Positions 1 to 45,256 of a stretch of DNA of 45,256 nucleotides are shown here, piece after piece. Source of the DNA: Escherichia phage bob; sequence record NC_073072.1. One strand, 5' to 3'. Both the position numbers and the translations under genes were made by a program. Under the pieces are notes generated by a model, which searched no databases, was not told the origin of the DNA, and was given only the letters and a program-made list of their open reading frames with translations. How positions within the stretch are numbered: the stretch's first letter is position 1; every line of letters starts with the position of its first letter.

Positions 1-145
1 GCATGATGAATTGATCACAGAAGTGCCGGACACCGACGACTACACGACCGAGGAGCTTTGCGCGCTGATGTGCGACCTGCCTGTATGGGCGAAAGGCTTC
101 CCACTTGCCGCCGAAGGCGATTGTATGTATCGATACCGCAAGTAG
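1..145 (+). CDS. DNA polymerase family A, C-terminal end (continuation of the CDS that starts at 43110; gene split by the window boundary)
   Basis: Last 2 nt of window plus first nt form GTG, so the frame runs ...GYEIVLS|VHDELITEVPDTDDYTTEEL...YRK then TAG at 143-145; VHDE resembles Pol A motif C. Confidence 0.8.
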   Translation, partial: HDELITEVPDTDDYTTEELCALMCDLPVWAKGFPLAAEGDCMYRYRK

Positions 146-212
146 CGGAAATGTTGCTTTTAGCGGAAACGTCAGGCAATATTGTCTGGCGTTTTCTTTT
201 TCGGGGGTGTAT

Positions 213-818
213 ATGAAACATTGTGGGCGTTGTAATACGGATAAAGATGGGTCCGCTTTCAACAAGGGTCAGTCGTGGTGTGCCAAATGCATGGCGGCAT
301 ATAAGAAAGAGAGACGGGATAAGGAAAGAGGAGCGCCGCCGCGTGTAGTATGGCGAGAGTATACCGGGGAGATCGTAACATGCCGTACGTGCGGTGAGCG
401 CAAGCGGCTCACGCCGGAAAACTTCCGGCCCGGAAACCAGGCAAGCCAGTCTCATATTCGTAAAGAATGCCGGTCGTGCGCTAATAAGTCTCGCCGTGAG
501 TACAACCACCGGACACCAGAGATCCGCGCTTACTATAAGCTCTTTCAGTACCGTAAGGCGGACGAAAGGAAGGGGCTAAACACCGACCTCACCACCGAGG
601 ACGTGCTACGCCTTACTTCTCTGCCATGCGCTTACTGCGGATCCACCGGCGACAATGGCGCGGCGGAAAACGACGAGATTCGAATCGTCATTAGACTGGA
701 ACGTGGCAAGACCATTACGGCACTTGTCACGCCTGAAAACCTGGCGCTGGCGCTAACCGGTCGATCGGATATACCGGTAGACCTTCGTCTGCGTAACGTG
801 GAATTGCAAACTAAATGA
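213..818 (+). CDS. Zn-ribbon (CxxC...CxxC) repeat protein, possible nuclease-associated DNA-binding protein
   Basis: ATG 213 with GGGGG RBS inside track ORF 105..818; two N-terminal CxxC-x(n)-CxxC-K/R-rich units (CGRCNTDKDG...CAKC; CRTCGERK...CRSC) and a C-terminal CAYCG. Confidence 0.55.
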   Translation: MKHCGRCNTDKDGSAFNKGQSWCAKCMAAYKKERRDKERGAPPRVVWREYTGEIVTCRTCGERKRLTPENFRPGNQASQSHIRKECRSCANKSRREYNHRTPEIRAYYKLFQYRKADERKGLNTDLTTEDVLRLTSLPCAYCGSTGDNGAAENDEIRIVIRLERGKTITALVTPENLALALTGRSDIPVDLRLRNVELQTK

Positions 819-1093
819 CACCAGAAGGCAAGGTGCAGCGTCACCTTATGAAACGGGTTAAAGAGGTCGGCGGATTCTGCAGAAAACTGGCATGGGAGGG
901 GCGCGCGGGTGCGCCCGACCTGATTATTATCATCAACGGCAAAATAGTGTTTGTCGAAGTGAAGCGCCCCGGTGGAAAACCGAAGCCGCACCAGGTACGT
1001 GAACATGAGCGAATGGCCCGCCGCGGTGCTGACGTTCGCGTTATCGACAACATATCCGACTGCGATTTATTGGTTGCTGAATTGGTCGCATAG
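815..1093 (+). CDS. VRR-NUC domain nuclease
   Basis: 92 aa; ...GAPDLIIIINGKIVFVEVKRPGGKPKPHQ... matches the VRR-NUC PD-(D/E)xK core (D...E-V-K); ATG overlaps upstream stop. Confidence 0.8.
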   Translation: MTPEGKVQRHLMKRVKEVGGFCRKLAWEGRAGAPDLIIIINGKIVFVEVKRPGGKPKPHQVREHERMARRGADVRVIDNISDCDLLVAELVA

Positions 1094-1133
1094 CGGTATA
1101 GTGTGCCGGTTAGCCATATCGAGGATTTTAGAG

Positions 1134-1307
1134 ATGATTGAAGAAAAACGTTGTAGTAATTGCGGCTGTGTAAAGCCGCTATCCCAGTTCCACAAATACA
1201 CCGGTAAGACTGCGCGCAGTCCAGACGGGTATCGGGCAGAGTGCAAATCGTGCCGCAATAAGAAAGAGCGCGAACGGCAGCGCCGCTACCGTGCAGAACA
1301 AAAATAA
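1134..1307 (+). CDS. small Zn-ribbon protein (paralogous to N-terminus of 213..818 product)
   Basis: ATG 1134 preceded by GAGGA; MIEEKRCSNCGCVKPLSQFHKYTGKTARSPDGYRAECKSCRNKKERERQ; same CxxC...CxxC pattern. Confidence 0.5.
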   Translation: MIEEKRCSNCGCVKPLSQFHKYTGKTARSPDGYRAECKSCRNKKERERQRRYRAEQK

Positions 1308-1314
1308 TTAATAC

Positions 1315-1337
1315 GGCGGGCTTGTCCCGCCCTTTTT
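1315..1337 (+). terminator. rho-independent terminator
   Basis: GGCGGG-cttgt-CCCGCC stem-loop followed by CTTTTT, directly after stop 1305-1307. Confidence 0.6.
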
Positions 1338-1350
1338 GGGAGACATGACG

Positions 1351-1569
1351 ATGAAAGAACATTACCGACTCACCAAGCTGGGTGAATGCAAACCAGGCGA
1401 TCGCGTATGGTTTATTGCGGGCATGAATGACCCGCTGCCGTTGACGGTATGCTGGCAAAAATTTAAGAGCTTCCGGGCGACGGGTGTGCACATCGGGCAC
1501 CGAACCAACTACGACGCCACAAAAAGGAACTGGAACAGTGAAACCGAAGTCTGGAAAAAGGCGGAATAA
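1351..1569 (+). CDS. hypothetical protein (72 aa)
   Basis: ATG 1351 with GGGAGA RBS 8 nt upstream; in frame with track ORF 1336..1569; stop abuts helicase start. Confidence 0.45.
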   Translation: MKEHYRLTKLGECKPGDRVWFIAGMNDPLPLTVCWQKFKSFRATGVHIGHRTNYDATKRNWNSETEVWKKAE

Positions 1570-1573
1570 AGAT

Positions 1574-2998
1574 ATGGCACGTTTCCGACGTCGCGAATAT
1601 CAGAAGTTGATAACCGCGTTCATCCTCAAGCATAAGCGATGTAATATATGGGCGACAATGGGATCCGGTAAAACCGGCGCGACAATGTGGGCGCTGAATA
1701 AAATGTTCCAGACTGGCGTCCTGTCCCATCATGAGGACCGCGTACTGGTGCTGGCCCCGCTGCGTGTTGCGTCCGGTACATGGCCCCCGGAGCAGGAGAA
1801 ATGGCGGTTCTCATCCCTGCTGGTCGTAGACGGCACCGGGCCGGAGAAGGACCGTATCGCAGCGCTTGAGAGCGACGCCAACGTGGTTTGTGTTAACTAT
1901 GATGTGGTTGAGTGGTTGGTTGACTATTACGGCGATGCGTGGCCCTTTACGGTCGTTGTTGCCGATGAATCGACTAAGCTGAAAGGCTATCGTAGCAAGC
2001 AGGGGAGCAAGCGCGCCCGCGCACTGGCAGCGATTGCACATAAACACGTCAAGCGCTGGATTAACCTTACCGGCACACCAGCGCCAAACGGGCTAAAAGA
2101 CTTATGGGGTCAGACGTGGTTTGTCGACGGTGGCGAACGCCTCGGCAGTAGCTATAAGGCATTTACCGACCGCTGGTTCATTAGCAAGCCTGTTAAGCCT
2201 GGCAGCTTCACTATGCAGCACGCTCCGCTAAAGAACTCCGAGAAAGAGATACAACAACGTCTGTCAGATGTATCCCTCACCGTTGACGCGGCGGAATACT
2301 TCGGGTGCGACAAGCCAATCTATACGCCGGTTGTTGTGGACCTGCCGAAGAAAGCGCGCAAGATTTATGACCAGTTTGAAAGCGAGCTATTTGCAGAACT
2401 GGAAAGCGGAACAGTGGAAGCGGCGAACGCGGCGTCGAAGACAATTAAGTGCCTTCAGCTTGCATCCGGGGCCGTGTATAAGGTGGACGAAGACGGCGAA
2501 CGGACCGACGAGTGGGTGAAGATTCACGACGCGAAGCTGGACGCGCTGGAAAGTATTGTGGAGGAGTTGAACGGAGCGCCGTTGCTCGTTGCGTATCAGT
2601 ATAAGCATGACCTGGCACGTCTTAAGAAGAAATTTCCGCACGGCGTTGCGTTGGGTAAAGGTAAGCAGGGCAATAAGGATATGGAAGCATGGAACAGGGG
2701 CGAGATCCCCATCATGTTTGCACACCCGGCATCGGCGGGCCACGGCCTTAACTTGCAGGACGGCGGTCATCACCTGGCAATCTTCTCCGACACCTGGAAC
2801 TTTGAGCACTTTTCGCAGATTGTGGAGCGTATCGGGCCGGTTCGACAGATGCAAGCCGGGCACCCCTGTCCGGTATTCGTCTACATTATCCAGGCGCGCG
2901 GGACACTGGACGAATTGGTCGCCGAGCGTCGCGACAGTAAGCGAGACATTCAGGACGACTTGATGGAATACATGAAAGCTAAAAAGGCGCGCAAATGA
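1574..2998 (+). CDS. SNF2/DEAD-like superfamily II DNA helicase
   Basis: Walker A ATMGSGKTGAT, motif II VVVADESTKLK, motif III LTGTPAPNG; 474 aa from ATG 1574. Confidence 0.85.
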   Translation: MARFRRREYQKLITAFILKHKRCNIWATMGSGKTGATMWALNKMFQTGVLSHHEDRVLVLAPLRVASGTWPPEQEKWRFSSLLVVDGTGPEKDRIAALESDANVVCVNYDVVEWLVDYYGDAWPFTVVVADESTKLKGYRSKQGSKRARALAAIAHKHVKRWINLTGTPAPNGLKDLWGQTWFVDGGERLGSSYKAFTDRWFISKPVKPGSFTMQHAPLKNSEKEIQQRLSDVSLTVDAAEYFGCDKPIYTPVVVDLPKKARKIYDQFESELFAELESGTVEAANAASKTIKCLQLASGAVYKVDEDGERTDEWVKIHDAKLDALESIVEELNGAPLLVAYQYKHDLARLKKKFPHGVALGKGKQGNKDMEAWNRGEIPIMFAHPASAGHGLNLQDGGHHLAIFSDTWNFEHFSQIVERIGPVRQMQAGHPCPVFVYIIQARGTLDELVAERRDSKRDIQDDLMEYMKAKKARK

Positions 2999-3690
2999 TA
3001 ATCTGGTCATTGTTTGACGGCAGCGGCTTGATGATTGAGCGTGCTGCCGAGATGGGGCATAAGTGCTACTGTTTTAACTACTCCGAAGCCGATCACGGGT
3101 CGTACCTGGACTACCGGATTTATGGTCGCGGGATCCGATATCGCAATGAGTTTATTGATCTGGACTTTGTAGACCGCGCGATGAATGGCGATTTCGGTAC
3201 GCCAGATATCATCTACGCATTCCCGCCGTGTACTGATCTGGCGGTGAGCGGTGCGCCAGCTTTCCCGCGCAAACGCGCCCGCGACCCGGCCTTCCAGCTT
3301 AAGGCGGTGCGCACCGCGAAGATCGCAGCTTACCTGGGTGACTTCTTCGAAGTGCCGTATATGATTGAGAATCCGCGCAGTGTGCTTTCCACACAGTGGC
3401 GTAAGCCAGACCACTCGTTTGATCCGTGGGAGTATGGCGGCTATCTGCCGGAGGATGACGTGCACCCGTTGTTCCCGGAATACATCAACGCGCGCGATTC
3501 ATATCCGAAGCGGACCTGCTTATGGACCGGCAACGGCTTTCGTATGCCAGAGAAAAAGCCTGTATTCGTTGAAAAAGGGTACTCGAAGCAGTATAGTCGC
3601 CTCGGAGGCAAATCAGCCCGCACAAAATTAATCCGGTCGCTCACTCCGCGCGGCTTCGCGATAGCGGTTAACGAGGAAAATTTAAAATGA
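2995..3690 (+). CDS. putative DNA (cytosine-5)-methyltransferase-like protein, minimal/divergent
   Basis: Motif I-like SLFDGSG, PC motif IIYAFPPCTDLAVSG (cf. FPCQxFSxxG), ENV-like YMIENPRSV; only 231 aa so target-recognition region is unclear. Confidence 0.5.
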   Translation: MIIWSLFDGSGLMIERAAEMGHKCYCFNYSEADHGSYLDYRIYGRGIRYRNEFIDLDFVDRAMNGDFGTPDIIYAFPPCTDLAVSGAPAFPRKRARDPAFQLKAVRTAKIAAYLGDFFEVPYMIENPRSVLSTQWRKPDHSFDPWEYGGYLPEDDVHPLFPEYINARDSYPKRTCLWTGNGFRMPEKKPVFVEKGYSKQYSRLGGKSARTKLIRSLTPRGFAIAVNEENLK

Positions 3691-4004
3691 CATTCGAAGC
3701 CATCGATTTTTCGGTTGCAATGACTAACCAGTTATTCTCCTACGACAGCAAAACCGGCGTCATTCGTCTGAAGTCCACCGGCTGCAAAATTGGCAACCTC
3801 AATACCGCCGATGGCGGAACACGTATCGAATACAACGGCAAGACGCTGTCTGGCGCACGCGTGGCGTGGATTATTGAGACGGGCAATACAATCCCTCCAG
3901 GCTTCGCAGTTGTGTGCCGCCAGCGCACTCCAGGGCACTACGGCAACCGCATAAGCAACCTTTACCTGGTAGACGTCGCACGCGACCCGAACTTTTATGC
4001 GTAA
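3687..4004 (+). CDS. HNH_3/NUMOD-like small protein, possibly degenerate homing-endonuclease-like
   Basis: TGVIRLKSTG...GTRIEYNGKTLSGARVAWIIETGNTIPPGFAVV..HYGNRISNLYLV resembles phage HNH_3 layout, but canonical His positions are not all evident. Confidence 0.4.
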   Translation: MTFEAIDFSVAMTNQLFSYDSKTGVIRLKSTGCKIGNLNTADGGTRIEYNGKTLSGARVAWIIETGNTIPPGFAVVCRQRTPGHYGNRISNLYLVDVARDPNFYA

Positions 4005-4031
4005 ATTGGTTGCATAATCATATTGGTTGCA
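4005..4031. promoter_or_regulatory. tandem pair of ATTGGTTGCA motifs
   Basis: ATTGGTTGCA at 4005-4014 and 4022-4031, intergenic; one of about 18 genome-wide copies of this 8-9-mer. Confidence 0.5.
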
Positions 4032-4040
4032 TTATCTTAA

Positions 4041-4072
4041 GGGTGTTCCGAAGGGAACGCCCTTTTTTTTTT
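4041..4072 (+). terminator. rho-independent terminator
   Basis: GGGTGTTCC-gaag-GGAACGCCC stem (one G-U pair) followed by T10. Confidence 0.65.
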
Positions 4073-4089
4073 AATATGAGGATTTGACG

Positions 4090-4332
4090 ATGAAACGATT
4101 CTTTTTAGATTACGACGGTGATTTGCGGTTATGGGTGTGCATGGTGCTGTTCTTATTCTTTTGTCTCCTGCTGCCGATTTCCTGCACGTATAACCTCGAT
4201 AAATATGAATGCCGTATTGTCTACGCAGAACTAACAGGTCGTAACACCCAGTGGCGCTATGGCACTTGCTGGGTTGAAATGGATGGTAAATTTATACCAC
4301 GCAAAGAAATTCGCATGACGGAGATTAAATAA
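4090..4332 (+). CDS. small membrane protein (80 aa)
   Basis: ATG 4090 with GAGGA 8 nt upstream; hydrophobic segment LWVCMVLFLFFCLLLPI. Confidence 0.5.
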   Translation: MKRFFLDYDGDLRLWVCMVLFLFFCLLLPISCTYNLDKYECRIVYAELTGRNTQWRYGTCWVEMDGKFIPRKEIRMTEIK

Positions 4333-4619
4333 TGAAAATTTTACAAGAAGAGAAAGCGTATTGGGTAGCACAGTGTCTTGAAGCCCGCGAACAGGCCGAA
4401 CGCGCGAACGCGCTGGCAAATACCTACCTGGCTAGCTATGAAGAAGAAGAGAAGGTCCGAAAGGAATTAGAGGAACGCTTCGAACTGCTGGGCGAACTGA
4501 TTACCATTATGCAGCGCACCGGATACACAACATCCGTATCGCTCACCCGGCTAACTGCCGAATGTCTGCGCGAGCATTGCAAACGGGCCGAGGCGTACGT
4601 GCGACCGAAGGGCCGCTAG
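4332..4619 (+). CDS. hypothetical protein (95 aa), predicted helical
   Basis: ATG overlaps upstream stop (TAATG); charged helical composition. Confidence 0.5.
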   Translation: MKILQEEKAYWVAQCLEAREQAERANALANTYLASYEEEEKVRKELEERFELLGELITIMQRTGYTTSVSLTRLTAECLREHCKRAEAYVRPKGR

Positions 4620-4782
4620 TCTAAGATCGACCGGAAAGATCTGGTGCTGATAGCGTGGCGGCACACATCAAACGGTGGTTATAGCACTGATATGCGCCCA
4701 ATGAGCGCCGAGGAGTCAAAGCGCGTCCAGCGCGTTATGAAAACCGGCAATAAAGTCCCTTTATACGCGATAGATCCAGGTC

Positions 4783-5268
4783 ATGCAGAAGAGTGAGCAA
4801 AAAGATAGCTGGCGCACGCCGCCAGCTTTATTCAAACCGCTGCGCCGTAAGTTCCGATTCCGTTACGATATGGCGGCAAGCGACGCCAACCATCTGCTAC
4901 CGCGTTACTTCACGGCAGAGCACAGCGCGCTTGATGTGGACTGGTCAGAGTTGAAAGGGTGGAAGTGGTGCAATCCGCCGTATTCCGATCCGCTGCCGTG
5001 GGTCGAGTGTGCAGCGCACGGACGCCGGACTGTCATGCTACTGAATCAGGACACGTCGACGAAGTGGGCGAAGCTGGCCCGGAAGACTGCAAACCTGATA
5101 ATTCTTCTGGACTGGCGGATTAGATTTATACACGCCGTCACCGGCGAAGTCGGGCCTAGCAATAACAAGTGCCAGCAATTGATAATCTTTGACGAAGCGC
5201 CACCCATCGGCAGCGCACAAATTGAAATAATGAGCGAAGGAGAACTCCTTGAATATCTTAATCGTTGA
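4783..5268 (+). CDS. phage-type DNA N6-adenine methyltransferase (Dam family)
   Basis: SWRTPPALF...RYDMAASDANHLLPRYFT...WKWCNPPYSDPLPWV: NPPY catalytic motif and the conserved WxTP N-terminus of the phage Dam family. Confidence 0.85.
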   Translation: MQKSEQKDSWRTPPALFKPLRRKFRFRYDMAASDANHLLPRYFTAEHSALDVDWSELKGWKWCNPPYSDPLPWVECAAHGRRTVMLLNQDTSTKWAKLARKTANLIILLDWRIRFIHAVTGEVGPSNNKCQQLIIFDEAPPIGSAQIEIMSEGELLEYLNR

Positions 5269-5473
5269 CCGCGACCCTGCGGTAGTAGACCGAATGCAAA
5301 GAGACTATAACATCGACCCACGCCGCGATCGTGTGAAGCGAGTGTCACGTCCGGAATATATCCTGGGTCTGGACCTTACCGGCTGGCTTGTCATAACCGC
5401 AAATTGGCATCTTGTGTGTAACAAGTTTTCCGCCAGAGTTGTTCGTTCGGATTTGGTTGAGGAATTAAAATGA
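5249..5473 (+). CDS. hypothetical protein (TTG start), translationally coupled between Dam and HAD genes
   Basis: AAGGAG RBS 7 nt upstream of TTG 5249; stop overlaps ATG of next gene; overlaps Dam 3' end by 20 nt. Confidence 0.35.
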   Translation: MNILIVDRDPAVVDRMQRDYNIDPRRDRVKRVSRPEYILGLDLTGWLVITANWHLVCNKFSARVVRSDLVEELK

Positions 5474-5940
5474 AACTACTGATTTGTGATTTGGATGGCG
5501 TCATTAACGGTTCAAGCGATGCGCGTGCCGACCTGGTGCCAGGTATAAAAACCAAATCAACATTTTGGGCGAAGTGGCACAAAGCGCATGTACGCGAAGA
5601 CCTTAACATGGATATGCTGCCGCTGTTGAGCATGTATAAAGAGCAAGGCTTCGAGATCGCGTATCTGACAAACCGGCAGCGAGAATGCTGGGAGACTACC
5701 GTCGAGCAATTGGAAGTATTCCCCGTAGGCCGGTTGTTTATGCGCCACATGCTGGACGATACCCCGCCGCCAGTGTTTAAAGCGTGCGCCGTGTTCAAAA
5801 TGGTCTGCTATGCGGACGTATCGGAACTGGTCATCATTGAAGACTGTCCGAAGAACATCGCGGCCATTCGACGGGCGTGCAGCGATCTGGTCCCGAAAAT
5901 TTATGCGATAAACGTTGCAAAATTTACTTGCAACCAATAG
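5470..5940 (+). CDS. HAD-superfamily hydrolase (putative nucleotidase/phosphatase)
   Basis: N-terminal HAD motif I LICDLDGVI; 156 aa. Confidence 0.6.
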   Translation: MKLLICDLDGVINGSSDARADLVPGIKTKSTFWAKWHKAHVREDLNMDMLPLLSMYKEQGFEIAYLTNRQRECWETTVEQLEVFPVGRLFMRHMLDDTPPPVFKACAVFKMVCYADVSELVIIEDCPKNIAAIRRACSDLVPKIYAINVAKFTCNQ

Positions 5941-5950
5941 GTTGGTTGCA
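5929..5950. promoter_or_regulatory. perfect palindrome TGCAACCAA-tagg-TTGGTTGCA
   Basis: 9 bp inverted repeat with 4 bp spacer, overlapping stop codon of 5470..5940 and upstream of gene at 6000. Confidence 0.55.
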
Positions 5951-5999
5951 TTATATTTAACTCGTCGGGGCAATACGGCCCCGCTAAAGGAAAAACATC

Positions 6000-6521
6000 A
6001 TGAAAGCATACGAATACTGCAAAAACGCCGCCACCACTATGGAACAGCGCGGGAAAGAAAACGGCTATGACAACGCGAAAGAAGAACGCAGCGCTAAACA
6101 GATCGCTGCCGTGTTTAATGCGCTTACCGGTCGCGACCTGACCGAGCAAGAAGCCTGGACCTTCTTGATCTGCCTGAAGCTGGTGCGCCAGCACCGTAAG
6201 CACCAGGAAGATAATATCGTTGATTTGGTAGCGTACGCCGCATTGCTGGGCGAGTCGTACATGACCGTACACGACGAGATTCAGGTTGATACAACGGCAG
6301 CGCAATACGACAGCCTTAAAGGTTGGCCCATCGCCACCGCGGGGACGTGGCATCCTTCGTCATCGGCAGGCAAGACGGTTAAAGCCGCTAATTTCGGCGT
6401 CGTAGACCAGGACGTCCAGCCTATGGTCGTGCTCACCGGCGAGGACGGATCGAAAATCCTCATGACGCCGGAAGATTTCCGCAACATGGAAAAAACACTG
6501 GTGACTGGCGCACTTAAATAA
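6000..6521 (+). CDS. hypothetical protein; N-terminal all-alpha region loosely MazG-like (tentative)
   Basis: ATG 6000 with AAAGGAAAAA upstream; weak resemblance ...QEDNIVDLVAYAALL... to NTP-pyrophosphohydrolase helices. Confidence 0.5.
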   Translation: MKAYEYCKNAATTMEQRGKENGYDNAKEERSAKQIAAVFNALTGRDLTEQEAWTFLICLKLVRQHRKHQEDNIVDLVAYAALLGESYMTVHDEIQVDTTAAQYDSLKGWPIATAGTWHPSSSAGKTVKAANFGVVDQDVQPMVVLTGEDGSKILMTPEDFRNMEKTLVTGALK

Positions 6522-6563
6522 TGCTAATAGCGGGCTTCGGCCCGCATCAATGAGGACCACACG

Positions 6564-7139
6564 ATGTACGGCGAATACGAAATATCTGGTAAACAATTCC
6601 ACCTGGCGGCAATGATCGCAAGCATCGAGTTTGACCAGTGGAGATACAAGTCTGACGCGTGCAAGCAAAGCCGTCTTGTCGGTGTGCTGGGCGAGATGTT
6701 TGCGGGCATGTACCTCGAGGGTCAGGCGGGCGGGCGTAGTTGTATCCCGCAAGGCTTGCTCATGCGTACCGGCTTGTTCAGCGCCAATACCATCGACCGC
6801 GGCGATATCATCATGGTCGGTAAGCGCAAGGTTAAATCCGGCACCGACTTCCGCGAGCATGTGATCGATGCCGTCTGGACCTACGAGGTTAAAGCCACCA
6901 GCGGCATTCGCCGCGGACTGGTTGAGGCACGTTGCGCTCGCGAGTATCTTGCCCGTCGAGTTGCTGGTGTTATCCTGGTGAGCGTAGATTTCGGACAACA
7001 TAACGCGCACGGCGTGATTGAAGATATCGCGGAACCATACGTCATCGTTAATGACTGGCCCTTAGTGGAAGTTGAGGGCAAGGAATATTACGAAAGCCCG
7101 CTAGTACGGCGCAAAATGGACTGGGAAAACTCAAACTAG
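6564..7139 (+). CDS. hypothetical protein; possible PD-(D/E)xK-like motif
   Basis: ATG 6564 with GAGGA 7 nt upstream; HVIDAVWTYEVKAT resembles D...ExK; function unverified. Confidence 0.5.
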   Translation: MYGEYEISGKQFHLAAMIASIEFDQWRYKSDACKQSRLVGVLGEMFAGMYLEGQAGGRSCIPQGLLMRTGLFSANTIDRGDIIMVGKRKVKSGTDFREHVIDAVWTYEVKATSGIRRGLVEARCAREYLARRVAGVILVSVDFGQHNAHGVIEDIAEPYVIVNDWPLVEVEGKEYYESPLVRRKMDWENSN

Positions 7140-7141
7140 AA

Positions 7142-7175
7142 AAAGGGGCCGCATGGCCCCTTCTATTTATTTCTT
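7142..7175. terminator. bidirectional terminator between convergent genes
   Basis: AAAAA-GGGGCC-gcat-GGCCCC-TTCTATTTATTT. Confidence 0.6.
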
Positions 7176-9332
7176 CAACGCCGCGATCTCGGCCTTCAAA
7201 TCCTCCACCTGCTTATTGAGATATTGAACACACCCCATCAAGTCCATTACGATCGGGTTAACGTCGATGGATGGGCGGTCCGTCATCTTCTCCCCGATCT
7301 TGTTGCCGTCTTCGTCGAGAATATCCTCGATCGGGAACTCGTGGTGCTTAACGTACTGCGGCGCAATTAACTCCGCTTCTTCGGCGATAATACCGAAGCG
7401 CTGGCGGGCCTGCTCATCATCCTTATACACGAAGTTAACAAGGCGCTGGCTGTTAATGCGGTCCATAGCTTCGCTTGCGTCCGCATCGGCTATATCTTTC
7501 TTATACTCGCGGCCGGATGTGCCTTGCAGCGCGATAGTCCCCGATGCGGTAGTCGGGAAGTTAAGCATAATTTCGCCGGTACGGTTCCCATCCTTACGTC
7601 GCATAAACAGGCGAAAATATCGAGTGCCGCTCTTTTCTAGTGCCGGTTCGAAGAACGTCCTACCGCCTACGACGTCGTTCGGCACGGTTTCGCCTACGGT
7701 GTAGTACGGTTCGAATGCAAATTGCAGGTAAGACCCGCGGCTTACTGCCAGGCTACCAACGACATCTGACCCTGAACTGTTCACCGTAAACTTGCCCGGC
7801 AAGGTCATCTCGCCTTTGGTGTTAAAGTCGATGCCTGAACTCTGCGCCGTCTCCAGGTTAGTGATCGCCAGGCGGGCGTAAGTCTCACCGTCGATATTCG
7901 CACGGACGCGCAGCTTTGCTTCCGAGTGTAAAGAAGTGCCAACACGATATTCAGACACAATGCTTCCGCCGTCTGCCGTAGTGCCCGCTGGCGGTTTAGT
8001 GGCGTCGCCGTTGATTACCGACCACGATGTGTTAGCGGCAACAAATCCGCCTGACGCTCGAATAACCCACACGCCCATGAAGTTATTCGGGCGCAACTCC
8101 GATACGGTCCGCCCGTAGATCGCGTTTACCTTCGAGGCGTCCATGTTAATGATGCCGTATGATTCCGCGCCGTTACTAACAGTTAGCCCGCCTGGCGATC
8201 GATATTGCGAAGCCGCACCGCCAGCCCCCCGGAACGCGCCACTTGCACCGTTGATAATACTTGCTGACCCGCCGCCGTGTAATTCGATGCGGCCTGTGAT
8301 GTTAGGTGCTCCTGATTCGTAGATATACCCATCGTTGCCACTTTGCCCGCCGTCACCCCGGCAGAACAAGCCGAATATTGACCCAGGCTGAACGCCATTA
8401 CGGTCCGGCACTCGGAAGGTAGTTGTGCCGTCACCCGTAGAATACTTTCCGCGCTGATTTGGGTTTGCCAGCCAGGTCTCGTCACTAATTGGCGACAGCA
8501 TTTGCGCATACGCCCAAAGCTCAGGCCAATCCGCTCGGTTTAACAATTGACCATCGGACACCACTTCGTAAGGTTGAATATACGCGCGGCTGTCCCGTAA
8601 ATGGAAATCACCTACGCCATAGTTCATGACGCCGTTCATTGTAGGGCCGACAGTGCCGGTGTTGATCAGATTCTGCACCCAGCGCTTTGTCGTGGCGTCG
8701 TAGTCACCAACAGGGTCGCCGGCCAGTGGTGTTGCCCCGTCCGGGCGAACGTTAAGCCAGGCTTGCGGTTTGTCGGTGAGTCCCGCCAGGTTGCCTGATT
8801 TTGTTAGCAAGTTATCCGCGTTAACGCTTTGCGCCCACTCCTCGGCCTGATCGCGGAATCCCTGCGCGGCGGATTTCGATGCTTCGGCTTGCGCTGCGAG
8901 GTCGCGCATCTCAACGGGGTCTACGTTCTTAAGCAATTCCGACAGGTATCCCCATGACATTCCCTGCATGACTTGCCCGTTAGGTAACGTCACTGTGATT
9001 TCTTCAGCGTCGCCGAAGATTGCGCGCCAGTTGTTTTCATCTGCGATCATCAAGCGCAACGCTTTCTGCGCCTGTACTGTTACGCCCATCGTTGCCAGCG
9101 ACATGGTATCGCGCTTAACGCCATCCCACGCAAGGCCGGTTGCCGTTGGGCCGTCGAACGGCAACACCAGCGTAAGCGCCGTGTTACTTTCGATTGATGC
9201 GATCGCCACTGTGTAAGGCACTTGTCCTACCACCAGCGTTAAGAAGTCGCCAGCTTTAAACGCGGTAAACGTTGTGCCGACTCCTACTACCGCCGTGCTA
9301 TTGTTCGTTACGGATAGCGTACCCGCTGCCAT
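7167..9332 (-). CDS. tail fibre/tailspike with C-terminal intramolecular chaperone (peptidase S74-like) domain
   Basis: 721 aa; Gly-rich central region; C-terminus ...GTSGREYKKDIADADASEAMDRINSQRLVNFVYKDDEQARQRFGIIAEEAELIAPQYV... fits the self-cleaving chaperone domain pattern; GAGGA RBS. Confidence 0.8.
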   Translation of the reverse strand: MAAGTLSVTNNSTAVVGVGTTFTAFKAGDFLTLVVGQVPYTVAIASIESNTALTLVLPFDGPTATGLAWDGVKRDTMSLATMGVTVQAQKALRLMIADENNWRAIFGDAEEITVTLPNGQVMQGMSWGYLSELLKNVDPVEMRDLAAQAEASKSAAQGFRDQAEEWAQSVNADNLLTKSGNLAGLTDKPQAWLNVRPDGATPLAGDPVGDYDATTKRWVQNLINTGTVGPTMNGVMNYGVGDFHLRDSRAYIQPYEVVSDGQLLNRADWPELWAYAQMLSPISDETWLANPNQRGKYSTGDGTTTFRVPDRNGVQPGSIFGLFCRGDGGQSGNDGYIYESGAPNITGRIELHGGGSASIINGASGAFRGAGGAASQYRSPGGLTVSNGAESYGIINMDASKVNAIYGRTVSELRPNNFMGVWVIRASGGFVAANTSWSVINGDATKPPAGTTADGGSIVSEYRVGTSLHSEAKLRVRANIDGETYARLAITNLETAQSSGIDFNTKGEMTLPGKFTVNSSGSDVVGSLAVSRGSYLQFAFEPYYTVGETVPNDVVGGRTFFEPALEKSGTRYFRLFMRRKDGNRTGEIMLNFPTTASGTIALQGTSGREYKKDIADADASEAMDRINSQRLVNFVYKDDEQARQRFGIIAEEAELIAPQYVKHHEFPIEDILDEDGNKIGEKMTDRPSIDVNPIVMDLMGCVQYLNKQVEDLKAEIAALKK

Positions 9333-9411
9333 AGCTAAATCCTCGTAATTGGTTGCAATCCTGGCTGAGCGGTGTAATACTAAAACTCAACCAAATATAG
9401 GGGATGATACC

Positions 9412-9630
9412 ATGAAAACTTTAATTATGATTTGTGCGGTTCTTTTGTCCGGTTGTGCCGACATGCCGTCTAAAATCTGCGACGCAACATACATGAATAG
9501 TGGTATGGAGTATTCCGTCCAGGTGTTTGGGGTCGCCGACTTTAGCGGGCATAAAATGCTAAGGGCGGGTTATCCGTTCAACTTCCAGTATGTGTCGGTC
9601 GACCACTTCAAAAGCACCACCTGCGAATAA
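9412..9630 (+). CDS. small outer-membrane-type lipoprotein, candidate receptor-blocking superinfection-exclusion protein (Cor/Llp-like by context)
   Basis: MKTLIMICAVLLSGC: signal peptide with lipobox LSG|C; 72 aa; divergent from tail fibre gene; GGGGA RBS. Confidence 0.65.
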   Translation: MKTLIMICAVLLSGCADMPSKICDATYMNSGMEYSVQVFGVADFSGHKMLRAGYPFNFQYVSVDHFKSTTCE

Positions 9631-9650
9631 GCCCCTTTCGGGGCGTTTTA
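9631..9650. terminator. bidirectional terminator
   Basis: GCCCC-tttc-GGGGC then GTTTTA, between convergent genes. Confidence 0.5.
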
Positions 9651-10319
9651 TATCCCATCCACGTTAATTGCGGTCAGCGCAACGCCTGTGTTTTGATACC
9701 CTGCGATGCTCCCTGACCCAGCCTGCGTAGCGACCGCGTTAATACGAGTGCCGCTTCCGTTGTCGTAAGCCCCGGCCCCTGCCGAGATCTGGATAATCTG
9801 CGGCTGCCCTTGTACAAAGATCTGGATCAGAGTGGCGCCCATTAACATAGGTGATACCGCGTACTTACCCGGCAGCGTCTGGTCTATGTTTATCCCGCCG
9901 TTATTGCCGAAGCTGCCAACTGTGACTAAATCGGTGAGTACCTTGCTCTCGTTGGTGAGTATGCACGTCCCGCTGGCGTCCCAAATCGCGAAGCCCCATT
10001 TTGGCAGCGGTTGCGGGAATCGCGCGAATACGTACGCCGTGACGGTAAAATGCGGGTTATTCTTACCCTGAATGCTTCCGCTAAATATAATCCGGTTACC
10101 TGATCGTGACGCCGCCAGGACGCAACGGTTATTCGACCGCATAAACACCATCGCCGGATAGTTCGCGGGGATATCCACTGCGCCACTCGCGGTTTTATAA
10201 TACGCCCCTGCGTCCACTGAGTTTGCCGACACCTTAGCATAGAGAACGAATGGCGTTGAGTTTGGCGTGACGAATGGGTTGCCGTTGTTGTTGTCAATTA
10301 ATGCTCCGAAGTTTGCCAT
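9648..10319 (-). CDS. tail protein (223 aa), unknown role
   Basis: Natural ATG; sits between J-like gene and tail fibre; Gly/Asn-rich. Confidence 0.5.
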   Translation of the reverse strand: MANFGALIDNNNGNPFVTPNSTPFVLYAKVSANSVDAGAYYKTASGAVDIPANYPAMVFMRSNNRCVLAASRSGNRIIFSGSIQGKNNPHFTVTAYVFARFPQPLPKWGFAIWDASGTCILTNESKVLTDLVTVGSFGNNGGINIDQTLPGKYAVSPMLMGATLIQIFVQGQPQIIQISAGAGAYDNGSGTRINAVATQAGSGSIAGYQNTGVALTAINVDGI

Positions 10320-10321
10320 TT

Positions 10322-10624
10322 TTACGCTTTCTCCACAAAAACTACTACTTCACATTCTGATGCTGGGTAGTTTCCAATACCGACGCTGTTTGCGGCAGAT
10401 ACTGTTATCGTGTTCCCGCTGGCACGGATCGCCCGACCGACCGTAGTGCCGCCTACGTCCAGCGTAACCGCAAAACCTACTTTCATACCTGACGGAATAT
10501 CGAACGTCCACGCCCCCGATGTTTGACCTTGTGCCAGTTTAATAATTCCGACAACCGAAACGGGCTTTATCCCGTAGTTGTTTGGGCGCCCTTGCGCGTC
10601 CCATGTTGCGACACCGAAAGCCAT
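10322..10624 (-). CDS. small tail-associated protein (100 aa)
   Basis: ATG 10624 with GTGAGGT RBS; the longer track ORF start would overlap the J stop. Confidence 0.45.
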   Translation of the reverse strand: MAFGVATWDAQGRPNNYGIKPVSVVGIIKLAQGQTSGAWTFDIPSGMKVGFAVTLDVGGTTVGRAIRASGNTITVSAANSVGIGNYPASECEVVVFVEKA

Positions 10625-10661
10625 GCTATACCTCACTAAGAAAGGGGCCGAAGCCCCTGTG

Positions 10662-13600
10662 TTACCAATAACCTGTGATTTCACCAATTTGCACGCGGAG
10701 CACGCCGTTTCCGTCCCTAACGCTGATTTGCGTGTTTGTCTGTTTCATCCCGCCACCGTTACCGGTTCCCAGGTTGATAAACGTTCCGTCTTTCCCTAAG
10801 CGCCAACCACGCGAGTAGCCGTCATAGTTATTCGATTGCAACGTGTCCGTAATCTGCGCGAAGTTGATAGTCGCGTCTTTGATGCGTGCCGTGTCAATAT
10901 ACACCGCGCCGCCGTCTACGATAAACGCGGACGAAAGCGACCCGTTAGATGGGTGCATGATGTAGAACTGGTCCGCTTTGAATGCGATGCGGGATTTAAC
11001 CGCGCCGCCTTCCGCCACGACGGAAAGCTGCATACCGGCATCATAGTAAGTCCCGTTATACGTCACGCCCGCCTTAAGGCTGTACGTGGCGTTGCCACCA
11101 GCATGGTTAAACGTGGACGTCATCTTCTGCTCGATAGCTGCGGACTGCTGACCGAACTGTGCCGCGACCTGGGTCTTGTACTCCGCCAGCGCGCCCGCTA
11201 CGTCTGCCGTTGCCGTTTGTACCTGCTGGATGGCAGCTTCCTGTTCCCCGAACTTAGCGGCAACAGTTTGCTGGTACTGGGCGAAGGCTTGCTCGTGCGT
11301 GCTTTGCGCTGTCTGCAACGTGTGGATCGCCGCTTCCGCATCGTCAAGTCGCGTGCCGATCAACGTCTCCAGTTGAGCGACCGCCTTGTGGGCGTCCGCC
11401 GCCACGTTATACGCCACCTTGATTTCCGCATAAATGCCCTTGTACTCGGCGCGGGCGTTGAACAATTGCTGCGCGTCGGTGAGCATCGCCTCGTAAATAC
11501 CCTGCGGGATCGTGTCGATTGCTTCCTGGAAGCGTTTACCATCCTCGGAAGTCAAGAACTCGTCATCAAGCCCCTTCATGTACTCGTCAACTTTGTCACT
11601 CACCTGCCCTTCAAACGGGGCCGACCAGTCCGACAGGTTGCCGATTTTATCCGCTACACGGGCGCGCAACTGCTGGTAAATTCCGAACTCCAGCGATGTT
11701 TGCGCATACTCCGCCCCCGGATATGGGACGTTGGTAAGGAATTTCCATTCAGTCTCACCGGTCTTGCGCACTTCAAGCTCGGTGTACGAGATATCAGTAG
11801 CGGCGTTGTTGTGGTTCCACTTCCACAAGATCTGGTGAAGGCCCGAAATAGCGTTGGTGATGATTGGTGCGTTAAGCCCACCGAGACGACCTTCCACCGG
11901 CGTGATGGCGGACGACACCCACGGAGATGAAATCTCGCCCATACCGATCGCGCGGACGCGTGCCTGGTAGTTACCGGAGAACACGTTAGGGATGTGCGCC
12001 CCATTCGACGCCGTGCGTGGGATATTCACCCAGTCGTTACCCCACTGGATTTCCATATTCTGAAGGCTGGTACGCCTCCACTGGATTTCATACACCACGG
12101 CATCCTTCACCGGAGGGAATACAATATCCACGTTGGTGATTAGCTGCCCTTGCGATGAAATCTGCGACGGGGTGATGGTCACGGATTCCGGCCCCTTCAT
12201 TACCCCGTCAGGCACTTGCGTAAAGATACCCGGATCAAGGCGCGCGCCATTATCAACGGCATCATACTTGCTATCGTTGTACTCAATCCCGCGCACCGAG
12301 AAAGTGCTCGTAGAGTCGTCATACTCCAGGTCGGTGATGCGGAATTTCTGCAACTGGATATCGTCGCCATCAACGCAAAACGGCTGGTCAGGAATAGGGT
12401 TGGCGTCCAGTGCGGTTTTTAGCGTTACCTTGTTGCCGTTGACGCTGGCGATCTCGCGAGTCTCCACATTACCGCTATCGGTGCGTACCAGGAACTTATC
12501 GCCAGGGCGGAACGTGATTTCGCTGTCCGTGTTCAGCACAGTACGCGTCCCCGGATCAGACAACAGACGTCCGCCGCGTGTCTCGAAGCCGCCAGAAATA
12601 TTAGTATCCGCGATCGCGACTACGCTACCAGGAATAAAGAATAACCCTTCCATGCCAACTTTAAAGCTAACTTGCTGGTCAAGCTGGTTGGAAATTAGCG
12701 CCCAGTGCCCGCGGCGTTGCGCTTCAGATTCACGCGTACAGCCGATCGCCGTAATATCGAGGCGGTTAATCTTATGGCGGCGCACCAGTTCGACGCGCTG
12801 GCCCGTTGCAATGGCGTCCTCGTAGTGGTTCTTCGGGTTGCCGTATGCTACCGCGAATGTTGAGTACCGAGTTTTCTGGCTTCCCGAGGCATAGTCGAAT
12901 CGCCCATCAATGACCGAGGCGTTGGTGATAGTGTGCGACACCGCGGCGACCGGCTGGTCACTGACGATATTTAACATCTGATTGCCCCACCAGGTCATTC
13001 CGGCGAAGATGGCAGCCAAATCCTTAAGCACGGTCCAGGCGTCGGTCTGCGACTGAATGTACATATCATTCTTAAATCGGATCTCCCGCCCGCCGTTGCC
13101 GTCACTGACCAGCTGATCGCAGCGCTGCGCAATCTGGTAAAGCGCGTATCGGTTTAGCATTTGCGGTTTGATACGACGACCGAGGCCAAAGCGCTCAGTA
13201 ATACAAATATCGTACCAGTGCCACGCAGGGTTATCCGTCCATGCGCGTTTAAACGTGCCGTCCCAGTCCCCGGAATAAGTATGATTAATCGGGTCGTAGT
13301 TGTTCGGTATTAGAACTTTGCGGCCTTTGCACTTGATGGACACGCGCGGGATGTTCTGGAACGCTTTGGCGTCGAACTCCACAAACAACAGCGCGGTTAG
13401 CGGGTAACGCAGGCGGGCGTCGATAATCTCAGTGATGGACTGCACCCGGATATCATTAACCACTTTCGCCGATGTGGAGTCTGCCGTTATGCGGTGCACC
13501 TCCACGCGCCAGCCGGTGTTAACGTTCGGAGGTAATTCGATGCGGTGGTCGCGCTCATACAGCGACATTGTTTTACCAACGGCGGCGAATCTGAACTCAC

Positions 13601-14081
13601 GCGGGTCCGCGTTATCCGTATACACAACGATCTTATAGTCGATGCGCCCGCCCACCAGGTCGCCATTATCTTCGTTAGTGTACAGGGCCGGAATGCCGAT
13701 TCGAATGCGCACGGCGTCAAGACTGGTGTCATTAATCTGGCGCACCCACGGCGTGCCGTTTTCCAGTTTTACGCCGACAGATTGTTCACTTTCCACCGCT
13801 GAAAATCCGTGGATCACATCCTGGTGCTGTGTGCCCGGACGGAACTCCACGCGAGCGCCCGGGAAGTTTTCCGACAGGTCGGCGTTCTGGATCGGTGTTC
13901 CGTCCAGGTAGACGCGCTGCCGTAATTCGCTGGCGCTCGTAATACTTTCGAACTCCCCTTCGCCCAGTGCGAGCAAGATGCGGATTTTAGCCAGCGAATG
14001 CAGGCTGTCTGGCGTCTCCTGTGGGGTGTGCTGTTTGCCGCCGCCGCCTTTATGGCCCGTGACGTCGTAGATAATCGTCAT
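10662..14081 (-). CDS. tail tip / host specificity protein, lambda J-like
   Basis: 1139 aa; N-terminus GHKGGGGKQHTPQETPDSL and central ...PNNYDPINHTYSGDWDGTFKRAWTDNPAWHWYDI... recall lambda J (...SNYNPQTRQYSGIWDGTFKPAYSNNMAWCLWDM...). Confidence 0.9.
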   Translation of the reverse strand: MTIIYDVTGHKGGGGKQHTPQETPDSLHSLAKIRILLALGEGEFESITSASELRQRVYLDGTPIQNADLSENFPGARVEFRPGTQHQDVIHGFSAVESEQSVGVKLENGTPWVRQINDTSLDAVRIRIGIPALYTNEDNGDLVGGRIDYKIVVYTDNADPREFRFAAVGKTMSLYERDHRIELPPNVNTGWRVEVHRITADSTSAKVVNDIRVQSITEIIDARLRYPLTALLFVEFDAKAFQNIPRVSIKCKGRKVLIPNNYDPINHTYSGDWDGTFKRAWTDNPAWHWYDICITERFGLGRRIKPQMLNRYALYQIAQRCDQLVSDGNGGREIRFKNDMYIQSQTDAWTVLKDLAAIFAGMTWWGNQMLNIVSDQPVAAVSHTITNASVIDGRFDYASGSQKTRYSTFAVAYGNPKNHYEDAIATGQRVELVRRHKINRLDITAIGCTRESEAQRRGHWALISNQLDQQVSFKVGMEGLFFIPGSVVAIADTNISGGFETRGGRLLSDPGTRTVLNTDSEITFRPGDKFLVRTDSGNVETREIASVNGNKVTLKTALDANPIPDQPFCVDGDDIQLQKFRITDLEYDDSTSTFSVRGIEYNDSKYDAVDNGARLDPGIFTQVPDGVMKGPESVTITPSQISSQGQLITNVDIVFPPVKDAVVYEIQWRRTSLQNMEIQWGNDWVNIPRTASNGAHIPNVFSGNYQARVRAIGMGEISSPWVSSAITPVEGRLGGLNAPIITNAISGLHQILWKWNHNNAATDISYTELEVRKTGETEWKFLTNVPYPGAEYAQTSLEFGIYQQLRARVADKIGNLSDWSAPFEGQVSDKVDEYMKGLDDEFLTSEDGKRFQEAIDTIPQGIYEAMLTDAQQLFNARAEYKGIYAEIKVAYNVAADAHKAVAQLETLIGTRLDDAEAAIHTLQTAQSTHEQAFAQYQQTVAAKFGEQEAAIQQVQTATADVAGALAEYKTQVAAQFGQQSAAIEQKMTSTFNHAGGNATYSLKAGVTYNGTYYDAGMQLSVVAEGGAVKSRIAFKADQFYIMHPSNGSLSSAFIVDGGAVYIDTARIKDATINFAQITDTLQSNNYDGYSRGWRLGKDGTFINLGTGNGGGMKQTNTQISVRDGNGVLRVQIGEITGYW

Positions 14082-14695
14082 TCGTTCAAGTCCTCGGTTA
14101 CGATTCCGGCGGAAATAATAGCGCCGCCGATCTCACGCTCGCCCCATAATACACCAAGTGCCGTGCCTTGCGCGGTTGTGTTTACCGGTCCGCCGAACGC
14201 ATACGACGCTTTGTTATCCACGTCCTGCCGTGTCTGCAATCCTTTCGGCTGTGGGGACAGCAATTGCATAGCACCGCCCAGCGCAAGCGACATGCCGAAC
14301 GAAAATGTAGCCGTACCGATAGCGGCAGCGGTTGCAGCCGAAGCCCCGAAAGCGGCAGTAGCAAGTCCGCCAGTATAGAACGACGCCACTACAATCGCGA
14401 CACCCGCCAGCAATTGGCCCAATCCTCTTTTTGCGCCAGTCATAACCGGCGCGATGGTAACGACGCGGTTGCCGTGAAACTCGCCTAGCTCATCGTAGCC
14501 GGTCATTGTGTGGTTGCCTTTGCGCACCTTGAACATAATGTTGTCCAGGTGTGCCGACATTAAAAAGTCTTGTAGCCCTGGCAACTTCACACACAAGCCG
14601 GTGATGCCTTCGCCCGGTGTGAAGCAGTCCAGCTTATGCACTTTACCGAATCGACGCCCTAATACGCCGTACAATTTAAACGTTGTCATTGCCAT
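14078..14695 (-). CDS. tail assembly protein, lambda I-like
   Basis: 205 aa; C-terminal Gly/Ala-rich hydrophobic segment as in lambda I; ATGA overlap with J. Confidence 0.75.
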   Translation of the reverse strand: MAMTTFKLYGVLGRRFGKVHKLDCFTPGEGITGLCVKLPGLQDFLMSAHLDNIMFKVRKGNHTMTGYDELGEFHGNRVVTIAPVMTGAKRGLGQLLAGVAIVVASFYTGGLATAAFGASAATAAAIGTATFSFGMSLALGGAMQLLSPQPKGLQTRQDVDNKASYAFGGPVNTTAQGTALGVLWGEREIGGAIISAGIVTEDLNE

Positions 14696-15426
14696 TCTGT
14701 GATATTCCCCGGTAGGTCTTTATGACGTACCCATTTAACCACATTGTCGCGGAAAAATCCTGACCGGAAGGGTATCACACTCGACAGACTGCCGTAGATA
14801 TGGTGTAGAAGTTGGTTGCCCGGAAGAAATATCCCGGCATGGTTAGGTACTGGCGCGCTGATTTGCATAATTACCATTGCCCCCGGCGTATTTTCCTCAC
14901 ACTCCCTGAAGCCCGCGCCGTACCAATTATCCATATACAGATTCTCGCCTGTCTCCCACCAGTTATACGGCACGCGGAAGTCAGGCAGGCTTACTCCCTG
15001 CTTTTTGTGCCAGTCCATGACGAGGCCGTAACAATCCGTAATTCCGAGAACAAATCGACGCCCCACCAGCGGAGGATCTTCAGGGTCGATCTCGATAAAG
15101 TCGCCATATTCGTTAGTGATGGCCCAGACTACGCCGCTGCCGTTGCATCCGTTAACGTCGCCCAGTGATGGGGTAAGCTCTCGCTGGCCTGGGTGCGAGT
15201 GGACTACGCGCACGACGTCGCCCATATCCTCCGCATCCATCCAGGCCATATCACTAATCGTGAACGCGTCTTTGCGTGAGCGCACGCCGGTAGGGTCTTC
15301 GAATACGTTCGTGCACGGGACGAATACTTGCTTACGTCCCACCATGACGACCAACCCACAGGCTTCTTCCGGCAGACATGCCGCAACGTGCGCGGCGATA
15401 TCGCTTTTAACCTTTTTCGTTAACAT
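14686..15426 (-). CDS. tail assembly protein, lambda K-like (MPN/JAMM plus NlpC/P60-type)
   Basis: JAMM-like VHSHPG motif; 246 aa; conserved position between L and I. Confidence 0.8.
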   Translation of the reverse strand: MLTKKVKSDIAAHVAACLPEEACGLVVMVGRKQVFVPCTNVFEDPTGVRSRKDAFTISDMAWMDAEDMGDVVRVVHSHPGQRELTPSLGDVNGCNGSGVVWAITNEYGDFIEIDPEDPPLVGRRFVLGITDCYGLVMDWHKKQGVSLPDFRVPYNWWETGENLYMDNWYGAGFRECEENTPGAMVIMQISAPVPNHAGIFLPGNQLLHHIYGSLSSVIPFRSGFFRDNVVKWVRHKDLPGNITEWQ

Positions 15427-15428
15427 GG

Positions 15429-16217
15429 CTACCCCTTAATCAATTTGGACCCTGGAAAACCACCGAAGTCCAGCACCGCAGCTTTCGGGTCGGCAAGCCC
15501 CTGACCAAAACGAAGATAACAATCTGACAAACAGCCACCGCATCTGTCCATATTCATTGCGATGACTTCGTTTCCGCGTTCGTCGTAATACTTGATGCCT
15601 GGCTGCGCAAGGTTCCAAGTGCAACCGTCCCCGCTGGCGTACTTCCCGTTGAGCGCCCATTCGCACATGTTCATGATTTGGCGACGTGGAACGACCTGCC
15701 CTTCCATATCCGCAGGTGAGGATAGTGCGAAGGTGATTTGCTTGCCCGGATTGCGCCCGACCTGCGAGTCGATGTAATACTCCTGGACTCGTTTCTGCGT
15801 CGGGTCTGGGTCTGTCCCGTTGTCCAGGAACTTCGCGAACGTATCGATTATTTCAACCTTCGCGCCCAGTAGCTGGTCGTGGTTCAGCGACAGCCGGGTG
15901 ATTATGCCGCCAATATCGACAATGGTCAGCTGCGGTTCCGCTGCCGTTGACGTGGAGAAGTTGAGGCCGGACAAATCAAAGGGCCAAAATTCGAACTCCT
16001 GCCCGCCGAAGAAGATGGATTTAGGCTTCAGCTTGTCCTCGTCACCCCCAGCGGCAGCAATATCCTCGGCAGTGTGCGGAATAAAGCAGTAGTGGAAATA
16101 GTGATGGCCCGCGCCGATCGCGCCGTCGCCTGGTTCCACGTCCTGCGCGTCAATATGAATCAGGCGAACGCGACCCGATGGGTCAAAGCGCGTCGCCTCA
16201 CGATATAATTTATTCAT
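15429..16217 (-). CDS. minor tail protein, lambda L-like
   Basis: 262 aa; C-terminal Cys cluster RCGGCLSDCY as in Fe-S-binding L proteins; ATGA overlap with upstream gene. Confidence 0.8.
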   Translation of the reverse strand: MNKLYREATRFDPSGRVRLIHIDAQDVEPGDGAIGAGHHYFHYCFIPHTAEDIAAAGGDEDKLKPKSIFFGGQEFEFWPFDLSGLNFSTSTAAEPQLTIVDIGGIITRLSLNHDQLLGAKVEIIDTFAKFLDNGTDPDPTQKRVQEYYIDSQVGRNPGKQITFALSSPADMEGQVVPRRQIMNMCEWALNGKYASGDGCTWNLAQPGIKYYDERGNEVIAMNMDRCGGCLSDCYLRFGQGLADPKAAVLDFGGFPGSKLIKG

Positions 16218-16813
16218 CTTACAAATCCGATAGCAGTTTTAAGGGTGGCGGATACCGTTGCCGTGTAGTGCCCGTTGTCCGTGTACGACAAGCTCGAACG
16301 CTCGACCACGAATAAACCTGTTTCGCCATCCGGCGCGGTGACGACAAACGGCTTGACGAAGTGCCCGCGAAGGAAGTTGTAAACTAGTTTGGGGTTGCAC
16401 CACCTGTCGGTAGTCAGTCCTATGAATTGCACGGGGAACTGTTTCGTTTCGGCGTTCGGGCCGTCCGCGATGTTCTGTCCATAGCCATTACCGAATTGCA
16501 ATTCCTCCGACCGGAAAGCTAACTGAACGTCGCCGCCGCCCTGCAATTGCATGTGCCAGTAATAGGGCCATTCATTTGACCGCGGGTCGTGTGCTTCGAT
16601 TAGCTCATATACCGCACCGGATTTCGTTGGACCGGCCCAGTTATCCGCCAGGGTGATGACGGTGTTAGAGTTGAATGCCGCAATTTTTCCGGTGTAGTCG
16701 TTGCCGTTGATGCGGGCGAATACGCGGACCTTCCCGACCTCGCTCAAGAACGCCGTCCCCGCGCCCGTGACGGTCTTACTTCCGTTCGTTAGAGTGATTG
16801 TACCTTGTGCCAT
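16214..16813 (-). CDS. minor tail protein, M-like (with N-terminal extension)
   Basis: 199 aa; position between tape measure and L. Confidence 0.55.
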   Translation of the reverse strand: MAQGTITLTNGSKTVTGAGTAFLSEVGKVRVFARINGNDYTGKIAAFNSNTVITLADNWAGPTKSGAVYELIEAHDPRSNEWPYYWHMQLQGGGDVQLAFRSEELQFGNGYGQNIADGPNAETKQFPVQFIGLTTDRWCNPKLVYNFLRGHFVKPFVVTAPDGETGLFVVERSSLSYTDNGHYTATVSATLKTAIGFVR

Positions 16814-16849
16814 GAAAAAGCCCCCACGTTGTATGTGAGGGCCATTTTA

Positions 16850-19492
16850 TCATCGTTTGTAAAGTACACCACCCGGTTTGGTCGCTTTCACAATCTCAGC
16901 CTTTACCGACTCGGTGATTTGCTTTCCGAACGCCTGCGCGGTGCGAGGGTCCGGTCCGCTAACACTGGTGTCCGTCTTACCGGTCCCCATGTTAACGTTG
17001 GTCGTTACAATCATCCCACCGCCCACACCGGCAGCGGCAACGCCCAGTTTCCCGTCTGGCCCGCGCTTCAGTGGCATGATGGCCTCGGGTCCGGCCTCAC
17101 CCATCAATCCTGCGCCCTTAGCGAACGCCTGAACGCCATAACTGAAAAAGGTAGGCTGGCTTACCACTTTCCCCGAATAGGCCGCCAGATTGCCTCCTGC
17201 GTACGCTCCGCCGTCCGCATTCTTAGTGAGGCCCGAGAAGATAGCGCCGAACAATCCGTTTTTGCCGCCGTCGCCACCGAAAGCGCTAACGATCGACTTG
17301 AACGCCTGCGAGGTAGCCAGCTTGATTAACTCGCTCAGGATGGATTTGACCATATCCTTCGCGTTAATCTTGCCCGTCTCGAAAAATTCGTTCATCGTGT
17401 CCTGCATAGCGCTGAACGTGAATTTTGTGAGTGACGTCATCTGCGTATATCCGTTACCCATCTCATCCACGCTATCCTTAAGCCCGCGACTGAATCCATC
17501 CCATAGCGAGGCGTTAGCGCCGGTCTGCGCCTCCTGCACTTCCCGCAGCTTAGACACCGCCTTGTCTATATCGGTATCGTTAGCGCCAACCCTCTTCAGA
17601 CGGTCGATTAGCTGCAATTCTTCGCGCAGGTTAGCCGCTTCGCGCGTAGACAGTGCGTAGCCCGCAGCGGTGGCTTTTATCTCGGCGTTCTGATTCTTGA
17701 GGAAAGCGTCGACCTGCGCGTGGGCTTTGATCTGCTTCTCTTTCGCATCCAGCAATTTGGCTTCTTCGACGATCTGCTCGCGGACTTCCTTCACGCGTCC
17801 AAATTCGACCATCTGCTGCTTTTCGGCTGCCGTTAGTGCTCTTTCTTTGCTCGCAGCGATTAACTGCTCATTATCCGCGATCAGCTTGTTTAGGGCCGCT
17901 TGAGCGCGTTGCGTGCGGGTCTGCGTCGATGCATTGGCTTCGATCTGCTTGCCAGACTCACGAAGCTGGGCTAATTCGCTTCGCGCGACTTCCAGCATTT
18001 TCAGACCGGCATCGACTCGAATTGCCGCGGCCTTTTTCGGTGCGGGGTCTTTGTAGCGTTCGTTGACCTGCTTCACCGCCTCGGCTAGTTCTTTCTCGTT
18101 AATAACACCGCGCTTATTCAGCAAATTGAGGCGGGCGATCTCGTCGGCTCGCCGCTTCGCGTTGGTTGCGTACTCCTTCTCAAACGCGGCGCGGTCGCGG
18201 GCGGTGCGGTTTGCCTCCTCGTTCGCCTTTGCTGCTTCATCCGCGGCGCTGGCGCTGTCTCGCTCTGCACGGTTGCGCAGGGTGAGCGACGCCACTACCT
18301 TTTCCTGGGCGACCAGTTCGCTGTAAAGCATGTTAATACGCGCTTTCTGCGCTTCGGTCATCACCCCACCGGCAGCGTTTACCGCTTTCATCTCGGCATA
18401 GTACGCCGTGGTCATGCGCTGCAAGGACTCACGCGCTTTCATCTCGGACTCATTCGAGGACTGCGCGCGGCCCACATCAAGGATTGCATCCCACATAGAT
18501 TTAGCTGCCGATGTGACGACGTTCATCGAACGCTCAAGCGTACCCATGTTGGACTTAATATCGTTGGTCATAGTGGTAAACGACGCTGCGGCTGTTTTGT
18601 TAGCCAGCGCGACCGCGTCTGTCTCGCGACCCATATCCACAAGCGACTGAACCTGCTGGATCTGCGCTTCGTTTACGACGTGATACTTATCTGCCAGTGC
18701 GCGCAAACCGCCTACTGGGTCAGTTGACAGCTTCGCTACCGCCGCGACAACATCTTCGATCGGCTGGCCCGACGTCTTTGCAAAGTCATTAACCACCTTT
18801 GCTAACCCGCCGAAATCCGCTCCGGCTTTAACCCCAGCCGCCGCCAGTGACTGAATTGTGTCACGCGTCTTGCGGAATGATCCGCCCATGCGCTCGGCGT
18901 TCTCGGATAGCACCAGGATCTGGTTTGCAGTGAGGCCGGAAATGTTACCTGACAGCGCCAGCGTCTTGTTAAGCGCTGCGACCTGGTTCTCTGCGCGGGA
19001 CGTAATTGCCACCCCTACGCCTAACGTTGCCGTTAGTGCTGCAATGCCGATCCCTACCGGACCGAGGACGCCCGCAACATAACGCAGCGTGTTACCAAAT
19101 CCGCCGAACGCCCCAGTTAACTGCGGTAACTGCTGAAGCATAACGCGGTGTACTGGCATCCCCATCTCAAGCGTAACTGCGATATCCTGTAACTGGAATG
19201 CGGCGTTACGCGAGGCAAAGCCCAGGTTTTTGGTCGACATGCCTAACCTGTTGGCAAGTCGCTCCTGTTTCGTCATGCCATCGGCTGCGCGCTGCGATTC
19301 AGTCGCCAGCTTTTCCATTCCGCCCGCGGCGTCACTCGTCACCTTTTTGGATTTGCCGAGGGTGTCGTTTAATTTCTTAACCTTGTTTTCTGTGTTCTCG
19401 GATTTCTGTGCGAAGGAGTCCAGCACAGTATTCGCCGTTCTGATTTGTGCAACATCAGCCTTTAGCGTGATGCCTGCTGCCTGATCTGCCAT
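16850..19492 (-). CDS. tail tape measure protein
   Basis: 880 aa; long Ala/Gln/Lys-rich helical region, Gly-rich C-terminus; AAGGGGA RBS; downstream of chaperone G/GT. Confidence 0.85.
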   Translation of the reverse strand: MADQAAGITLKADVAQIRTANTVLDSFAQKSENTENKVKKLNDTLGKSKKVTSDAAGGMEKLATESQRAADGMTKQERLANRLGMSTKNLGFASRNAAFQLQDIAVTLEMGMPVHRVMLQQLPQLTGAFGGFGNTLRYVAGVLGPVGIGIAALTATLGVGVAITSRAENQVAALNKTLALSGNISGLTANQILVLSENAERMGGSFRKTRDTIQSLAAAGVKAGADFGGLAKVVNDFAKTSGQPIEDVVAAVAKLSTDPVGGLRALADKYHVVNEAQIQQVQSLVDMGRETDAVALANKTAAASFTTMTNDIKSNMGTLERSMNVVTSAAKSMWDAILDVGRAQSSNESEMKARESLQRMTTAYYAEMKAVNAAGGVMTEAQKARINMLYSELVAQEKVVASLTLRNRAERDSASAADEAAKANEEANRTARDRAAFEKEYATNAKRRADEIARLNLLNKRGVINEKELAEAVKQVNERYKDPAPKKAAAIRVDAGLKMLEVARSELAQLRESGKQIEANASTQTRTQRAQAALNKLIADNEQLIAASKERALTAAEKQQMVEFGRVKEVREQIVEEAKLLDAKEKQIKAHAQVDAFLKNQNAEIKATAAGYALSTREAANLREELQLIDRLKRVGANDTDIDKAVSKLREVQEAQTGANASLWDGFSRGLKDSVDEMGNGYTQMTSLTKFTFSAMQDTMNEFFETGKINAKDMVKSILSELIKLATSQAFKSIVSAFGGDGGKNGLFGAIFSGLTKNADGGAYAGGNLAAYSGKVVSQPTFFSYGVQAFAKGAGLMGEAGPEAIMPLKRGPDGKLGVAAAGVGGGMIVTTNVNMGTGKTDTSVSGPDPRTAQAFGKQITESVKAEIVKATKPGGVLYKR

Positions 19493-19555
19493 TATGCAGT
19501 CCCCTTTTTTATGCAGTTGCCGATTGATATTGTATCAGCGATTTCAAAACAAACC

Positions 19556-19745
19556 TTATTCAGTCTCAGACGAGGGGGGCCATTGACCCCCGTCTAGTCT
19601 GAAAGACTGGGGTGCTGTCCCGCTGTCCCGATCGGCTGAAAACCGCGGCAGCACTGGCGGGGACGGGGTGCTGTCCCGTTTTGTCCCGCCCCTTGTTTGT
19701 CCCGCTTTCTGTCCCGCTTACTTTATGCAATAAAACTGCATAGGT
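19556..19745. repeat. copy A of a ~180-190 bp dispersed element (G-rich hairpin plus GTCCCG iterons)
   Basis: First ~75 bp TTATTCAGTCTCAGACGAGGGGGGCCAtTGACCCCCGTCTAGTCTGAAAGACTGGGGTGCTGTCCCGCTGTCCCG near-identical to 35971-36045; both copies end TTTATGCA..TTGCATA. Confidence 0.8.
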
Positions 19746-19764
19746 ATGCACATTTACAGGGCGT

Positions 19765-19874
19765 GACAAAACGGGACGTCCCGCCTGTCCCGCTTTGAGT
19801 TTATGCAATGAAAGTGATTAGATATGCGGTTTTACAGAGGCGGGACAAAACGGGACGTCCCGCCTGTCCCGCTT
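19765..19874. repeat. two perfect 31 bp direct repeats each containing the 12 bp palindrome CGGGACGTCCCG
   Basis: GACAAAACGGGACGTCCCGCCTGTCCCGCTT at 19765-19795 and 19844-19874, inside a ~79 bp imperfect tandem unit. Confidence 0.8.
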
Positions 19875-19876
19875 CA

Positions 19877-20553
19877 TTATGCGGGGTTCTGCTGCGCCAT
19901 CTCATCAAGCGCGATTCGTTCCATTAGCTTGATATCTTTAAACGCGCGCTGCTCGTTTTCGATACCGTGCATCTTAAATAACCACTCCAGCACGCCGTAG
20001 TCGATGCCGTATGCGCCACCAAATCCGGTGCGCCATTGCGTGGAGCAATCTGTGAAGACTGCGACTACCTTCGCGTTGTCGGGCCATAGCGCAACAGGTG
20101 GACAAACATCTTCGGGGGCCGCACCCCATAAACTTGCGGCTAAATCTTCGGAGGGTGGCGGCGGGCCATAAAAGCGTCGCGCCGCCTCAATTAGTTTTTT
20201 TCACGCAATCCCATCAGTTCGAGATAGTACGACGTGTGGAACACACCGAACGCGCGTGGGTAGTTGACCACCAGGCGGCGGACGTTCTCCGAGTTAAATT
20301 CGTCTGGCAGATTCCAGCCTTCCGCGACGTGCATGATGGCCTCGACCATAACGTTAAAGCCGTCCGGGTCATTGTCGTCATATTCCGACAGCTTTCGTTC
20401 GGTGTCCTGCATGGTTTGCGAAAATTCGTCGATCGGGCGGTGGCGGACGGTAAAAGTCATCTTGCCTGGTTCGTTCTCACCTGGGCGCGGGATCTCAATC
20501 GGCAGCTTAAAGGTCGGCTTAGGGTCAAGTGTAAAGAGTGGTGCTTTAGCCAT
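19877..20553 (-). CDS. tail assembly chaperone GT-like fusion product via programmed -1 frameshift (predicted)
   Basis: Slippery A_AAA_AAC at 20194-20200 (coding strand) as last codons of G; -1 frame open ~106 codons to TAA at 19877-19879 with no start codon for its first ~70 codons. Confidence 0.5.
20191..20553 (-). CDS. tail assembly chaperone (lambda G-like)
   Basis: 120 aa acidic protein between major tail and tape measure genes; ATG 20553 with GGAGAA RBS. Confidence 0.65.
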   Translation of the reverse strand: MAKAPLFTLDPKPTFKLPIEIPRPGENEPGKMTFTVRHRPIDEFSQTMQDTERKLSEYDDNDPDGFNVMVEAIMHVAEGWNLPDEFNSENVRRLVVNYPRAFGVFHTSYYLELMGLREKN

Positions 20554-20567
20554 TGTAGTATTCTCCA

Positions 20568-20592
20568 ATAAAAAAGGGGCCGTGCTGGCCCC
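20568..20592 (-). terminator. rho-independent terminator after the major tail protein gene
   Basis: On minus strand GGGGCC-agcac-GGCCCC followed by TTTTTT. Confidence 0.55.
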
Positions 20593-20622
20593 ATATTAAC
20601 ACTCGCTATTTAAGCGACCAAA

Positions 20623-21348
20623 TCAAGACAATGCCTCGACCAGATCCTTACGGTAAATAACCATATCAGACTGCATGGCCAGAGTAGACTGCACCGTTTC
20701 CACGTTGTTTACTTCAGCGGAAGGAATCTTCTGGAAAGATACCTTAGCCGGGTAAATACGAATTTCACCTTTGCCGCTTGCCGCTGCCGGGTTAGTGAAC
20801 TTGATCACAGTGGTTTTCTGTGTGTCGTCCAGGTCTTCCAGGATTGGGCGGATCGGGTCTTCTTCGTCGTGGGTGAAAGTGTAAGTCTGAACCAACGGGT
20901 TTTTCGTGGTGTTCAGACTGATCGCGGTGTTCACCTGTAACGGCTGGAAGGTAGTAGTCTGCTGGTCGCCACCAGACACGGCAACGTTAGTAATGAAAGG
21001 GAAGTCGATAAAGCTCGACACCTTCACCACTTCGCCCGGCGTGCCTACGCTGAAAGCGCCGGTCGGGTATTTTGTGACGTCCGAGGAGTCGAAGCGCGCC
21101 AGCGTCACGTCGTTCTCGGCTACTTTACCCACGATGAATGCGCGGTTAAGCGCTCGGACCCACGGGGTTTTAGTGAACATAACAACGTCGCCAACAACCA
21201 GGCCATGCGATGCCGCGCAGGTAATTACGCAACCTTGCGTAAGGTCAGAGATTGATGCGGTGGCGTTGGTAGCTGCCGTAACAGCGATGCCGCTGCCTAA
21301 TACGGACCCGATCTGGACGCTGGACCCGTTGGGGAGTTGATAACCCAT
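20623..21348 (-). CDS. major tail protein
   Basis: 241 aa; Thr/Val/Ser-rich; AGGAGC RBS; terminator after it; directly upstream of chaperone. Confidence 0.7.
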   Translation of the reverse strand: MGYQLPNGSSVQIGSVLGSGIAVTAATNATASISDLTQGCVITCAASHGLVVGDVVMFTKTPWVRALNRAFIVGKVAENDVTLARFDSSDVTKYPTGAFSVGTPGEVVKVSSFIDFPFITNVAVSGGDQQTTTFQPLQVNTAISLNTTKNPLVQTYTFTHDEEDPIRPILEDLDDTQKTTVIKFTNPAAASGKGEIRIYPAKVSFQKIPSAEVNNVETVQSTLAMQSDMVIYRKDLVEALS

Positions 21349-21408
21349 AATAAAGCTCCTGTTTAGATATACGGTTTAATGATACAGCACGCGCAGAATT
21401 GCGCCAAA

Positions 21409-21831
21409 TCAGGCACAACAGGAATAGGGCACTGTAACCACGATGCGGGCGCGGTCAACATCCTCAATCACTGAACTGGTGTATGGCGCGTCCTGAAGCT
21501 GGAATGCAGCGCCGGTAAGCCTTACGGACTGCCACTTGTCTGACGTCGCAATGGCGTCCGCCAGTTCGCTCGCATACTGTGTGCCCGTGCCCGCAGGAAA
21601 TACCACGGCAATCTGATACACGCCTGCATAGATCCGGCCCTTCTGCTGGAAGCCCACAAACTGGGTAGGGGCCGGAAGCAGATATGGTTCCAGGTAGACA
21701 CCGCCGCCGTTTGCGTGGTCGCCGCTCACGTTCTCCCAGTTAACCTTTATCGGGCGCGTGCTAGTGCTCAGGCTAACCGATAATTCTTCTACTACGCTGT
21801 TAAGCGCCTTGCGGATTAGAGTATTGCTCAT
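21409..21831 (-). CDS. tail completion / head-tail joining protein (by position)
   Basis: 140 aa; start overlaps upstream stop; between capsid and major tail genes. Confidence 0.5.
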   Translation of the reverse strand: MSNTLIRKALNSVVEELSVSLSTSTRPIKVNWENVSGDHANGGGVYLEPYLLPAPTQFVGFQQKGRIYAGVYQIAVVFPAGTGTQYASELADAIATSDKWQSVRLTGAAFQLQDAPYTSSVIEDVDRARIVVTVPYSCCA

Positions 21832-22424
21832 TATTTCACCTTCGAATTAATTTCTGCCGCTACGACGCGAACAATCCCCGCCGGCGCTTGTTTACTCCAG
21901 CCATATTCCAGTCGCTGGGCATACGGTACATTGTTAGTAAACCAGATCGACCCGTATTCACCGGAATCGTAATGCGCCAGCACTTCACGCCCCGCGGCTA
22001 ATGTTGCCGTTCCGGCCTTGTCCACGCGGTCAATAGCGCCGACAGCAGGGCGGTCGAACGTCACCTGCCAGTTTCCCCGGAAGCGTCCGCCGGTGTAATT
22101 CTTCGCGGCCCAGCCACGCTGGCGGAACGTGACGTTGCCATTTTTAGTTTTGAATGAGACGAGCACACTGGCGTGCTTCTTCTGCCCGCGCTTCAGTTTG
22201 CCGCCGTTCTTGCGGCGCTGTGCGGCGTTCACCTTGTTCGCGTGTTCGCGTGCAAGCGCGTAAGCCTTGTTAATCTTCCACCGGCGTGGGTCGCCCACCG
22301 GGGAGATCTCGATCAGGCGTCCGAGTATTTGCATACCGTACGCCCGCACCGCCTTATCGTTGTTCTCCTTCGTCTTATCCACCCACGTAGCAATAGTGGC
22401 GGCGAATGAGTAGACTTCAGCCAC
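21831..22424 (-). CDS. head-tail connector/neck protein (by position)
   Basis: 197 aa; basic central region; conserved module position. Confidence 0.5.
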   Translation of the reverse strand: MAEVYSFAATIATWVDKTKENNDKAVRAYGMQILGRLIEISPVGDPRRWKINKAYALAREHANKVNAAQRRKNGGKLKRGQKKHASVLVSFKTKNGNVTFRQRGWAAKNYTGGRFRGNWQVTFDRPAVGAIDRVDKAGTATLAAGREVLAHYDSGEYGSIWFTNNVPYAQRLEYGWSKQAPAGIVRVVAAEINSKVK

Positions 22425-22425
22425 G

Positions 22426-22779
22426 TTAGCCCCTTAGCTGTAGTTGAAACAGCATGGTAGTGCCCGCCGGTTGCAGTGGGTTAGGGTTGACGACCCGGTA
22501 GTCAGTGCCGTTCAGGTTAACCAGGTCGCCCACCCGCAATTGCTCAACCGCCCGACATAAAAACTTCACATCACCGGCAACGATACGCGTTCCGTCGATC
22601 TCGCTAGGCTTGTATTCCTCGCGAAGACCGATGACGTCAAACGACATCGGCGGGATTACCACTTCATCGCCGTCTACGCGGTCAACCGACCCCGGACGCG
22701 TAACCGTAACGGTCATGCCGAATTTTTTAATCAGCGGATTCACTTTCCGCTTTAATCCTGCGTAATTAAAGCCCGCCAT
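22426..22779 (-). CDS. head completion protein (by position)
   Basis: ATG 22779 with AGGAGAG RBS preferred over the longer track start at 22869. Confidence 0.5.
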   Translation of the reverse strand: MAGFNYAGLKRKVNPLIKKFGMTVTVTRPGSVDRVDGDEVVIPPMSFDVIGLREEYKPSEIDGTRIVAGDVKFLCRAVEQLRVGDLVNLNGTDYRVVNPNPLQPAGTTMLFQLQLRG

Positions 22780-22886
22780 CTTCTTCGCTCTCCTGTGCCG
22801 GTGGTACTGGTTCTGGCTCCGGTTCTTGTTCCGTCGGCTGTTTAGTATTTGCAGCGATAATCGCCGCAAGTAATGCAGGATTCATA

Positions 22887-23414
22887 TTACCCCCTGAATA
22901 CGTCGAAATTGCCTGCGGCGTTGCCGCCAGAATCAACCCAGTGCCCTAACAAGCCATCCCACCACGGGAACGACACCCCGCTACCAATCGACACCCCGCT
23001 ACCAATCGACGCCGGGTCATACTCCATCGTGATCGGGCCGACCGTTTCGCGGATAGTCTCTTTACCATCGCCGACCGGAGAAATATCGATCTCGTCCGCC
23101 ACCAACATCGCCAACCGGTAAACAGCTTGCTCAACGGCAACGGGGGTTGATGCGAAGTCTACGATCTGCCCGGCGGGCACTACCGCCACAACTTCAGTGA
23201 GCGTGTCCCGCACCGGCTTACCGTCTGACGGGTAATTAATGCGGGGCCATGCGTCGATTCCGGTCTGGTCTGCTTGTTCGCCGATCCAGTTGATGCCGTT
23301 AAGGAAGTCGTTAACGATGGTAAGGTGTCGCGTTGCATCGCCTAGCGTAATTTCAACGCCTCGCGCAGCGGCATAATCGACAAAGGTTTGCGGGTCGCCA
23401 TACATTGTATTCAC
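22887..23414 (-). CDS. head-tail adaptor / structural protein
   Basis: 175 aa; directly downstream of major capsid gene and its terminator. Confidence 0.5.
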   Translation of the reverse strand: MNTMYGDPQTFVDYAAARGVEITLGDATRHLTIVNDFLNGINWIGEQADQTGIDAWPRINYPSDGKPVRDTLTEVVAVVPAGQIVDFASTPVAVEQAVYRLAMLVADEIDISPVGDGKETIRETVGPITMEYDPASIGSGVSIGSGVSFPWWDGLLGHWVDSGGNAAGNFDVFRG

Positions 23415-23420
23415 TCCTAT

Positions 23421-23445
23421 AAAAAAAGGCGGGCATAAGCCCGCC
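23421..23445 (-). terminator. rho-independent terminator after the major capsid gene
   Basis: On minus strand GGCGGGC-ttat-GCCCGCC followed by TTTTTTT. Confidence 0.6.
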
Positions 23446-23464
23446 CCTTTGGGATGTGCGCCCG

Positions 23465-24565
23465 TTAAGACGCGGTAGTCGCAGTCAGCGTAACCAGTAC
23501 GCCAGCGGTTTCCTTGATGTGACGGGTAGGCACTGCCTGTGCGGCCTGGGTCTTACGACGACCTTTAGTATCGCCATCACCCACAGCGCCAACGTCCTGC
23601 ACGGTTGCCGGTGCGTTGTCTACCTGGCCCTGGTCCAGTTCCCAGTTAGCGGAAGTGGTAATATCGTCCAGTTTGAACGAGCGCACACCTTCGATCGGGG
23701 TACGAGCGGACGCCTTCAGACGGTAGCCTTTAACGGCCACGTTGAAGTCGAACTCGCCCTGCCACCAGCGTTCGATGTTCTCGTTACCGCCTTTCTCCTG
23801 CGCCAGCATATCGAGGCCGTTGGTGGTAACTGCAACCGCGCCAGGGACCAGACCCAGCATGTTACCAGCGCCCATAGCATCGGCAGCGGCATCGGAGATA
23901 ATGAAGCGACGGCCCAGGCCATCGCCCATTACCTGGAGATCGCCAATTGCGAATACCTGTTCAGCGGAAGGGAGCGCCTGGTACGCAATGAAGTTTGCCC
24001 AGGTAACGCCGTCCATAAACCAGGACTTAATCAAAGACGCCTGATCGCCGAACTTAGAAGCCGCCAGCGGGAAGTCTGCCAGGGTCGGGAAGGTACGACC
24101 GCCAACGCCGTCAACGCGCGCCGGTTGGGTGTATTTTGCCGCTGCGTTGCTTTCGATCGCCGCTTTACTTGCGCCGATACCAGCTTTCAGGTAGTGCAGC
24201 ATAATCGCTTGAGTAGCCTGTGCCGCAATCTCAGCCGCAACGCTGTTAACGTTGGTTTCGATCTTAGCCATCATAGCCTTAGTGATTGCTACCGGACCCA
24301 CTTTTGCGGAAAGGTTAACCGAGTTGGTCAGCATACGCGCCAGCACTTTAGCGGTTGCCGGAGTGCCGACAGGGGCGTAGGCGTTACGGTCGGTAACGAG
24401 GTTGGCGATCAAGCCTACGGACATTTTCTCAATAACATCCTTCAGCACTTCACCAGTACCGAGAACAACAGCGCCATTGGCGGCAGCGTTGAATACGTTC
24501 AGGTTGTCGGGGATCATTTGCGTAACCGCGGTAACGAGTTTACGCTGGAACACTGTTAAAGACAT
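23465..24565 (-). CDS. major capsid protein
   Basis: 366 aa; follows scaffold-like gene and precedes a strong terminator; Ala/Gly/Val-rich composition. Confidence 0.75.
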   Translation of the reverse strand: MSLTVFQRKLVTAVTQMIPDNLNVFNAAANGAVVLGTGEVLKDVIEKMSVGLIANLVTDRNAYAPVGTPATAKVLARMLTNSVNLSAKVGPVAITKAMMAKIETNVNSVAAEIAAQATQAIMLHYLKAGIGASKAAIESNAAAKYTQPARVDGVGGRTFPTLADFPLAASKFGDQASLIKSWFMDGVTWANFIAYQALPSAEQVFAIGDLQVMGDGLGRRFIISDAAADAMGAGNMLGLVPGAVAVTTNGLDMLAQEKGGNENIERWWQGEFDFNVAVKGYRLKASARTPIEGVRSFKLDDITTSANWELDQGQVDNAPATVQDVGAVGDGDTKGRRKTQAAQAVPTRHIKETAGVLVTLTATTAS

Positions 24566-24662
24566 ATCGAAATCCTTTGAGTTGTGAGCATTCGCCCAGT
24601 GACGTTAATGTTACCTTAGATTTACGCGCTAGCAAAATCGCCCGCTTTCGCGGGCGGTCTTC

Positions 24663-25364
24663 CTACTCGTCGCCCATCTTAGCGATGATTTCACCAGCCT
24701 GTTTCGTAAGGTCAGTGATACCGAAGCTGTGGCCCATCGTGATTTTCGACTTCACATCTTCGACAACCTGCGTCGGTTTGCTAGGCGCGCCGCCTGCTGG
24801 CGTGCCAGCCAGGACGGACGCAAAATCGGCGTTATTACGGAACTCTTTTTCAAGTTCTTCCATAGTCAGCGCGGACGGTTTGCCATCCTGCAAGACACGC
24901 ACTTTCAAGCTGCCGTCTTCGCCGTCTTCCAGCGTCAGGCGGTCCATTACGTGGCGTTGCATGATGCCCGCATTCTTACCGAACAGCTTCGACGCCAGGT
25001 CTTTGGCAGCGCTGCCGATGGTTAGATCGTGGATCTGCTTGCGGTAGGCTTCGATTTTTCCCGATGTGTCTGCTTCGTGTTTCGCAAACTTATCTTTCCA
25101 GGACTTGTCGATCGCTTCGAGGTCGCCATTTTTGCGCGCGGCGGCTTCCTCTTTCTCTTTCGCAAGGCGCTCAGCTTCGGCGCGGCGTTCAGCTTCTGCT
25201 TTCTTCTCGCTCACCAGCTTCGCGTTGTTGTCTTTCAGACCCTTGATTTCCGCCTGTACTTCTTCTGCGGTCATGAACGTTGATTTATACCCGTCGCCAT
25301 CGGCAACAAAAAGCGCCTTCATACCTTCCGGCAACGCGTCATATTCTGCTTTAGTAAGTTTCAT
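24663..25364 (-). CDS. putative scaffolding protein
   Basis: ATG 25364 with GGGGGA RBS; Lys/Glu/Ala-rich coiled-coil-like centre (KKAEAERRAEAERLAKEKEEAAARK); immediately upstream of capsid gene. Confidence 0.55.
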   Translation of the reverse strand: MKLTKAEYDALPEGMKALFVADGDGYKSTFMTAEEVQAEIKGLKDNNAKLVSEKKAEAERRAEAERLAKEKEEAAARKNGDLEAIDKSWKDKFAKHEADTSGKIEAYRKQIHDLTIGSAAKDLASKLFGKNAGIMQRHVMDRLTLEDGEDGSLKVRVLQDGKPSALTMEELEKEFRNNADFASVLAGTPAGGAPSKPTQVVEDVKSKITMGHSFGITDLTKQAGEIIAKMGDE

Positions 25365-25467
25365 GCTATCCCCCTGGGATTGTGGCAGAGCAGGCCACCC
25401 GCTCGACTTCACGCTTCTAATATTATCAGCGATAAAAATAATCGCAAAATTCGCTTGCAATCCGCGT

Positions 25468-25492
25468 ATTGGTTGCACTATATTGGTTGCAC
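25468..25492. promoter_or_regulatory. tandem pair of TATTGGTTGCA motifs in a divergent intergenic region
   Basis: Copies at 25468-25478 and 25482-25492, between scaffold gene start (25364) and plus-strand gene at 25514. Confidence 0.5.
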
Positions 25493-25513
25493 ACCAACAA
25501 CGAGGACACAAAA

Positions 25514-26278
25514 ATGAGACTGACAAAAGACATTAAAAACCAGATTCTGGCTAACATCCTGCGCGACCACGAAATCGCGACCGAAGCCAAATCAATCATG
25601 ATGGACTCTCGAAATCTGGCGTACGCCATTACGATGGACTGTATGCCGGAAGGCATTCATTCGTTCGCCGAGCTACGTGAGCGCATTGCAGCAATCGGCG
25701 GTGACCCGTCGCAGATGTACGGCGTCTGTGTGTACACCAACAAGGCGACGTATAGACATGACGCCGACAGCCCATATGGTGTAGGCAGCGTTTACGAAGC
25801 CACTTTCGAAATCAACGCAGGCGGAAACGTCCGTACCGTGTCATTGAGCGGAGACGGACACCGAGTCCGAGTATATCGCGGATACGGGGAGTATAAATAC
25901 ATGAATAAACTGTCTCCCGATCTCGGCGATATTGTGCCTGGGTATGAGGAAATTTTGTTAGCGTCAGTGTGCGAAGTCGATGACGACGGGAAAGCGCTGC
26001 CGATATATATGCCACGCGGTCGTATAGACTACCCGGCGGACCATGATTTCTGTAAGCGCCTGGACCGTAACGACAAGGCCCGCCGTGAGTTGCGTGCTAA
26101 GTATGACGCGTTCAAACTAACTGTTACCGGCGTGCTGGATATGCACAATACCGATAAGAAGCTGATCAAGGCGTGGCCTGAAGTGGAACAGTTCATTCCT
26201 TACCCGGGCAAGCCGAAGTCCACGGCGGTGGCGCTGGACGTGAAGACGTTAAACGAGATTTGCGGTATTCCGCGCTAA
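25514..26278 (+). CDS. hypothetical protein (254 aa) on the opposite strand within the late operon (moron-like)
   Basis: ATG 25514; own upstream motif pair and downstream bidirectional terminator; no recognisable domain. Confidence 0.6.
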   Translation: MRLTKDIKNQILANILRDHEIATEAKSIMMDSRNLAYAITMDCMPEGIHSFAELRERIAAIGGDPSQMYGVCVYTNKATYRHDADSPYGVGSVYEATFEINAGGNVRTVSLSGDGHRVRVYRGYGEYKYMNKLSPDLGDIVPGYEEILLASVCEVDDDGKALPIYMPRGRIDYPADHDFCKRLDRNDKARRELRAKYDAFKLTVTGVLDMHNTDKKLIKAWPEVEQFIPYPGKPKSTAVALDVKTLNEICGIPR

Positions 26279-26283
26279 TAAAA

Positions 26284-26300
26284 GGGGCCATTACGGCCCC
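26284..26300. terminator. bidirectional terminator hairpin
   Basis: GGGGCC-attac-GGCCCC flanked by A/T runs; overlaps 3' end of o-spanin ORF. Confidence 0.5.
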
Positions 26301-26521
26301 CGAATTATTTGCTGCAACTCCAGGACCTGCGCCCTCAGCTTCGCCCCGCATTCCATATTTTTCACGTCAATCATCAAATCTTCGTCGGGGTCCGCGGACG
26401 GGTTATCGAACTTGCACGGCGGTCGCAGTGCCGACTCCGTTAGCGGCATCAACGGCGCTTTGCTTGATCCGCACGCGCTCAGCATCAAAACTGCAATCAG
26501 GACGGTTAGGACGCGTAACAT
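26291..26521 (-). CDS. o-spanin (Rz1-like outer-membrane lipoprotein)
   Basis: MLRVLTVLIAVLMLSAC: lipobox LSA|C; Pro-rich mature part; start embedded out of frame in the i-spanin gene. Confidence 0.6.
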   Translation of the reverse strand: MLRVLTVLIAVLMLSACGSSKAPLMPLTESALRPPCKFDNPSADPDEDLMIDVKNMECGAKLRAQVLELQQIIRGP

Positions 26522-26732
26522 ATTTCACAACCTCTTTCGTGATAGTCCGGTATTCCACATCGCGGGCCTGTTCTGCCTGCACAGCCCCCTCGACAACCTT
26601 AGTTTGCTGCCGTTGGGCTTTCGCTTGCGCTTCTTGCGATGCTCTCGCCACAACGGCAGCGCGGTAGGAATCACCCTGCCAGAATCCTACCACCAGACCG
26701 ATAACCAGTCCGATCGCTGCATATTTAATCAC
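26403..26732 (-). CDS. i-spanin (Rz-like)
   Basis: GTG 26732 with GGGGG RBS; N-terminal TMD IKYAAIGLVIGLVVGFW then Gln/Ala-rich helical region. Confidence 0.55.
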   Translation of the reverse strand: MIKYAAIGLVIGLVVGFWQGDSYRAAVVARASQEAQAKAQRQQTKVVEGAVQAEQARDVEYRTITKEVVKYVTRPNRPDCSFDAERVRIKQSAVDAANGVGTATAVQVR

Positions 26733-27828
26733 GCCATAACCCCCGGTTTTTAAGCTGTGCAATAGTCATCAGTTCGCCAGAATCGGTAAACATCTTCGGC
26801 ACTTTCACGCCGCGCATAATCTGGTCGGCGCGTTGCACTCCATATAACTCCTCCAGGATGTGGCGCGGCTGGCGCTGCACCCAGGAGAAGAAATCAGTCT
26901 GCGCGTCGACCTGCTCACTCAGCAACCGGCCCGCGTCAGCCTTCAATGCCGGACGCTTACCACTGGGCCAATCTTCCATGCCCTTAACTTTCCACGTCTC
27001 CGTAGACCGGCAACAATAATGCAACTTGCCCGGACCAGCGCCATATTGTGACCCAGCCACCACTTTCCCGCCGCGCTTTCCTTTGGTGTTGGGAGTGACG
27101 TCAACAGGATAAAACAGGCGATCGCGTAGCTGGCACATTGGGGAAGTATGAGTGTCCAATGTAGCCAACCATTGGCGACCTTCGAGAATATCGTCATTAG
27201 CTTTCACCATTAATTCGCGGGCAGTCGCCGCATAGTGGTTAACTGCGGACTTAACAACGCTTGAGATTGCCTGCGCACTACGACCGCCGAGAGCGCGCCT
27301 CACGTCCGCGATAATTTCCATAGTCGGCTTGCCCTGGATGAAGCCAGCGCGCACCTGATTACCGATCTGCGTCCTGGTCCACTCAGAGAGTGAGTCAGGC
27401 CATTGCATCATCGTATTACCCTGGAACGGGTTTTTCATAGCCGTCGCTGCGATCTGTGCACCGGTAACAACGCCAACTACTTCAACAGCGGGTACGGCGA
27501 CAGCGGGCTGGATCGCTGCCGTTAGTGTGTCAGCGAGATAATCAGCCTCGGTGTCGGCGAACTCCTGAAGGCTTTCAGCCAGCGCCTTAAACTCGGTGCG
27601 CAGTTCTGTTTTAACGGTCTTGTCGAGTTGCGTTAACAGAGTGGTAAGTGCCTTGTTGTTCATGGACTTTTTGCCATCAAGTAACTCGGTCAGCTTACCC
27701 AGTAACGTGGGCCGGAACTTCTCCCACATAGCCAGCACCCGCCGCGCCTGGTCATTGCTCAGGCGCTGGGTGAAGATGTGACGACGGATCATGCGATCCG
27801 CCATATGTTGATTAATCGTTCTCGCCAT
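26725..27828 (-). CDS. head morphogenesis protein (Mu F / SPP1 gp7-like)
   Basis: 367 aa; ...WLATLDTHTSPMCQ... motif typical of the family; immediately downstream of portal. Confidence 0.75.
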   Translation of the reverse strand: MARTINQHMADRMIRRHIFTQRLSNDQARRVLAMWEKFRPTLLGKLTELLDGKKSMNNKALTTLLTQLDKTVKTELRTEFKALAESLQEFADTEADYLADTLTAAIQPAVAVPAVEVVGVVTGAQIAATAMKNPFQGNTMMQWPDSLSEWTRTQIGNQVRAGFIQGKPTMEIIADVRRALGGRSAQAISSVVKSAVNHYAATARELMVKANDDILEGRQWLATLDTHTSPMCQLRDRLFYPVDVTPNTKGKRGGKVVAGSQYGAGPGKLHYCCRSTETWKVKGMEDWPSGKRPALKADAGRLLSEQVDAQTDFFSWVQRQPRHILEELYGVQRADQIMRGVKVPKMFTDSGELMTIAQLKNRGLWRD

Positions 27829-29332
27829 TGTCCGCTACCTTGTCCGGGTCTTCTTCGGTGGATTCTACCGCATCAGGGGACATTTGAGGCAATGGATTCT
27901 GATTTCGCAATTCGTCTTCCACCTGCTCGACGGTTTGCGAGTCGTCAATGACGCCCTGGGCCATCATCCACTTGATGAAGTCAGCAAGTCGGACCGTACC
28001 AGTTTGCACACCTGCCATCATCGCGGTCATAAGCTGCGCATCAACCGCGATTTCGGTGTAGAACTTGTTCAGCGTTACGCGCTGGTCAGCGGTGTCACCC
28101 GTGAATAGCTGGACGATTTGCAGCGCACGGTTGAAAGCCTTCTCTACGTTACCGGCAATCAGTGACAGGATACTGTTATCAGTCTGCGCGTCGTAGGCCG
28201 CTTCGGTTGCCGTCTTAGGTGCGGTCCCCTTCTCAACCAGGGCCGCGCCAAGTTTAGCCATTTGCAGTTCGCGACGCTCACACAGTGCAACCGACAAGTT
28301 GCGCTCCTCGGCCTGAATCAGTTTAGCGTCCATGTTCTGGCCCAAGATAACGCCCTTAGTCGCACCGAGAGCAATGCCGCCCTTCAGGTTCTTGTCAGCC
28401 CATGATTGAGTCAAGCCAGTTGCCACTAGGGTAGGCTGACCCACGATGTGCGCAATCTCGGCGACGTCCGCTTCGGCGTTGTAGTGCTTAATGTTGATGG
28501 ATGCGATATCCGCCAGCGGAGCGGCGTCAGGCGTTGCGTTGTTGTCCACCGCGCCACACCAGCAAAACGGAAGCTGTGTCAGCGCCTTACCGGCAGCATC
28601 CACCAGCGGCACAAGGTCGGTGCGGGTAAATCCACGCGGCAAGTCCATTTGCACCTCGGATGTGTCCGCGTTATAAAACCAGCGGCGGGCGTGTGCCGCA
28701 CCGTTAATCATGCGAAGCTCGGTCCAAATGGTTACTTCGTGGTTTGCGAAGTCGTCCGGGTCTTCGGTGCTGATTTCGTCCGTTTCCTTCAGCACGATTA
28801 GCGTGTCAACACCGTGGGTCTGCCGCCAGTTGATGATCTGTTCTGCCGTATACAGGCGGATAAGCGGGCGGTGTGTAGCCATCTCGGCGGCGGTCTGTGG
28901 CACTACGTTACCCAGTTCGTCAAAGTTAGCCTGGCGGTCGTAGTCCACCATAAAGCCCGCACGGCCTGATTGCAGAACTTCAGACATAGCACCGCGCAGG
29001 AGTTGCGGCAGCGGCATGCCACTGCCGTCTACATCGTCAATCAGGTCAGCCATCGCCCCGGAAAGGTCCAGACTTACCGGTTTAGCAAAGGCAACGCCTA
29101 ACAGCGCGTTAAGTGTGCGGGCGGTGGCGTTCAGGAATACAGCGCGTTGCTTATACGCCTTATATCGCGCCCGTGCTTTCGGGTCAGTATTGTCGCCACT
29201 GGCAGGATGAGGCAGGTACAAAGGGCCGCACGCCTTCACGGCGCGCTCCCCTGCTACACAATCGCGGATCATCTTCCACTCTGGCGCGATGCGCGCATAG
29301 AGCGGGTGCTGGTTGTCAACGTTAACGGTCAT
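27812..29332 (-). CDS. portal protein
   Basis: 506 aa; between terminase large subunit and MuF-like gene; acidic C-terminus. Confidence 0.7.
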   Translation of the reverse strand: MTVNVDNQHPLYARIAPEWKMIRDCVAGERAVKACGPLYLPHPASGDNTDPKARARYKAYKQRAVFLNATARTLNALLGVAFAKPVSLDLSGAMADLIDDVDGSGMPLPQLLRGAMSEVLQSGRAGFMVDYDRQANFDELGNVVPQTAAEMATHRPLIRLYTAEQIINWRQTHGVDTLIVLKETDEISTEDPDDFANHEVTIWTELRMINGAAHARRWFYNADTSEVQMDLPRGFTRTDLVPLVDAAGKALTQLPFCWCGAVDNNATPDAAPLADIASINIKHYNAEADVAEIAHIVGQPTLVATGLTQSWADKNLKGGIALGATKGVILGQNMDAKLIQAEERNLSVALCERRELQMAKLGAALVEKGTAPKTATEAAYDAQTDNSILSLIAGNVEKAFNRALQIVQLFTGDTADQRVTLNKFYTEIAVDAQLMTAMMAGVQTGTVRLADFIKWMMAQGVIDDSQTVEQVEDELRNQNPLPQMSPDAVESTEEDPDKVADNGEND

Positions 29333-29343
29333 GGTCGGTTTCC

Positions 29344-30729
29344 TTAGTAGAAATCTACGGTAGGAACAACGGCGATTGGACGAATCACAGGGAACAGGTG
29401 CGCAATTGGATAACCCGCGGCATCGTTCATGTGGTCCACACCGGCGGTTTTATCCGGCTCGCCTTTCTTCAGGTCGTAAACCTGCTGTTCCAGACATTTC
29501 GCTAGTGTAGGGCATTTATCCAGGTTGACAAAATACTGGCGCACGCCCTTCGAGTTGCACATCATCGTATTCATCGCGATCAATCGGTCTTTCACAGGCG
29601 GGTTAACGCTGTCGTATTCCACCTCGAAGCCCGCATCTTCCAGTTGCGCGATATCGGACGACGAAGCGTTAACCGTTTTGCGGGATTTGCCGCTGCTATC
29701 CGGGTACACGACAACACGACCGGCAGCGCAATGATCGGGGTAGCGCTCCTCGATCGCTTCAATCATAGCCGGGGTATCAAACAGGTCCACGAATTCATCC
29801 ACGGCGTGAATCTCGTCGCGGAACTCCTTGTTCTCGGTGGTACGCTGCCGTCTTACATACACGACCGCCGCCATTTTCGTGACGTTAAAGTCCATACCGA
29901 TAATCAGCGTGTCTTCCGGTTGTACTTCTTCGGTGCTGGCGTTCTCCTCGCGGTTGAACATCTTGTACACCGCGCCCGACGTAAGGTTAACAAACAGGCC
30001 GTTCAGGTACGCATCAATCAGGTTAGCCGGGTACTGACTGCGCAGCGTGTCGATAAAGTCTGCCGGTAGGTGGTGGTTATCGGTGGTCTTCGCCCGGATC
30101 AAACGTTTCTGGCTATCCTTCTCCACTTCGAAAATCTGGTACATCGCCCGGTAGCCTTCCGGGGTGGACACGATGACGAACTGGCGTACAAAGCCTGCAC
30201 GCAGACGACCGAGCAATTTGTGATACGCCGCCAGCGCAACGTCTTGCTTCGTGGTATCGAACTCGTCGGCAACAATCCACGCGGCGTTAACCCCGATCAG
30301 GCGGGTATAGTTCTCCATTGACTCGCAGATTACGCGCGTCCATTTTCCTTTCACCAGCACGCTATAAATCTTGTCCTGCTTGTTGAACTTCCACCGGAAG
30401 CCTGCCTCGTCGAAAGCCTTCTCCAGTTCCGGGTACATGATCTTAACCAGGAGTGGGATAGTCGGCTCGGTCACGATGCCGTCATGACCCGGATTCAGTG
30501 TCAGAAGCTGGATGACCTTACGTGCCGCGACCCATGACTTTCCGCCACCGAAGCCGGAACACAGGCCGAGTATTTTGGTCTTTGTGTCACGCAGTAGTTC
30601 CACCTGGTGCGGAAGGCAATCGGGCTGATACAGGCGGACGGCCTGCGCAACGCGTGTCGGTCGCGGCGGTCGATTTCGCTTTGCGATCGCCCGTTCGAGG
30701 GCGCGGTGTTCTGCCGCATAGTTACGCAT
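29344..30729 (-). CDS. terminase large subunit
   Basis: Walker A LGLCSGFGGGKSWV; 461 aa; ATGA overlap with upstream gene. Confidence 0.85.
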   Translation of the reverse strand: MRNYAAEHRALERAIAKRNRPPRPTRVAQAVRLYQPDCLPHQVELLRDTKTKILGLCSGFGGGKSWVAARKVIQLLTLNPGHDGIVTEPTIPLLVKIMYPELEKAFDEAGFRWKFNKQDKIYSVLVKGKWTRVICESMENYTRLIGVNAAWIVADEFDTTKQDVALAAYHKLLGRLRAGFVRQFVIVSTPEGYRAMYQIFEVEKDSQKRLIRAKTTDNHHLPADFIDTLRSQYPANLIDAYLNGLFVNLTSGAVYKMFNREENASTEEVQPEDTLIIGMDFNVTKMAAVVYVRRQRTTENKEFRDEIHAVDEFVDLFDTPAMIEAIEERYPDHCAAGRVVVYPDSSGKSRKTVNASSSDIAQLEDAGFEVEYDSVNPPVKDRLIAMNTMMCNSKGVRQYFVNLDKCPTLAKCLEQQVYDLKKGEPDKTAGVDHMNDAAGYPIAHLFPVIRPIAVVPTVDFY

Positions 30730-31280
30730 TATTCACCCTGGCCTTTGCCGGAAGGTTCGACAACTACGTCGCCGTTATCATCTTCGTCGTCATCCAGCGG
30801 TACATCGTCGCGGACGCCGTGGTTTGCTTTAAGCAGGAATGTAGCGAAGCCTGCCGCGATGGTCACACCACCGGCTTCCATCAGGAAAGTTTTCTGCAGT
30901 TCCATTGCGTCCGCCATCGCTTCGGCAAACTCCTCATGTGCTCGCGCCCAGCGGTACAGGCAAGCTACGCCTACGCCGATTTCAGCGGCAAATCGACCGA
31001 AGGTTGGCATTTTGTTGCGGGGGATTACTTGCGCAGCGCCTTTATCGGAGTAGTTTACCTGCCAGGCGTCGGCGTCGGCAAAATAGCGGCGAAGCTGGTC
31101 GCAGTAAACGGATCGGTAGTCAGTAGGGCGTCCACATTTTCCGCCTTTACGGCGCTTGCCGTACTCGATTTCAGGTCCGAGATTGGTGTGCTCGGTTTGC
31201 TCGCCTGGTTTACGGCGCGGGGTTACTGCTACTCGTCCGTCCAGTTTGGCGCGTCGGCCCTTAACTTTGATTTCTGCCAT
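30729..31280 (-). CDS. putative terminase small subunit
   Basis: ATG 31280 with AAAGGG RBS; basic N-terminus; directly upstream of and overlapping terminase large subunit. Confidence 0.5.
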   Translation of the reverse strand: MAEIKVKGRRAKLDGRVAVTPRRKPGEQTEHTNLGPEIEYGKRRKGGKCGRPTDYRSVYCDQLRRYFADADAWQVNYSDKGAAQVIPRNKMPTFGRFAAEIGVGVACLYRWARAHEEFAEAMADAMELQKTFLMEAGGVTIAAGFATFLLKANHGVRDDVPLDDDEDDNGDVVVEPSGKGQGE

Positions 31281-31410
31281 GATATAAGCCCTTTTGTTCA
31301 TATGCGCCGACCATCGGCAACATAGGAGACGGCCCTGCCATCTAAGTGGGATTATAACAGGCACAAAAAAGCCCACCAAATCGGCAGGCTGGGAGGATTA
31401 CTGGCTGCCG

Positions 31411-32553
31411 TTACTTCAACATTTCCGGGCTAATGGTTAAGCGCGCTACTTCGCCGTAGTTGGCGCTGTAGGTAATGACGTTTGCGCTGCGACCGGACAT
31501 CCAACCGCCACGACTGGCGTAGGCGTCTTTCGCTGCGAGCGTCCGGTGCTGTTCAACAATCATGTTGCGGGATTCTACAATCTTCTGGTGGTGCAAGTGG
31601 CCTATGTGCGCGTAGCTGTACTCACTGGATCCGAAAGCCTGTCTGAATTTAGAAATCATGACGGTTTCGATAGCGTCAAAGCGCGCTTTGTGCCCGTGGT
31701 GGAAGAATAGCGTGGTCTTGCCGTGCTGCACCATTTTGTAGACGTCCGGGGACGTATCCACATCGACGCGCGGCTCGTTCTCGTACAGAGTATTGAACAT
31801 CTCAGCCAGCCAAATCATACCCGACTCGTCATGATTTCCCTGGACGATTAGCAGTTTGACTTTGTGGTGTTTTTGCAGCGCCAGTTCGACGACGTTGCGC
31901 ACCATGCGAATCATGTAGCGGACCAACTTCTGGTATCGGGTATCTGCGTCCAGGATATGACCACTGGCTGGGGTGACGGCATCGAGGCTATCAAAATGCG
32001 CCATATCACCGAGGATATTGATTACGGCAGTTCCTGCGTCTGGTGCGCGGGCGAAGGCTTCGACAAACCAGCGGTAAAACAGGTCTTCGGCAATCGCCAT
32101 ATCCCAGTCTTCGCCAGTCTCCTCGCCCCAGGCCAACATGCCCAGGTGGAAGTCGGACACGGTATACAGGTTGAGCAAGTCGAGCGCCTTGATCGGTACT
32201 GGCGGGGCGTTTACTGGCGCTGCCGGTGTGATTTCGCTGTTCATACCCTCGACAACAGCGCGCATGGCTTCGAGTTGGCGCTCTTTGTCCTGCTCAGTGA
32301 TGACCCACGACATGACCTCTTCGCCATTGCCGCGCACCAGGGCCGATACGCGCTTAACCCCAAAGCCATCTGCAACTCGCTTACGGATCACGGCATCATT
32401 ACCGTGACCAATTCCCTTTTTCGATAGGCGGGCTTTGCGCATATAGACATTTCGAAGTGCAATGCCGTATTTCTTTGCAATCTCTTTAACCGTAGTCCCT
32501 GCCTGAATTTCTGCGATCAATTGCTCATCGGTAATTTTAGTTTGCGGGTGCAT
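31411..32553 (-). CDS. calcineurin-like metallophosphoesterase with N-terminal HTH domain
   Basis: Motifs ILGDMAHFD, VQGNHDE, HHGH, GHLHH; N-terminal TVKEIAKKYGIALRNVY helix-turn-helix. Confidence 0.75.
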   Translation of the reverse strand: MHPQTKITDEQLIAEIQAGTTVKEIAKKYGIALRNVYMRKARLSKKGIGHGNDAVIRKRVADGFGVKRVSALVRGNGEEVMSWVITEQDKERQLEAMRAVVEGMNSEITPAAPVNAPPVPIKALDLLNLYTVSDFHLGMLAWGEETGEDWDMAIAEDLFYRWFVEAFARAPDAGTAVINILGDMAHFDSLDAVTPASGHILDADTRYQKLVRYMIRMVRNVVELALQKHHKVKLLIVQGNHDESGMIWLAEMFNTLYENEPRVDVDTSPDVYKMVQHGKTTLFFHHGHKARFDAIETVMISKFRQAFGSSEYSYAHIGHLHHQKIVESRNMIVEQHRTLAAKDAYASRGGWMSGRSANVITYSANYGEVARLTISPEMLK

Positions 32554-32614
32554 ATTTAATTAATTCCTGATTAGTGGACCGTGGACAATATACCACGGTC
32601 CGTATGGCGGCGGG

Positions 32615-32695
32615 CTATATCAATTCGCAAATAACCATGCCGATAAAAGCCGCGGTGGTCCAGATCGCTAATACCCAAATATCTTTACGTGCCAT
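32615..32695 (-). CDS. tiny hydrophobic peptide (26 aa), speculative
   Basis: MARKDIWVLAIWTTAAFIGMVICELI with strong GAGAGGAG RBS; below the track size cutoff. Confidence 0.25.
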   Translation of the reverse strand: MARKDIWVLAIWTTAAFIGMVICELI

Positions 32696-32714
32696 CTTAA
32701 TTACTCCTCTCGTT

Positions 32715-32750
32715 GATTGGTTGCAGTATGGCGTCTATGTTGGTTGCAAG
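32715..32750. promoter_or_regulatory. pair of TTGGTTGCA motifs
   Basis: GATTGGTTGCAG 32715-32726 and TGTTGGTTGCAAG 32738-32750, between lysis-cassette terminator and the tiny ORF/phosphatase gene. Confidence 0.5.
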
Positions 32751-32759
32751 TCAAGCAAT

Positions 32760-32790
32760 AAAAAGCCCGGTATTATCCGGGCTTGATTGT
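32760..32790 (-). terminator. rho-independent terminator ending the lysis cassette
   Basis: On minus strand AGCCCGG-ataata-CCGGGCT followed by TTTTATT. Confidence 0.55.
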
Positions 32791-32958
32791 TTACGCTGCG
32801 GGGCCGGGTTCTTCCGGCGGTGGCGGGCTTGGCAGCTTCGCGTCAAAGACGCCTGCATGGCTGATAGTGTCCGCGATGATAGCGCGTGCGCCAGGGTCTT
32901 CGGTTTTAGCCAGCGCGGCGAGCGCGTCAGCGTTATGATCAAGAATACTTTTTAACAT
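32791..32958 (-). CDS. small hydrophilic protein (55 aa), Pro-rich C-terminus
   Basis: ATG 32958 with GAGGTGA RBS; ends PSPPPPEEPGPAA; below track cutoff. Confidence 0.35.
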   Translation of the reverse strand: MLKSILDHNADALAALAKTEDPGARAIIADTISHAGVFDAKLPSPPPPEEPGPAA

Positions 32959-32974
32959 ATTGTGTCACCTCGTA

Positions 32975-33466
32975 TTATGCAGCGTTACGTCCGATTCGCT
33001 CGGCAACGTCCCACTGCTTGCCATCAAACAACGCCTGTCTGCCGATTGCACGGCGTACCAGACCCTTCAGCACTTCCCCGCCTTGCTTGCGGAACTGCGG
33101 CAGAGTAGCACGGACCTTCGCCCAGTCCCCCAGTCGCACCGCATCGTCGAAATCATTCGCGACGTCATCCGGTACGATCGGACCAGGACCGGCGTTGATT
33201 ACCAGGTCCACCAGCGCGTCGAATTGCGCCTGGTTAATACTCTTATGCGCGTATTTGTTCACCCAGTCCTCGGCATACGCCACATCGCGCTTGAGTAGCT
33301 CCAGCGCTTCCGCGCGGGTAATGCTTCGAGGCGGGTTAGTGCCGGTGTGCCCATAACCCCAGGTGTACAGGCCGCGGGCCTGCTCTTTCTTAGTCGCGAA
33401 ATACGGCACCGGGCTGAAAGCCTCCCATGCTGCCGTAAATCTTAGACCGTTGTCACTGAATCGCAT
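32975..33466 (-). CDS. endolysin (phage lysozyme, GH24-like)
   Basis: 163 aa; ...WEAFSPVPYF...GLYTWGYGHTG... resembles lysozyme catalytic region; follows two membrane proteins. Confidence 0.75.
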   Translation of the reverse strand: MRFSDNGLRFTAAWEAFSPVPYFATKKEQARGLYTWGYGHTGTNPPRSITRAEALELLKRDVAYAEDWVNKYAHKSINQAQFDALVDLVINAGPGPIVPDDVANDFDDAVRLGDWAKVRATLPQFRKQGGEVLKGLVRRAIGRQALFDGKQWDVAERIGRNAA

Positions 33467-33698
33467 GTTTTACCCCATTCAAAACAGCATTACGCAGTGT
33501 GCGCAATGCAAACAGCCAGATTAACGCGGTCCAGGTGGTATCTGATACGTCTCCTGTTTGCAACAATCCGATAACGCAGACCATCGCCGTTAGCAGATAT
33601 AACACCCGGCCTAAAATGCCATCCTGGACGGACGGCGCATACACGTTAAACAGGGACGAAGCCCCTATGATAACAAACAACAGGACGGAGATAATCAT
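33453..33698 (-). CDS. holin/antiholin-like membrane protein
   Basis: 81 aa with 2-3 hydrophobic helices; overlaps endolysin start. Confidence 0.5.
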   Translation of the reverse strand: MIISVLLFVIIGASSLFNVYAPSVQDGILGRVLYLLTAMVCVIGLLQTGDVSDTTWTALIWLFALRTLRNAVLNGVKHAIQ

Positions 33699-33985
33699 TT
33701 TGCGCCCCCCGGAAGTCGGAACGACTCAATAGTCTCCCTGATCCGGGCGGCTATTGGCATCCAGAAGATGGCAGTTACGAAGCCCAACCCGGCAACAGTG
33801 CGCTCGCCAGATAAGCCAGCCCACTCGGCAATAGCTGGCGCACCAAATATGGCACACAAGAAGCCGACCACGATATATAAAACGAAGTTTAGCGGCCCTT
33901 TCGTAGCCTCGCCATGAATGCGAGCGCCAACGAAGCCCCCCGCGAGACACGCGAGGGCGAATAGCCACTCGTTTAGCTTATCCAT
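33695..33985 (-). CDS. holin-like membrane protein
   Basis: 96 aa, multiple TMDs (LFALACLAGGFVGA; FVLYIVVGFLCAIFGAPAI). Confidence 0.55.
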   Translation of the reverse strand: MDKLNEWLFALACLAGGFVGARIHGEATKGPLNFVLYIVVGFLCAIFGAPAIAEWAGLSGERTVAGLGFVTAIFWMPIAARIRETIESFRLPGGAK

Positions 33986-34037
33986 AAAAAAGTCCCAGTA
34001 AGTTTTATCTCACTGGGACTATATCACGCTTGCATAA

Positions 34038-34325
34038 TTAATCGAAAATAGACCACTTGCCGACGCCTTTCCACTCCCATCCACTCGACCGGACGGCCTC
34101 GAATGTTCGCCCGCCTATCATATCCCGATACCACAGCCACCACATGCGCAACCTGGTCGGGTGCTCCGTGATCCCGCGGCGCTTGTATACCTCGAACGTC
34201 ATGCGGGTAATACTGGCGGCTTCCACTGCAGGCCATACGACGAACATCAGGATGCCCAACAGCACCGCGGTAAGCAGGCATAGCCCGCAGATCAAACCAA
34301 ACCAATAAATCACATCGTGTAGCAT
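34038..34325 (-). CDS. membrane protein (95 aa) upstream of holins
   Basis: ATG 34325 with GGAAGGGG RBS; TMD VIYWFGLICGLCLLTAVLLGILMFVVW. Confidence 0.45.
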   Translation of the reverse strand: MLHDVIYWFGLICGLCLLTAVLLGILMFVVWPAVEAASITRMTFEVYKRRGITEHPTRLRMWWLWYRDMIGGRTFEAVRSSGWEWKGVGKWSIFD

Positions 34326-34446
34326 CGAATTGCCCCTTCCGGTTTGCCAATATGGCGCGCCCATGCACGCGCCACGAAGTAATTGCGAAACACCCGACCG
34401 CCTATCTCAAAGCGGTTGTGCATGAGCATATCACGGATAGACGCAC

Positions 34447-35028
34447 TCATTTCAGAATCACCGAGCGCGGGTCGATGGCCTTCATGCTGCCGTCTCGTTC
34501 TACCCGGATGAATCCAACGCCGTATTCCCGCGCCTGGCGCTGTGCATTCGTCATGGCATCAAAGCGATTGATTATCTCACGCGTGGCCTGGCGGATCGGC
34601 TCCATCACTTTGCTCGCGTCGTAAGTGGCATACGCGGGCTGCGACTTGCGGAACTCCACGCGCTCATCGCGCTCATGCGGATGGCGATCACGGAGGCTGT
34701 ACTTGCGTCCAACTCGCTCGTAGTTGACCAGCCCGAAATACGTCATGCCCCTCCGTACGTTGCCCGTAACTCCGCCAACGCGGGTCTGCATACGCAGGCC
34801 GTTCCGGTAGGTGCACTCCACGACCCACAATTGCCCGTCGCGAATATCACGCAACACATCGCCGCGCTCAATATCGTGTGTGAGGACTTCGAAGAACTGC
34901 GGCAATGTGCCCTTCGATGCGCGGAATACCCGATCGCTTGCCGCGTGGTGCAAGCGGACGTAGGAATCCAGGGTCTGGATCGGCCGCATTAGGTAGCCAT
35001 CTGCTTTACGGCGGAATAGTAATTTCAT
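34447..35028 (-). CDS. hypothetical protein (193 aa)
   Basis: Natural ATG overlapping stop of upstream small ORF. Confidence 0.55.
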   Translation of the reverse strand: MKLLFRRKADGYLMRPIQTLDSYVRLHHAASDRVFRASKGTLPQFFEVLTHDIERGDVLRDIRDGQLWVVECTYRNGLRMQTRVGGVTGNVRRGMTYFGLVNYERVGRKYSLRDRHPHERDERVEFRKSQPAYATYDASKVMEPIRQATREIINRFDAMTNAQRQAREYGVGFIRVERDGSMKAIDPRSVILK

Positions 35029-35177
35029 TGCTCTGTCTCCTCGATCTCGTAAACAGTTTTCGTATCACCATCGCATACCGTTGCGATGCCGTGGCGTTCG
35101 TAGTCAAGTGCGCACATACGCGGGTCGATATTACCCTGCGAAGACAGCCGCATTAGTTCTCTCTGCATTGGTGTCAT
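35025..35177 (-). CDS. small hypothetical protein (50 aa), speculative
   Basis: GGAG RBS; ATGA-type overlaps with both neighbours; below track cutoff. Confidence 0.3.
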   Translation of the reverse strand: MTPMQRELMRLSSQGNIDPRMCALDYERHGIATVCDGDTKTVYEIEETEQ

Positions 35178-35443
35178 TTGCTCAGTCTCCAGTGTTTGCC
35201 TACCCGCTCAACGGCAGGCTTTCGGCGTAATGTAATACGAATCCCCATTGGTTGCAAGGAAGTCCGCACCCTGAAATCGTGTTGTGCTGCGAACTGGTGC
35301 AAGTAGCGAGTCTGCGTCAGTGGCTTTACGTCATCGCGATAGCACCAGTACACAGAATCCCCCACATTCGCATTCTTAGCCCATATTCGTATGCAATGCA
35401 GGGGAATATGCCACGAAAGCTGTTTTGCTCGTCTACGTCCCAT
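35174..35443 (-). CDS. hypothetical protein (89 aa)
   Basis: ATG 35443 with AAGGGG RBS; stop overlaps next start. Confidence 0.45.
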   Translation of the reverse strand: MGRRRAKQLSWHIPLHCIRIWAKNANVGDSVYWCYRDDVKPLTQTRYLHQFAAQHDFRVRTSLQPMGIRITLRRKPAVERVGKHWRLSK

Positions 35444-35452
35444 TTTGGCCCC

Positions 35453-35758
35453 TTATTTCGCAAGCTGGGTGAATAGCTCACGCTGGGCTTTAATCCTGGC
35501 GACGTTTGTCACTGCCTTATCGCCAATACCGAAGCGATATGCCAGGCGCTCGCGGGAGAATGCACGCGCGTATTCGTGGATTGCCTTCGCCAGCGTCTTC
35601 AGTTCGTCAAGGCTGGCATCAATGCCGTCGAGCGCATACATGATTGCCTGCTGGGCCAGTATTACTACATGCGCCGCGCGGTCTGCGTTGCCGTTCAGAG
35701 CCTTCGCTTCGTCCAGCTTCGCCAGGGCCATTGCGTAATTCCAGATTAATGCTCTCAT
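35453..35758 (-). CDS. hypothetical protein (101 aa), helical
   Basis: Natural ATG; first gene downstream of the 590 bp non-coding region. Confidence 0.55.
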   Translation of the reverse strand: MRALIWNYAMALAKLDEAKALNGNADRAAHVVILAQQAIMYALDGIDASLDELKTLAKAIHEYARAFSRERLAYRFGIGDKAVTNVARIKAQRELFTQLAK

Positions 35759-35779
35759 CGTTCAGTCCTCATGTTGGTG

Positions 35780-35821
35780 TGCAACCAATATAGCAAGGTG
35801 CCAGGGCGAATGCAACCAATA
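35780..35821. promoter_or_regulatory. pair of TGCAACCAAT motifs upstream of minus-strand gene 35758
   Basis: Copies at 35780-35790 and 35811-35821; a further TATTGGTTGCC at 35901-35911. Confidence 0.5.
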
Positions 35822-35970
35822 TTAATCACGCGCATGAAAAAGTTGATCGCTATCTGCTGCAACTGCAAACTGCGTTTTTCACTCAGCATAGTGCATCTCG
35901 TATTGGTTGCCTAGTTCATCCGCGACCGCACTTCACATCATGCTGCCGTGTATTTTGCAATCTCCGGATT

Positions 35971-36158
35971 TTATTCAGTCTCAGACGAGGGGGGCCACTG
36001 ACCCCCGTCTAGTCTGAAAGACTGGGGTGCTGTCCCGCTGTCCCGCTCCTCTGGAAGCCGCGCCATCCGGGGCGGGACGGGGGTGCTGTCCCGCTTTGTC
36101 CCGCCCCTAGTCTGTCCCGCTTTTTGTCCCGTTTGGTTTATGCAGTTTTATTGCATAA
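35971..36158. repeat. copy B of the ~180-190 bp dispersed element
   Basis: Same hairpin GACGAGGGGGGCCAcTGACCCCCGTC and six GTCCCG iterons; aligns with 19556-19745. Confidence 0.8.
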
Positions 36159-36182
36159 CTATTCATTACATCCACATTACAC

Positions 36183-36302
36183 GGCAACCAACGCGACTGG
36201 ATAAAAACACTCAAAATGGCAACCAATGCGCGCAAAATTTAGTCTTTTAGCGATATGGGAATCCACATATCGGCAACCAATGCGCGCAAAATTTAATCTT
36301 TT
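36183..36302. repeat. iteron-like direct repeats GGCAACCAA(T/C)GCG(CGCAAAATTTARTCTTTTA) next to an AT-rich tract; candidate replication origin
   Basis: Three copies starting 36183, 36217, 36271; the last two are 32 bp near-identical; AT-rich 36136-36180. Confidence 0.45.
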
Positions 36303-36345
36303 AAATCGTCATCGGTCGCCGAAAGCGTGATGGGTATATTCGTTT

Positions 36346-38634
36346 TTATGACAATATTCGACGACCCATAGATGGCTCCGGTGTGTGGGTCTGTATAAAA
36401 ACCGAGTACGCCGCGCTCGACCATATCGTCGATTGCCTTCGTCGATGTGCCACCTTTCGCAAGCCCAGCCTGGCGGACAATTGCCGATTTACTGAATCCG
36501 GTATGGTCCGGGTTATCTTCGATGTGCCACCTTTCGCAAGCCCAGCCTGGCGGACAATTGCCGATTTACTGAATCCGGTATGGTCCGGGTTATCTTCCAT
36601 CAGTTTTTCCAGCGCTGCATAAAGCACTTTCTCTTTTTCGTTGCGCGGTCCTGCTGCGTTCTCTTCCTTAACTGCTGCCTTGCCAGCGGCCTTCGCCTGT
36701 TCGATGGCGAACGGTGCCAGGGCGACCGGTACGAGGTAAAGAGTCTCGTCGCGTGGCGTGGAGGCAATTGGCTTGACGTCCCAACCGGCAACTACATCGC
36801 CGAAGTCCGGCCCGGTGCTGGTGGACTGGTGTGCCTCGAACGCCTCGGACTTGCGGAGATCCACCTTAACTTTGCACTTGAGCAGGACGAAGCCACGCGG
36901 CGCTTGCTTGATGCCGTTACGTGACTTCTCATGATACAGGTTCAATTGTCCGGGCTGGTTGTCGTCCGGCTGTTCCAGGAAGAACGCAGAATCGACAGCA
37001 CCATGCAGCGCGCCGGACCCGCGGGGAGATCTGCTGCCGTTTGAACCTTTCGCCGGGTGGTGGATGACGCCCGCACTGCCGCCTGTATTTTCCGCAATGG
37101 CCTTCAGCGCTTTGACCACTTCGCCCATATCGCTGGCGTTGTTCTCGTCGAACGGTTTTGCATCGGCGGACCGCAGCGCAACAGTCTGGTTGAGTGAGTC
37201 GAACGCCACCAGGCCAACCGGCTCGCCGTTAGCGGTGCGGTTGATGAAGCTGATAACTTCACGCAAGCCAGATTTGCTGGTGATATCCCATCCGCGTGAT
37301 TGCAGATCGATAATGTGCAGCTTGTCCAGGTCGTGCTCATATTTGATCTGCAGTGCTTCTTTACGCTGGTTGGAGGCCTCACCACCTTCCGCATCGAAAT
37401 AGAAGCAATGAGACTGGACGACCTTCGCACCGCCGAACGGAATACCGGCAGATACTGACGCCATCTGGCCCAGCACGTAGAACGACTTGCCAATGTTCGA
37501 TTCGCCAGCCATATACCAGGTCGATTTGAAGTTGACCAGGCCTTCGATGATCGGGTCGTGCTTACTGAACAGTGCGACCGGCTCGTTGTCCAGGTCTGCA
37601 TCAGTACACACGCCGTACTCGTCGCCGTCTCCGACCGCATCAACGATATGTTCATAGCACGATTCCACTTCCTCATCGTCCAGTCCCGGAAGGATGGCGG
37701 CGATTTGCTTACGTGACATGTTGTGCGGCTCGACGTTCAGGTGGTCCGGGATCCCGATAAGACGTAGCGCCAGGTGCTGGTGTCTGTTCAGTTCCGAGCA
37801 ACACTCGTTGCCGGTGTGCATACACTTGAAACGGATCTCGCCATCCTTAACCATGATAGCGGTGGACCCTTCGCCGCTGTGCAGGTGTTCGTTCGGGCAT
37901 GGCACTTCATAACCACGACCAGACGACAGCGGTTCGAATCCCGCCTGGAAGCACCAATCCAGAATACCGTCCGCCACACCATCATCGCCCTGGGTCAGTT
38001 CGCGGCGTACTTCCTCTTTCTCGACTCCCAGCTTGTCCGCCAGGCGGAGAAGACGACGGACGCGGGCGCGCTTGCCGTAGTGGCACTTAACGACAGACTG
38101 CTGATGTGGCAGGTACATAAGGCGGTTTGTGTCTTTTGTACAGTCGTCGAAGTCCACATCTGACAGACCAAGTTGGTGTAATAGCGCATACTGGACACGG
38201 CCCAGGTCTTCAGCCGGTACAGGCTTGTCCGTGAGTACCAGGAATCGAGCGCAACGCGTGCCGCCTTTCAGCGGGTGGCGGTCGCCGGTTGTGGTGTGAA
38301 ATACGTGCTCCAGCCCCGCGTCGATGAAAGCCTTACGGCAGCGGCGTAGGGTGCGGGTGTCGGTACGGTCAATATCGAAGAACAGGATCGAGCGGTCCAC
38401 CGCACTGGTCTTGCGGCGTAAGCCGTCACTGGTATACGCTACGATGCCATCGGCCTTACGCTTGCGGCGCGCATACTCGGCTTTATCTTCCGTCTTGTTG
38501 ATATGCACCGACGATATCTCTTTCGCATCTTTGATAAATTCGAAAAATTCATCGGTCGTCATCCGGAAGTTTTCCGCCCTGGCTTTTTCGCCTTTTTTAG
38601 CGGGTCGTGTTACAGCGAATTTAATTAAGCTCAT
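36346..38634 (-). CDS. primase-helicase (AEP-type primase N-terminus, Zn-binding middle, P-loop helicase C-terminus), with an altered C-terminal tail
   Basis: 762 aa; FFDIDRTD primase-like, CPNEHLHSGE...CMHTGNEC, Walker A GESNIGKS, Walker B LVAFDSL; 3' end carries a 77 bp tandem duplication. Confidence 0.8.
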   Translation of the reverse strand: MSLIKFAVTRPAKKGEKARAENFRMTTDEFFEFIKDAKEISSVHINKTEDKAEYARRKRKADGIVAYTSDGLRRKTSAVDRSILFFDIDRTDTRTLRRCRKAFIDAGLEHVFHTTTGDRHPLKGGTRCARFLVLTDKPVPAEDLGRVQYALLHQLGLSDVDFDDCTKDTNRLMYLPHQQSVVKCHYGKRARVRRLLRLADKLGVEKEEVRRELTQGDDGVADGILDWCFQAGFEPLSSGRGYEVPCPNEHLHSGEGSTAIMVKDGEIRFKCMHTGNECCSELNRHQHLALRLIGIPDHLNVEPHNMSRKQIAAILPGLDDEEVESCYEHIVDAVGDGDEYGVCTDADLDNEPVALFSKHDPIIEGLVNFKSTWYMAGESNIGKSFYVLGQMASVSAGIPFGGAKVVQSHCFYFDAEGGEASNQRKEALQIKYEHDLDKLHIIDLQSRGWDITSKSGLREVISFINRTANGEPVGLVAFDSLNQTVALRSADAKPFDENNASDMGEVVKALKAIAENTGGSAGVIHHPAKGSNGSRSPRGSGALHGAVDSAFFLEQPDDNQPGQLNLYHEKSRNGIKQAPRGFVLLKCKVKVDLRKSEAFEAHQSTSTGPDFGDVVAGWDVKPIASTPRDETLYLVPVALAPFAIEQAKAAGKAAVKEENAAGPRNEKEKVLYAALEKLMEDNPDHTGFSKSAIVRQAGLAKGGTSKITRTIPDSVNRQLSARLGLRKVAHRRRQSTIWSSAAYSVFIQTHTPEPSMGRRILS
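36443..36596. repeat. perfect 77 bp tandem duplication inside the primase-helicase coding region
   Basis: 36443-36519 and 36520-36596 are identical; 77 is not a multiple of 3, so the second-read copy is translated in a shifted frame. Confidence 0.85.
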
Positions 38635-38644
38635 TGCCGTTGCC

Positions 38645-38974
38645 TTACTTAGAAGTTTTATTATTGCGTACCCAGGAGCGCACTGTGCTCTGATTAATTC
38701 CGGTCAACTCGGCAATCATCGCCCAGGATTTGCCCTCGGCGCGCAAACGGATAACCTGTTTTTTGTATTCTTCCATTTCTTCATTGTGCTTTTGCAGCTT
38801 GCTTGCTGCCGTGCCGTTGAGCAATTCCAGCCTGGCGCGTAATTCTTTTTCGGTAAGTCGCAGACGTTCGATTTCAAATAGCACCGCACCCACGGCATCG
38901 GTATACGCCCAAGACCGGCTTGTCTCACTGCAAACAGTCTTAGTTAACATTTCGATTGCGTCGTCGATATTCAT
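38645..38974 (-). CDS. HTH DNA-binding protein (putative regulator)
   Basis: 109 aa; C-terminal KSWAMIAELTGINQSTVRSWV helix-turn-helix; GGAG RBS; first gene of the leftward early operon. Confidence 0.6.
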   Translation of the reverse strand: MNIDDAIEMLTKTVCSETSRSWAYTDAVGAVLFEIERLRLTEKELRARLELLNGTAASKLQKHNEEMEEYKKQVIRLRAEGKSWAMIAELTGINQSTVRSWVRNNKTSK

Positions 38975-39104
38975 TTTTCTGTCTCCGGTTGGTTAATGAC
39001 CAACGAAACTACACCTAAAACCGCAGGGTGTCAACTTCTTTGGAATATTGAAACGGGCGCGCACGCGTGTAATAATACTCCCGTCTCATTGTCTCTTATT
39101 GGTT

Positions 39105-39140
39105 AGCGCCGTCGCATTTTGCTTCGGCGCTTTTTTTTTT
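39105..39140 (+). terminator. hairpin plus T10 tract (terminator-like, or UP-element-like T-tract for the adjacent promoter)
   Basis: AGCGCCG-(13 nt loop)-CGGCGCT then T10 at 39131-39140, 12-21 bp upstream of the -35. Confidence 0.4.
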
Positions 39141-39151
39141 GAAATTAGTTG

Positions 39152-39181
39152 TTGACACCCATCCTGCAACCAATCTATTAT
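39152..39181 (+). promoter_or_regulatory. sigma70-type early promoter (TTGACA-18-TATTAT)
   Basis: Consensus -35 TTGACA at 39152-39157, -10 TATTAT at 39176-39181; a GCAACCAAT motif lies in the spacer. Confidence 0.6.
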
Positions 39182-39377
39182 TCACCCCGTCGACAGGATG
39201 CAGGACGCAAACTGGAGAGGGGCAACGCAGGGGCCGGATCGAAGTGTCAGGATTCCCAACCGTGATTATATAACCCGGTCCACTACCCGAACGGGAGAAC
39301 GCGCAACCGGGCAATATGTTAAGGCCACCGACGAAGTTAACTGCCGACACCTAAACTTAACCAATCGGAGATATACC

Positions 39378-39899
39378 ATGTTTGAGCAAATCGTAAACCT
39401 GATCACTCGCGGCGTAGTAGCACTGGAAACCATCGCTAAGCATTATGAAACCGTTGGCGCTGCCGTTGGTAAACAGGAAGATAAGAAGCCGTCTAAGGCG
39501 AAAAAAGAAGTTGTCGAAGATGACGACGATGAAGCTGAAGACGAAAAACCGGCTAAATCTAAAAAAGCACCGGCGAAAGGTAAGGCTAAAAAAGAAGTCG
39601 TAGAAGATGACGACGACGATGCCGAAGACGATGCCGAAGACGAAAAACCGGCTAAGTCTAAAAAAGCGAAAGGCAAAGGTAAGAAAGATGCCGATCCGCT
39701 GGCGGAGATGCGCGACGAAATCAAACAGTATGCCGCGATTATTGCGGGTGGTGATGACGACGACGCGAACGACGAATTCGACGACCTGCTGGAATCGTTC
39801 GAGATCAAATCAATCGCCAAGCTGGAAGATGACGACGTCGAAGACTTCCACAAAGAGCTAAAAGAAATCGTCGAAACCTATTTCGAACTGGAAGATTAA
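39378..39899 (+). CDS. highly acidic low-complexity repeat protein (first gene of rightward early operon)
   Basis: ATG 39378 with GGAG RBS; repeats KKEVVEDDDDEAEDEKPAKSKKA; an in-frame upstream ATG at 39198 is a possible alternative start. Confidence 0.6.
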   Translation: MFEQIVNLITRGVVALETIAKHYETVGAAVGKQEDKKPSKAKKEVVEDDDDEAEDEKPAKSKKAPAKGKAKKEVVEDDDDDAEDDAEDEKPAKSKKAKGKGKKDADPLAEMRDEIKQYAAIIAGGDDDDANDEFDDLLESFEIKSIAKLEDDDVEDFHKELKEIVETYFELED

Positions 39900-39947
39900 T
39901 ATATTCCGGCCCGCAGATTAGCGGGCCTCTTTTTAGAGGACGAGACA

Positions 39948-40199
39948 ATGGCACGCTTCACGCTAATCGAGGCGGTGGACTCCCGCGACCAACGCCCTTA
40001 TTATTGGCTATTCGAACGCATCGGCAACTTTCAGTCACGCGTTGCCGTAATAGATAAACGCCGCAATACTCCCGCGCAAATTAAGCGCACCACCTTTATC
40101 AATCCTGACTTTTATATTTGGGCTGATTCCAATCTGGAATATGTTCGCTTCGCCGTTGCATCCGAAGCAAGAACAATTGACCGCTGGGAGACAAAATAA
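39948..40199 (+). CDS. hypothetical protein (83 aa)
   Basis: Natural ATG; stop overlaps next start (TAATG). Confidence 0.5.
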   Translation: MARFTLIEAVDSRDQRPYYWLFERIGNFQSRVAVIDKRRNTPAQIKRTTFINPDFYIWADSNLEYVRFAVASEARTIDRWETK

Positions 40200-40377
40200 T
40201 GAAATTCTTCGTCATGGCAACATGCCACGAATTAAACGATCACACTTCTTTTATTGTTGAAAACACCAACGCAAGCAATTGCTTTGTGGACGCGCAAAAT
40301 GAAGTTAAGCGCCGAGTCGAAAAAGCGGGCCTGGCTAATGTGAAATATGTAATTGTCCAGTTTACACGGGTGGAATA
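40199..40377 (+). CDS. small hypothetical protein (58 aa)
   Basis: Tightly packed between two genes with overlapping stop/start codons; below track cutoff. Confidence 0.4.
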
Positions 40378-41775
40378 ATGGCGATTAAACCAAAACGTAA
40401 AACGCAATCCGGTAGCAATACGGAACACTCATTACTCGGGCCATCCGGTGCTAAAAAATGGATGGGTTGCCCTGCCGCCCTGGTGGTAGAAAAAGATATC
40501 CCGAACGAATCCGGGCAAGCGGCGATTAATGGTACGAGTATGCACACCGTATCTGAAGTCGTGCTCAACCGCATTATCGCCGGTGAGAAGCTGATAACCG
40601 CGAAGACGTACAAAGGGTGTTACGTCGAGAACGAAGGTAAGGGGCCGGTAAAGGCGCACCCGAAAGCACCGAAAGGCGGCGTGCTGGTCAACGACGACAT
40701 GGTGAAACAGTGCGACGCATACATAGACCACTGGCGACCGCTCCTCGAAGTGGCGGAGTTTGTTCAGCTTGAGATGCGCGCCGATCTTACCCGCGTCCTA
40801 CACTCTGGCTTCGAGATCGACGGCAACCGGGTTAAGACGTTCGGTACTGCCGATATGGTCATGGTCATGAAGAAGACCGACGGCACGTACATGCTGATTG
40901 TTGGCGACCTGAAGACGGGACGGCATAAGGTCGAGGCGAAAGAAAACAAACAACTTATGTTGTACGCGCTCGGCCTGCTGCGCAAGCTGCAAACCATGTA
41001 CGACATTACGACCGTGCGCCTGGTCATCTTCCAGCCGTATTGCGGCGGGGCGTCAGAGTGGGATATCTCAGTGGAAGCGCTGGAGATATTCGCGAAGTTT
41101 GCGGCCAAGCGTGCTATCGCCGCGCTCGATGCATACGCCCGTGGCAAGAAGGGACTGACCCGCGCTGACTTCCGACCCAGCGTTGATGCGTGCCAGTGGT
41201 GTCGATTTGCGGACCAGTGTAGTCCCCGCGCTAAGGCTGCAATCGACACGATGGCCCCACCAACGGCAACAGACGAAGACCTGGCGGACGAAGCACTGAA
41301 GCCAACCGACTGCGAAGCCCGCAAAGCAGCACGACGTGCGAAGCGAGGCAAGAAAGAAGCGGCCCCCGGCGCTATGAGCGCGGCGGAACTGCGCAAGGCA
41401 TATGAAGGTCTTGACGCAATGCGCCAGCACATCAAGGCTATCGAGTACGCGGTATTCAAGGCGGTCATGGCGGGAGATGGCGAATCGCTGGGCCTCAAGA
41501 TGGTTGCCGGTAAGGAAGGGATTCGCAAGTGGGCAGACGAAAGCGAAGTGATTGAAATCTTCACGAAGGCCAGGATCAAGCGCGATGTGATGTACAAAGA
41601 AACATTGCTCAGTCCTACGGATGCCGAAAAGGTACTGAAGGACGAGAAGCCGAAAGTATGGGCGAAGCTGTGTGATAAAATCACGCGCGCACCGGCAAAA
41701 CCGGTATTAGCACCAATCGACGACCCGCGCCCTGCGTGGTCTGAAGCTACTGACGAGGACTTAAGCAATGAATAA
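40378..41775 (+). CDS. PD-(D/E)xK exonuclease, Cas4/RecB-like (DUF2800-type)
   Basis: 465 aa; N-terminus LLGPSGAKKWMGCPAAL...GTSMH; C-terminal Cys cluster CQWCRFADQC typical of Cas4-like nucleases. Confidence 0.7.
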   Translation: MAIKPKRKTQSGSNTEHSLLGPSGAKKWMGCPAALVVEKDIPNESGQAAINGTSMHTVSEVVLNRIIAGEKLITAKTYKGCYVENEGKGPVKAHPKAPKGGVLVNDDMVKQCDAYIDHWRPLLEVAEFVQLEMRADLTRVLHSGFEIDGNRVKTFGTADMVMVMKKTDGTYMLIVGDLKTGRHKVEAKENKQLMLYALGLLRKLQTMYDITTVRLVIFQPYCGGASEWDISVEALEIFAKFAAKRAIAALDAYARGKKGLTRADFRPSVDACQWCRFADQCSPRAKAAIDTMAPPTATDEDLADEALKPTDCEARKAARRAKRGKKEAAPGAMSAAELRKAYEGLDAMRQHIKAIEYAVFKAVMAGDGESLGLKMVAGKEGIRKWADESEVIEIFTKARIKRDVMYKETLLSPTDAEKVLKDEKPKVWAKLCDKITRAPAKPVLAPIDDPRPAWSEATDEDLSNE

Positions 41776-42010
41776 AGTATTTGCAATCTTATTGATGTTT
41801 GTTATCGGCGCGCTGGGCTTTATCCTGAATTGTGTGCAAGGCGTGTTAATGGTGGCGTGGATGGTTCGACATCCGACCCGCTGGCTGGATGACGGTTATA
41901 GCGAAGCTGCCGCCGATTGGGTGGAGAAGAACATCGACCGCCCGCCGTTAAGCTGGATCGAGAACGCCACCAACTACGTGACCAGAAATCTTTTTAATGA
42001 AAATGCTTGA
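41768..42010 (+). CDS. small membrane protein (80 aa)
   Basis: TMD FAILLMFVIGALGFIL; start overlaps upstream gene end. Confidence 0.5.
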   Translation: MNKVFAILLMFVIGALGFILNCVQGVLMVAWMVRHPTRWLDDGYSEAAADWVEKNIDRPPLSWIENATNYVTRNLFNENA

Positions 42011-42100
42011 CCGCTTAGGCGCAACCAAGTAGATTAGCAACCAAGCCGGACGGGGTGGCTTCCAATAACCCCGATACATGTGAAAATGAGGAATTGGAAA

Positions 42101-42883
42101 ATGGCTAAAGTCAACCTGAAAAATGTGCGCGTATGTTTCCTGAAAATTTGGGAACGTGATACCCCTAAACAGGATGGGCAAAAACCGGCATACCGTGCCG
42201 TGATTCTTCTTGATAAAGAAGATCCGCAGGTGGACAAAGTGGAAGAGGCAGCGCGCGCAGTGCTCACCGACAAGCTGAAGTCCGAGAAGAACGCCGATAA
42301 GTGGATGGACCGCCACTACGCCCAGGATTCGAAGGAATGCGCAGTTCGCGACGGTGACGAGCGCGACGAAGTGACCGAAGAATTCGAAGGCATGTTGTAT
42401 ATCAACGCCAAATCGTTCAAACAGCCTATCATTCAAACGTCACTCGGCGAGAAGCAGACTGAACAAGGTCTGACCATCGACGGCGACGAGATTGAAGGCC
42501 AGGAGATCTACTCCGGTTGTTATTGCAACGTGTCCCTTGATATTTGGGCATGGAACAATACCAACGGCAAGGGTCTCGGGGCTGGCTTGCTGGGTCTGCG
42601 ATTCCGTGAAGACGGCGAAGCCTTCGGAGGTGGCGGGTCTTCTTGCTCCGATGAAGACCTGGACAACGACGACGAAGACGAAGCACCGCGCAAGTCCAAA
42701 AAGTCAAAACGTCGTGATGTCGATGATGTAGATGACAAGCCGCGCAAGTCCAAGAAATCCAAGCGCCGCGATGACGACGACGATGAGGAAGATGAAAAAC
42801 CTCGCAAACGTCGTAAGCCACGCGATGACGAAGATGAGGACGACGACGAAGACGAAGCGCCACGTAAACGTCGCCGCCGTTAA
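42101..42883 (+). CDS. ssDNA-binding protein, T7 gp2.5-like (DUF2815-type), with charged repeat tail
   Basis: ATG 42101 with GAGGA RBS; MAKVNLKNVRVCF N-terminus; three C-terminal repeats DEAPRKSKKSKRRD. Confidence 0.65.
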   Translation: MAKVNLKNVRVCFLKIWERDTPKQDGQKPAYRAVILLDKEDPQVDKVEEAARAVLTDKLKSEKNADKWMDRHYAQDSKECAVRDGDERDEVTEEFEGMLYINAKSFKQPIIQTSLGEKQTEQGLTIDGDEIEGQEIYSGCYCNVSLDIWAWNNTNGKGLGAGLLGLRFREDGEAFGGGGSSCSDEDLDNDDEDEAPRKSKKSKRRDVDDVDDKPRKSKKSKRRDDDDDEEDEKPRKRRKPRDDEDEDDDEDEAPRKRRRR

Positions 42884-42902
42884 GGGCAAAGCCCACTATT
42901 CA

Positions 42903-42925
42903 AGCCCGCTTAATGCGGGCTTTTT
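42903..42925 (+). terminator. rho-independent terminator
   Basis: AGCCCGC-ttaat-GCGGGCT followed by TTTTT, 20 nt after the SSB stop. Confidence 0.65.
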
Positions 42926-42942
42926 AATAGGACAATGAAAAA

Positions 42943-43113
42943 ATGCGTATTAAAGCCAGCGAAGTAAAAGTCGGAATGAAAGTATGGTCTAAGCTACTGG
43001 GGGAGTATTTCACAGTTGCCGAGATTCGCAACAACGGCGAAGAGATTGCCCTGTCTGACGGCATCTTCTCCATGATCGGCAGCGCTGACGCCGTAGTGAG
43101 GATAAAGCAATGA
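42943..43113 (+). CDS. small hypothetical protein (56 aa)
   Basis: ATG 42943; stop overlaps the polymerase ATG (ATGA); below track cutoff. Confidence 0.4.
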   Translation: MRIKASEVKVGMKVWSKLLGEYFTVAEIRNNGEEIALSDGIFSMIGSADAVVRIKQ

Positions 43114-45256
43114 AAGACTTCGAACGCCTGTTTCTCGATACCGAGACATTTAGCGGGGTGGACCTGAAGAAAGTTGGGGCGTACGCCTACGCAGAGCACC
43201 CAACCACCGAGATTATGATTTGCACATACGCCATCGACGAGGGCCGCGTGCAGACATGGGATGCCACTGAATCCCCAACAATGCCGCGTGAACTGCGCAA
43301 GGCGCTTCGCCAGGTATCCCGCAAGAAAGCAAAAATCGTGATGGCTAACGGCCTCCTGTTTGACCGCCTGGTTATCCGTGAGAAGTGGGGCATCGACCTG
43401 CCGGTAAGCCAGATCGAAGACACCATGATTATGGCCTTTCGCCACGCGCTGCCCGGTAGCCTAGATATGCAGTGCCAGGTGCTGGGCGTTGACGCAGAGC
43501 ACGCGAAAGATAAGGCAGGCAAGGCGCTGATTAAACGATTCTGTAAGCCCACCCCTAAGACCTACAAAATCCGCCGCTACACACGCGAGACGCACCCCGA
43601 AGAATGGGCCAAATTCTTGCGCTATGCCGCGCTGGATATTGTTGCCATGCGTGAAGTCTACTGGCGCATACCGGACTGGGGTAATACTCAGAAGGAAGAT
43701 GAAATCCTGCTCATCGACCAGTTGATTAACGACCGCGGCTTCTACGTTGACGTTGATCTGGCGAACGCCGCGATCAAAGCGGTGCAGGCGCATAAGGAAG
43801 AATTGAAGGAAGAAGCCTGGGAGCGATTTGGTGGTAAACTGACAGGCAATGACTTCCTGCCAATCCTGCGTGATATCGCCCCGGCGTTCACAATCCACAA
43901 CGCGCAGAAATCCACACTTAACGACCTGCTTGAAGACCCGGACTTCCCCGACGAAGGCAAAGCGCTTATCGAAATGCGCCTCGGAGCGTCATCAACGGCA
44001 TCGACTAAGTACAATCCGCTCGTTAACGGCCTATCCGCAGATGGTCGCCGCCGTGGGTGTCTTCAGTATGGCGGCGCAAAGCGCACGCTACGCTGGGCCG
44101 GTAAAGGCTTCCAGCCTCAAAACCTGGCACGCGGCGAGTATAGCGACGACCACGAAGGGAAGATTAAGCGCCGCGAAGGCGAGAGCGACGTCTCGTTTTG
44201 GGTCCGGTCGCACATGCTCACCAACGGCATCAACTCCCTGTTACGCGGGACCGCACACTGGGCGTATGACATATCGAAGCTGACTGCCTCGACCGTTCGC
44301 GGGTGCATTATCCCAGCTAAGGGTAAGAAGTTTGTCGTCGCGGACTACTCCAACGTGGAAGGGCGCGGCCTTGCCTGGATCGCTGGCGAGAAAACCGCGC
44401 TAATGGTGTTTAAGGCCGGACGCGATATCTATTGTGAGACCGCCGGTAAGATGTTCGGCCTGGACCCGGACTACATTAAAGCCAACCGCAAGGACTTACG
44501 CCAGATCGGTAAGGCGTGCGAATTGGGACTGGGCTATGGTGGCGGCGTGGCAGCGTTCTTGCAGTTCGCTAAAAACCTGGGCCTCGACCTTTACACTATG
44601 GCGGACGTGATGAAGGGCACGTTCCCGGATCACATTTGGGCGGCGGCGAAACGCGGCTATGAGTACGCCCGCATTAACGAAGCGAAACGCCCACCGAAGC
44701 CTGGCAAGAAGGACGAGCGACCGACTTACATACTGCCGAAAAACGTATGGCTTACGTGTGATGCGATTAAACGCATGTGGCGCGAGGCTCACCCGAAGAC
44801 GGTAGCCTTTTGGGCCGAGCTTGAGGACGCGGTGTTGTGTGCAATCCGCAATCCTGGCAAAGCGTACTGGGCTGGCGCGAACGTTCGCCCGGATGGTAAG
44901 AAAGCGCTCAAGATAGTCCGCACGAAGGCGAAGCATGACCCAACCTTCGACGAGGAACGCGACGACCCGAACGCCGCGGGGTGGTGGTTGAAAATTGAGT
45001 TGCCGTCGGGGCGTATTATGAGTTATCCAGGCATTGCGCTGTCTGTCACTACCGAGATTGACGAAGACACCGGCAAGAAGCGCACCAGCACACGCATTAA
45101 ATATCAGGGCGAGAATCAGACGACGCGCCAGTGGGGATTCCAGTATACCTACGGCGGCAAACTGACGGAGAACATCGTGCAGGCGTTGTGTCGCGATATT
45201 CTCGCATGGTCTATGCCTGGCGTTGAAGCTGCGGGCTATGAAATCGTTCTATCGGT
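43110..45256 (+). CDS. DNA polymerase family A with 3'-5' exonuclease domain, N-terminal ~715 codons (open at window end, continues at 1..145)
   Basis: ATG 43110 with GAGGA RBS; exo motif LFLDTETFS; ...RQIGKACELGLGYGGG... motif B-like; absent from the ORF track because it has no stop within the window. Confidence 0.9.
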   Translation, partial: MKDFERLFLDTETFSGVDLKKVGAYAYAEHPTTEIMICTYAIDEGRVQTWDATESPTMPRELRKALRQVSRKKAKIVMANGLLFDRLVIREKWGIDLPVSQIEDTMIMAFRHALPGSLDMQCQVLGVDAEHAKDKAGKALIKRFCKPTPKTYKIRRYTRETHPEEWAKFLRYAALDIVAMREVYWRIPDWGNTQKEDEILLIDQLINDRGFYVDVDLANAAIKAVQAHKEELKEEAWERFGGKLTGNDFLPILRDIAPAFTIHNAQKSTLNDLLEDPDFPDEGKALIEMRLGASSTASTKYNPLVNGLSADGRRRGCLQYGGAKRTLRWAGKGFQPQNLARGEYSDDHEGKIKRREGESDVSFWVRSHMLTNGINSLLRGTAHWAYDISKLTASTVRGCIIPAKGKKFVVADYSNVEGRGLAWIAGEKTALMVFKAGRDIYCETAGKMFGLDPDYIKANRKDLRQIGKACELGLGYGGGVAAFLQFAKNLGLDLYTMADVMKGTFPDHIWAAAKRGYEYARINEAKRPPKPGKKDERPTYILPKNVWLTCDAIKRMWREAHPKTVAFWAELEDAVLCAIRNPGKAYWAGANVRPDGKKALKIVRTKAKHDPTFDEERDDPNAAGWWLKIELPSGRIMSYPGIALSVTTEIDEDTGKKRTSTRIKYQGENQTTRQWGFQYTYGGKLTENIVQALCRDILAWSMPGVEAAGYEIVLS

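What the first reader, a model, noticed from the sequence alone, without database searches (positions are those of the whole stretch)
19556..19745. A ~180 bp structured element present twice (19.56 kb and 35.97 kb), built from a G-rich hairpin plus GTCCCG iterons
19556-19630 and 35971-36045 are near-identical over ~75 bp (one mismatch). Each holds the imperfect inverted repeat GACGAGGGGGG-CCAtTGA-CCCCCGTC and AGTCT-gaa-AGACT, then 6 or more copies of GTCCCG at roughly helical-turn spacing (10-16 bp), ending TTTATGCA...TTGCATA. The two copies are in the same orientation, both intergenic, about 85% identical overall. GTCCCG occurs about 10 times in 260 bp in copy A and 6 times in copy B, against about 0.06 expected per strand by chance. 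Such iterons suggest cooperative binding of one protein at two loci (replication initiator, packaging or late-transcription factor), or a small mobile/recombinogenic element.
Basis: seen in the sequence. Interest (0 to 1): 0.75.

Follow-up and report, generated by a model that had tools for sequence, protein, structure and literature searches.

The report
Duplicated iteron-and-hairpin origin-like element
A roughly 200-bp block of six-base protein-binding repeats plus a conserved hairpin sits just after this coliphage's primase-helicase gene and again inside its tail-gene cluster; it most likely marks the phage's replication origin and a second origin-like site, a known kind of arrangement that has not been tested in this phage group.

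Summary
The window is a complete Dhillonvirus genome (about 96% identical to Escherichia phage mckay). Copy A (19556-19750) and copy B (35971-36165) are 85% identical. Of 34 GTCCCG/CGGGAC boxes in the genome, 13 lie in A and 7 in B, against about 0.09 and 0.04 expected.

In nine Dhillonviruses and a sister lineage (primase 69%, tape-measure 57% amino-acid identity), both clusters sit at the same two loci. The boxes are invariant, while spacers, some box orientations and the hairpin loop vary. This points to double-stranded DNA protein-binding sites plus a structural hairpin.

Outgroups whose primase-helicases are 44-47% identical carry one cluster of lineage-specific repeats directly after that gene's stop codon. 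phiEap-2 and Shemara also share the layout of AT-rich palindrome, repeats and hairpin. So B is ancestral and A is a later duplicate.

The primase-helicase ends in a predicted winged helix, and an HTH protein is encoded just upstream.

Best reading (confidence about 0.45): B is an iteron origin, as in SaPI Rep or P4 alpha, and A is a second origin-like site, as in SPP1 oriL/oriR. No binding or replication was tested. The Sodalis phage SO-1 GenBank record already flags both regions.

The parts
19493..19875 (.). Region A: the whole non-coding gap between the tape-measure start (ATG at 19492-19490, minus strand) and the stop codon of the tail-chaperone frameshift product.
   Evidence: It corresponds to the 'repeat_region region A' annotated in Sodalis phage SO-1.
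19556..19750 (.). Copy A core, the 195-nt repeat unit.
   Evidence: (D2).
19561..19608 (.). Extended imperfect hairpin of copy A: CAGTCT / CAGACG-A-GGGGG [variable loop] CCCCC-GTCTAG / AGTCTGAAAGACT.
   Evidence: It folds at z = -3.5 to -5.0 on either strand. The stem is invariant and the loop varies across 12 sequence variants. Sister copy A shows one compensatory outer pair.
19617..19716 (+). Core iterons of copy A. GTCCCG boxes start at 19617, 19625, 19673, 19683, 19699 and 19711. A degenerate inverted box (GGGGAC) lies at 19661-19666.
   Evidence: In the 17-copy alignment, 32 of 36 box columns are invariant, against 34 of 97 non-box columns.
19723..19742 (.). AT-rich palindrome TTATGCA-ATAAAAC-TGCATA. 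Its 7-nt centre is the exact reverse complement of the centre in copy B.
   Evidence: (I20).
19760..19874 (.). Two extra modules found only in region A (19760-19795 and 19839-19874). Each is a four-box near-palindrome, CGGGAC-AAAA-CGGGAC|GTCCCG-CCT-GTCCCG. A TTTATGCA... segment follows the first, and the second abuts a shorter ATTATGCGG remnant.
   Evidence: (D10, I2, I4).
19529..19537 (-). Candidate extended -10 (TGATACAAT on the minus strand) between the hairpin and the tape-measure start. This is inferred only.
   Evidence: Read directly. ATTGTATCAG is invariant in all Dhillonvirus A copies. The consensus scan did not report it.
35759..36291 (.). Region B: the non-coding gap between the native primase-helicase stop (36294-36292, as in mckay) and the start of the next gene at 35758.
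   Evidence: It corresponds to SO-1 'region B'.
35971..36165 (.). Copy B core, the 195-nt repeat unit.
   Evidence: D2.
35976..36023 (.). Extended hairpin of copy B.
36032..36131 (+). Iterons of copy B. GTCCCG boxes start at 36032, 36040, 36088, 36098, 36114 and 36126. An inverted CGGGAC lies at 36073.
36138..36158 (.). AT-rich palindrome TTATGCA-GTTTTAT-TGCATAA.
   Evidence: It is homologous to GAATAGTTATGCAGAAAAAGTGAATA in Shemara and phiEap-2.
36166..36291 (.). AT-rich stretch with three (A)TTGGTTGCC repeats (two exact ATTGGTTGCC and one GTTGGTTGCC), lying between the palindrome and the primase-helicase stop. It is a possible unwinding region.
   Evidence: (D14).
35780..35820 (-). Sigma-70-like promoter downstream of copy B: TTGCAT, 17 nt, TATATT, within the ATTGGTTGCA motif.
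   Evidence: Read. The consensus scan missed it because its -35 hexamer matches only 3 of 6 positions.
36346..38634 (-). Primase-helicase gene (AAA_25 RepA-like helicase core, C-terminal winged helix). In this window a 77-bp tandem duplication (36439-36592) frameshifts the ORF.
38645..38974 (-). 109-aa protein with a coiled coil and an HTH, first gene of the primase-helicase operon. It is the alternative candidate for binding the boxes.

Best explanation
Region B is the phage's iteron-type replication origin, and region A is a retained duplicate that acts as a second origin-like binding site.

Proposed mechanism (every step is inferred; none was tested here):
1. A phage initiator binds the double-stranded GTCCCG boxes. 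The favoured candidate is the C-terminal winged helix of the primase-helicase. The alternative is the upstream coiled-coil HTH protein.
2. The resulting nucleoprotein complex melts the adjacent AT-rich palindrome and flank.
3. The RepA-like helicase loads itself onto the opened DNA.
4. The conserved extended hairpin at the other end of the box array forms on the exposed single strand and serves as a priming or loading signal.
5. Region A, 16.4 kb away inside the tail operon, either fires as a second origin or, as proposed for SPP1 oriR, holds bound initiator that stalls forks and helps switch replication to concatemer synthesis.
For: 1. The boxes behave like double-stranded protein-binding sites.
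- GTCCCG is invariant in 17 aligned copies, while spacers change by substitutions and 1-nt indels.
- Boxes occur in both orientations, and box 5 is flipped in sister copy A.

2. Both clusters sit at the same loci in all nine Dhillonvirus genomes read: 13-14 boxes in A (8 in Kente, whose record is broken inside region A) and 7 in B. The divergent Dhillonvirus Ioannina and a sister lineage show the same two clusters. 156 of 157 phage records contain region A.

3. Outgroups with homologous primase-helicases (44-47% identity) carry lineage-specific repeats directly after that gene's stop codon.
- phiEap-2: 9 CGGACA boxes.
- Shemara: 7 of the genome's 9 GGGGAGA boxes.
- Smarc3: 4 TTCCGCACA boxes, with one more inverted pair in its late region.
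- phiEap-2 and Shemara keep the same order of AT-rich palindrome, iterons and hairpin.

4. The primase-helicase has an AAA_25 core. Its C-terminus is modelled as a winged helix (pLDDT 75-88). The Foldseek top hits are mostly winged-helix proteins, including MarR family, linker histone H1 and ORC subunits.

5. The putative recognition helix of that winged helix differs between lineages that have different boxes.

6. phiEap-2 has an almost identical box but no homologue of the HTH protein. This favours the primase-helicase as the binder.

7. Published precedents exist.
- SaPI Rep and PriRep: a C-terminal winged helix recognises 6-12 penta- or hexanucleotide iterons located immediately downstream of the rep ORF (PMC9371898).
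Against: - No binding, melting or replication data exist for any of these phages.
- The cumulative GC skew turns at the gene-orientation switches (about 7 kb and 39 kb), not at A or B.
- In SaPI origins the AT-rich segment is central between opposed iterons. Here the segment between the box sets is GC-rich and the AT-rich DNA is lateral.
- DnaA boxes are not enriched.
- Position at the early/late boundary, followed by a promoter, fits a transcriptional role equally well.
- In this window the primase-helicase ORF loses the winged helix's putative recognition helix and wing through the 77-bp duplication. If the duplication is real and the phage is viable, that domain cannot be the essential box binder.
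- The winged-helix fold matches are generic and weak (best Foldseek E = 6e-3).
Confidence: 0.45

Rival explanations
1. The element is a transcriptional control region. A phage DNA-binding protein, for example the 109-aa HTH protein, occupies the box arrays at the early/late boundary (B) and in the middle of the 29-kb late operon (A). It acts either as a roadblock or insulator against read-through, or as an upstream activator of the promoter that follows each copy.
For: - Both copies lie between transcription units on the same strand, and promoter-like sequence follows each.
- Downstream of B: TTGCAT, 17 nt, TATATT at 35780-35820.
- Downstream of A: a conserved TGATACAAT before the tape-measure gene.
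- The HTH half of the 109-aa protein is nearly invariant across Dhillonvirus and the sister group, as the boxes are.
- Palindromic four-box units resemble operators.
Against: - The conserved core contains no sigma-70 promoter on either strand.
- The distance from the core to the downstream promoter differs greatly between the copies, about 35 bp in A and about 160 bp in B.
- The promoters after the element are near-consensus in Dhillonvirus, phiEap-2 and Shemara. They need no activator and are too far from the boxes to be occluded.
- Seven to fourteen boxes per site is unusual for an operator.
- phiEap-2 has nearly the same box without this HTH protein.
Confidence: 0.22
2. The functional part is RNA. 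The roughly 57-nt extended hairpin in the late transcript is an RNase III processing or stability site, or a put-like antitermination signal. It is present once at the start and once in the middle of the long leftward operon.
For: - The hairpin is stable on the transcribed (minus) strand: -28.4 kcal/mol, z = -5.0.
- The stems are conserved and the loops vary.
- An analogous hairpin with different sequence exists in phiEap-2 (z = -3.9).
- Both copies are co-oriented with transcription.
Against: - No Rfam family matches.
- The hairpin folds equally well on the other strand and as DNA.
- It is always attached to the box array, and the boxes work in both orientations, so the array cannot be an RNA motif.
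- It is not an intrinsic terminator, because no U-tract follows it in any lineage.
Confidence: 0.1
3. The element is a packaging (pac) recognition site. The hexamer arrays bind the small terminase subunit, as with the two hexamer clusters of the P1 pac site.
For: - Dhillonviruses package by the headful mechanism (PMC9022532 and PMC10059673).
- The Smarc3 GenBank record places its pac site in the intergenic region downstream of the primase-helicase.
- A few GenBank records begin or end inside region A.
Against: - Two pac sites 16 kb apart would be odd.
- The small-terminase gene is distant from both copies, and it matches the GP3_package / Sf6_terminase families only weakly.
- Records that break inside the element are more simply explained as assembly breaks at a repeat. 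In Kente, exactly the shared repeat segment is missing.
- The Smarc3 pac position is about 370 bp beyond its repeats.
Confidence: 0.05
4. The element is a small mobile or recombinogenic element (MITE-like) that inserted twice.
For: There are two dispersed, co-oriented copies. Segments are exchanged between A and B in some phages: KarlBarth copy B carries an A-type right half.
Against: - There are exactly two copies at the same loci in all genomes and in the sister lineage.
- There are no terminal inverted repeats or target duplications.
- There is no match in E. coli genomes or plasmids.
- Outgroups carry the homologous single copy at the B locus.
- A-to-B identity within a genome is barely higher than between genomes (0.905 against 0.888).
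Confidence: 0.02

Closest known systems
SaPI replication origins with Rep / PriRep self-loading helicase initiators (Staphylococcus pathogenicity islands)
   Same: - Short hexanucleotide iterons, 6-12 in number, lie just downstream of the initiator ORF.
- The initiator is a helicase, fused to a primase in SaPI5, with a C-terminal winged helix that reads the iterons.
- Iterons occur in two sets with some opposed orientation.
- Iteron sequence is lineage-specific (PMC9371898).
   Different: - The helicase here is RepA/DnaB-like (AAA_25), not superfamily 3, and shows no sequence similarity to SaPI Rep.
- The segment between the two box sets is GC-rich rather than AT-rich.
- A conserved extended hairpin and a second genomic copy are present here.
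- The host is a virulent coliphage, not a satellite.
Bacillus phage SPP1 oriL / oriR
   Same: - It is a 44-kb virulent headful-packaging siphovirus with two similar origin sequences, each made of direct repeats plus an AT-rich region.
- One origin lies by the replication genes, and the other interrupts the conserved virion-assembly gene order.
- The second site is proposed to stall forks and trigger the theta-to-sigma switch (PMC6316719).
   Different: - The SPP1 initiator gp38 is a separate origin-binding protein, with its own loader and a DnaB-type helicase.
- oriL lies inside gene 38.
- There is no sequence relationship.
- Binding is demonstrated for SPP1 and untested here.
Satellite phage P4 ori / crr with alpha protein (from my own knowledge; not re-read here)
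   Same: One multifunctional primase-helicase with a C-terminal DNA-binding domain recognises short repeats at two separate cis sites, several kb apart.
   Different: P4 uses octamer repeats, a different primase and helicase family, and a different gene context.
RSF1010 oriV with RepA, RepB' and RepC (from my own knowledge)
   Same: A RepA-family helicase is shared (Pfam AAA_25; weak profile match to PDB 1G8Y, E = 0.079). Iterons lie next to hairpin single-strand initiation signals.
   Different: RSF1010 has 20-bp iterons bound by a separate RepC protein and two ssi hairpins on opposite strands. Here there is one extended hairpin, 6-bp boxes and a fused protein.
GenBank annotation of Sodalis phage SO-1 (GQ502199): 'repeat_region' regions A and B
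   Same: These are the same two loci. They are described there as direct, inverted and palindromic repeats with mutual similarity.
   Different: It is an annotation note only. The tool cuts it off after 'possible ...'. I found no analysis or experiment in the searchable literature.

Membership tests
Iteron origin served by a helicase initiator with a C-terminal winged helix (SaPI Rep / P4 alpha type) | An array of short (5-8 bp) repeats located directly 3' of the initiator ORF. | tested here: met
   Region B starts at the native stop codon, and its boxes begin about 160 bp further on. In the outgroups, repeats begin 7-23 nt after the stop.
Iteron origin served by a helicase initiator with a C-terminal winged helix (SaPI Rep / P4 alpha type) | The initiator combines a helicase with a C-terminal winged-helix DNA-binding domain. 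| tested here: met
   The core is AAA_25. The AF2 model of the last 136 aa gives helix-helix-helix-strand-strand with pLDDT 75-88. The Foldseek top hits are mostly winged-helix proteins, but all are weak (E >= 6e-3).
Iteron origin served by a helicase initiator with a C-terminal winged helix (SaPI Rep / P4 alpha type) | A central AT-rich region flanked by opposed iterons. | tested here: not met
   The 40-bp segment between box 2 and box 3 is GC-rich. The AT-rich DNA (palindrome and flank) lies to one side.
Iteron origin served by a helicase initiator with a C-terminal winged helix (SaPI Rep / P4 alpha type) | A superfamily-3 helicase homologous to SaPI Rep or P4 alpha. | tested here: not met
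   Pfam gives AAA_25 (RepA-like) only. There is no PDB sequence match to Rep or alpha.
Iteron origin served by a helicase initiator with a C-terminal winged helix (SaPI Rep / P4 alpha type) | The initiator binds the iterons, and the site supports replication. | not testable with these tools
   This needs gel shift or ChIP and plasmid-replication or marker-frequency assays.
Two-origin arrangement of SPP1 (oriL / oriR) | Two similar sequences, each with direct repeats plus an AT-rich segment. One lies by the replication genes and one interrupts the morphogenesis genes. | tested here: met
   Related phages have the tail chaperone abutting the tape-measure gene with no gap.
Two-origin arrangement of SPP1 (oriL / oriR) | Both sites are bound by the same origin-binding protein. 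| not testable with these tools
   This is inferred only, from identical boxes at both sites.
Intrinsic (Rho-independent) terminator | A GC-rich hairpin immediately followed by a U-tract. | tested here: not met
   No T-run follows the G-rich hairpin on either strand. The scan hits only box palindromes inside region A and nothing in B. The same holds in phiEap-2 and Shemara.
Curated RNA families (Rfam 15) | A covariance-model match at the gathering score. | tested here: not met
   There are 0 matches in the whole window.
Sigma-70 promoter within the repeat core | -35 and -10 hexamers at 16-18 nt spacing. | tested here: not met
   No site falls inside 19556-19750 or 35971-36165.
DnaA-dependent origin | A cluster of DnaA boxes (TTATNCACA). 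| tested here: not met
   There are 30 one-mismatch matches genome-wide against 26 expected. One falls in region A (19744) and none in region B.
pac site of the P1 type (hexamer clusters bound by the small terminase) | The terminase cleavage series maps to the site. | not testable with these tools
   Raw reads are not available. The literature reports headful packaging without a position.
Miniature mobile element | Variable copy number or location, terminal inverted repeats, and presence in other replicons. | tested here: not met
   Two copies sit at fixed loci. There is no match in E. coli genomes or plasmids.

The most novel reading that the evidence does not exclude
This phage lineage (Dhillonvirus, its sister lineage and the related phiEap-2, Shemara and Smarc3) uses a previously uncharacterised origin type. 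A fused primase and RepA-like helicase loads itself through its own winged helix onto 6-9-bp boxes that abut a conserved single-strand hairpin (a priming signal). Dhillonviruses have in addition fixed a second copy inside the tail operon. That copy works as a programmed fork barrier or second origin that times the switch to concatemer synthesis, possibly coupling replication to expression of the distal tail genes.
Probability: 0.25. Interest if true: 0.6.

Novelty: new variant of a known kind. Interest (0 to 1): 0.45.

Why it matters
- Dhillonviruses are among the coliphages most often isolated, and they feature in therapy collections and defence-system studies (BASEL, Avs2, OLD). Their origin of replication has never been mapped.
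- A defined candidate origin gives a direct handle for several uses: engineering, testing how defences such as OLD sense replication intermediates (HK578 escape mutants map to the primase-helicase and its promoter), and asking whether the SPP1-style two-site control of the theta-to-sigma switch is general.
- The cross-genus pattern of lineage-specific boxes directly after the primase-helicase stop codon is a simple rule for predicting origins in this whole phage clade.
- For annotation, it shows that the short ORFs and 'terminators' called inside these regions in many GenBank records are probably spurious.

Tried and rejected
- Rfam scan of the whole window: no match.
- Promoter and terminator scans of both regions: nothing in the core. 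The 'terminators' reported in A are box palindromes.
- DnaA boxes: the palindrome arms resemble TTATNCAC in some phages, but there is no enrichment in the window.
- GC skew: it follows gene orientation only.
- IMG/VR scan for three GTCCCG boxes in a row: 120+ loci, almost all unrelated GC-rich contigs. Its only use was recovering the sister-lineage contig.
- PDB sequence searches with the primase-helicase, alone and as a profile: only a weak RepA hit and a spurious BurrH hit.
- PDB sequence search and Foldseek on the 109-aa protein: a generic LuxR / resolvase-type HTH.
- Literature on Dhillonvirus, HK578, SO-1 and PhageTerm: nothing about the repeats. The EE09 'cos' site maps to 4034-4043, not to the element.
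- Host or plasmid origin of the element: no match.
- Concerted evolution of A and B: within-genome identity is only marginally higher than between genomes. Similarity is therefore kept mainly by selection, with occasional exchange.
- Jerseyvirus SETP13 and phage DUEC01 (helicase about 32-34% identical): no iterons after the gene. An ordinary terminator and an opposed HTH gene lie there instead. The rule therefore holds only for the closer clade.

Full report
**What the window is.** The 45,256-bp window is a complete, circularly permuted genome of a Dhillonvirus (HK578 / SO-1-like virulent siphovirus of E. coli). Most of it is 91-100% identical to Escherichia phage mckay. Genes from about 39.2 kb through the window end and on to 7.1 kb run rightward and encode replication and early functions. 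Genes from 38.97 kb down to 7.17 kb run leftward, in this order: a 109-aa HTH protein, the primase-helicase, small ORFs, lysis genes, terminase, head genes, tail genes.

**Checking the observation.** The two stretches form a 195-nt direct repeat at 85% identity (D2).
- The first 75 nt differ at one base.
- GTCCCG/CGGGAC occurs 34 times in the window: 13 in 19617-19871 and 7 in 36032-36131.
- From the outside rate, 0.09 and 0.04 are expected (P = 3e-24 and 2e-14).
- Core spacings are 8, 48, 10, 16 and 12 bp in both copies, so they are irregular rather than helical.
- Copy A continues rightward with two more 36-bp four-box near-palindromes (D10).
- The 20-mer TTATGCAATAAAACTGCATA in A is the exact reverse complement of its counterpart in B (I20). 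It is a palindrome-armed segment whose 7-nt centre is flipped between the copies.

**Genomic context.**
- Copy A fills the 383-bp gap between the stop of the tail-chaperone frameshift product and the tape-measure start. In related phages those two genes abut or overlap (Shemara and Smarc3).
- Copy B lies in the roughly 530-bp gap after the primase-helicase gene.
- Both copies have the same orientation relative to leftward transcription.

**Comparative anatomy within the genus.** I aligned A and B copies from nine phages: the window, mckay, SO-1, JL1, KarlBarth, B2, EP23, LM40P1 and Kente.
- The six direct boxes are invariant (32 of 36 box columns; the other four reflect a 1-nt register shift), against 34 of 97 non-box columns.
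- Spacers carry substitutions and single-base indels, which also rules out coding.
- A seventh box in inverse orientation sits between boxes 2 and 3. In several phages it forms a perfect CGGGACGTCCCG palindrome.
- The G-rich hairpin keeps its stem, AGACG-(A)-GGGGG / CCCCC-GTCT. Its 7-8-nt loop changes freely across 12 variants.
- Together with the flanking AGTCT/AGACT segments, it folds into a roughly 57-nt imperfect hairpin on either strand (z = -3.5 to -5.0).
- Every genome read has exactly two clusters: A with 13-14 boxes (8 in Kente, whose record breaks inside region A) and B with 7. 156 of 157 phage records cover region A.
- A-to-B identity within a genome is barely above that between genomes. 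KarlBarth copy B carries an A-type right half. Selection with occasional exchange therefore keeps the copies alike.

**A sister lineage.** A lineage known only from metagenomes (primase 69%, tape-measure 57% amino-acid identity) has both clusters at the same two loci.
- It has the same boxes and the same hairpin, with a different loop.
- Copy A shows one compensatory outer pair (A-T to G-C).
- Box 5 is flipped in copy A.
- Orientation-independent, invariant boxes in variable spacers indicate recognition of double-stranded DNA by a protein, not an RNA motif.

**Outgroups.** Phages whose primase-helicase is 44-47% identical lack GTCCCG clusters. They carry other repeats directly after that gene's stop codon.
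- Enterobacter phage phiEap-2 has nine CGGACA boxes in the pattern +++++-++-. GAATAGTTATGCAGAAAAAGTGAATA precedes them. An AGTCT-TAGC-AGACT hairpin and a G-rich hairpin follow them. This is the same order of parts as region B.
- Salmonella phage Shemara has 7 of its genome's 9 GGGGAGA boxes there, with the same AT-rich palindrome and G-rich hairpins.
- Serratia phage Smarc3 has two TTCCGCACA-N11/12-TGTGCGGAA units there, plus one more unit in its late region and none elsewhere.
- phiEap-2 and Shemara have a single copy. Region B is therefore ancestral, and region A is a duplication fixed in the Dhillonvirus-plus-sister ancestor.
- More distant helicase relatives (Jerseyvirus SETP13 and DUEC01) have no such array.

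**Candidate binding proteins.**
- The primase-helicase has an AAA_25 (RepA-like) core and matches PHROG 'replicative helicase-primase'. Its N-terminal region matches no Pfam family.
- Its C-terminus is modelled as a winged helix. The Foldseek top hits are mostly winged-helix proteins, but they are weak.
- The putative recognition helix differs between lineages that have different boxes.
- The 109-aa protein upstream is a coiled coil plus HTH. Its HTH half is almost invariant in Dhillonvirus and the sister group.
- That protein is absent from phiEap-2, Shemara and Smarc3, which have a Cro/CI-type HTH gene in its place. Because phiEap-2 has nearly the same box without it, I favour the primase-helicase as the binder.
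- Caveat: in this window a 77-bp exact tandem duplication frameshifts the primase-helicase ORF and removes the winged helix's putative recognition helix and wing. I cannot tell whether this is an assembly artefact or a real mutation.

**Interpretation.** The best-supported reading is an iteron origin at B with a second origin-like copy at A. Two published systems work this way.
- SaPI Rep/PriRep initiators read 6-12 hexanucleotide iterons placed immediately downstream of rep, through a C-terminal winged helix (PMC9371898).
- SPP1 has two similar origins, one of them interrupting the virion-assembly genes. The second is thought to stall forks and trigger concatemer synthesis (PMC6316719).
- This is a functional analogy, not family membership: the helicase class differs, the central segment is GC-rich, and nothing was tested biochemically.

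**Rival readings.**
- Transcriptional roadblock or activator, confidence 0.22. Each copy is followed by promoter-like sequence. However, the core has no promoter, the spacing to the promoter differs between copies, and the downstream promoters look constitutive.
- An RNA-level role for the hairpin, 0.10.
- A pac site, 0.05.
- A mobile element, 0.02. There is no match in E. coli genomes or plasmids.

**Prior knowledge.** I found no paper that analyses them. The feature is therefore already noticed but not explained. What is new here is the comparative evidence: invariant boxes, flipped boxes, the sister lineage, lineage-specific arrays after the primase-helicase stop codon, and the winged helix.

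Noticed in passing
window 1069, 4005, 4022, 5938, 9348, 25468, 25482, 32716, 35247, 35789, 35820, 35902, 36227, 36281, 39174: The nonamer ATTGGTTGC has 15 exact copies (30 matches at up to 1 mismatch, against 12 expected). Almost all are intergenic and most are oriented with local transcription. It contains a -35-like TTGCA(T/A), followed 16-18 nt later by a TAnnnT -10 at several sites. It looks like a genus-specific early-promoter or regulator-binding motif. The 'ATTGGTTGCC' variants flanking copy B lack a -10. Shemara and phiEap-2 have an analogous (A)TGTTGGCTG motif.
   Followed up: partly
window 36439-36592: An exact 77-bp tandem duplication (one mismatch) lies inside the primase-helicase ORF. 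It frameshifts the protein after ...GLAKGGTS and replaces the native last 48 aa, which include the winged helix's putative recognition helix and wing, present in mckay and in P0001. It is either an assembly artefact or a real mutation.
   Followed up: partly
window 25478-25499 and 35772-35793: A 22-nt exact inverted copy, TATATTGGTTGCACACCAACA. The same -10 and 5'-leader stand in front of a rightward moron gene (start about 25507) and the leftward gene starting at 35758.
   Followed up: no
window 4034-4043: The 10-nt 'cos' end ATCTTAAGGG that PhageTerm reported for Dhillonvirus EE09 (PMC10673088) maps here. It lies at the -10/+1 of a tandem ATTGGTTGCA promoter and next to a T10 terminator-like hairpin (4059-4088), far from either repeat. 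Other Dhillonviruses are reported as headful packagers, so the call looks doubtful.
   Followed up: partly
window 39505-39683 and 42649-42867: Acidic/basic peptide-coding repeats (DDDEAEDEKPAKSKK-like) are shared by two early ORFs, 39198-39899 and 42080-42883 (D1, D3, D5).
   Followed up: no
L143 (Serratia phage Smarc3) 39628-39687, 10436-10465 and record position 1: The genome holds three 30-bp palindromic TTCCGCACA units: two directly after the primase-helicase and one in the late region. The GenBank record places the pac site about 370 bp further on, in the same intergenic region.
   Followed up: partly
L149 (phiEap-2) 39898-40140; L144 (Shemara) 38170-38400: These are single-copy homologues of region B, with CGGACA and GGGGAGA boxes respectively. 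In Shemara two short 'hypothetical protein' ORFs are annotated over the array (38192-38332 and 38360-38485). They are probably spurious.
   Followed up: partly
L017 (Kente), H45, H48, H58: Several GenBank Dhillonvirus records begin or end inside region A. In Kente, part of the segment shared with region B is missing at the junction. This looks like assembly breakage at the 195-bp repeat rather than true genome ends.
   Followed up: partly
window 19566-19808 (minus strand) and the equivalent positions in other records: An 80-aa ORF spans the iteron array. Many records annotate short hypothetical proteins or an ARNOLD 'terminator' there (for example PTXU06). Indels between phages show that the region is non-coding.
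   Followed up: yes

What the first reader, a model, noticed from the sequence alone, without database searches (positions are those of the whole stretch)
19877..20553. Predicted programmed -1 ribosomal frameshift producing a GT-like chaperone fusion
The chaperone ORF ends CGT GAA AAA AAC TAA on the coding strand: seven A then C forms the canonical slippery heptamer A_AAA_AAC (plus coords 20194-20200) as its last two sense codons. The -1 frame is closed by TGA just 5' of the heptamer, then stays open ~106 codons (KKLIEAARRFYGPPPPSEDL...IALDEMAQQNPA) to TAA at 19877-19879. It has no start codon in its first ~70 codons, so it can only be made as a fusion. An open stretch that long has a chance probability under 1% at this GC content. 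The position between major tail and tape measure genes matches the conserved G/GT arrangement.
Basis: partly seen in the sequence, partly recalled or inferred. Interest (0 to 1): 0.6.

Follow-up and report, generated by a model that had tools for sequence, protein, structure and literature searches.

The report
Tail chaperone G/GT -1 frameshift site
This E. coli phage (a Dhillonvirus) almost certainly makes its longer tail-assembly chaperone by a programmed backward ribosome slip at AAAAAAC, the ordinary, well-known arrangement of long-tailed phages, though none of the eight database records of close relatives that I read in detail marks it.

Summary
On the minus strand a 120-aa tail assembly chaperone gene (20191-20553, Pfam Phage_TAC_4) ends CGT GAA AAA AAC TAA. 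The in-phase heptamer A_AAA_AAC (20194-20200) abuts the stop. The -1 frame opens exactly there and runs 107 codons to TAA 19877-19879, with no ATG/GTG/TTG before codon 70. This frame encodes a DUF1799 domain (E 2.8e-21).

- Among 20 Dhillonvirus sequences, the start-less first 69 codons show 62 synonymous against 15 non-synonymous changes in that frame, and 12/65 and 5/72 in the other two. The stretch is therefore translated.
- All 79 viral loci examined that carry a homologous T domain have A_AAA_AAC or G_GGA_AAC in phase at the end of the upstream gene. In 78 of them the stop follows directly.
- The same holds for 7 of 11 BLAST-found phages and both G-ascertained contigs. The other four phages have A_AAG or A_AAA two codons before the stop.
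- A GC hairpin 7 nt downstream coincides with suppressed synonymous variation.

Homologous chaperones are already annotated or described as frameshift products in Serratia phage Scapp, Solomon, Stevie and U136B. AAAAAAC next to the stop was described for phage Loki. Verdict: real, interpretation supported, a new member of a known kind, low novelty.

The parts
20623..21348 (-). Tail tube (major tail) protein gene, 241 aa, immediately upstream of the chaperone gene
   Evidence: Pfam PF08813 Phage_tail_3 E 8.1e-32; phrog_584 major tail protein E 8.6e-74
20576..20592 (-). Terminator-like GC hairpin followed by a T-run, between the tube gene and gene G. It may lower transcription into G/T.
   Evidence: Consensus scan only: GGGGCCAGCACGGCCCC TTTTTTATTG. 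Function is inferred.
20563..20566 (-). GGAG ribosome-binding site, 9 nt before the ATG of G
   Evidence: Read directly from the sequence. Relatives annotate the same 363-nt CDS.
20191..20553 (-). Gene G: tail assembly (tape measure) chaperone, 120 aa plus TAA stop. This is the product of standard decoding.
   Evidence: Translation. Pfam PF08748 Phage_TAC_4 E 1.5e-23, matching 1-120 of the protein to 1-124/124 of the profile. 102 synonymous against 19 non-synonymous changes among 20 Dhillonvirus sequences.
20209..20212 (-). GGGA, a weak Shine-Dalgarno-like element whose 3' end is 8 nt before the heptamer. Candidate upstream stimulator.
   Evidence: Anti-SD duplex energy is -4.0 kcal/mol for windows starting at -15 to -13 in this window. 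Across 33 diverse relatives there is a positional peak at -15 to -12: mean -3.9 against a background of -0.9, sd 1.0. A conserved Gly codon could also explain this.
20194..20200 (-). Slippery heptamer A_AAA_AAC, in phase with G (codons AAA AAC preceded by A)
   Evidence: Among 79 viral loci, 62 have the same heptamer and 17 have G_GGA_AAC. It is invariant in all 20 Dhillonvirus sequences.
20191..20193 (-). Zero-frame stop codon TAA directly abutting the heptamer. Candidate pause element; it also fixes the C-terminus of G.
   Evidence: A stop (TAA or TGA) directly follows the heptamer in 78 of 79 viral loci, in the 7 BLAST-found phages that carry a heptamer, and in both G-ascertained contigs. 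The one exception is L074, with TCA.
20157..20186 (-). Predicted stimulatory hairpin: arms GGCGGCG (20180-20186) and CGCCGCC (20157-20163), 16-nt loop region, starting 7 nt after the heptamer
   Evidence: MFE -17.1 kcal/mol, z -1.3. Only 1 of the first 14 third-codon positions of the -1 frame varies, against 68 of 93 elsewhere (Fisher p 3e-6); both arms are invariant and the variable sites fall in the loop. Relatives at about 60% identity keep the stem, one through C to U giving a G-U pair.
19877..20200 (-). T extension: -1 frame, 107 codons plus TAA. The predicted GT fusion is 225 aa (G 1-120 followed by 105 residues starting LIEAARR).
   Evidence: Translation. No canonical start before codon 70. 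Codons 3-69 show 62 synonymous against 15 non-synonymous changes in this frame, and 12/65 and 5/72 in the other frames.
19898..20128 (-). DUF1799 domain within the T extension (residues 25-101)
   Evidence: Pfam PF08809 E 2.8e-21; phrog_680 E 9e-31. AF2 model has pLDDT 89-95 over residues 41-100. It matches annotated tape measure chaperone products in BFVD.
19493..19876 (-). Non-coding, repeat-rich spacer between the T stop and the tape measure gene. It is context, not part of the frameshift signal.
   Evidence: Indels and no codon periodicity among 19 Dhillonvirus sequences. Tandem units of about 79 bp and seven GCGGGACA octamers.
16850..19492 (-). Tape measure protein gene, 880 aa
   Evidence: Pfam PF06791 TMP_2 E 2.2e-44 and PF09718 E 2.1e-13; phrog_24 E 2.7e-181

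Best explanation
This is a lambda-type G/GT tail assembly chaperone pair expressed by programmed -1 ribosomal frameshifting.

**Proposed mechanism**
- Most ribosomes translate gene G (20553-20191) and terminate at TAA, giving the 120-aa chaperone.
- A minority slip back one nucleotide on A_AAA_AAC (20200-20194). This happens either with tRNA-Lys and tRNA-Asn in the P and A sites, or one step later with tRNA-Asn in the P site and the slowly decoded stop codon in the A site.
- These ribosomes continue with CUA AUU GAG... in the -1 frame and add 105 residues. The result is a 225-aa GT protein with junction ...REKN-LIEAARR and a C-terminal DUF1799 domain.
- Three features are the likely modulators of the rate: the abutting stop codon, a GC hairpin 7 nt downstream, and possibly a weak SD-like GGGA 8 nt upstream.
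- A_AAA_AAC is a comparatively poor shift site in E. coli, which fits a low GT:G ratio.

**Inferred function, by analogy with lambda**
- The G parts coat the tape measure protein.
- The T domain recruits the tail tube protein.
- Neither ends up in the virion.

**Shown here:** the ORF geometry, the family assignments, coding selection on the start-less frame, and conservation of the shift site.
**Inferred:** the slip itself, its efficiency, the roles of the stop, hairpin and SD-like element, and the protein functions.
For: **Geometry and phase**
- Searches confirm the ORFs, the heptamer phase and the lack of a start codon.

**Family assignments**
- G is PF08748 and T is PF08809. The flanking genes are tube and tape measure.
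- phrog_17368 spans both parts.

**Coding selection on T codons 3-69**
- 62 synonymous against 15 non-synonymous changes in the -1 frame.
- 44 of 59 variable columns fall at third codon positions.

**Conservation of the shift site**
- All 79 viral loci examined with a T homologue have an in-phase X_XXA_AAC: 62 A-type and 17 G-type. In 78 a stop follows at once.
- Of 11 phages found by tblastn, which is independent of the motif, 4 have AAAAAAC+stop and 3 have GGGAAAC+stop. The other 4 have A_AAG or A_AAA within two codons of the stop.
- Two contigs found through G alone have AAAAAAC+stop and open T frames of 108-109 codons.

**RNA-level constraint**
- Synonymous variation is suppressed from the heptamer through the hairpin (Fisher p 3e-6).
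- In 33 diverse relatives the 40-nt window just after the heptamer has the lowest mean MFE (-14.1 against about -9 kcal/mol) and the lowest mean z.

**Precedent in relatives and literature**
- Scapp has a joined 'Frameshift Product' CDS with the same geometry.
- Genome announcements for T1-like phages report the chaperone frameshift: PMC4319613, PMC8104045 and PMC8407766.
- Loki has AAAAAAC next to the stop (PMC5313236).
- The T model matches the Scapp (236 aa) and Solomon (210 aa) chaperone products.
- Background on lambda G/GT and on the shiftiness of A_AAA_AAC comes from PMC5009743.
Against: - No protein, ribosome-profiling or reporter data exist for this phage or, as far as I found, for any Dhillonvirus.
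- The hairpin is not statistically exceptional on its own. z is -0.29 for the 74-nt fold, +1.28 for 136 nt and -1.3 for 55 nt.
- A hairpin at this position is absent or weak in several relatives, for example L030, L066, L073, L088 and L093.
- The SD-like signal may simply reflect a conserved glycine codon.
- Most distant viral loci were ascertained partly through the peptide pattern KKLIEAAR. This inflates the count of AAAAAAC, although the G_GGA_AAC and KKLIAVASA lineages and the BLAST- and G-ascertained loci do not have this bias.
- None of the eight Dhillonvirus records whose CDS tables I read, or whose called protein I retrieved (HK578), annotates a join.
Confidence: 0.9

Rival explanations
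1. Transcriptional slippage. RNA polymerase inserts one extra A in the A7 run (20195-20201), so a fraction of mRNAs encode G and T in one frame, with junction ...REKK-LIEAARR. Ribosomes do not slip.
For: The window has 7 consecutive A. Of the 78 viral loci counted, 40 have A7, 17 have A6 and 1 has A8.
Against: - 17 viral loci and 3 BLAST-found phages have G_GGA_AAC, with only three A, at the identical position. Polymerase slippage cannot explain these.
- What is conserved is the in-phase X_XXY_YYZ rule, not the homopolymer length.
- From general knowledge, not tested here: efficient slippage by E. coli RNA polymerase needs runs of about 9 or more.
- The downstream hairpin and the abutting stop have no role in this model.
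Confidence: 0.04
2. T is a separate protein. Ribosomes start or re-start translation at a non-canonical codon just after the G stop (CUA/AUU at T codons 3-4, as the HK578 annotation 'MEAARRFYG...' implies) or at the internal GTG/ATG at codons 70 and 77. No fusion is made.
For: - Gene callers and annotators list stand-alone DUF1799 ORFs of 70-131 aa. All 120 listed database hits carry PF08809 only.
- HK578_016 is annotated from the Ile codon.
- Termination-reinitiation at overlapping stop/start sites is common in phages (general knowledge).
Against: - No ATG/GTG/TTG occurs before codon 70, yet codons 3-69 are under coding selection.
- The position of the first canonical start varies (codons 32, 45, 70, 77) among near-identical phages.
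- No SD lies at a suitable distance before the AUU.
- Independent initiation would not require an in-phase slippery heptamer, yet one is kept in two forms across the family.
- The two residues encoded by the heptamer in the T frame (KK or GK) are part of the conserved match.
- Fused profiles and annotated products exist.
Confidence: 0.04
3. The frame break is an inactivating mutation or a sequencing error in a once-continuous gene, or the open -1 frame is a chance feature without function.
For: A 107-codon open frame has about 1% chance probability, which is small but not negligible across a whole genome scan.
Against: - The same break, at the same heptamer, is present in 157 independent Dhillonvirus records.
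- It is also present in relatives down to about 31% identity.
- The frame matches a curated Pfam domain at E 2.8e-21 and shows purifying selection.
Confidence: 0.01

Closest known systems
Phage lambda gpG/gpGT (Levin, Hendrix & Casjens 1993; Xu, Hendrix & Duda 2004, 2013, 2014; summarised in PMC5009743)
   Same: - Two ORFs between the major tail and tape measure genes.
- The downstream ORF is in the -1 frame without its own start.
- An in-phase X_XXY_YYZ heptamer lies near the end of G.
- The expected outcome is a low-level fusion product.
   Different: - The heptamer is A_AAA_AAC, not G_GGA_AAG.
- The stop codon abuts the heptamer.
- The sequence families differ: PF08748/PF08809 here, with no hit to the lambda G or T families at E <= 0.1.
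- A 384-nt non-coding spacer separates T from the tape measure gene.
Tape measure chaperone frameshift of Serratia phage Scapp and of T1-like phages (Solomon, Stevie, U136B; Drexlerviridae)
   Same: - Homologous T domain at 33-40% identity, with a fold match to the Scapp and Solomon products.
- Same gene order.
- The shift site lies at the very end of G. Rtp, JLBYU38 and Henu8 have AAAAAAC TAA.
- The frameshift is already annotated or reported.
   Different: - Different genus (Dhillonvirus).
- Scapp, Rogue1, phiKp_14 and Webervirus use A_AAG or A_AAA sites two codons before the stop instead of a full heptamer.
- T is directly followed by the tape measure gene in those phages.
Acinetobacter phage Loki gp12/gp13 (PMC5313236)
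   Same: [quoted passage not shown] Loki's putative chaperone is a weak fold match to the T model (rank 15, E 0.075, TMq 0.64).
   Different: It is a distant phage of another host, with no detectable sequence-level relationship shown here. It too is only predicted, not demonstrated.
E. coli dnaX -1 frameshift signal (A_AAA_AAG with an upstream SD-like element and a downstream hairpin)
   Same: It works in the same way: an A-rich Lys-codon heptamer (PMC5009743), a candidate SD-like element upstream and a GC hairpin a few nucleotides downstream. The dnaX stimulators are from my general knowledge.
   Different: - It is a cellular gene with about 50% efficiency, and the shifted frame terminates almost at once.
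- Here the last base is C, which is less shifty in E. coli according to PMC5009743.
- Here the shifted frame adds a 105-residue domain, and the stimulators are only inferred.

Membership tests
Lambda-type G/GT tail assembly chaperone pair made by programmed -1 frameshift (functional class) | Two consecutive ORFs located between the major tail (tube) gene and the tape measure gene | tested here: met
   Tube PF08813 at 20623-21348, G at 20191-20553, T at 19877-20200, tape measure PF06791/PF09718 at 16850-19492
Lambda-type G/GT tail assembly chaperone pair made by programmed -1 frameshift (functional class) | The downstream ORF is in the -1 frame, overlaps the 3' end of G and has no start codon of its own | tested here: met
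   The -1 frame opens at 20200. The first ATG/GTG/TTG is at codon 70 of 107.
Lambda-type G/GT tail assembly chaperone pair made by programmed -1 frameshift (functional class) | In-phase slippery heptamer X_XXY_YYZ inside the overlap | tested here: met
   A_AAA_AAC at 20194-20200, in phase with G
Lambda-type G/GT tail assembly chaperone pair made by programmed -1 frameshift (functional class) | The arrangement and shift site are conserved in relatives despite sequence divergence | tested here: met
   79 of 79 viral loci examined, 7 of 11 tblastn-found phages with a heptamer plus 4 with A_AAG or A_AAA, and 2 of 2 G-ascertained contigs
Lambda-type G/GT tail assembly chaperone pair made by programmed -1 frameshift (functional class) | The extension frame is under protein-coding selection | tested here: met
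   Codons 3-69: 62 synonymous against 15 non-synonymous changes in the -1 frame, and 12/65 and 5/72 in the other frames
Lambda-type G/GT tail assembly chaperone pair made by programmed -1 frameshift (functional class) | The fusion protein is detected, at a low fixed ratio to G | not testable with these tools
   Needs mass spectrometry, western blot or a reporter assay
Lambda-type G/GT tail assembly chaperone pair made by programmed -1 frameshift (functional class) | G binds the tape measure protein, T binds the tube protein, both are required for tail assembly and both are absent from virions | not testable with these tools
   Needs genetics and biochemistry
Pfam PF08748 Phage_TAC_4 | Score above the curated gathering threshold over the full profile | tested here: met
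   83.7 bits against a cutoff of 21.1; profile positions 1-124 of 124
Pfam PF08809 DUF1799 | Score above the curated gathering threshold over the full profile | tested here: met
   76 bits against a cutoff of 26; profile positions 1-80 of 80
Lambda gpG / gpT sequence families | Detectable sequence match of G or T to the lambda-specific Pfam families | tested here: not met
   The Pfam scan at E <= 0.1 returned only PF08748 for G and only PF08809 for T. The pair is an analogue or distant relative, not a sequence-level member.
Tail assembly chaperone 'spiral' fold (Pell et al. 2013; recalled via PMC5313236 reference list) | The G structure superimposes on solved tail assembly chaperone structures | tested here: inconclusive
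   The G model came from a 3-sequence alignment and has pLDDT 68. Foldseek against PDB gave no match with E < 0.8. PDB sequence search gave nothing.
Transcriptional-slippage recoding sites | A long homopolymer run at the site, conserved as a run | tested here: not met
   The run is A7 here. 17 homologous viral loci and 3 phages have GGGAAAC with only three A.

The most novel reading that the evidence does not exclude
The whole TAC_4/DUF1799 chaperone family, with T homologues in more than 1,100 phage records (Dhillonvirus, Drexlerviridae, and phages of Klebsiella, Pseudomonas, Ralstonia and Stenotrophomonas), may share one compact three-part bacterial -1 frameshift cassette. The parts would be:
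- X_XXA_AAC with the zero-frame stop codon directly abutting it;
- an SD-like element 8-12 nt upstream;
- a GC hairpin 6-8 nt downstream, built on the conserved E-A-A codons.

In this reading the stop codon is a selected pause element that sets the G:GT ratio, not just the end of G. The Leu codon after the heptamer is CTA or CTG (which keeps the stop) in all but one of about 90 loci.
Probability: 0.3. Interest if true: 0.35.

Novelty: new member of a known kind. Interest (0 to 1): 0.2.

Why it matters
- **Annotation.** None of the eight Dhillonvirus records I checked annotates the fusion. Five had their CDS tables read (JLBYU37, SECphi18, UDS3lw, Gluttony, Opt212). HK578 had its called protein retrieved. 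mckay and Pubbukkers showed only 'hypothetical protein' under the match. These records list a truncated 31-39 aa 'DUF1799' fragment, an ORF with a forced non-canonical start, or nothing. The 225-aa GT protein is therefore missing from their proteomes and from the protein databases searched here.
- **Function of DUF1799.** The result gives the domain a concrete context, as the T-type domain of a frameshifted tail assembly chaperone.
- **Experimental use.** The family offers a large natural series of a minimal heptamer-plus-stop frameshift signal in E. coli phages. It could be used to measure how an abutting stop codon, a hairpin and an SD-like element tune low-level -1 frameshifting.
- **Overall.** The biology itself is the expected, textbook arrangement.

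Tried and rejected
- **Large protein index with the predicted fusion.** It returned only 3 hits, two G-only and one T-only, so it could not show fused relatives.
- **PDB sequence searches.** Nothing for G or for the T profile.
- **Foldseek against PDB.** Nothing for the T model or for the low-confidence G model. Homology to solved chaperones or to lambda T is therefore neither shown nor excluded.
- **Rfam.** No family reaches threshold in 19400-20700.
- **Whole-segment RNA folds.** They are not better than shuffles. Only the local hairpin, the positional profile and the synonymous-site suppression carry weight.
- **ORF 19566-19808 (80 aa, TTG) in the T-to-tape-measure spacer.** No family hit, and indel-rich, non-periodic variation. 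I treat it as non-coding.
- **Literature.** I found no paper describing the frameshift in Dhillonvirus or HK578. Xu et al. 2004 is not in the held library, so I could not check whether close relatives are in its table.
Full report
**1. What the window is**

The 2-kb stretch around the finding is 95-98% identical to 36 Escherichia phages of the genus Dhillonvirus (HK578-like siphophages: Opt212, JLBYU37, mckay and others) and matches 157 phage records in all. The genes of interest lie on the minus strand.

**2. Checking the observation**

- Reading 19700-20800 on the minus strand and translating confirms every stated coordinate.
- An ORF from ATG 20553 (GGAG 9 nt upstream) to TAA 20193-20191 encodes 120 aa ending ...LMGLREKN. 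Its last codons are CGT GAA AAA AAC TAA.
- The heptamer A_AAA_AAC (20200-20194) is in the X_XXY_YYZ phase of that ORF and is followed at once by the stop.
- In the -1 frame a TGA (20203-20201) lies just 5' of the heptamer. After it, 107 sense codons run to TAA 19879-19877.
- The first ATG/GTG/TTG in that frame is GTG at codon 70.
- The chance of such an open stretch is 0.8-1.0%.
- Pfam identifies the upstream gene (20623-21348) as a tail tube protein and the downstream gene (16850-19492) as a tape measure protein.
The only corrections concern the junction residue (see section 5) and a 384-nt spacer between T and the tape measure gene.

**3. What the two ORFs are**

- G is a full-length match to Pfam Phage_TAC_4 (PF08748, E 1.5e-23).
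- The -1 extension is a full-length match to DUF1799 (PF08809, E 2.8e-21).
- In PHROGs, G matches phrog_569 and the extension matches phrog_680. A single 213-position family, phrog_17368, matches G at positions 1-107 and the extension at 147-212. Annotated fused versions therefore exist among phages.
- Neither part hits the lambda G or T families at E <= 0.1, and neither has a solved relative by sequence.
- An AlphaFold model of the extension built from 56 homologues (pLDDT 80; 89-95 over residues 41-100) has no PDB fold match.
- In the viral predicted-structure library, however, it matches proteins named 'tape measure chaperone'. These include the 236-aa product of Serratia phage Scapp and the 210-aa product of Klebsiella phage Solomon (E 1e-6 to 1e-5, TM 0.78).

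**4. Is the start-less frame translated?**

I aligned 20 Dhillonvirus sequences (18 distinct) in register.

| Region | Frame | Synonymous | Non-synonymous |
|---|---|---|---|
| T codons 3-69 (before any start codon) | -1 | 62 | 15 |
| T codons 3-69 | 0 (G frame) | 12 | 65 |
| T codons 3-69 | +1 | 5 | 72 |
| Gene G | 0 | 102 | 19 |

- In T codons 3-69, 59 columns vary, 44 of them at third codon positions of the -1 frame.
- The position of the first canonical start codon differs between near-identical phages: codons 32, 45, 70 and 77.
- The stretch is therefore a translated protein segment that cannot be reached by ordinary initiation.

**5. Conservation of the shift site**

- A search of viral contigs with the extension returned 78 distinct loci at 100% down to 31% identity.
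- After resolving three cases that my first script mis-parsed, all 79 sequences (78 loci plus the window) have an in-phase heptamer at the end of the upstream gene, exactly where T homology begins. Of these, 62 have A_AAA_AAC and 17 have G_GGA_AAC.
- In 78 of the 79 the zero-frame stop (TAA or TGA) follows directly. L074 has TCA and stops six codons later.
- One of the patterns used to find candidates was KKLIEAAR, so the A-type count is inflated by ascertainment. I therefore also examined loci found independently of the motif:
  - Of 11 phages taken from a tblastn search (1159 records match), Rtp, JLBYU38, Henu8 and phiES15 have AAAAAAC TAA.
  - Ralstonia YO122_1, Pseudomonas Medea1 and Stenotrophomonas SBP4phi2 have GGGAAAC plus a stop.
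  - Scapp, phiKp_14, Rogue1 and a Webervirus have A_AAG or A_AAA two codons before the stop.
  - Two metagenomic contigs found through G alone (about 60% identity) have AAAAAAC plus a stop and open -1 frames of 108-109 codons.
- The alternation of A and G in the first three positions, always in phase, is what the tandem-slippage rule predicts. Neither a homopolymer model nor an initiation model predicts it.

**6. Candidate stimulators**

- **Hairpin.** A hairpin (GGCGGCG 20186-20180 with CGCCGCC 20163-20157) starts 7 nt after the heptamer.
  - On its own it is not statistically remarkable: z is -0.3 to -1.3, and +1.28 for the 136-nt fold.
  - Within Dhillonvirus, however, only 1 of the first 14 third-codon positions of the T frame varies, against 68 of 93 afterwards (Fisher p 3e-6).
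  - The quiet zone ends exactly at the 3' arm, and the two variable sites inside it lie in the loop.
  - Relatives at about 60% identity keep the stem, one through a C-to-U change that gives a G-U pair.
  - In 33 diverse representatives the 40-nt window starting 0-5 nt after the heptamer has the lowest mean folding energy of a 560-nt profile (-14.1 against about -9 kcal/mol). It also has the lowest mean z (-0.77), a modest signal, and several relatives lack a convincing hairpin.
- **SD-like element.** Complementarity to the anti-Shine-Dalgarno sequence peaks for windows starting 12-15 nt upstream of the heptamer. The mean is -3.9 against a background of -0.9 kcal/mol, and -4.0 in this window at UGGGAU. 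This may merely reflect a conserved glycine codon.
- **Abutting stop.** The stop codon is the most constant extra feature. [quoted passage not shown] Both points fit a low GT:G ratio such as the 1:30 of lambda.

**7. Mechanism proposed**

- Standard decoding gives G (120 aa).
- A small fraction of ribosomes slip -1 on A_AAA_AAC and continue with CUA AUU GAG..., giving a 225-aa GT protein. The junction is ...REKN-LIEAARR if Asn is decoded before the slip, and ...REKK-L... only for a P-site-only slip or an A8 transcript.
- By analogy with lambda (PMC5009743), G domains coat the tape measure protein and the DUF1799 domain recruits the tube protein.
- Geometry, family membership, coding selection and site conservation are shown. 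The slip, its rate, the stimulators and the protein functions are inferred.

**8. Rivals**

- **Transcriptional slippage** is disfavoured. The G_GGA_AAC lineages have only three A, and the window has only seven.
- **Independent initiation or reinitiation** is disfavoured. It is implied by HK578_016, annotated as 'MEAARRFYG...', and by the stand-alone DUF1799 ORFs that fill the databases. It does not explain coding selection upstream of any start, the variable position of starts, or the conserved in-phase heptamer.
- **Sequencing error or chance** is excluded by conservation.

**9. Comparison with what is known, and novelty**

- The G/GT frameshift is a textbook feature of long-tailed phages.
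- Homologous chaperones are already annotated or reported as frameshift products in Scapp (joined CDS) and in T1-like phages (PMC4319613, PMC8104045, PMC8407766).
- What appears to be missing is its annotation in Dhillonvirus. I read the CDS tables of five records (JLBYU37, SECphi18, UDS3lw, Gluttony, Opt212) and retrieved the called protein of HK578. For mckay and Pubbukkers the hit table lists only 'hypothetical protein' under the match. They show a G gene plus either nothing, a 31-39 aa fragment or a forced start. I found no paper on it.
- I therefore file it as a new member of a known kind, with low interest.
- The modestly novel residue is the family-wide heptamer-plus-stop cassette with a constrained hairpin. 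It would be a convenient natural system for studying stop-codon-assisted -1 frameshifting.

**10. Things that led nowhere**

These are listed under 'tried and rejected'. In brief:
- The large protein index returned too few hits for the fusion.
- The G model was too poor for a fold test.
- Rfam holds nothing for this region.

Noticed in passing
window 19493-19876 (minus strand), between the T stop and the tape measure start: An unusual 384-nt spacer; in T1-like relatives and phiES15 the tape measure gene follows T within about 40 nt or overlaps its end. It holds two tandem units of about 79 bp (19722-19874), each with the palindrome CGGGACGTCCCG followed by TTTT. It also holds seven copies of the octamer GCGGGACA and a strong conserved hairpin near 19560-19600. 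Variation among 19 Dhillonviruses is indel-rich and non-periodic, so it is non-coding. These may be regulator-binding arrays or terminator/promoter elements. The Stevie announcement (PMC4319613) mentions stoperator-like repeats of unknown role in T1-like phages.
   Followed up: partly
window 36031-36120 (minus strand): A second cluster of five GCGGGACA octamers. The window has 15 copies in all against 2.2 expected, and 0 of 100 shuffles reach 15. It is probably the same regulatory motif as in the T-to-tape-measure spacer.
   Followed up: no
window 20576-20592 (minus strand): A terminator-like hairpin, GGGGCCAGCACGGCCCC followed by TTTTTTATTG, lies between the tail tube gene and gene G. It could reduce transcription of the chaperone and downstream tail genes relative to the abundant tube protein.
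   Followed up: no
GenBank relatives: L001 (JLBYU37), L002 (SECphi18), L003 (UDS3lw), L082 (Gluttony), L083 (Opt212); protein P0039 (HK578_016): The annotations are inconsistent and miss the fusion. G is variously called 'hypothetical protein', 'major tail protein', 'tail length tape measure protein' or 'tail assembly chaperone'. T is absent, a 31-39 aa DUF1799 fragment, or (in HK578) a 104-aa ORF given a Met at an Ile codon.
   Followed up: yes
L084 (Scapp) 1195-1210; L092 (phiKp_14), L093 (Rogue1), L094 (Webervirus PMM-G3) near 880-910 / 760: Some homologous chaperone pairs lack a full heptamer. They have A_AAG or A_AAA two codons before the G stop (GAA AAG TAT TAA; CAA AAG AGT TAA; GCA AAG GTC TAA; GCA AAA GTT TAA). 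This suggests single-tRNA-Lys slippage in those lineages.
   Followed up: partly
L074 around 1340-1365: This is the only locus of about 90 where the stop does not abut the heptamer (AAAAAAC TCA ...; the stop comes six codons later). It is a natural variant for testing whether the adjacent stop matters.
   Followed up: no
T residues 1-11 (window 20168-20200) and homologues: The peptide KKLIEAAR directly after the shift site (a predicted helix) and its coding sequence CTGATCGAGGCNGC are conserved far more strongly than the next 30 or so residues across relatives of 31-46% identity. Selection on the protein and selection on the RNA hairpin's 5' arm cannot be separated with the present data.
   Followed up: partly

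Follow-up and report, generated by a model that had tools for sequence, protein, structure and literature searches.

The plus-strand gene within the head gene block of Escherichia phage bob is nmad5, a conserved accessory gene of Dhillonvirus that may act as a non-catalytic adaptor in phage DNA metabolism

In the 45,256-bp DNA of Escherichia phage bob (NC_073072.1), which was analyzed at its full length and is referred to below as the window, a plus-strand open reading frame of 254 codons is located between the minus-strand scaffold and spanin genes, exactly at the coordinates given in a preliminary description of this DNA (Table 1). The scaffold and major capsid genes lie to the left of this ORF and the two spanin genes to its right, the latter being followed on the minus strand by genes for a MuF-like head protein, the portal and the terminase. 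By megablast, the region matches 153 phage records, nearly all of them from Escherichia Dhillonvirus, with vB_EcoD_Opt212 as the top match (99.7% DNA identity). The whole window aligns to the 44.5-kb genome of Opt212 as a circular permutation with ~90-96% identity per block, and therefore represents one complete Dhillonvirus genome; the gene map used in this work was taken from the Opt212 annotation. The neighbors of the ORF encode scaffold, capsid, spanin and MuF proteins, modification genes are absent nearby in the window, and the annotation of the near-identical genome lists a single gene of the modification type, for a Dam-like methylase, ~20 kb away. The block GAGGACAC..AAATGAGACTGAC around the ribosome-binding site is identical across 11 aligned genomes. 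A longer version of the ORF with a TTG start at position 25469 was rejected, the extension being the promoter region read in frame.

Table 1. Features of the nmad5 locus and other sites of the window considered in this work
Feature	Position	Strand	Remarks
Major capsid gene	23465-24565	-	left of nmad5, with the scaffold gene
Scaffold gene	24663-25364	-	left neighbor of nmad5; start codon 25362-25364
Divergent intergenic region, scaffold gene/nmad5	25365-25513		149 bp
Predicted sigma-70 promoter TTGCAA-18 nt-TATATT	25455-25484	+	consensus scan, 9/12 matches; weak alone
TTGGTTGCA copy 1	25469-25477	+	exact; within the promoter spacer
TTGGTTGCA copy 2	25483-25491	+	exact; overlaps the -10 hexamer and the probable start of transcription
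Ribosome-binding site GAGGA	25502-25506	+	7 nt 5' of the nmad5 ATG
nmad5 CDS	25514-26278	+	ATG 25514, TAA 26276-26278; 254 aa and stop
(AT)4 tract inside nmad5	26003-26010	+	(AT)5 in Opt212
Codons 213-223, TDKKLIKAWPE	26150-26182	+	most conserved family surface: T213, L217, W221, P222, E223
K216 codon	26159-26161	+	K present in the window protein
Codons 246-253, LNEICGIP	26249-26272	+	family-wide C-terminal LNxxxG[LI]P motif
GC-rich hairpin, predicted bidirectional terminator	26283-26301		terminator score on both strands
o-spanin gene	26291-26521	-	right of nmad5; lipobox LSAC; nested in the i-spanin gene
i-spanin gene	26403-26762	-	right of nmad5; contains the o-spanin gene
TTGGTTGCA copies	4006/4023		between plus-strand non-structural genes
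TTGGTTGCA as a perfect palindrome	5929-5950
TTGGTTGCA copy	9349		precedes a lone plus-strand gene inside the minus-strand tail block
TTGGTTGCA copy	39165		between the divergent primase-helicase and replication blocks

The preliminary description saw no recognizable domain in the encoded protein. This claim is overturned by a full-length match to the Pfam family Nmad5 (PF18757; E-value 4.5e-53, 180.8 bits with a cut-off of 27), which spans residues 1-253 and all 206 model positions (1-206), as well as by a match to PHROG 1965 (phrog_1965) with an E-value of 2e-58. All signature residues of the family are present (R2, L3, G104, G113, T213, L217, W221, P222, E223, L246, N247, G251 and P253). By sequence comparison, the ORF is nmad5, the ortholog of the gene studied in the Dhillonvirus phages PhiSMS22 and PhiSMA8, with protein identities of 94.5% to the ortholog from SM_A8 and 99.2% to that from SM_W22. 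The gene is thus already known, being a member of a named family in a heavily sampled genus and having been studied directly, and its description changes from an orphan moron to the known conserved accessory gene nmad5. The protein shares with Pfam Nmad5 the N-terminal MRLTK/N..I..N motif, the GG turn, and the TxxKLxxAWPE and LNxxxGLP motifs, whereas the middle insert (residues ~46-135) is longer and more variable in the Dhillonvirus branch than in the rest of the family.

An exhaustive HMMER search collected 97 cluster representatives of Nmad5, and tblastn located the family in Yuavirus, Stx and other lambdoid phages, N4-like, ep3-like, Eiauvirus and Hungariovirus phages, vibriophages, and a cyanophage. 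A search for related loci with a narrower alignment returned six viral loci and no Nmad5 loci in bacterial genomes, and a lambdoid-type query found four loci in bacterial genome records (Shimwellia, Photorhabdus, Izhakiella). Searches with Nmad5 of PADLOC and NCBIfam gave zero matches. Since nmad5 of Dhillonvirus adjoins no nucleotide-modification gene, the family name reflects one context, that of Yuavirus, and not a demonstrated activity.

The nmad5 gene of the Dhillonvirus phages SM_S22 and SM_A8 has already been studied (Yamashita et al. 2025, Commun Biol, PMC11846954). Phages escaping the Tmn defense carried the substitution K216E (SM_A8 numbering), and its reversion brought back sensitivity; deletion of nmad5 from PhiSMS22 left the phage viable and still sensitive to Tmn; and cloning of the gene in E. 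coli failed, with apparent toxicity (PMC11846954). The gene was termed a DNA-modification enzyme from its Pfam name alone, and the anti-Tmn function of the genus belongs to a different gene, ORF35; PhiSMA8 and PhiSMS22 lacking anti-Tmn carry wild-type Nmad5 and are yet sensitive to Tmn (PMC11846954). The seemingly longer Nmad5 of SM_S22, in which the escape substitution is numbered K296E, is an annotation artifact, in that its CDS start was placed 80 codons upstream of the conserved ribosome-binding site and ATG; the long CDS runs into the scaffold gene of the opposite strand. The published properties of the gene, namely that it can be deleted, is toxic to clone and yields escape by K216E, should transfer to nmad5 of the window. 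Ksap1, the KpAvs2 trigger of Dhillonvirus, was considered as a possible identity of nmad5 and rejected, as it is a separate 74-aa gene between a methylase and a phosphatase gene.

The divergent region upstream of nmad5 has a GC content of 47% versus 54.5% for the genome, and is conserved in the related loci L002, L009 and L011. The tandem motif pair that had been noticed in this ~150-bp gap corresponds to two exact copies of TTGGTTGCA. The -10 hexamer of the predicted nmad5 promoter runs into the second copy, which together with the following bases forms a 5-bp inverted repeat (TTGGT-TGCAC-ACCAA). No clear minus-strand promoter for the scaffold gene was detected by the promoter scan of the divergent region. 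The window contains 13 exact copies of TTGGTTGCA versus 0.28 expected from third-order Markov simulations (maximum 2), a recurrence far above chance, and nearly all of these copies are intergenic by coordinates transferred from Opt212. The same layout was found for a minus-strand gene at positions 35780-35819, where TTGCAT-17 nt-TATATT is followed by TTGGTTGCACACCAACA..GAGGA. The layout common to both sites consists of a -35 element TTGCA(A/T) inside or beside a motif copy, a spacer of 17-18 nt, TATATT running into a second copy, and CACCAACA..GAGGA. The lone plus-strand gene that follows the motif copy in the tail block encodes a 72-aa Cor-like lipoprotein. From this distribution, we infer that TTGGTTGCA is the signature of one class of phage promoters or operators serving non-structural units. 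Sigma-54 sites and sites of known host regulators were also considered as the origin of the motif, but were dropped on inspection by eye because the spacing does not fit. Judged from promoter similarity only, the nmad5 unit would be transcribed with the non-structural (early/middle) program and not with the head genes; the literature yielded nothing usable on the timing of transcription in Dhillonvirus.

The GC-rich bidirectional terminator reported downstream of the gene was recovered as a predicted hairpin that folds with -17.2 kcal/mol on the plus strand and -20.9 kcal/mol on the minus strand (z-scores of -2.3 and -3.3, respectively) and is kept in all 11 aligned relatives. Its U-tract is better on the minus strand (UUUUAUU) than on the plus strand (CGAAUUAUUU). 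The transcripts of nmad5 (plus strand) and of the portal-MuF-spanin block (minus strand) are both predicted to end at the hairpin. With these predicted and conserved signals on both sides, the opposite-strand gene does look like an autonomous promoter-gene-terminator unit, as was proposed before.

Conservation of nmad5 was assessed in a set of 157 records that contain the flanking capsid/scaffold DNA. Nmad5 with at least 60% protein identity was found in ~145 of them (~92%), the shortfall including partial records and genes split at record ends, and the orthologs in these ~145 phage records are 80-99% identical. The gene is under purifying selection, with a dN/dS ratio (omega) of 0.125 that is 2-4 times that of the capsid, MuF and scaffold genes (0.03-0.06). 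Mean protein identity is 89.5% for Nmad5 versus 97-99% for the products of these three genes. The amino-acid change is 4-9 times that of neighboring genes; most of it falls within residues 46-135, and the C-terminal 44 residues hardly vary. The GC content of nmad5 (52.7% versus 54.5 +/- 2.6% for the genome) and its GC3 (62.4%; 61.7-65.7% for the neighbors) are native. The one clear loss was found in phage Teewinot, in which an internal deletion has fused codon ~37 with the six terminal codons, leaving the promoter, the terminator and ~37 codons of the gene in place. Opt212 differs from the window in nmad5 by one substitution and by an (AT)4-to-(AT)5 slip, with the resulting frameshift splitting the gene into two CDS. 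We conclude that nmad5 is a near-universal, vertically inherited and dispensable gene of Dhillonvirus. Viability of the PhiSMS22 deletion mutant, the natural deletion in Teewinot and the escape from Tmn by K216E (PMC11846954) bear out the optional, defense-linked character that had been suggested for the gene.

The structure of Nmad5 was modeled by AlphaFold2 on a 37-sequence alignment (pLDDT 75.6, pTM 0.74). In the model, helices at residues 5-42 and a long helix at 178-209 form a hairpin-like core, which is accompanied by a small four-stranded beta insert of lower confidence (71-110) and by short C-terminal helices; the confidence is only moderate at residues 60-135. A homolog with ~26% identity has the same modeled architecture (pLDDT 80). 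Among 48 diverse members of the family, L217, W221, P222, L246 and N247 are invariant, and G104, P229, G251 and P253 are nearly invariant (at least 90% for G251 and P253). Of the polar motifs, A175-D176-H177 alone is semi-conserved, occurring in 27-29 of these 48 members. No set of catalytic residues was recognized among the family-invariant columns (L, W, P, N, G). A PDB sequence search with Nmad5 gave zero matches, Foldseek against PDB reached a best E-value of 0.69 and found no catalytic fold, and a structure search of BFVD returned Nmad5 relatives only. None of the tests applied, which comprised the searches for folds and for invariant residues, marks Nmad5 as an enzyme. With a near-neutral pI of 6.3 it is not an obvious DNA binder, and inspection of its sequence predicted no membrane segment.

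The residue altered in the Tmn-escape phages, K216, does not vary among 38 Dhillonvirus-type sequences, and the 48 diverse members have K, Q, A, R or N at this position and an acidic residue in none. Because the position is never acidic and lies on the conserved surface, the K216E substitution puts an unnatural charge there. Like the non-enzymatic look and the gene contexts of the family and the variable slot upstream of nmad5, this position of the escape residue within the best-conserved surface of all Nmad5 proteins modestly extends the published work; it fits an interaction that is changed rather than lost.

Gene contexts of the family were examined in 18 loci outside Dhillonvirus. In ~14 of them, a gene for PolA, SSB, a helicase, a primase, an exonuclease or a recombinase was found within 7 kb of Nmad5, and the order SSB-Nmad5-PolA occurs in five loci. 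Acinetobacter phage Scuro shares with four metagenomic contigs the arrangement DUF2800 nuclease-Enc34-type SSB-Nmad5-PolA with a divergent SF2 helicase gene. The gene is situated directly before or after an SF2 helicase gene in L031 and L032, follows a primase-helicase gene in eiAU-183, and belongs to the series ThyA-Nmad5-exonuclease-primase-Sak4-SSB in the N4-like phage Pollock and helicase-x-Nmad5-x-Holliday-junction resolvase in Bas97. In the lambdoid phage mEp235, it occupies the interval of the pL operon from N/Nun to cIII-kil-Erf-SSB-Exo, and in YuA it is part of the thymidine-hypermodification cluster, upstream of PolA. No replication gene was recognized near Nmad5 at C130_2, L018, L024 and L025. 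The YuA gp15/M6-type protein belongs to the same family, being ~40% identical in the C-terminal 80 residues and encoded upstream of a family A DNA polymerase, but is shorter (186 aa) and is found among genuine modification enzymes, which are neither annotated nor detected near nmad5 of Dhillonvirus.

The window itself encodes DUF2800 (E-value 4e-66) and an Enc34-type SSB (E-value 2e-31) beside PolA, and an SF2 helicase is also encoded by the Dhillonvirus genome according to the Opt212 annotation. Dhillonvirus therefore has the same module, with nmad5 alone displaced from it. Lambdoid carriers of Nmad5 do not have PolA, DUF2800 or the SF2 helicase, and hence none of these can be its partner in every lineage. 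The gene neighborhoods constitute circumstantial evidence for a link of Nmad5 to replication or recombination.

Our preferred explanation, which is plausible but still tentative, is that Nmad5 serves as a non-catalytic adaptor of early DNA metabolism that binds a partner via its invariant C-terminal face, and that K216E alters this interaction rather than removing a trigger. According to this model, nmad5 would have been kept as a separate transcription unit of its own after its move into the head block of Dhillonvirus, with a putative sigma-70-type promoter built on the recurrent TTGGTTGCA motif and the conserved hairpin presumably closing the unit. The protein, which is predicted to consist of a long helical hairpin, a small beta insert that varies, and a short helical region of high conservation at the C-terminus, would work with the machinery of DUF2800 nuclease, Enc34-type SSB, PolA and SF2 helicase. 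The partner-binding surface may be formed by T213, K216, L217, W221-P222-E223, L246-N247 and G251-P253. Charge reversal by K216E would change the interaction and not cause loss of the trigger, so that the point mutant escapes Tmn and the deletion mutant does not. In the EP23-like relatives, represented by locus L006, the gene just upstream of nmad5, which we read as co-transcribed with it, matches a DNA-polymerase processivity-factor PHROG (E-value 8e-9) and, weakly, the central domain of the beta-clamp. The nmad5 deletion mutant forms plaques, and any role in replication would therefore be auxiliary. The association with replication modules and the non-enzymatic architecture of Nmad5 give the question of its function a testable direction.

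A parallel is offered by phage T2, in which the trigger of Tmn is RIIB, described as a replisome component (bioRxiv 2026, PMC13001434). RIIB of the T-even phages and Nmad5 have in common that they are early, non-essential and tied to Tmn by escape mutations, and the replisome association of the former parallels the gene context of the latter. In contrast, loss-of-function mutants in RIIB escape Tmn, which deletion of nmad5 does not achieve; homology of Nmad5 to T4 RIIB was rejected (hhalign probability of 0.25%), and the two proteins also differ in that Nmad5 is without a predicted membrane segment. Phage T1 is blocked by Tmn (PMC11846954), and a profile search of all six frames of T1 detected no Nmad5; thus, Nmad5 is not a universal trigger of Tmn. 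A more far-reaching proposal sees Nmad5 as an accessory subunit of phage replisomes, widespread and without enzymatic activity, and its invariant C-terminal face as the target surveyed, directly or via a partner, by Tmn-type transmembrane NTPases. We regard this proposal as rather improbable; if true, it would parallel RIIB, Tmn would survey replisome-associated phage proteins in general, and the label of nucleotide modification attached to the family would be a misnomer.

Alternatively, Nmad5 could be an early accessory protein for host takeover or anti-defense that binds and inhibits a host protein of DNA metabolism or immunity via its C-terminal motif, the replication-gene neighborhood reflecting shared timing. 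Toxicity upon cloning, dispensability and the escape from Tmn by a single substitution on the conserved face (PMC11846954) would all agree with such a role, as would the location of lambdoid Nmad5 in the N-cIII accessory region of the pL operon, the faster change of the protein relative to its neighbors (4-9 times, mostly in residues 46-135), and its occasional loss or disruption in nature. However, wild-type Nmad5 gives no protection from Tmn, the anti-Tmn gene being ORF35 (PMC11846954), and neither PADLOC nor NCBIfam contains a match. Furthermore, the omega value and the near-invariant C-terminus favor a conserved partner over an arms race, and adjacency to SSB/PolA or helicase genes in lineages with at most 30% identity is hard to explain by timing alone. 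We thus consider inhibition of a host protein unlikely as the main role of Nmad5, albeit with several observations in its favor.

As assumed from the name of the family and in the 2025 study (PMC11846954), Nmad5 could be a modification enzyme or its obligatory subunit, which would help to build a modified base sensed by Tmn. This possibility draws on Yuavirus (YuA, M6, SN1), where nmad5 is embedded in the thymidine-hypermodification cluster with genes for a kinase, an aGPT-Pplase, a radical-SAM enzyme and a dUMP hydroxymethylase, and on the N4-like phage Pollock, where Nmad5 follows thymidylate synthase. However, DNA hypermodification is not known from the lambdoid, N4-like, ep3-like and Dhillonvirus carriers of Nmad5, the protein searches revealed neither an enzyme fold nor catalytic residues that are invariant, and the region in the window is devoid of modification genes. 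The idea of the Tmn study (PMC11846954) that Tmn senses a modification made by Nmad5 is weakly founded, because the family is non-enzyme-like and accompanies replication and recombination genes rather than modification genes. Dhillonviruses are comparatively sensitive to type I and type II restriction, unlike the 7-deazaguanine phages (BASEL preprint), which is an indirect argument against a modified base. In addition, deletion of nmad5 leaves the sensitivity to Tmn unchanged, and T1 is blocked by Tmn although it is without Nmad5 (PMC11846954 for the deletion and the T1 block). Taken as a whole, a modification function appears very unlikely.

The suggestion that nmad5 is a true moron, that is, a recently acquired, self-contained cassette with optional cargo inserted in the head operon, is highly improbable. 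Classical lambdoid morons, reportedly described by Juhala et al. in 2000 and by Hendrix et al., are said to be promoter-gene-terminator insertions between otherwise adjacent genes. The nmad5 unit resembles them in being compact, in having its own predicted promoter and terminator that would allow independent transcription, and in being non-essential, as plaques are formed without it; the opposite orientation and the AT-richer divergent upstream region also speak for this origin. Unlike the classical morons, nmad5 is not polymorphic among relatives, is not foreign in composition and is not lineage-specific. The preliminary description had set universally present orthologs with a known structural role against its moron label; the orthologs proved to be near-universal, and the structural role is absent. 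The label itself is contradicted by the presence of nmad5 in ~145 of 157 records, with the absence in Teewinot being a secondary deletion that left remnants, by native GC and GC3, by purifying selection, and by the occurrence of the family in many phage replication and recombination modules. The strict moron reading of nmad5 is already largely refuted.

What does vary at this locus is the presence of an extra gene that other genomes have upstream of nmad5. In a comparison of 11 genomes, comprising the window and 10 IMG/VR loci, seven carry an additional plus-strand gene between the promoter with the TTGGTTGCA pair and nmad5 (L003-L008 and L010), whereas the slot is empty in the window and in three of the 10 IMG/VR loci. 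The cargo comprises four unrelated kinds of genes for proteins of 54-172 aa, including the processivity-factor-like gene of L006, and a small hairpin separates it from nmad5. This adjacent slot behaves more like a moron site than nmad5 does. As a polymorphic cargo site of Dhillonvirus, it is a place to look for new host-interaction genes and offers an insertion point for payloads in the engineering of these therapy-relevant phages. SM_A8 and SM_W22, which match the region in two pieces, also have an extra gene between the scaffold gene and nmad5 that the window does not have.

Exact matches to the TTGGTTGCA motif occur 13 times in the phage bob genome, versus 0.28 expected, and most of the copies are intergenic. 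They are frequently arranged in pairs with a spacing of 14-31 bp, and the pair at 5929-5950 makes up a perfect palindrome of 22 bp. In several cases, a copy contains a TTGCA(A/T) -35 hexamer or overlaps a TATATT -10 hexamer. The motif is probably the signature of a class of phage promoters/operators.

Comparison with related IMG/VR loci indicates that the site between the predicted TTGGTTGCA promoter and nmad5, the lone + strand gene between the scaffold and spanin genes, is a variable cargo slot. The slot holds no gene in the window and in three of the ten related loci, and is filled by one gene each in the other seven (L003-L008 and L010), all of which have a GGGGCGAAAGCCCC hairpin 3' of the cargo gene. 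The slot genes are of four kinds, unrelated to one another and encoding 54-172 aa. One of them, the EP23-like gene (L006), is similar to a processivity factor for DNA polymerase or to a beta-clamp domain.

Features of the phage bob window and of related loci
Feature	Position	Strand	Remarks
TTGGTTGCA copies	4006, 4023, 5942, 9349, 25469, 25483, 32717, 32740, 35248	+	exact match
TTGGTTGCA copies	5929, 35780, 35811, 39165	-	exact match
Cargo slot	window 25365-25513; ~2550-2990 in L003-L008, L010		comparison of related loci
Lone gene, 72-aa lipoprotein	9412-9630	+	signal LLSGC
74-aa ORF	5249-5473	+	between Dam-like methylase (4783-5268) and phosphatase (5470-5940)
~175-bp non-coding element, two copies	19556-19729 and 35971-36144		90% identity
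Spanin pair	26291-26762	-	within head block
Predicted terminator	26283-26301	-	
Published SM_S22 nmad5 CDS	L016 (PP627283.1) 1474-2478		335 codons
nmad5 knock-out, Opt212	L001 40641-41434		(AT)4-to-(AT)5 slip, frameshift
nmad5 knock-out, Teewinot	L015 2501-2640		clean internal deletion

A second lone + strand gene, located within the - strand tail block and preceded by the TTGGTTGCA copy at 9349, encodes a lipoprotein that resembles Cor-type superinfection-exclusion proteins in size, position and lipobox. By size and position, the 74-aa ORF is a candidate counterpart of Ksap1, the protein of Dhillonvirus that Avs2 of Klebsiella senses (PMC11564622).

Within the 'head operon', the predicted - strand terminator separates the terminase-portal-MuF-spanin unit from the scaffold-capsid unit; a consensus scan found no - strand promoter for the latter. 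The spanin pair is ~6.5-8 kb from the holin/endolysin genes, based on coordinates transferred from Opt212. The repeated non-coding element, with a GC hairpin at its start and at least seven iterated TGTCCCG units, looks like a candidate iteron array, which could serve as an origin of replication or as a set of binding sites for a regulator.

The nmad5 change that escapes Tmn defence is described as 'K296E versus K216E, truncated N-terminus' (PMC11846954). We attribute this description to an annotation artefact, because the SM_S22 CDS begins 80 codons 5' of the conserved RBS and ATG, overlapping the scaffold gene. Among natural knock-outs of nmad5, the frameshift in Opt212 may be genuine or may stem from a sequencing error, and the deletion in Teewinot leaves ~37 codons and the last six.

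What the first reader, a model, noticed from the sequence alone, without database searches (positions are those of the whole stretch)
26291..26732. Overlapped spanin pair located 6 kb away from the holin-endolysin cassette
An Rz-like i-spanin (N-terminal TMD plus Gln/Ala-rich helix) with an embedded out-of-frame Rz1-like lipoprotein (lipobox LSA|C, Pro-rich) sits between the MuF-like and scaffold genes. The holins and endolysin are at 32975-34325, separated by the terminase, portal and metallophosphatase genes. Split lysis modules are uncommon and suggest independent acquisition or regulation of the spanins.
Basis: partly seen in the sequence, partly recalled or inferred. Interest (0 to 1): 0.45.

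Follow-up and report, generated by a model that had tools for sequence, protein, structure and literature searches.

The report
Known spanin pair of a Dhillonvirus
The two overlapping genes are the ordinary, already catalogued outer-membrane-breaking "spanin" pair of an HK578-like (Dhillonvirus) coliphage, and their position away from the holin and endolysin genes is an old, conserved and already published feature of this phage lineage.

Summary
On the minus strand an i-spanin (26403..26732, GTG start, 109 aa, N-terminal membrane helix) overlaps by 119 nt an out-of-frame o-spanin (26291..26521, 76 aa, lipobox LSA|C, Cys17). The o-spanin runs 112 nt past the i-spanin stop, so the pair is "overlapped", as the title says, and not "embedded", as the reason says.

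The window is a near-complete Dhillonvirus genome, 96% identical to phage vB_EcoD_Opt212 over 25400-27900. The same genes are annotated i-spanin/o-spanin in several GenBank records. SpaninDB (Kongari 2018) already places HK578, JL1, EP23 and SSL-2009a in the "Jersey" overlapped spanin family.

The split from the holin-holin-endolysin block (32975..33985, about 6.2 kb away) is real. It recurs in all 156 matching Dhillonvirus-type records, in Jerseyvirus and, for the spanin slot, in Kagunavirus. It has been stated in print for the Guernseyvirinae-like coliphage Schulenberg.

The spanins are about as diverged from their Jerseyvirus counterparts (42-49% aa) as the flanking terminase, portal, MuF, scaffold, holin and endolysin genes (24-49%). 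That argues for vertical co-inheritance and against independent acquisition. Separate transcription is plausible from terminator-like hairpins but is only inferred.

Verdict: real, ordinary, already known.

The parts
26403..26732 (-). i-spanin gene (Rz-like inner-membrane subunit), 109 aa, GTG start overlapping the MuF stop by 8 nt
   Evidence: ORF and start context. phrog_2536 'Rz-like spanin' E=7e-35. N-terminal TMD. Conserved motif EVVKYVTRPxRxxCxFD with invariant Cys80 across 8 phages. Annotated i-spanin in GeorgBuechner. A low-confidence AF2 model gives a long helix 5-72, a linker, then helix 84-97.
26291..26521 (-). o-spanin gene (Rz1-like outer-membrane lipoprotein), 76 aa, reading frame offset by 1 from the i-spanin, overlapping its last 119 nt and extending 112 nt beyond
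   Evidence: Lipobox LSA|C with Cys17 and Gly at +2. phrog_5672 E=1e-26 and phrog_1267 E=6e-13. Invariant C17, C36 and C58. Annotated o-spanin in Opt212 and GeorgBuechner. AF2 gives a signal helix, a disordered Pro-rich stretch and a C-terminal helix 53-73, at low confidence.
26283..26301 (-). Terminator-like GC hairpin plus T-run. The o-spanin stop codon sits in its loop. The same palindrome also reads as a weaker terminator for the convergent Nmad5 gene on the + strand.
   Evidence: Pattern scan. Conserved in six Dhillonvirus sequences. Function is inferred, not shown.
26725..27828 (-). MuF-like head morphogenesis gene immediately upstream; its stop overlaps the i-spanin start
   Evidence: phrog_241 E=3e-116; sequence.
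33695..33985 (-). Holin, 96 aa (phrog_2359)
   Evidence: TMDs; annotated holin in Envy.
33453..33698 (-). Second holin or antiholin, 81 aa (phrog_2508)
   Evidence: TMDs; annotated holin in Envy.
32975..33466 (-). Endolysin, 163 aa, soluble lysozyme with no N-terminal hydrophobic segment
   Evidence: PF00959 E=4e-21; phrog_7; no TMD.

Best explanation
The pair is the phage's only two-component spanin system. It belongs to the 'Jersey' overlapped spanin family and carries out the last step of lysis.

Inferred mechanism, by analogy with lambda Rz/Rz1 and other tested spanins:
1. The i-spanin inserts in the inner membrane through its N-terminal helix and projects a helical domain into the periplasm.
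2. The o-spanin is lipidated at Cys17 and sorted to the outer membrane.
3. The two bind through their periplasmic domains and form disulfide-linked complexes that cross the periplasm through the peptidoglycan mesh.
4. Once the holins release the endolysin and the wall is degraded, the complexes are free to move and collapse. They fuse or disrupt the two membranes and progeny are released.

Spanins are held in check by the peptidoglycan and not by their own timing, so they need not sit next to, or be co-transcribed with, the holin. Here they are the last genes of the terS-terL-portal-MuF late block, probably translationally coupled to MuF, and are followed at once by a terminator-like hairpin. 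This layout was inherited vertically in the lineage that includes Dhillonvirus and Guernseyvirinae.
For: Shown here:
- Topology signals of both proteins.
- Overlapped gene architecture.
- Strong PHROG spanin-family hits.
- i-spanin 88% and o-spanin 91% identical to those of EP23 and SSL-2009a respectively, both listed in SpaninDB's Jersey family.
- Homologues in about 650-675 phage records, many annotated as spanins.
- Both frames, the lipobox and three periplasmic Cys conserved down to 18% (o-spanin) and 28% (i-spanin) identity.
- No other TMD/lipobox spanin candidate in the window. The ORF after the endolysin has neither signal.
- Same slot in Jerseyvirus and Kagunavirus.
- Divergence comparable to the flanking genes.
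- The split stated in print for Schulenberg.

Inferred: the membrane-fusion mechanism and restraint by peptidoglycan (established knowledge of lambda Rz/Rz1; background in PMC6139136), the transcription units, and translational coupling to MuF (8-nt overlap).
Against: - I found no experimental test of any Jersey-family spanin. Function rests on topology, architecture and family assignment.
- No Pfam Rz (PF03245) or Rz1 (PF06085) match at E<=0.1, and the NCBIfam P2_Rz1 hit is far below cut-off (E=0.09).
- The AF2 models are low confidence (pLDDT 56 and 62), so the helical periplasmic architecture is only weakly supported.
- The N-terminal cytoplasmic stub before the TMD is very short (M-I-K) if the GTG start is used.
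- Terminator and promoter calls are not enriched over shuffles overall (17 found against 12.2 +/- 3.2 expected).
Confidence: 0.93

Rival explanations
1. The spanin pair was acquired independently of the holin-endolysin genes by horizontal transfer into the head-morphogenesis module. The split therefore reflects a mosaic origin.
For: Spanin pairs can move as units. Klebsiella phage ZX4 has a homologous pair (i-spanin 32% identical) directly after an endolysin and a holin, in a different genomic context. The slot next to the spanins does accept insertions: Nmad5 in Dhillonvirus and an extra reverse-strand gene in EP23.
Against: The same slot (MuF ... spanins - scaffold) is occupied in Dhillonvirus, Jerseyvirus, Kagunavirus and Serratia phage Tsm2. 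Spanin divergence from Jerseyvirus (42-49%) matches that of terL (40%), portal (30%), MuF (24%), scaffold (36%), the holins (26-35%) and the endolysin (49%). Any acquisition would therefore predate the common ancestor of these groups and says nothing specific about this phage.
Confidence: 0.05
2. The two small envelope proteins are not lysis proteins. They would serve another envelope role, such as superinfection exclusion or membrane anchoring of head assembly, which would explain their place in the morphogenesis operon.
For: No member of this family has been tested experimentally as far as I found. The location is inside the structural gene block. There is no Pfam Rz/Rz1 match.
Against: The phage already has a Cor-type exclusion lipoprotein at 9412..9630. 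Without this pair the genome has no spanin candidate at all, although it infects a Gram-negative host and carries a canonical holin/endolysin set. The paired TMD protein and out-of-frame OM lipoprotein, with conserved periplasmic cysteines, is the signature used to define spanins (PMC6139136).
Confidence: 0.02

Closest known systems
SpaninDB 'Jersey' overlapped two-component spanin family (Kongari et al. 2018, PMC6139136), which already lists HK578, JL1, EP23, SSL-2009a, SO-1, EK99P-1, Jersey, SETP3 and K1G
   Same: Same sequence family: i-spanin 88% identical to EP23's and o-spanin 91% to SSL-2009a's, and 42-49% to Jerseyvirus. Same overlapped architecture, same conserved cysteines, and in Jerseyvirus and Kagunavirus the same position between the MuF and scaffold genes.
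   Different: Nothing of substance. Within Dhillonvirus the i-spanin C-terminus is 102 or 109 aa, and this window has the 109-aa form. Dhillonvirus lacks the Hoc-like gene that separates MuF from the spanins in Jerseyvirus and Kagunavirus, and it has an inverted Nmad5 gene after the spanins.
Coliphage Schulenberg (Guernseyvirinae-like), genome announcement PMC6763661
   Same: [quoted passage not shown] That is the same observation as this finding.
   Different: A different phage group. I did not fetch or compare its sequence.
Lambda Rz/Rz1, the prototype two-component spanin
   Same: Same component types and presumed mechanism: a type II inner-membrane protein with a helical periplasmic domain, plus a small Pro-containing outer-membrane lipoprotein encoded out of frame within or over its 3' end, with periplasmic cysteines.
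   Different: No detectable sequence-family membership (no PF03245 or PF06085 hit). Overlapped rather than embedded. Not adjacent to the holin and endolysin. The i-spanin is shorter than I recall lambda Rz to be (109 aa against about 153 aa, from memory). The o-spanin has a predicted C-terminal helix (low confidence).
T4 pseT.3/pseT.2 spanins
   Same: Spanin genes not located near the holin (t) and endolysin (e), so it is a known precedent for an unlinked lysis gene set. Its o-spanin also has a predicted C-terminal helix (PMC6139136).
   Different: The T4 genes are 'separated', not overlapped, and I saw no sequence relationship. In T4 the holin and endolysin are also unlinked from each other, whereas here they form a compact block.

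Membership tests
Two-component spanin (functional class; criteria of Kongari et al. 2018) | i-spanin: small protein with a single N-terminal transmembrane domain | tested here: met
   Hydrophobic segment at residues 2-18, KD 1.64 over 19 residues and 2.91 over 11. No other TMD. An N-terminal hydrophobic segment is visible in all 8 aligned homologues but was not scored in them.
Two-component spanin (functional class; criteria of Kongari et al. 2018) | i-spanin periplasmic domain predominantly alpha-helical, with two helices and a linker | tested here: inconclusive
   A single-sequence AF2 model gives helix 5-72, a linker at 73-83 and helix 84-97, but with mean pLDDT 56.
Two-component spanin (functional class; criteria of Kongari et al. 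2018) | o-spanin: signal peptidase II signal with lipobox and Cys, and no Asp at +2 (outer-membrane sorting) | tested here: met
   MLRVLTVLIAVLMLSA|CG matches the PROSITE-type rule. The lipobox Cys is invariant in 8 homologues. LipoP and SignalP were not available.
Two-component spanin (functional class; criteria of Kongari et al. 2018) | o-spanin gene starts inside the i-spanin gene in another frame (embedded or overlapped) or follows it (separated) | tested here: met
   Out of frame (offset 1), 119-nt overlap, extends 112 nt beyond the i-spanin stop, so overlapped. The same holds in all 11 loci examined.
Two-component spanin (functional class; criteria of Kongari et al. 2018) | Periplasmic cysteines available for intermolecular disulfides | tested here: met
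   i-spanin C80 and o-spanin C36 and C58 are invariant across 8 phages. Disulfide formation itself was not tested.
Two-component spanin (functional class; criteria of Kongari et al. 2018) | Required for outer-membrane disruption; complements Rz/Rz1 defects | not testable with these tools
   Needs genetics. I found no published test of a Jersey-family member.
SpaninDB 'Jersey' family / PHROG 2536 (i-spanin), 5672 and 1267 (o-spanin) | Significant sequence similarity to family members | tested here: met
   phrog_2536 E=7e-35, phrog_5672 E=1e-26, phrog_1267 E=6e-13. The i-spanin is 88% identical to EP23's and the o-spanin 91% to SSL-2009a's; 42-49% to Jerseyvirus Shelanagig. Family lists are in PMC6139136.
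Lambda Rz (Pfam PF03245) / Rz1 (PF06085) / P2 LysC (NCBIfam NF038368) | Profile match above the curated cut-off | tested here: not met
   No Pfam hit at E<=0.1 for either protein. P2_Rz1 scored 12.9 bits against a cut-off of 27.
Classical contiguous lysis cassette (holin-endolysin-spanin) | Spanin genes adjacent to the endolysin or holin | tested here: not met
   The i-spanin start (26732) lies about 6.2 kb from the endolysin end (32975), with the exonuclease, terS, terL, portal and MuF genes between. Adjacency is not a defining feature of spanins.

The most novel reading that the evidence does not exclude
The conserved placement may be functional and not a historical accident. The pair is the last cistron set of the terminase-portal-MuF block, its start overlaps the MuF stop, and its own stop codon sits in the loop of a terminator hairpin. 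This could tie spanin dosage to head-assembly gene expression and insulate it from holin/endolysin transcription. That would be a regulatory logic for the final lysis step not described for lambda-type cassettes.
Probability: 0.12. Interest if true: 0.3.

Novelty: already known. Interest (0 to 1): 0.08.

Why it matters
It matters little beyond correct annotation. Many GenBank records of this genus still label one or both genes 'hypothetical protein', or call a truncated o-spanin from an internal Met, for example the 52-aa version in Envy. That is the annotation problem Kongari et al. quantified. The case is a clean reminder that spanins need not be linked to the holin and endolysin. Searches limited to the lysis cassette will miss them and wrongly score such phages as spanin-less.

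Tried and rejected
- Pfam and NCBIfam scans for Rz/Rz1 families gave nothing above threshold. I therefore do not claim lambda Rz/Rz1 family membership.
- A profile search of the i-spanin alignment against PDB sequences gave only chance hits, E>=0.08 to ribosomal proteins. No solved relative exists.
- Single-sequence AF2 of both proteins gave low confidence, usable only as a weak secondary-structure hint.
- I looked for extra nucleotide conservation in the dual-coding overlap among six Dhillonvirus sequences. Variable columns were 33% in the overlap against 34% in each single-coding part, so there is no signal. The likely reason is that the i-spanin C-terminal tail is itself variable.
- I looked for a second spanin or u-spanin candidate near the endolysin or elsewhere. 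There is none. The 55-aa ORF after the endolysin has no TMD or lipobox. The other lipobox matches are short ORFs at 7367..7486, 40362..40574, 43187..43300 and 44088..44213 that I judge to be chance, most lying within or antisense to longer ORFs.
- The longer TTG-start version of the i-spanin (to 26762) was rejected as the likely start. It would overlap MuF by 38 nt, and the annotated relatives use the GTG.
- The review by Cahill and Young 2019 (PMC6733033) is not held in the library.

Full report
**What is there.** The interval 26291-26732 holds two ORFs on the minus strand.

- The upstream ORF is 26403..26732. It starts at a GTG whose first bases overlap the stop of the preceding MuF-like head-morphogenesis gene (GTGATTAA, an 8-nt overlap), and it encodes 109 aa. 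A longer TTG-start version reaches 26762, but annotated relatives use the GTG.
- This protein begins with a hydrophobic segment, IKYAAIGLVIGLVVGFW. The segment is followed by an Ala/Val/Gln-rich domain, a conserved motif EVVKYVTRPNRPDCSFD and a single Cys (C80).
- The second ORF is 26291..26521. It has an ATG start preceded by AAGAGG and encodes 76 aa. It starts inside the first ORF in another reading frame (offset 1), shares 119 nt with it and continues 112 nt past its stop.
- Its N-terminus, MLRVLTVLIAVLMLSA|CG, is a textbook lipoprotein signal with Gly at +2. The 60-aa mature part has 7 prolines and two further cysteines (C36, C58).

By the definitions in Kongari et al. 2018 the architecture is 'overlapped', as the title says, and not 'embedded', as the reason says.

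**What the window is.** The region 25400-27900 is 96% identical to Escherichia phage vB_EcoD_Opt212 and 92-95% identical to many other Dhillonvirus (HK578-like) coliphages. In all, 156 phage records match. The 45.3-kb window is essentially one such genome. Several records already annotate these two genes as i-spanin and o-spanin or as Rz-like spanins: GeorgBuechner of the BASEL collection, Envy, Gluttony, Opt212 and SSL-2009a. Others call them hypothetical or use a truncated o-spanin.

**Family evidence.**
- PHROG profiles give phrog_2536 'Rz-like spanin' at E=7e-35 for the i-spanin. For the o-spanin they give phrog_5672 at E=1e-26 and phrog_1267 at E=6e-13.
- Pfam has no hit for lambda-type Rz or Rz1, and NCBIfam gives only a sub-threshold P2 LysC match. 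The pair is thus a spanin by class and by PHROG/SpaninDB family, but not a detectable member of the lambda Rz/Rz1 sequence families.
- Kongari et al. 2018 (PMC6139136) list HK578, JL1, EP23, SSL-2009a, SO-1 and EK99P-1 in the 'Jersey' overlapped family, for both i- and o-spanins. The window's i-spanin is 88% identical to EP23's and its o-spanin 91% to SSL-2009a's.
- tblastn finds homologues of the o-spanin in 649 phage records and of the i-spanin in 675. They are mainly Salmonella Jerseyvirus, coliphage Dhillonvirus and Kagunavirus, plus Serratia and Klebsiella phages.

**More than chance.** I extracted both reading frames from eleven loci and aligned eight representatives. Identity to the window's proteins falls to 18% for the o-spanin and 28% for the i-spanin. 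Even so, both frames remain open, the o-spanin always starts inside the i-spanin, and the lipobox Cys, two further o-spanin cysteines and the single i-spanin cysteine are invariant. This fits the rule that two-component spanins carry periplasmic cysteines for intermolecular disulfides (PMC6139136).

A window-wide lipobox scan found only one other credible lipoprotein gene, a Cor exclusion protein at 9412..9630. It found no alternative spanin or u-spanin candidate. The 55-aa ORF after the endolysin has no membrane signal.

Single-sequence AlphaFold models are low confidence (pLDDT 56 and 62). They show the expected pattern: TMD plus a long helix, a linker and a second helix for the i-spanin, and a signal helix, a disordered Pro-containing stretch and a C-terminal helix for the o-spanin.

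**The split from the rest of the lysis genes.** The holins are at 33695..33985 (phrog_2359) and 33453..33698 (phrog_2508). The soluble lysozyme-type endolysin is at 32975..33466 (PF00959). Between it and the spanins lie a small ORF, an HTH-metallophosphatase exonuclease, terS, terL, portal and MuF, all on the minus strand. The gap is about 6.2 kb.

A hairpin sets it off from the holins.

Terminator-like hairpins with T-runs lie after the lysis block (32784..32763), before terS (31390..31370) and at the o-spanin stop (26301..26283). The last one is conserved in six Dhillonvirus sequences and holds the stop codon in its loop. From this I infer that the spanins are the last cistrons of the terminase-portal-MuF transcription unit and are not co-transcribed with the holins. 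This is an inference from pattern matches that are not enriched over shuffles overall.

**Is the split unusual, or evidence of independent acquisition?** It is not specific to this phage.
- All 156 matching records hold the 8.2-kb stretch from the spanins to the holins. 94 hold it as one piece. In the few others I looked at (EK99P-1, EP23, Opt212, Haito_Bas83), the match stops at the start of the record, so those records are simply linearised within the stretch.
- Jerseyvirus Shelanagig has holin and endolysin at 39.6-40.4 kb, then terS-terL-portal-MuF, and the spanins at 6.0-6.5 kb directly before the scaffold gene.
- Kagunavirus K1G and phiEc3, and Serratia phage Tsm2, have the spanins in the same MuF-to-scaffold slot.
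- Jerseyvirus SeF1 is reported with the same PHROGs for the spanins (2536, 5672) and the holins (2359, 2508), with widely separated gene numbers (PMC9409062).
- T4 is the textbook precedent for unlinked spanins (PMC6139136).

Amino-acid identity between this window and Shelanagig:

| Gene | Identity |
|---|---|
| i-spanin | 42% |
| o-spanin | 49% |
| terL | 40% |
| portal | 30% |
| MuF | 24% |
| scaffold | 36% |
| holins | 26% and 35% |
| endolysin | 49% |

The spanins are as old in this lineage as their neighbours. That argues for vertical co-inheritance.

One point favours mobility. Klebsiella phage ZX4 has a homologous pair (i-spanin 32% identical) directly after an endolysin and a holin. 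So the family occurs in both linked and unlinked contexts, but any transfer would be ancient.

**Mechanism.** By analogy with lambda Rz/Rz1 (established knowledge; background in PMC6139136), the steps are as follows.
1. The i-spanin is anchored in the inner membrane.
2. The o-spanin is lipidated at Cys17 and sent to the outer membrane.
3. The two form disulfide-stabilised complexes across the periplasm, held in place by the peptidoglycan.
4. After holin triggering and endolysin action, the complexes bring the two membranes together and disrupt the outer membrane.

Activity is gated by wall degradation, so the genes need only be expressed late, not next to the holin. Everything after the topology signals is inferred. 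I found no experimental test of a Jersey-family spanin.

**Verdict.** It is ordinary and already catalogued. The 'independent acquisition' reading is not supported. 'Separate regulation' is plausible but untested and of modest interest.

Noticed in passing
window 9412..9630 (+): A 72-aa lipoprotein (MKTLIMICAVLLSG|C...) matches NCBIfam NF047972 'phage exclusion lipoprotein Cor' at E=2e-17 (cut-off passed). It lies just upstream of the end of the large minus-strand ORF 7167..9332, whose function I did not check. It is the only other credible lipobox gene in the window.
   Followed up: partly
window 25514..26278 (+): An Nmad5 (nucleotide modification associated domain 5, PF18757, E=4.5e-53) gene lies on the opposite strand between the spanins and the scaffold gene, convergent with the spanins. 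Jerseyvirus and Kagunavirus have no gene in this slot. EP23 carries a further reverse-strand insert here, annotated 'DNA polymerase III beta subunit'. The slot looks like an insertion hot spot.
   Followed up: partly
window 26283..26301 (both strands): GC hairpin GGGGCC-GTAATGG-CCCC followed by TTTT. The o-spanin stop codon sits in the loop and the last codons (R-G-P) form the 5' arm. It is conserved in six Dhillonvirus genomes. It also reads as a weaker terminator for the convergent Nmad5 gene.
   Followed up: partly
window 31411..32553 (-): The HTH plus metallophosphatase exonuclease (phrog_704) is 75% aa identical to its Jerseyvirus and Kagunavirus homologues, whereas every other compared gene is 24-49%. 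In those phages it sits elsewhere, on the reverse strand in the tail region. This suggests a much more recent exchange of this one gene.
   Followed up: no
window 34038..34364 (-): A 108-aa ORF with one strong TMD (phrog_2531, unknown function) lies just upstream of the holins, separated from them by a 12-bp-stem hairpin with a T-run (34020..33991). Its role (antiholin, other membrane protein) is open.
   Followed up: no
window 26403..26425 and loci L001, L002, L006, L009, L011: The i-spanin C-terminus is polymorphic within Dhillonvirus. It is 109 aa (…GVGTATAVQVR) in this window and EP23, and 102 aa (…RVGL or …GISN) in GeorgBuechner, Envy, JLBYU37 and LM40P1. The overlap with the o-spanin is correspondingly about 98 or 119 nt.
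   Followed up: partly
locus L008 (Klebsiella phage ZX4, NC_054654.1) 1820..2957: Endolysin, holin, i-spanin and an unannotated overlapped o-spanin are contiguous. The spanins are distant homologues of the window's pair, with the Cys pattern conserved. The same spanin family thus also occurs in a classical linked cassette.
   Followed up: partly
phage records MG065648.1 (Campylobacter phage A144) and the Acinetobacter and Sodalis records: Records labelled with unrelated hosts match this Dhillonvirus DNA in the megablast searches (the A144 record at 92% identity over 272 nt at its record end). They may be contamination or mislabelled records.
   Followed up: no

Follow-up and report, generated by a model that had tools for sequence, protein, structure and literature searches.

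The helix-turn-helix metallophosphoesterase gene of Escherichia phage bob and its upstream region: a predicted DNA-directed nuclease, a probable membrane micropeptide gene, and an inverted repeat centred on a candidate promoter

Directly upstream of a gene for a metallophosphoesterase with an N-terminal helix-turn-helix (HTH), the genome of Escherichia phage bob carries a perfect inverted repeat and a 26-codon open reading frame (ORF). Does the repeat act as RNA or as DNA, is the small ORF a leader of the larger gene or a gene of its own, and what might the enzyme do? We addressed these questions in the 45,256-nucleotide sequence NC_073072.1 (hereafter, the window). The region belongs to a Dhillonvirus (HK578-like coliphage) genome, with 94-96% nucleotide identity to Dhillonvirus genomes by megablast, and is absent from the E. 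coli chromosomes and prophages searched. The best explanation of the whole, in which we place moderate confidence, is a small transcription unit that would encode a DNA-directed nuclease and, separately, a micropeptide, with a second promoter (P2) at the centre of the repeat. The unit comprises the following features.

32763..32784, minus strand: intrinsic-terminator-like hairpin and T-run, end of the lysis-cassette transcript (scan; terminator annotation in CS16, PTXU06, and WFI)
32725..32754, minus strand: predicted sigma-70-like promoter P1, TTGACT-18 nt-CATACT, 5' of the small ORF (consensus scan)
32704..32711, minus strand: Shine-Dalgarno sequence GAGAGGAG of the small ORF, last base 8 nt 5' of the ATG
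32615..32695, minus strand: 26-codon ORF for a hydrophobic single-span peptide, MARKDIWVLAIWTTAAFIGMVICELI (ORF list; nearly always unannotated)
31411..32553, minus strand: coding sequence of the 380-aa HTH-metallophosphoesterase, PHROG 704 family (ORF list; phrog_704 match)
31370..31390, minus strand: intrinsic-terminator-like hairpin and T-run directly 3' of the phosphoesterase stop codon (scan; terminator annotation in CS16)

Bounded by the lysis-cassette terminator on one side and by the terminator preceding the terminase genes on the other, the unit would be self-contained. P1 is kept in most Dhillonvirus relatives and is a candidate promoter; no Dhillonvirus transcript map was found in the literature searched.

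A preliminary description of this locus had reported a perfect 9-bp inverted repeat at 32580-32605. The repeat is indeed perfect, but it lies 4 nt away from that position, as follows.

32576..32601, no strand assigned: perfect 9-bp inverted repeat GGACCGTGG-N8-CCACGGTCC with an 8-nt spacer (sequence; RNA hairpin of about -17.3 kcal/mol)
32587..32595, minus strand: TGGTATATT, extended -10-like element forming the 'loop' of the repeat, proposed P2, ending 33 nt before the ATG
32565..32568, minus strand: AGGA ribosome-binding site of the phosphoesterase gene, last base 11 nt 5' of the ATG

The bare repeat is no more than expected by chance: the window holds four perfect inverted repeats of at least 9 bp with loops of 3-10 nt, compared with 2.0 +/- 1.8 in dinucleotide shuffles, and no further copy of the palindrome or of its half-site was found in the window. 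The hairpin is 13 nt from the stop codon of the small ORF, and the phosphoesterase gene begins 22 nt beyond it. The AGGA site follows the stem by 7 nt and stays unpaired in the predicted structure; its G54, A55, and A56 are invariant in an 18-sequence alignment, with TGGA or TGAA in two sequences.

The centre of the repeat, TG[G/A]TATATTG, is found without exception in the 29 distinct Dhillonvirus upstream regions compared, 29-35 nt away from the ATG. It is kept in genomes that have neither P1 nor the small ORF, and at least four ORF-less architectures retain it with a terminator immediately upstream. The G-to-A change at the 'n' of the TGn breaks a stem pair and keeps the promoter motif. Jersey-like relatives have the -10-like strings TGGTTAAAT or TAGTAT in the equivalent position, and a perfect TGTTATAAT comes after the next terminator. 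TGGTATATT has the sequence expected of an extended -10 sigma-70 promoter (TGnTATAAT-like, at a suitable distance), and from this pattern we infer that the element is a promoter. Read as DNA, the invariant centre TGnTATATT would be the extended -10 of P2 and drive the phosphoesterase gene directly; the flanking stem would be dispensable for that gene and serve, at most, the transcript of the upstream cistron. P2 has no recognisable -35 and was not called in a consensus promoter scan, and TGnTATAAT-like strings showed no genome-wide enrichment in the window; the argument for P2 is therefore purely a comparative one.

The stem is considerably more variable than the loop. In the stem alignment, 82% of cells are paired, three cells are compensated, and five of ten pairs depart by unpaired cells only, while genomes with phosphoesterases that are 97-99% identical have hairpin energies anywhere between -19.5 and -1.8 kcal/mol. 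Stable hairpins are found where a cistron lies upstream (-19.5 to -7.2 kcal/mol, n=20) and weak ones where none does (-12.5 to -1.8 kcal/mol, n=9), with medians of about -17 and -4.9 kcal/mol (Mann-Whitney p 8e-5), in a comparison of phylogenetically non-independent genomes in which some deletions merely removed part of the left arm. This association hints at some RNA-level role of the stem, and a possible, if rather unlikely, alternative is that the repeat acts as RNA for the upstream cistron without regulating the phosphoesterase gene, either as a 3' stem-loop that would protect or define the end of the P1/micropeptide transcript, or as a 5'-terminal stabiliser where P1 abuts it. Consistent with this, the hairpin still follows the last upstream cistron in those genomes that carry an additional 57-aa ORF between the small ORF and the repeat, and one clade has gained an outer G-C pair. 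Furthermore, the predicted 8-pair stem of two genomes (L015 and L090) includes three G-U pairs, such that it pairs as RNA yet is a poor DNA palindrome (5/8), and P1 would start transcription at the foot of the stem in these genomes. However, there is little compensatory change, and the invariance of the loop even where the stem is lost is unexplained by a model based only on RNA. With P2 preferred, the locus is a caution that, where the loop of a perfect hairpin is its conserved part, a promoter may be a better interpretation than an RNA switch.

The 380-aa ORF, with its metallophosphoesterase motifs and N-terminal HTH, is present as first described, according to the ORF list, the motifs, and an AlphaFold model. 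Residues 5-380 match the phrog_704 profile over positions 2-390 of 390 (E 5.1e-161). The joining of HTH and phosphoesterase had been considered an unusual fusion; instead, it is the standard PHROG 704 architecture, found in approximately 2,000 phages and 4,700 clusters. Relatives occur in 2,005 of 50,697 phage records, 1,680 of which cover at least 80% of the query, and form 4,670 clusters at 50% identity, mostly of 370-400 aa. Cluster representatives are matched from about residue 5-20 through to the end, and relatives uniformly combine HTH and phosphoesterase in one polypeptide of that size. These include phages of Dhillonvirus, Guernseyvirinae, and Drexlerviridae, as well as Vibrio, Campylobacter, and Rhodobacter phages. 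The gene already carries the annotation phosphoesterase or DNA repair exonuclease in well over a hundred near-identical Dhillonvirus genomes. The bob protein is a typical member of PHROG 704 ('DNA repair exonuclease' / 'putative phosphoesterase'; ex. SO-1 gp58, B2 ORF44, AAS23 gp38, and the KP1801 phosphoesterase), sharing its length, its layout of HTH, linker, and metallophosphoesterase, and its invariant ligands, with no difference seen. The gene is an ordinary one, widely conserved in Dhillonvirus phages of E. coli, and its function is a predicted one. Given the size of the family, and since no biochemical or genetic study of any member was found in the literature searched, a single study combining both approaches would annotate thousands of genes.

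Three parts of the protein were delineated.

32419..32529, minus strand: three-helix HTH resembling LuxR and sigma-70 region 4, codons 9-45 (AF2 helices 9-17, 22-29, and 33-45)
32236..32364, minus strand: beta-hairpin and helix linker, codons 64-106 (AF2 secondary structure; conservation)
31414..32193, minus strand: metallophosphoesterase catalytic domain with all five motifs, codons 121-380

The AlphaFold model (pLDDT 91.9) places three helices within residues 9-45. While the protein itself gives weak Pfam HTH matches that do not reach the cut-off (GerE E 0.017, HTH_28 E 0.029), family members match Sigma70_r4_2 (best 1.5e-9), GerE (2.4e-8), and HTH_1, and the family profile gives weak matches to GerE, RhlR, DesR, and SigH in the PDB. 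Linker residues G77 and W83 are nearly invariant. The catalytic domain has the four-layer beta-sandwich phosphoesterase fold and the complete motif set of the calcineurin-like metallophosphoesterase superfamily (DxH, GDxx(D/H), GNH(D/E), H, GHxH), namely D134-F-H136, G182-D-M-A-H186, G239-N-H-D-E243, H285-H-G-H288, and G318-H-L-H321. Nine of these residues (D134, H136, G182, D183, N240, H241, H286, G318, and H321) do not vary among 62 diverse homologues (32-80% identity). Scores for Metallophos (20.2 vs 21.5 bits) and Metallophos_2 (22.2 vs 27 bits) fall just under the Pfam gathering thresholds, which are a detection limit and not a defining property, and 17 of the 62 relatives match Metallophos at E <= 0.01. 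PADLOC and NCBIfam searches gave nothing useful, and a single-protein sequence search of the PDB returned repeat-protein artefacts only.

The nearest folds are the nucleases PolD-DP1, SbcD, and Mre11, and this branch comes first in both structure searches. The protein is most likely a stand-alone DNA-directed phosphodiesterase (nuclease): a flexibly tethered HTH would be followed by the beta-hairpin/helix linker and an intact Mre11/SbcD/DP1-like binuclear metallophosphoesterase, and the HTH would bring the enzyme to DNA with no Rad50-type partner. Metallophosphoesterase folds, however, span several activities, and the enzyme could instead be a protein phosphatase (lambda phosphatase-like), a cyclic or oligonucleotide phosphodiesterase directed against immune messengers, or mainly a transcription factor. 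The phosphodiesterases Rv0805 and GpdQ are among the structural matches, some records label homologues as Ser/Thr phosphatase or transcriptional regulator, and the HTH is akin to those of LuxR and sigma region 4. We nevertheless consider this group of alternatives unlikely. PPP phosphatases rank far below the nuclease branch in both structure searches, motif II of the bob protein is GDxxH and not GDxVDRG, and a phosphatase acting on small molecules or proteins would not be expected to carry a DNA-binding domain, while the full conservation of catalytic ligands disfavours a purely regulatory role. Motif II of Mre11 is likewise GDxxH.

Mre11 and SbcD share the nuclease-domain fold and Mre11-type motif set with the bob protein, but sequence identity is 13-17%, the profile link is barely there (E 0.7), and 186-193 of their 319-362 residues align. 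Their capping domain and Rad50-binding helices are absent from the bob protein because its chain stops with the core fold at residue 380, and the N-terminal HTH has no equivalent in them. Their cognate Rad50/SbcC ABC-ATPase has no counterpart gene in phage bob: none was found among the large ORFs of the window (helicase, tail fibre, J, tape measure, portal, primase-helicase, exonuclease, and methyltransferase). DP1, the small subunit of PolD and a 3'-5' proofreading exonuclease, is 13% identical; unlike DP1, the bob protein has no OB domain, and the phage has no PolD large subunit or family-D polymerase.

The 26-codon ORF and its near-consensus ribosome-binding site, both noted in the preliminary description, exist as described, with an AGGAG site in GAGAGGAG. 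The ORF is found in about 109 Dhillonvirus records by tblastn and looks like a real gene, judging from its coding pattern. Of the six frames, it alone is open in every one of the 13 distinct 26-codon versions, and its pN/pS of 0.27 is the lowest (0.49-3.6 in the others), as estimated from about 20 variable sites. The peptide has one predicted span and a conserved hydrophobic core, residues 6-26 have a GRAVY of 2.1, and the AGGAG core is kept in relatives, with a GAGAT(T/G)GAG context instead where another gene sits upstream. The suggestion of a small membrane peptide is plausible. The ORF would be a separate, dispensable accessory gene, the first cistron of P1, encoding a single-span inner-membrane peptide.

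It is doubtful that the ORF is instead no gene and merely forms a conserved leader at the 5' end of the P1 transcript. Such a reading would account for its absence from about 30% of Dhillonvirus genomes with no effect on its neighbours (at least four independent genome architectures without it still keep the phosphoesterase gene), and for the lack of any Pfam or PHROG similarity in profile searches and of any homologue outside Dhillonvirus by tblastn; it is also below the length limits of gene callers and unannotated in almost all records. A mere leader, however, would not be expected to be the sole always-open frame with the lowest pN/pS, to conserve a hydrophobic core and an AGGAG at optimal spacing, or to have an ATG overlapping the stop of an extra upstream gene, as in EK99P-1-type genomes. 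The opposite-strand ORF at 32574..32786 (plus strand), annotated in JL1, CS16, and B2, was rejected as a candidate gene: it runs through the terminator and P1, records annotate it with differing lengths, and within the overlap 3 of 13 versions are interrupted by stops. Gene callers appear to have overlooked a conserved micropeptide gene in about 109 genomes, several records of which carry the probably spurious opposite-strand ORF instead.

Based on its sequence features, the peptide resembles bacterial type I toxin peptides and Imm proteins in being a short, N-terminally charged hydrophobic helix, a likeness of character without sequence similarity. Jersey-like relatives carry a gene for an Imm_superinfect membrane protein (PF14373, E 3e-13) in the same slot, immediately upstream of the homologous phosphoesterase gene, with two predicted spans compared to one in the 26-aa peptide.

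Two published virion proteomes bear on whether the enzyme is carried in the particle. The homologue in phage B2, ORF44, was found in purified virions with 13 unique peptides and 36.6% coverage (PMC5945888), and AAS23 gp38, a full-length homologue (42% identity, E 1e-99), was detected in virions by LC-MS/MS (PMC8004638). By analogy with these two phages, the protein may therefore ride in the particle of phage bob, although a contaminant bound to DNA could give such a signal; 'DNA polymerase I' was likewise found in particles in the B2 study (PMC5945888). Together with a very large family and intact catalytic residues, these proteomes make the protein worth studying. A far-reaching and only tentative reading, unlikely when taken as a whole, is that the HTH-fused enzyme is a nuclease carried in the virion and acts before phage gene expression as a siphovirus counterpart of T5 A1, and that the 26-aa peptide is, separately, a new membrane micropeptide. 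If so, the nuclease would be packaged on phage DNA via its HTH and delivered with the genome before phage gene expression, with the host chromosome, defence elements, or the ends of the phage genome as its targets. A counterpart of the T5 A1-type host-takeover nuclease would then exist in about 4% of sequenced phages, and the peptide could have, for example, a superinfection-exclusion role like that of the Imm protein in the same Jersey-like slot.

T5 A1 has an N-terminal DNA-binding domain and a predicted C-terminal endonuclease domain and is implicated in host genome degradation (PMC12916289). Its layout is similar on paper, and its SNHD aligns to GNHD of the bob protein. Unlike the latter, A1 (pre-early host-DNA degradation / second-step transfer) has 556 aa, belongs to PHROG 1745, and is expressed from first-step-transfer DNA; as a homologue, it was rejected (BLASTP E 0.16, hhalign probability 18%, different PHROG). 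A metallophosphoesterase with measured phosphodiesterase activity, Gp48 of mycobacteriophage A10ZJ24, damages host DNA and counters a host defence (PMC12287305). Gp48 has the same five motifs but belongs to a different family; its motif I begins at residue 10, leaving no N-terminal HTH or linker, and it is expressed early with no virion report, whereas homologues of the bob protein were seen in virions.

Two further roles have been considered for the repeat. The palindrome, perfect and centred exactly on the -10-like hexamer 5' of a gene for an HTH protein, could be an operator at which P2 is repressed by an HTH dimer, perhaps of the N-terminal domain of the phosphoesterase itself, bound across the -10 element. 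This is improbable: among relatives the right arm is free to vary, and several genomes have lost the palindrome although their proteins are nearly identical. The window contains no further copy of the half-site, distant family members have no equivalent palindrome, and operators of dimeric HTH proteins do not typically have a centre-to-centre spacing of 17 bp.

The leader-peptide attenuator raised in the preliminary description, in which translation of the small ORF would control the hairpin and the hairpin, in turn, transcription or translation of the phosphoesterase gene, finds some appeal in the close spacing of stop codon, hairpin, and gene and in the tendency of ORF and stable hairpin to co-occur, but is highly improbable, given that the stem is followed by ACUAAUCAGG with no U-tract, that sequence, fold, and terminator scan gave neither a terminator nor an RBS-sequestering hairpin 3' of the small ORF, that MFE and centroid folds predict an isolated hairpin (z-score -1.06) with no anti-terminator pairing overlapping the leader ORF, that no run of regulatory codons occurs in the small ORF, that stem changes mostly break pairs, and that the 57-aa ORF separates the small ORF from the repeat in some genomes. 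Neither covariation support nor co-inheritance of leader, hairpin, and gene was found across relatives; the gene remains intact at 97-99% identity in ORF-less genomes whose hairpins reach just -2 to -6 kcal/mol.

A functional tie between the phosphoesterase gene and terminase was also considered and dropped, as TerS adjoins the gene in Dhillonvirus only. The homologous gene faces tail genes in Jersey-like phages and lies between DNA-metabolism and lysis genes in T1-like relatives.

The sequence features named in the preliminary description are real, bar one coordinate error: the inverted repeat is perfect and present, four bases away from where it had been placed. The locus combines a typical phosphoesterase gene, an unannotated micropeptide gene and, probably, an extended -10 promoter within a palindrome, arranged as follows.

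32784..32763, minus strand: intrinsic-terminator-like hairpin (pattern scan)
32754..32725, minus strand: P1, a predicted TTGACT-18-CATACT promoter (pattern scan)
32711..32704, minus strand: ribosome-binding site GAGAGGAG of the small ORF, last base 8 nt before the ATG
32615..32695, minus strand: 26-codon ORF (sequence)
32576..32601: perfect inverted repeat GGACCGTGG-N8-CCACGGTCC (sequence)
31411..32553, minus strand: 380-aa phosphoesterase ORF (ORF list)
31390..31370, minus strand: intrinsic-terminator-like hairpin (pattern scan)

Because terminator-like hairpins flank both sides, the small ORF and the phosphoesterase gene appear to form one unit, located on the minus strand in the order two holins, endolysin, 55-aa ORF, region of interest, TerS, TerL and portal. 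Megablast of 31200-33000 matched 155 phage records (138 with at least 80% query coverage), with 94-96% identity to Escherichia phages UDS3lw, SECphi4, JL1, B2 and others in Dhillonvirus; the region was absent from the complete E. coli genomes searched.

The 380-aa protein carries the motifs D134-F-H136, G182-D-M-A-H186, G239-N-H-D-E243, H285-H-G-H288 and G318-H-L-H321. Pfam Metallophos scores fall just under cut-offs and HTH matches are weak, yet the protein matches PHROG 704 ('DNA repair exonuclease') over its full length (E 5e-161). Exhaustive HMMER searching found 4,670 cluster representatives at 50% identity (1,128 with E <= 1e-30), most of them 370-400 aa and aligned from near the N-terminus through to the end, and a tblastn search of 50,697 phage records detected the gene in 2,005 (1,680 of them with 80% or more of the query covered), spanning Dhillonvirus, Jersey-/Kaguna-like, T1-like Drexlerviridae, Vibrio, Campylobacter and Rhodobacter phages. 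Many members match HTH families (Sigma70_r4_2, 1.5e-9; GerE, 2.4e-8; HTH_1; HTH_8), and the family profile weakly matches PDB entries for GerE, RhlR, DesR, FixJ and sigma-H/RpoH region 4. Given these full-length and HTH matches across members, the fusion, previously thought unusual, is what defines a phage family that is very common, and this protein is a typical member of it. Across 62 homologues (32-80% identity), D134, H136, G182, D183, N240, H241, H286, G318 and H321 are invariant and H186 nearly so; selection therefore maintains the enzyme as a catalyst. The suggestion of a DNA-binding phosphoesterase would be right, with nuclease the more likely activity.

No functional study of PHROG 704 was found in the literature searched. 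The protein was rejected as an Mre11 orthologue: it has neither a capping nor a Rad50-binding region, and a Rad50/SbcC-like gene was not found among the window's large ORFs. For T5 A1, PMC12916289 describes a DNA-binding domain at the N-terminus and an endonuclease domain at the C-terminus; by this layout it is a functional analogue, and as a homologue it was rejected, with no detectable homology. A further functional analogue is Gp48 of mycobacteriophage A10ZJ24, a metallophosphoesterase lacking an HTH; it has phosphodiesterase activity and damages host DNA (PMC12287305). The virion proteome of Dhillonvirus B2, a phage with 93.9% megablast identity to the window over this region, included the 380-aa ORF44, with 13 unique peptides and 36.6% coverage (PMC5945888). 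AAS23 gp38, found by LC-MS/MS in the virion proteome of that Drexlerviridae phage (PMC8004638), is homologous over its full length (42% identity, E 1e-99). Delivery of this widespread enzyme by the virion, as a nuclease, is the most interesting possibility. The gene adjoins TerS in Dhillonvirus only; in Jersey-like phages it faces the tail genes, and T1-like phages place it between their DNA-metabolism and lysis genes. Because context varies in this way, a packaging-specific role is unlikely.

The small ORF occurs in 17 of the first 20 distinct upstream sequences and, by tblastn, in ~109 Dhillonvirus records and none outside the genus, compared with ~151-155 carrying the phosphoesterase gene. 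Across the 13 distinct 26-codon versions no frame but its own stays open throughout, and its pN/pS of 0.27 is below that of the remaining five (0.49-3.6); the AGGAG core of its ribosome-binding site is kept in relatives. EK99P-1-type genomes carry an extra 76-aa gene whose stop overlaps the small-ORF ATG (ATGGCACGTAA), a typical coupling arrangement; in others, a 57-aa ORF is inserted just before the small ORF's end. In the peptide, a short basic N-terminus leads into a hydrophobic segment of 21 residues (GRAVY 2.1); the peptide matches no Pfam or PHROG family. We read the small ORF as a real, dispensable accessory gene that would be expressed from P1. In this slot Jersey-like relatives have a gene for an Imm_superinfect membrane protein (PF14373, E 3e-13), as in the Jersey/Kagunavirus-like IMG/VR contig L016 (2126-2455, directly upstream of the phosphoesterase homologue); a role in superinfection exclusion or another membrane function is a guess. 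Between P1 and the phosphoesterase gene lies a small hotspot: some Dhillonviruses have the 76-aa ORF before or the 57-aa ORF after the micro-ORF (relatives' loci L004 2139-2369, L006 2263-2436 and L082 480-653), neither having a Pfam match. An opposite-strand ORF at 32574-32786(+), a 44-66-aa 'hypothetical protein' in several GenBank/RefSeq records, spans the terminator, P1 and micro-ORF; it was rejected as a gene and is probably a gene-caller artefact.

As a bare repeat, the palindrome is unremarkable: perfect inverted repeats with arms of 9 bp or more and loops of 3-10 nt number 4 in the window and 2.0 +/- 1.8 in shuffled sequence, and the half-site does not recur elsewhere in the window. 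Among 29 distinct upstream sequences from 33 Dhillonvirus loci, the sole never-varying stretch is TG[G/A]TATATTG, comprising the repeat's 'loop' and the last bases of its left arm and ending 29-35 nt (mostly 33) before the ATG. It has the sequence of an extended -10 motif, differing from TGnTATAAT at one position. Where G is replaced by A, the change sits on the free 'n', so that a stem pair is broken and the promoter motif left intact. At least four architectures have independently lost the small ORF, and all keep the motif; in three of these (the L003/L014/L086/L089, L007/L088 and L087 types) a terminator directly precedes it, so that the phosphoesterase gene would need a promoter exactly there, and in the fourth (L015/L090) P1 is retained, abutting the repeat. 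The corresponding position in Jersey-like relatives reads TGGTTAAAT or TAGTAT.

The main rival gives the stem a role in the upstream transcript, as its 3' stem-loop: median stability is about -17 kcal/mol with an upstream cistron (n=20) and -4.9 without (n=9), a difference (p 8e-5) between genomes that are not phylogenetically independent. The stem itself is variable, with 82% of cells paired, 5 of 10 pairs departing solely through unpaired cells, 3 compensated cells, and predicted stabilities of -19.5 to -1.8 kcal/mol among genomes with 97-99% identical phosphoesterase. The repeat as an operator is possible but poorly supported. The leader-peptide attenuator suggested earlier is rejected on every test that defines it: no U-tract follows the stem, the AGGA site lies outside it and is unpaired in the predicted fold, and the stem is poorly kept, with little compensation and variable stability. 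An extended -10 that happens to lie within a palindrome is the probable reading.

Immediately past the phosphoesterase terminator and before TerS, a perfect extended -10 TGTTATAAT at 31351-31359(-) probably serves the packaging/head operon as its promoter; similar TGnTAxxxT strings occur in other minus-strand gaps (9404-9412, 19529-19537, 34018-34026, 35787-35795). In many Dhillonviruses an extra 70-85-aa gene (SO-1 gp59-like) overlaps the phosphoesterase stop (relatives' loci L072 163-375, L076 118-375, L077 163-375); the window has only the terminator there. The 55-aa ORF (32791-32958(-), phrog_11068), just 3' of the endolysin, is acidic and proline-rich and is labelled 'major tail protein' in some records; its product was detected in purified B2 virions with 94.5% coverage (PMC5945888). 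Beside the lysis cassette of two holin-like genes and endolysin (32975-33985(-)) no obvious spanin was seen, neither lipobox nor Rz/Rz1 pair, and the outer-membrane disruption function of Dhillonviruses may be elsewhere or unconventional. The 762-aa protein at 36346-38634(-), called 'DNA polymerase I' by B2's authors, matches the replicative helicase-primase family phrog_3228, and no canonical DNA polymerase was found among the window's large ORFs. Finally, a long palindrome AAACGTCAGGCAATATTGTCTGGCGTTT followed by a T-rich run, and a palindrome CGGGACGTCC present twice ~80 bp apart, were noted for 167-194 and 19772-19865; the second CGGGACGTCC copy lies within a 28-nt inverted repeat (9-bp arms, 10-nt spacer).
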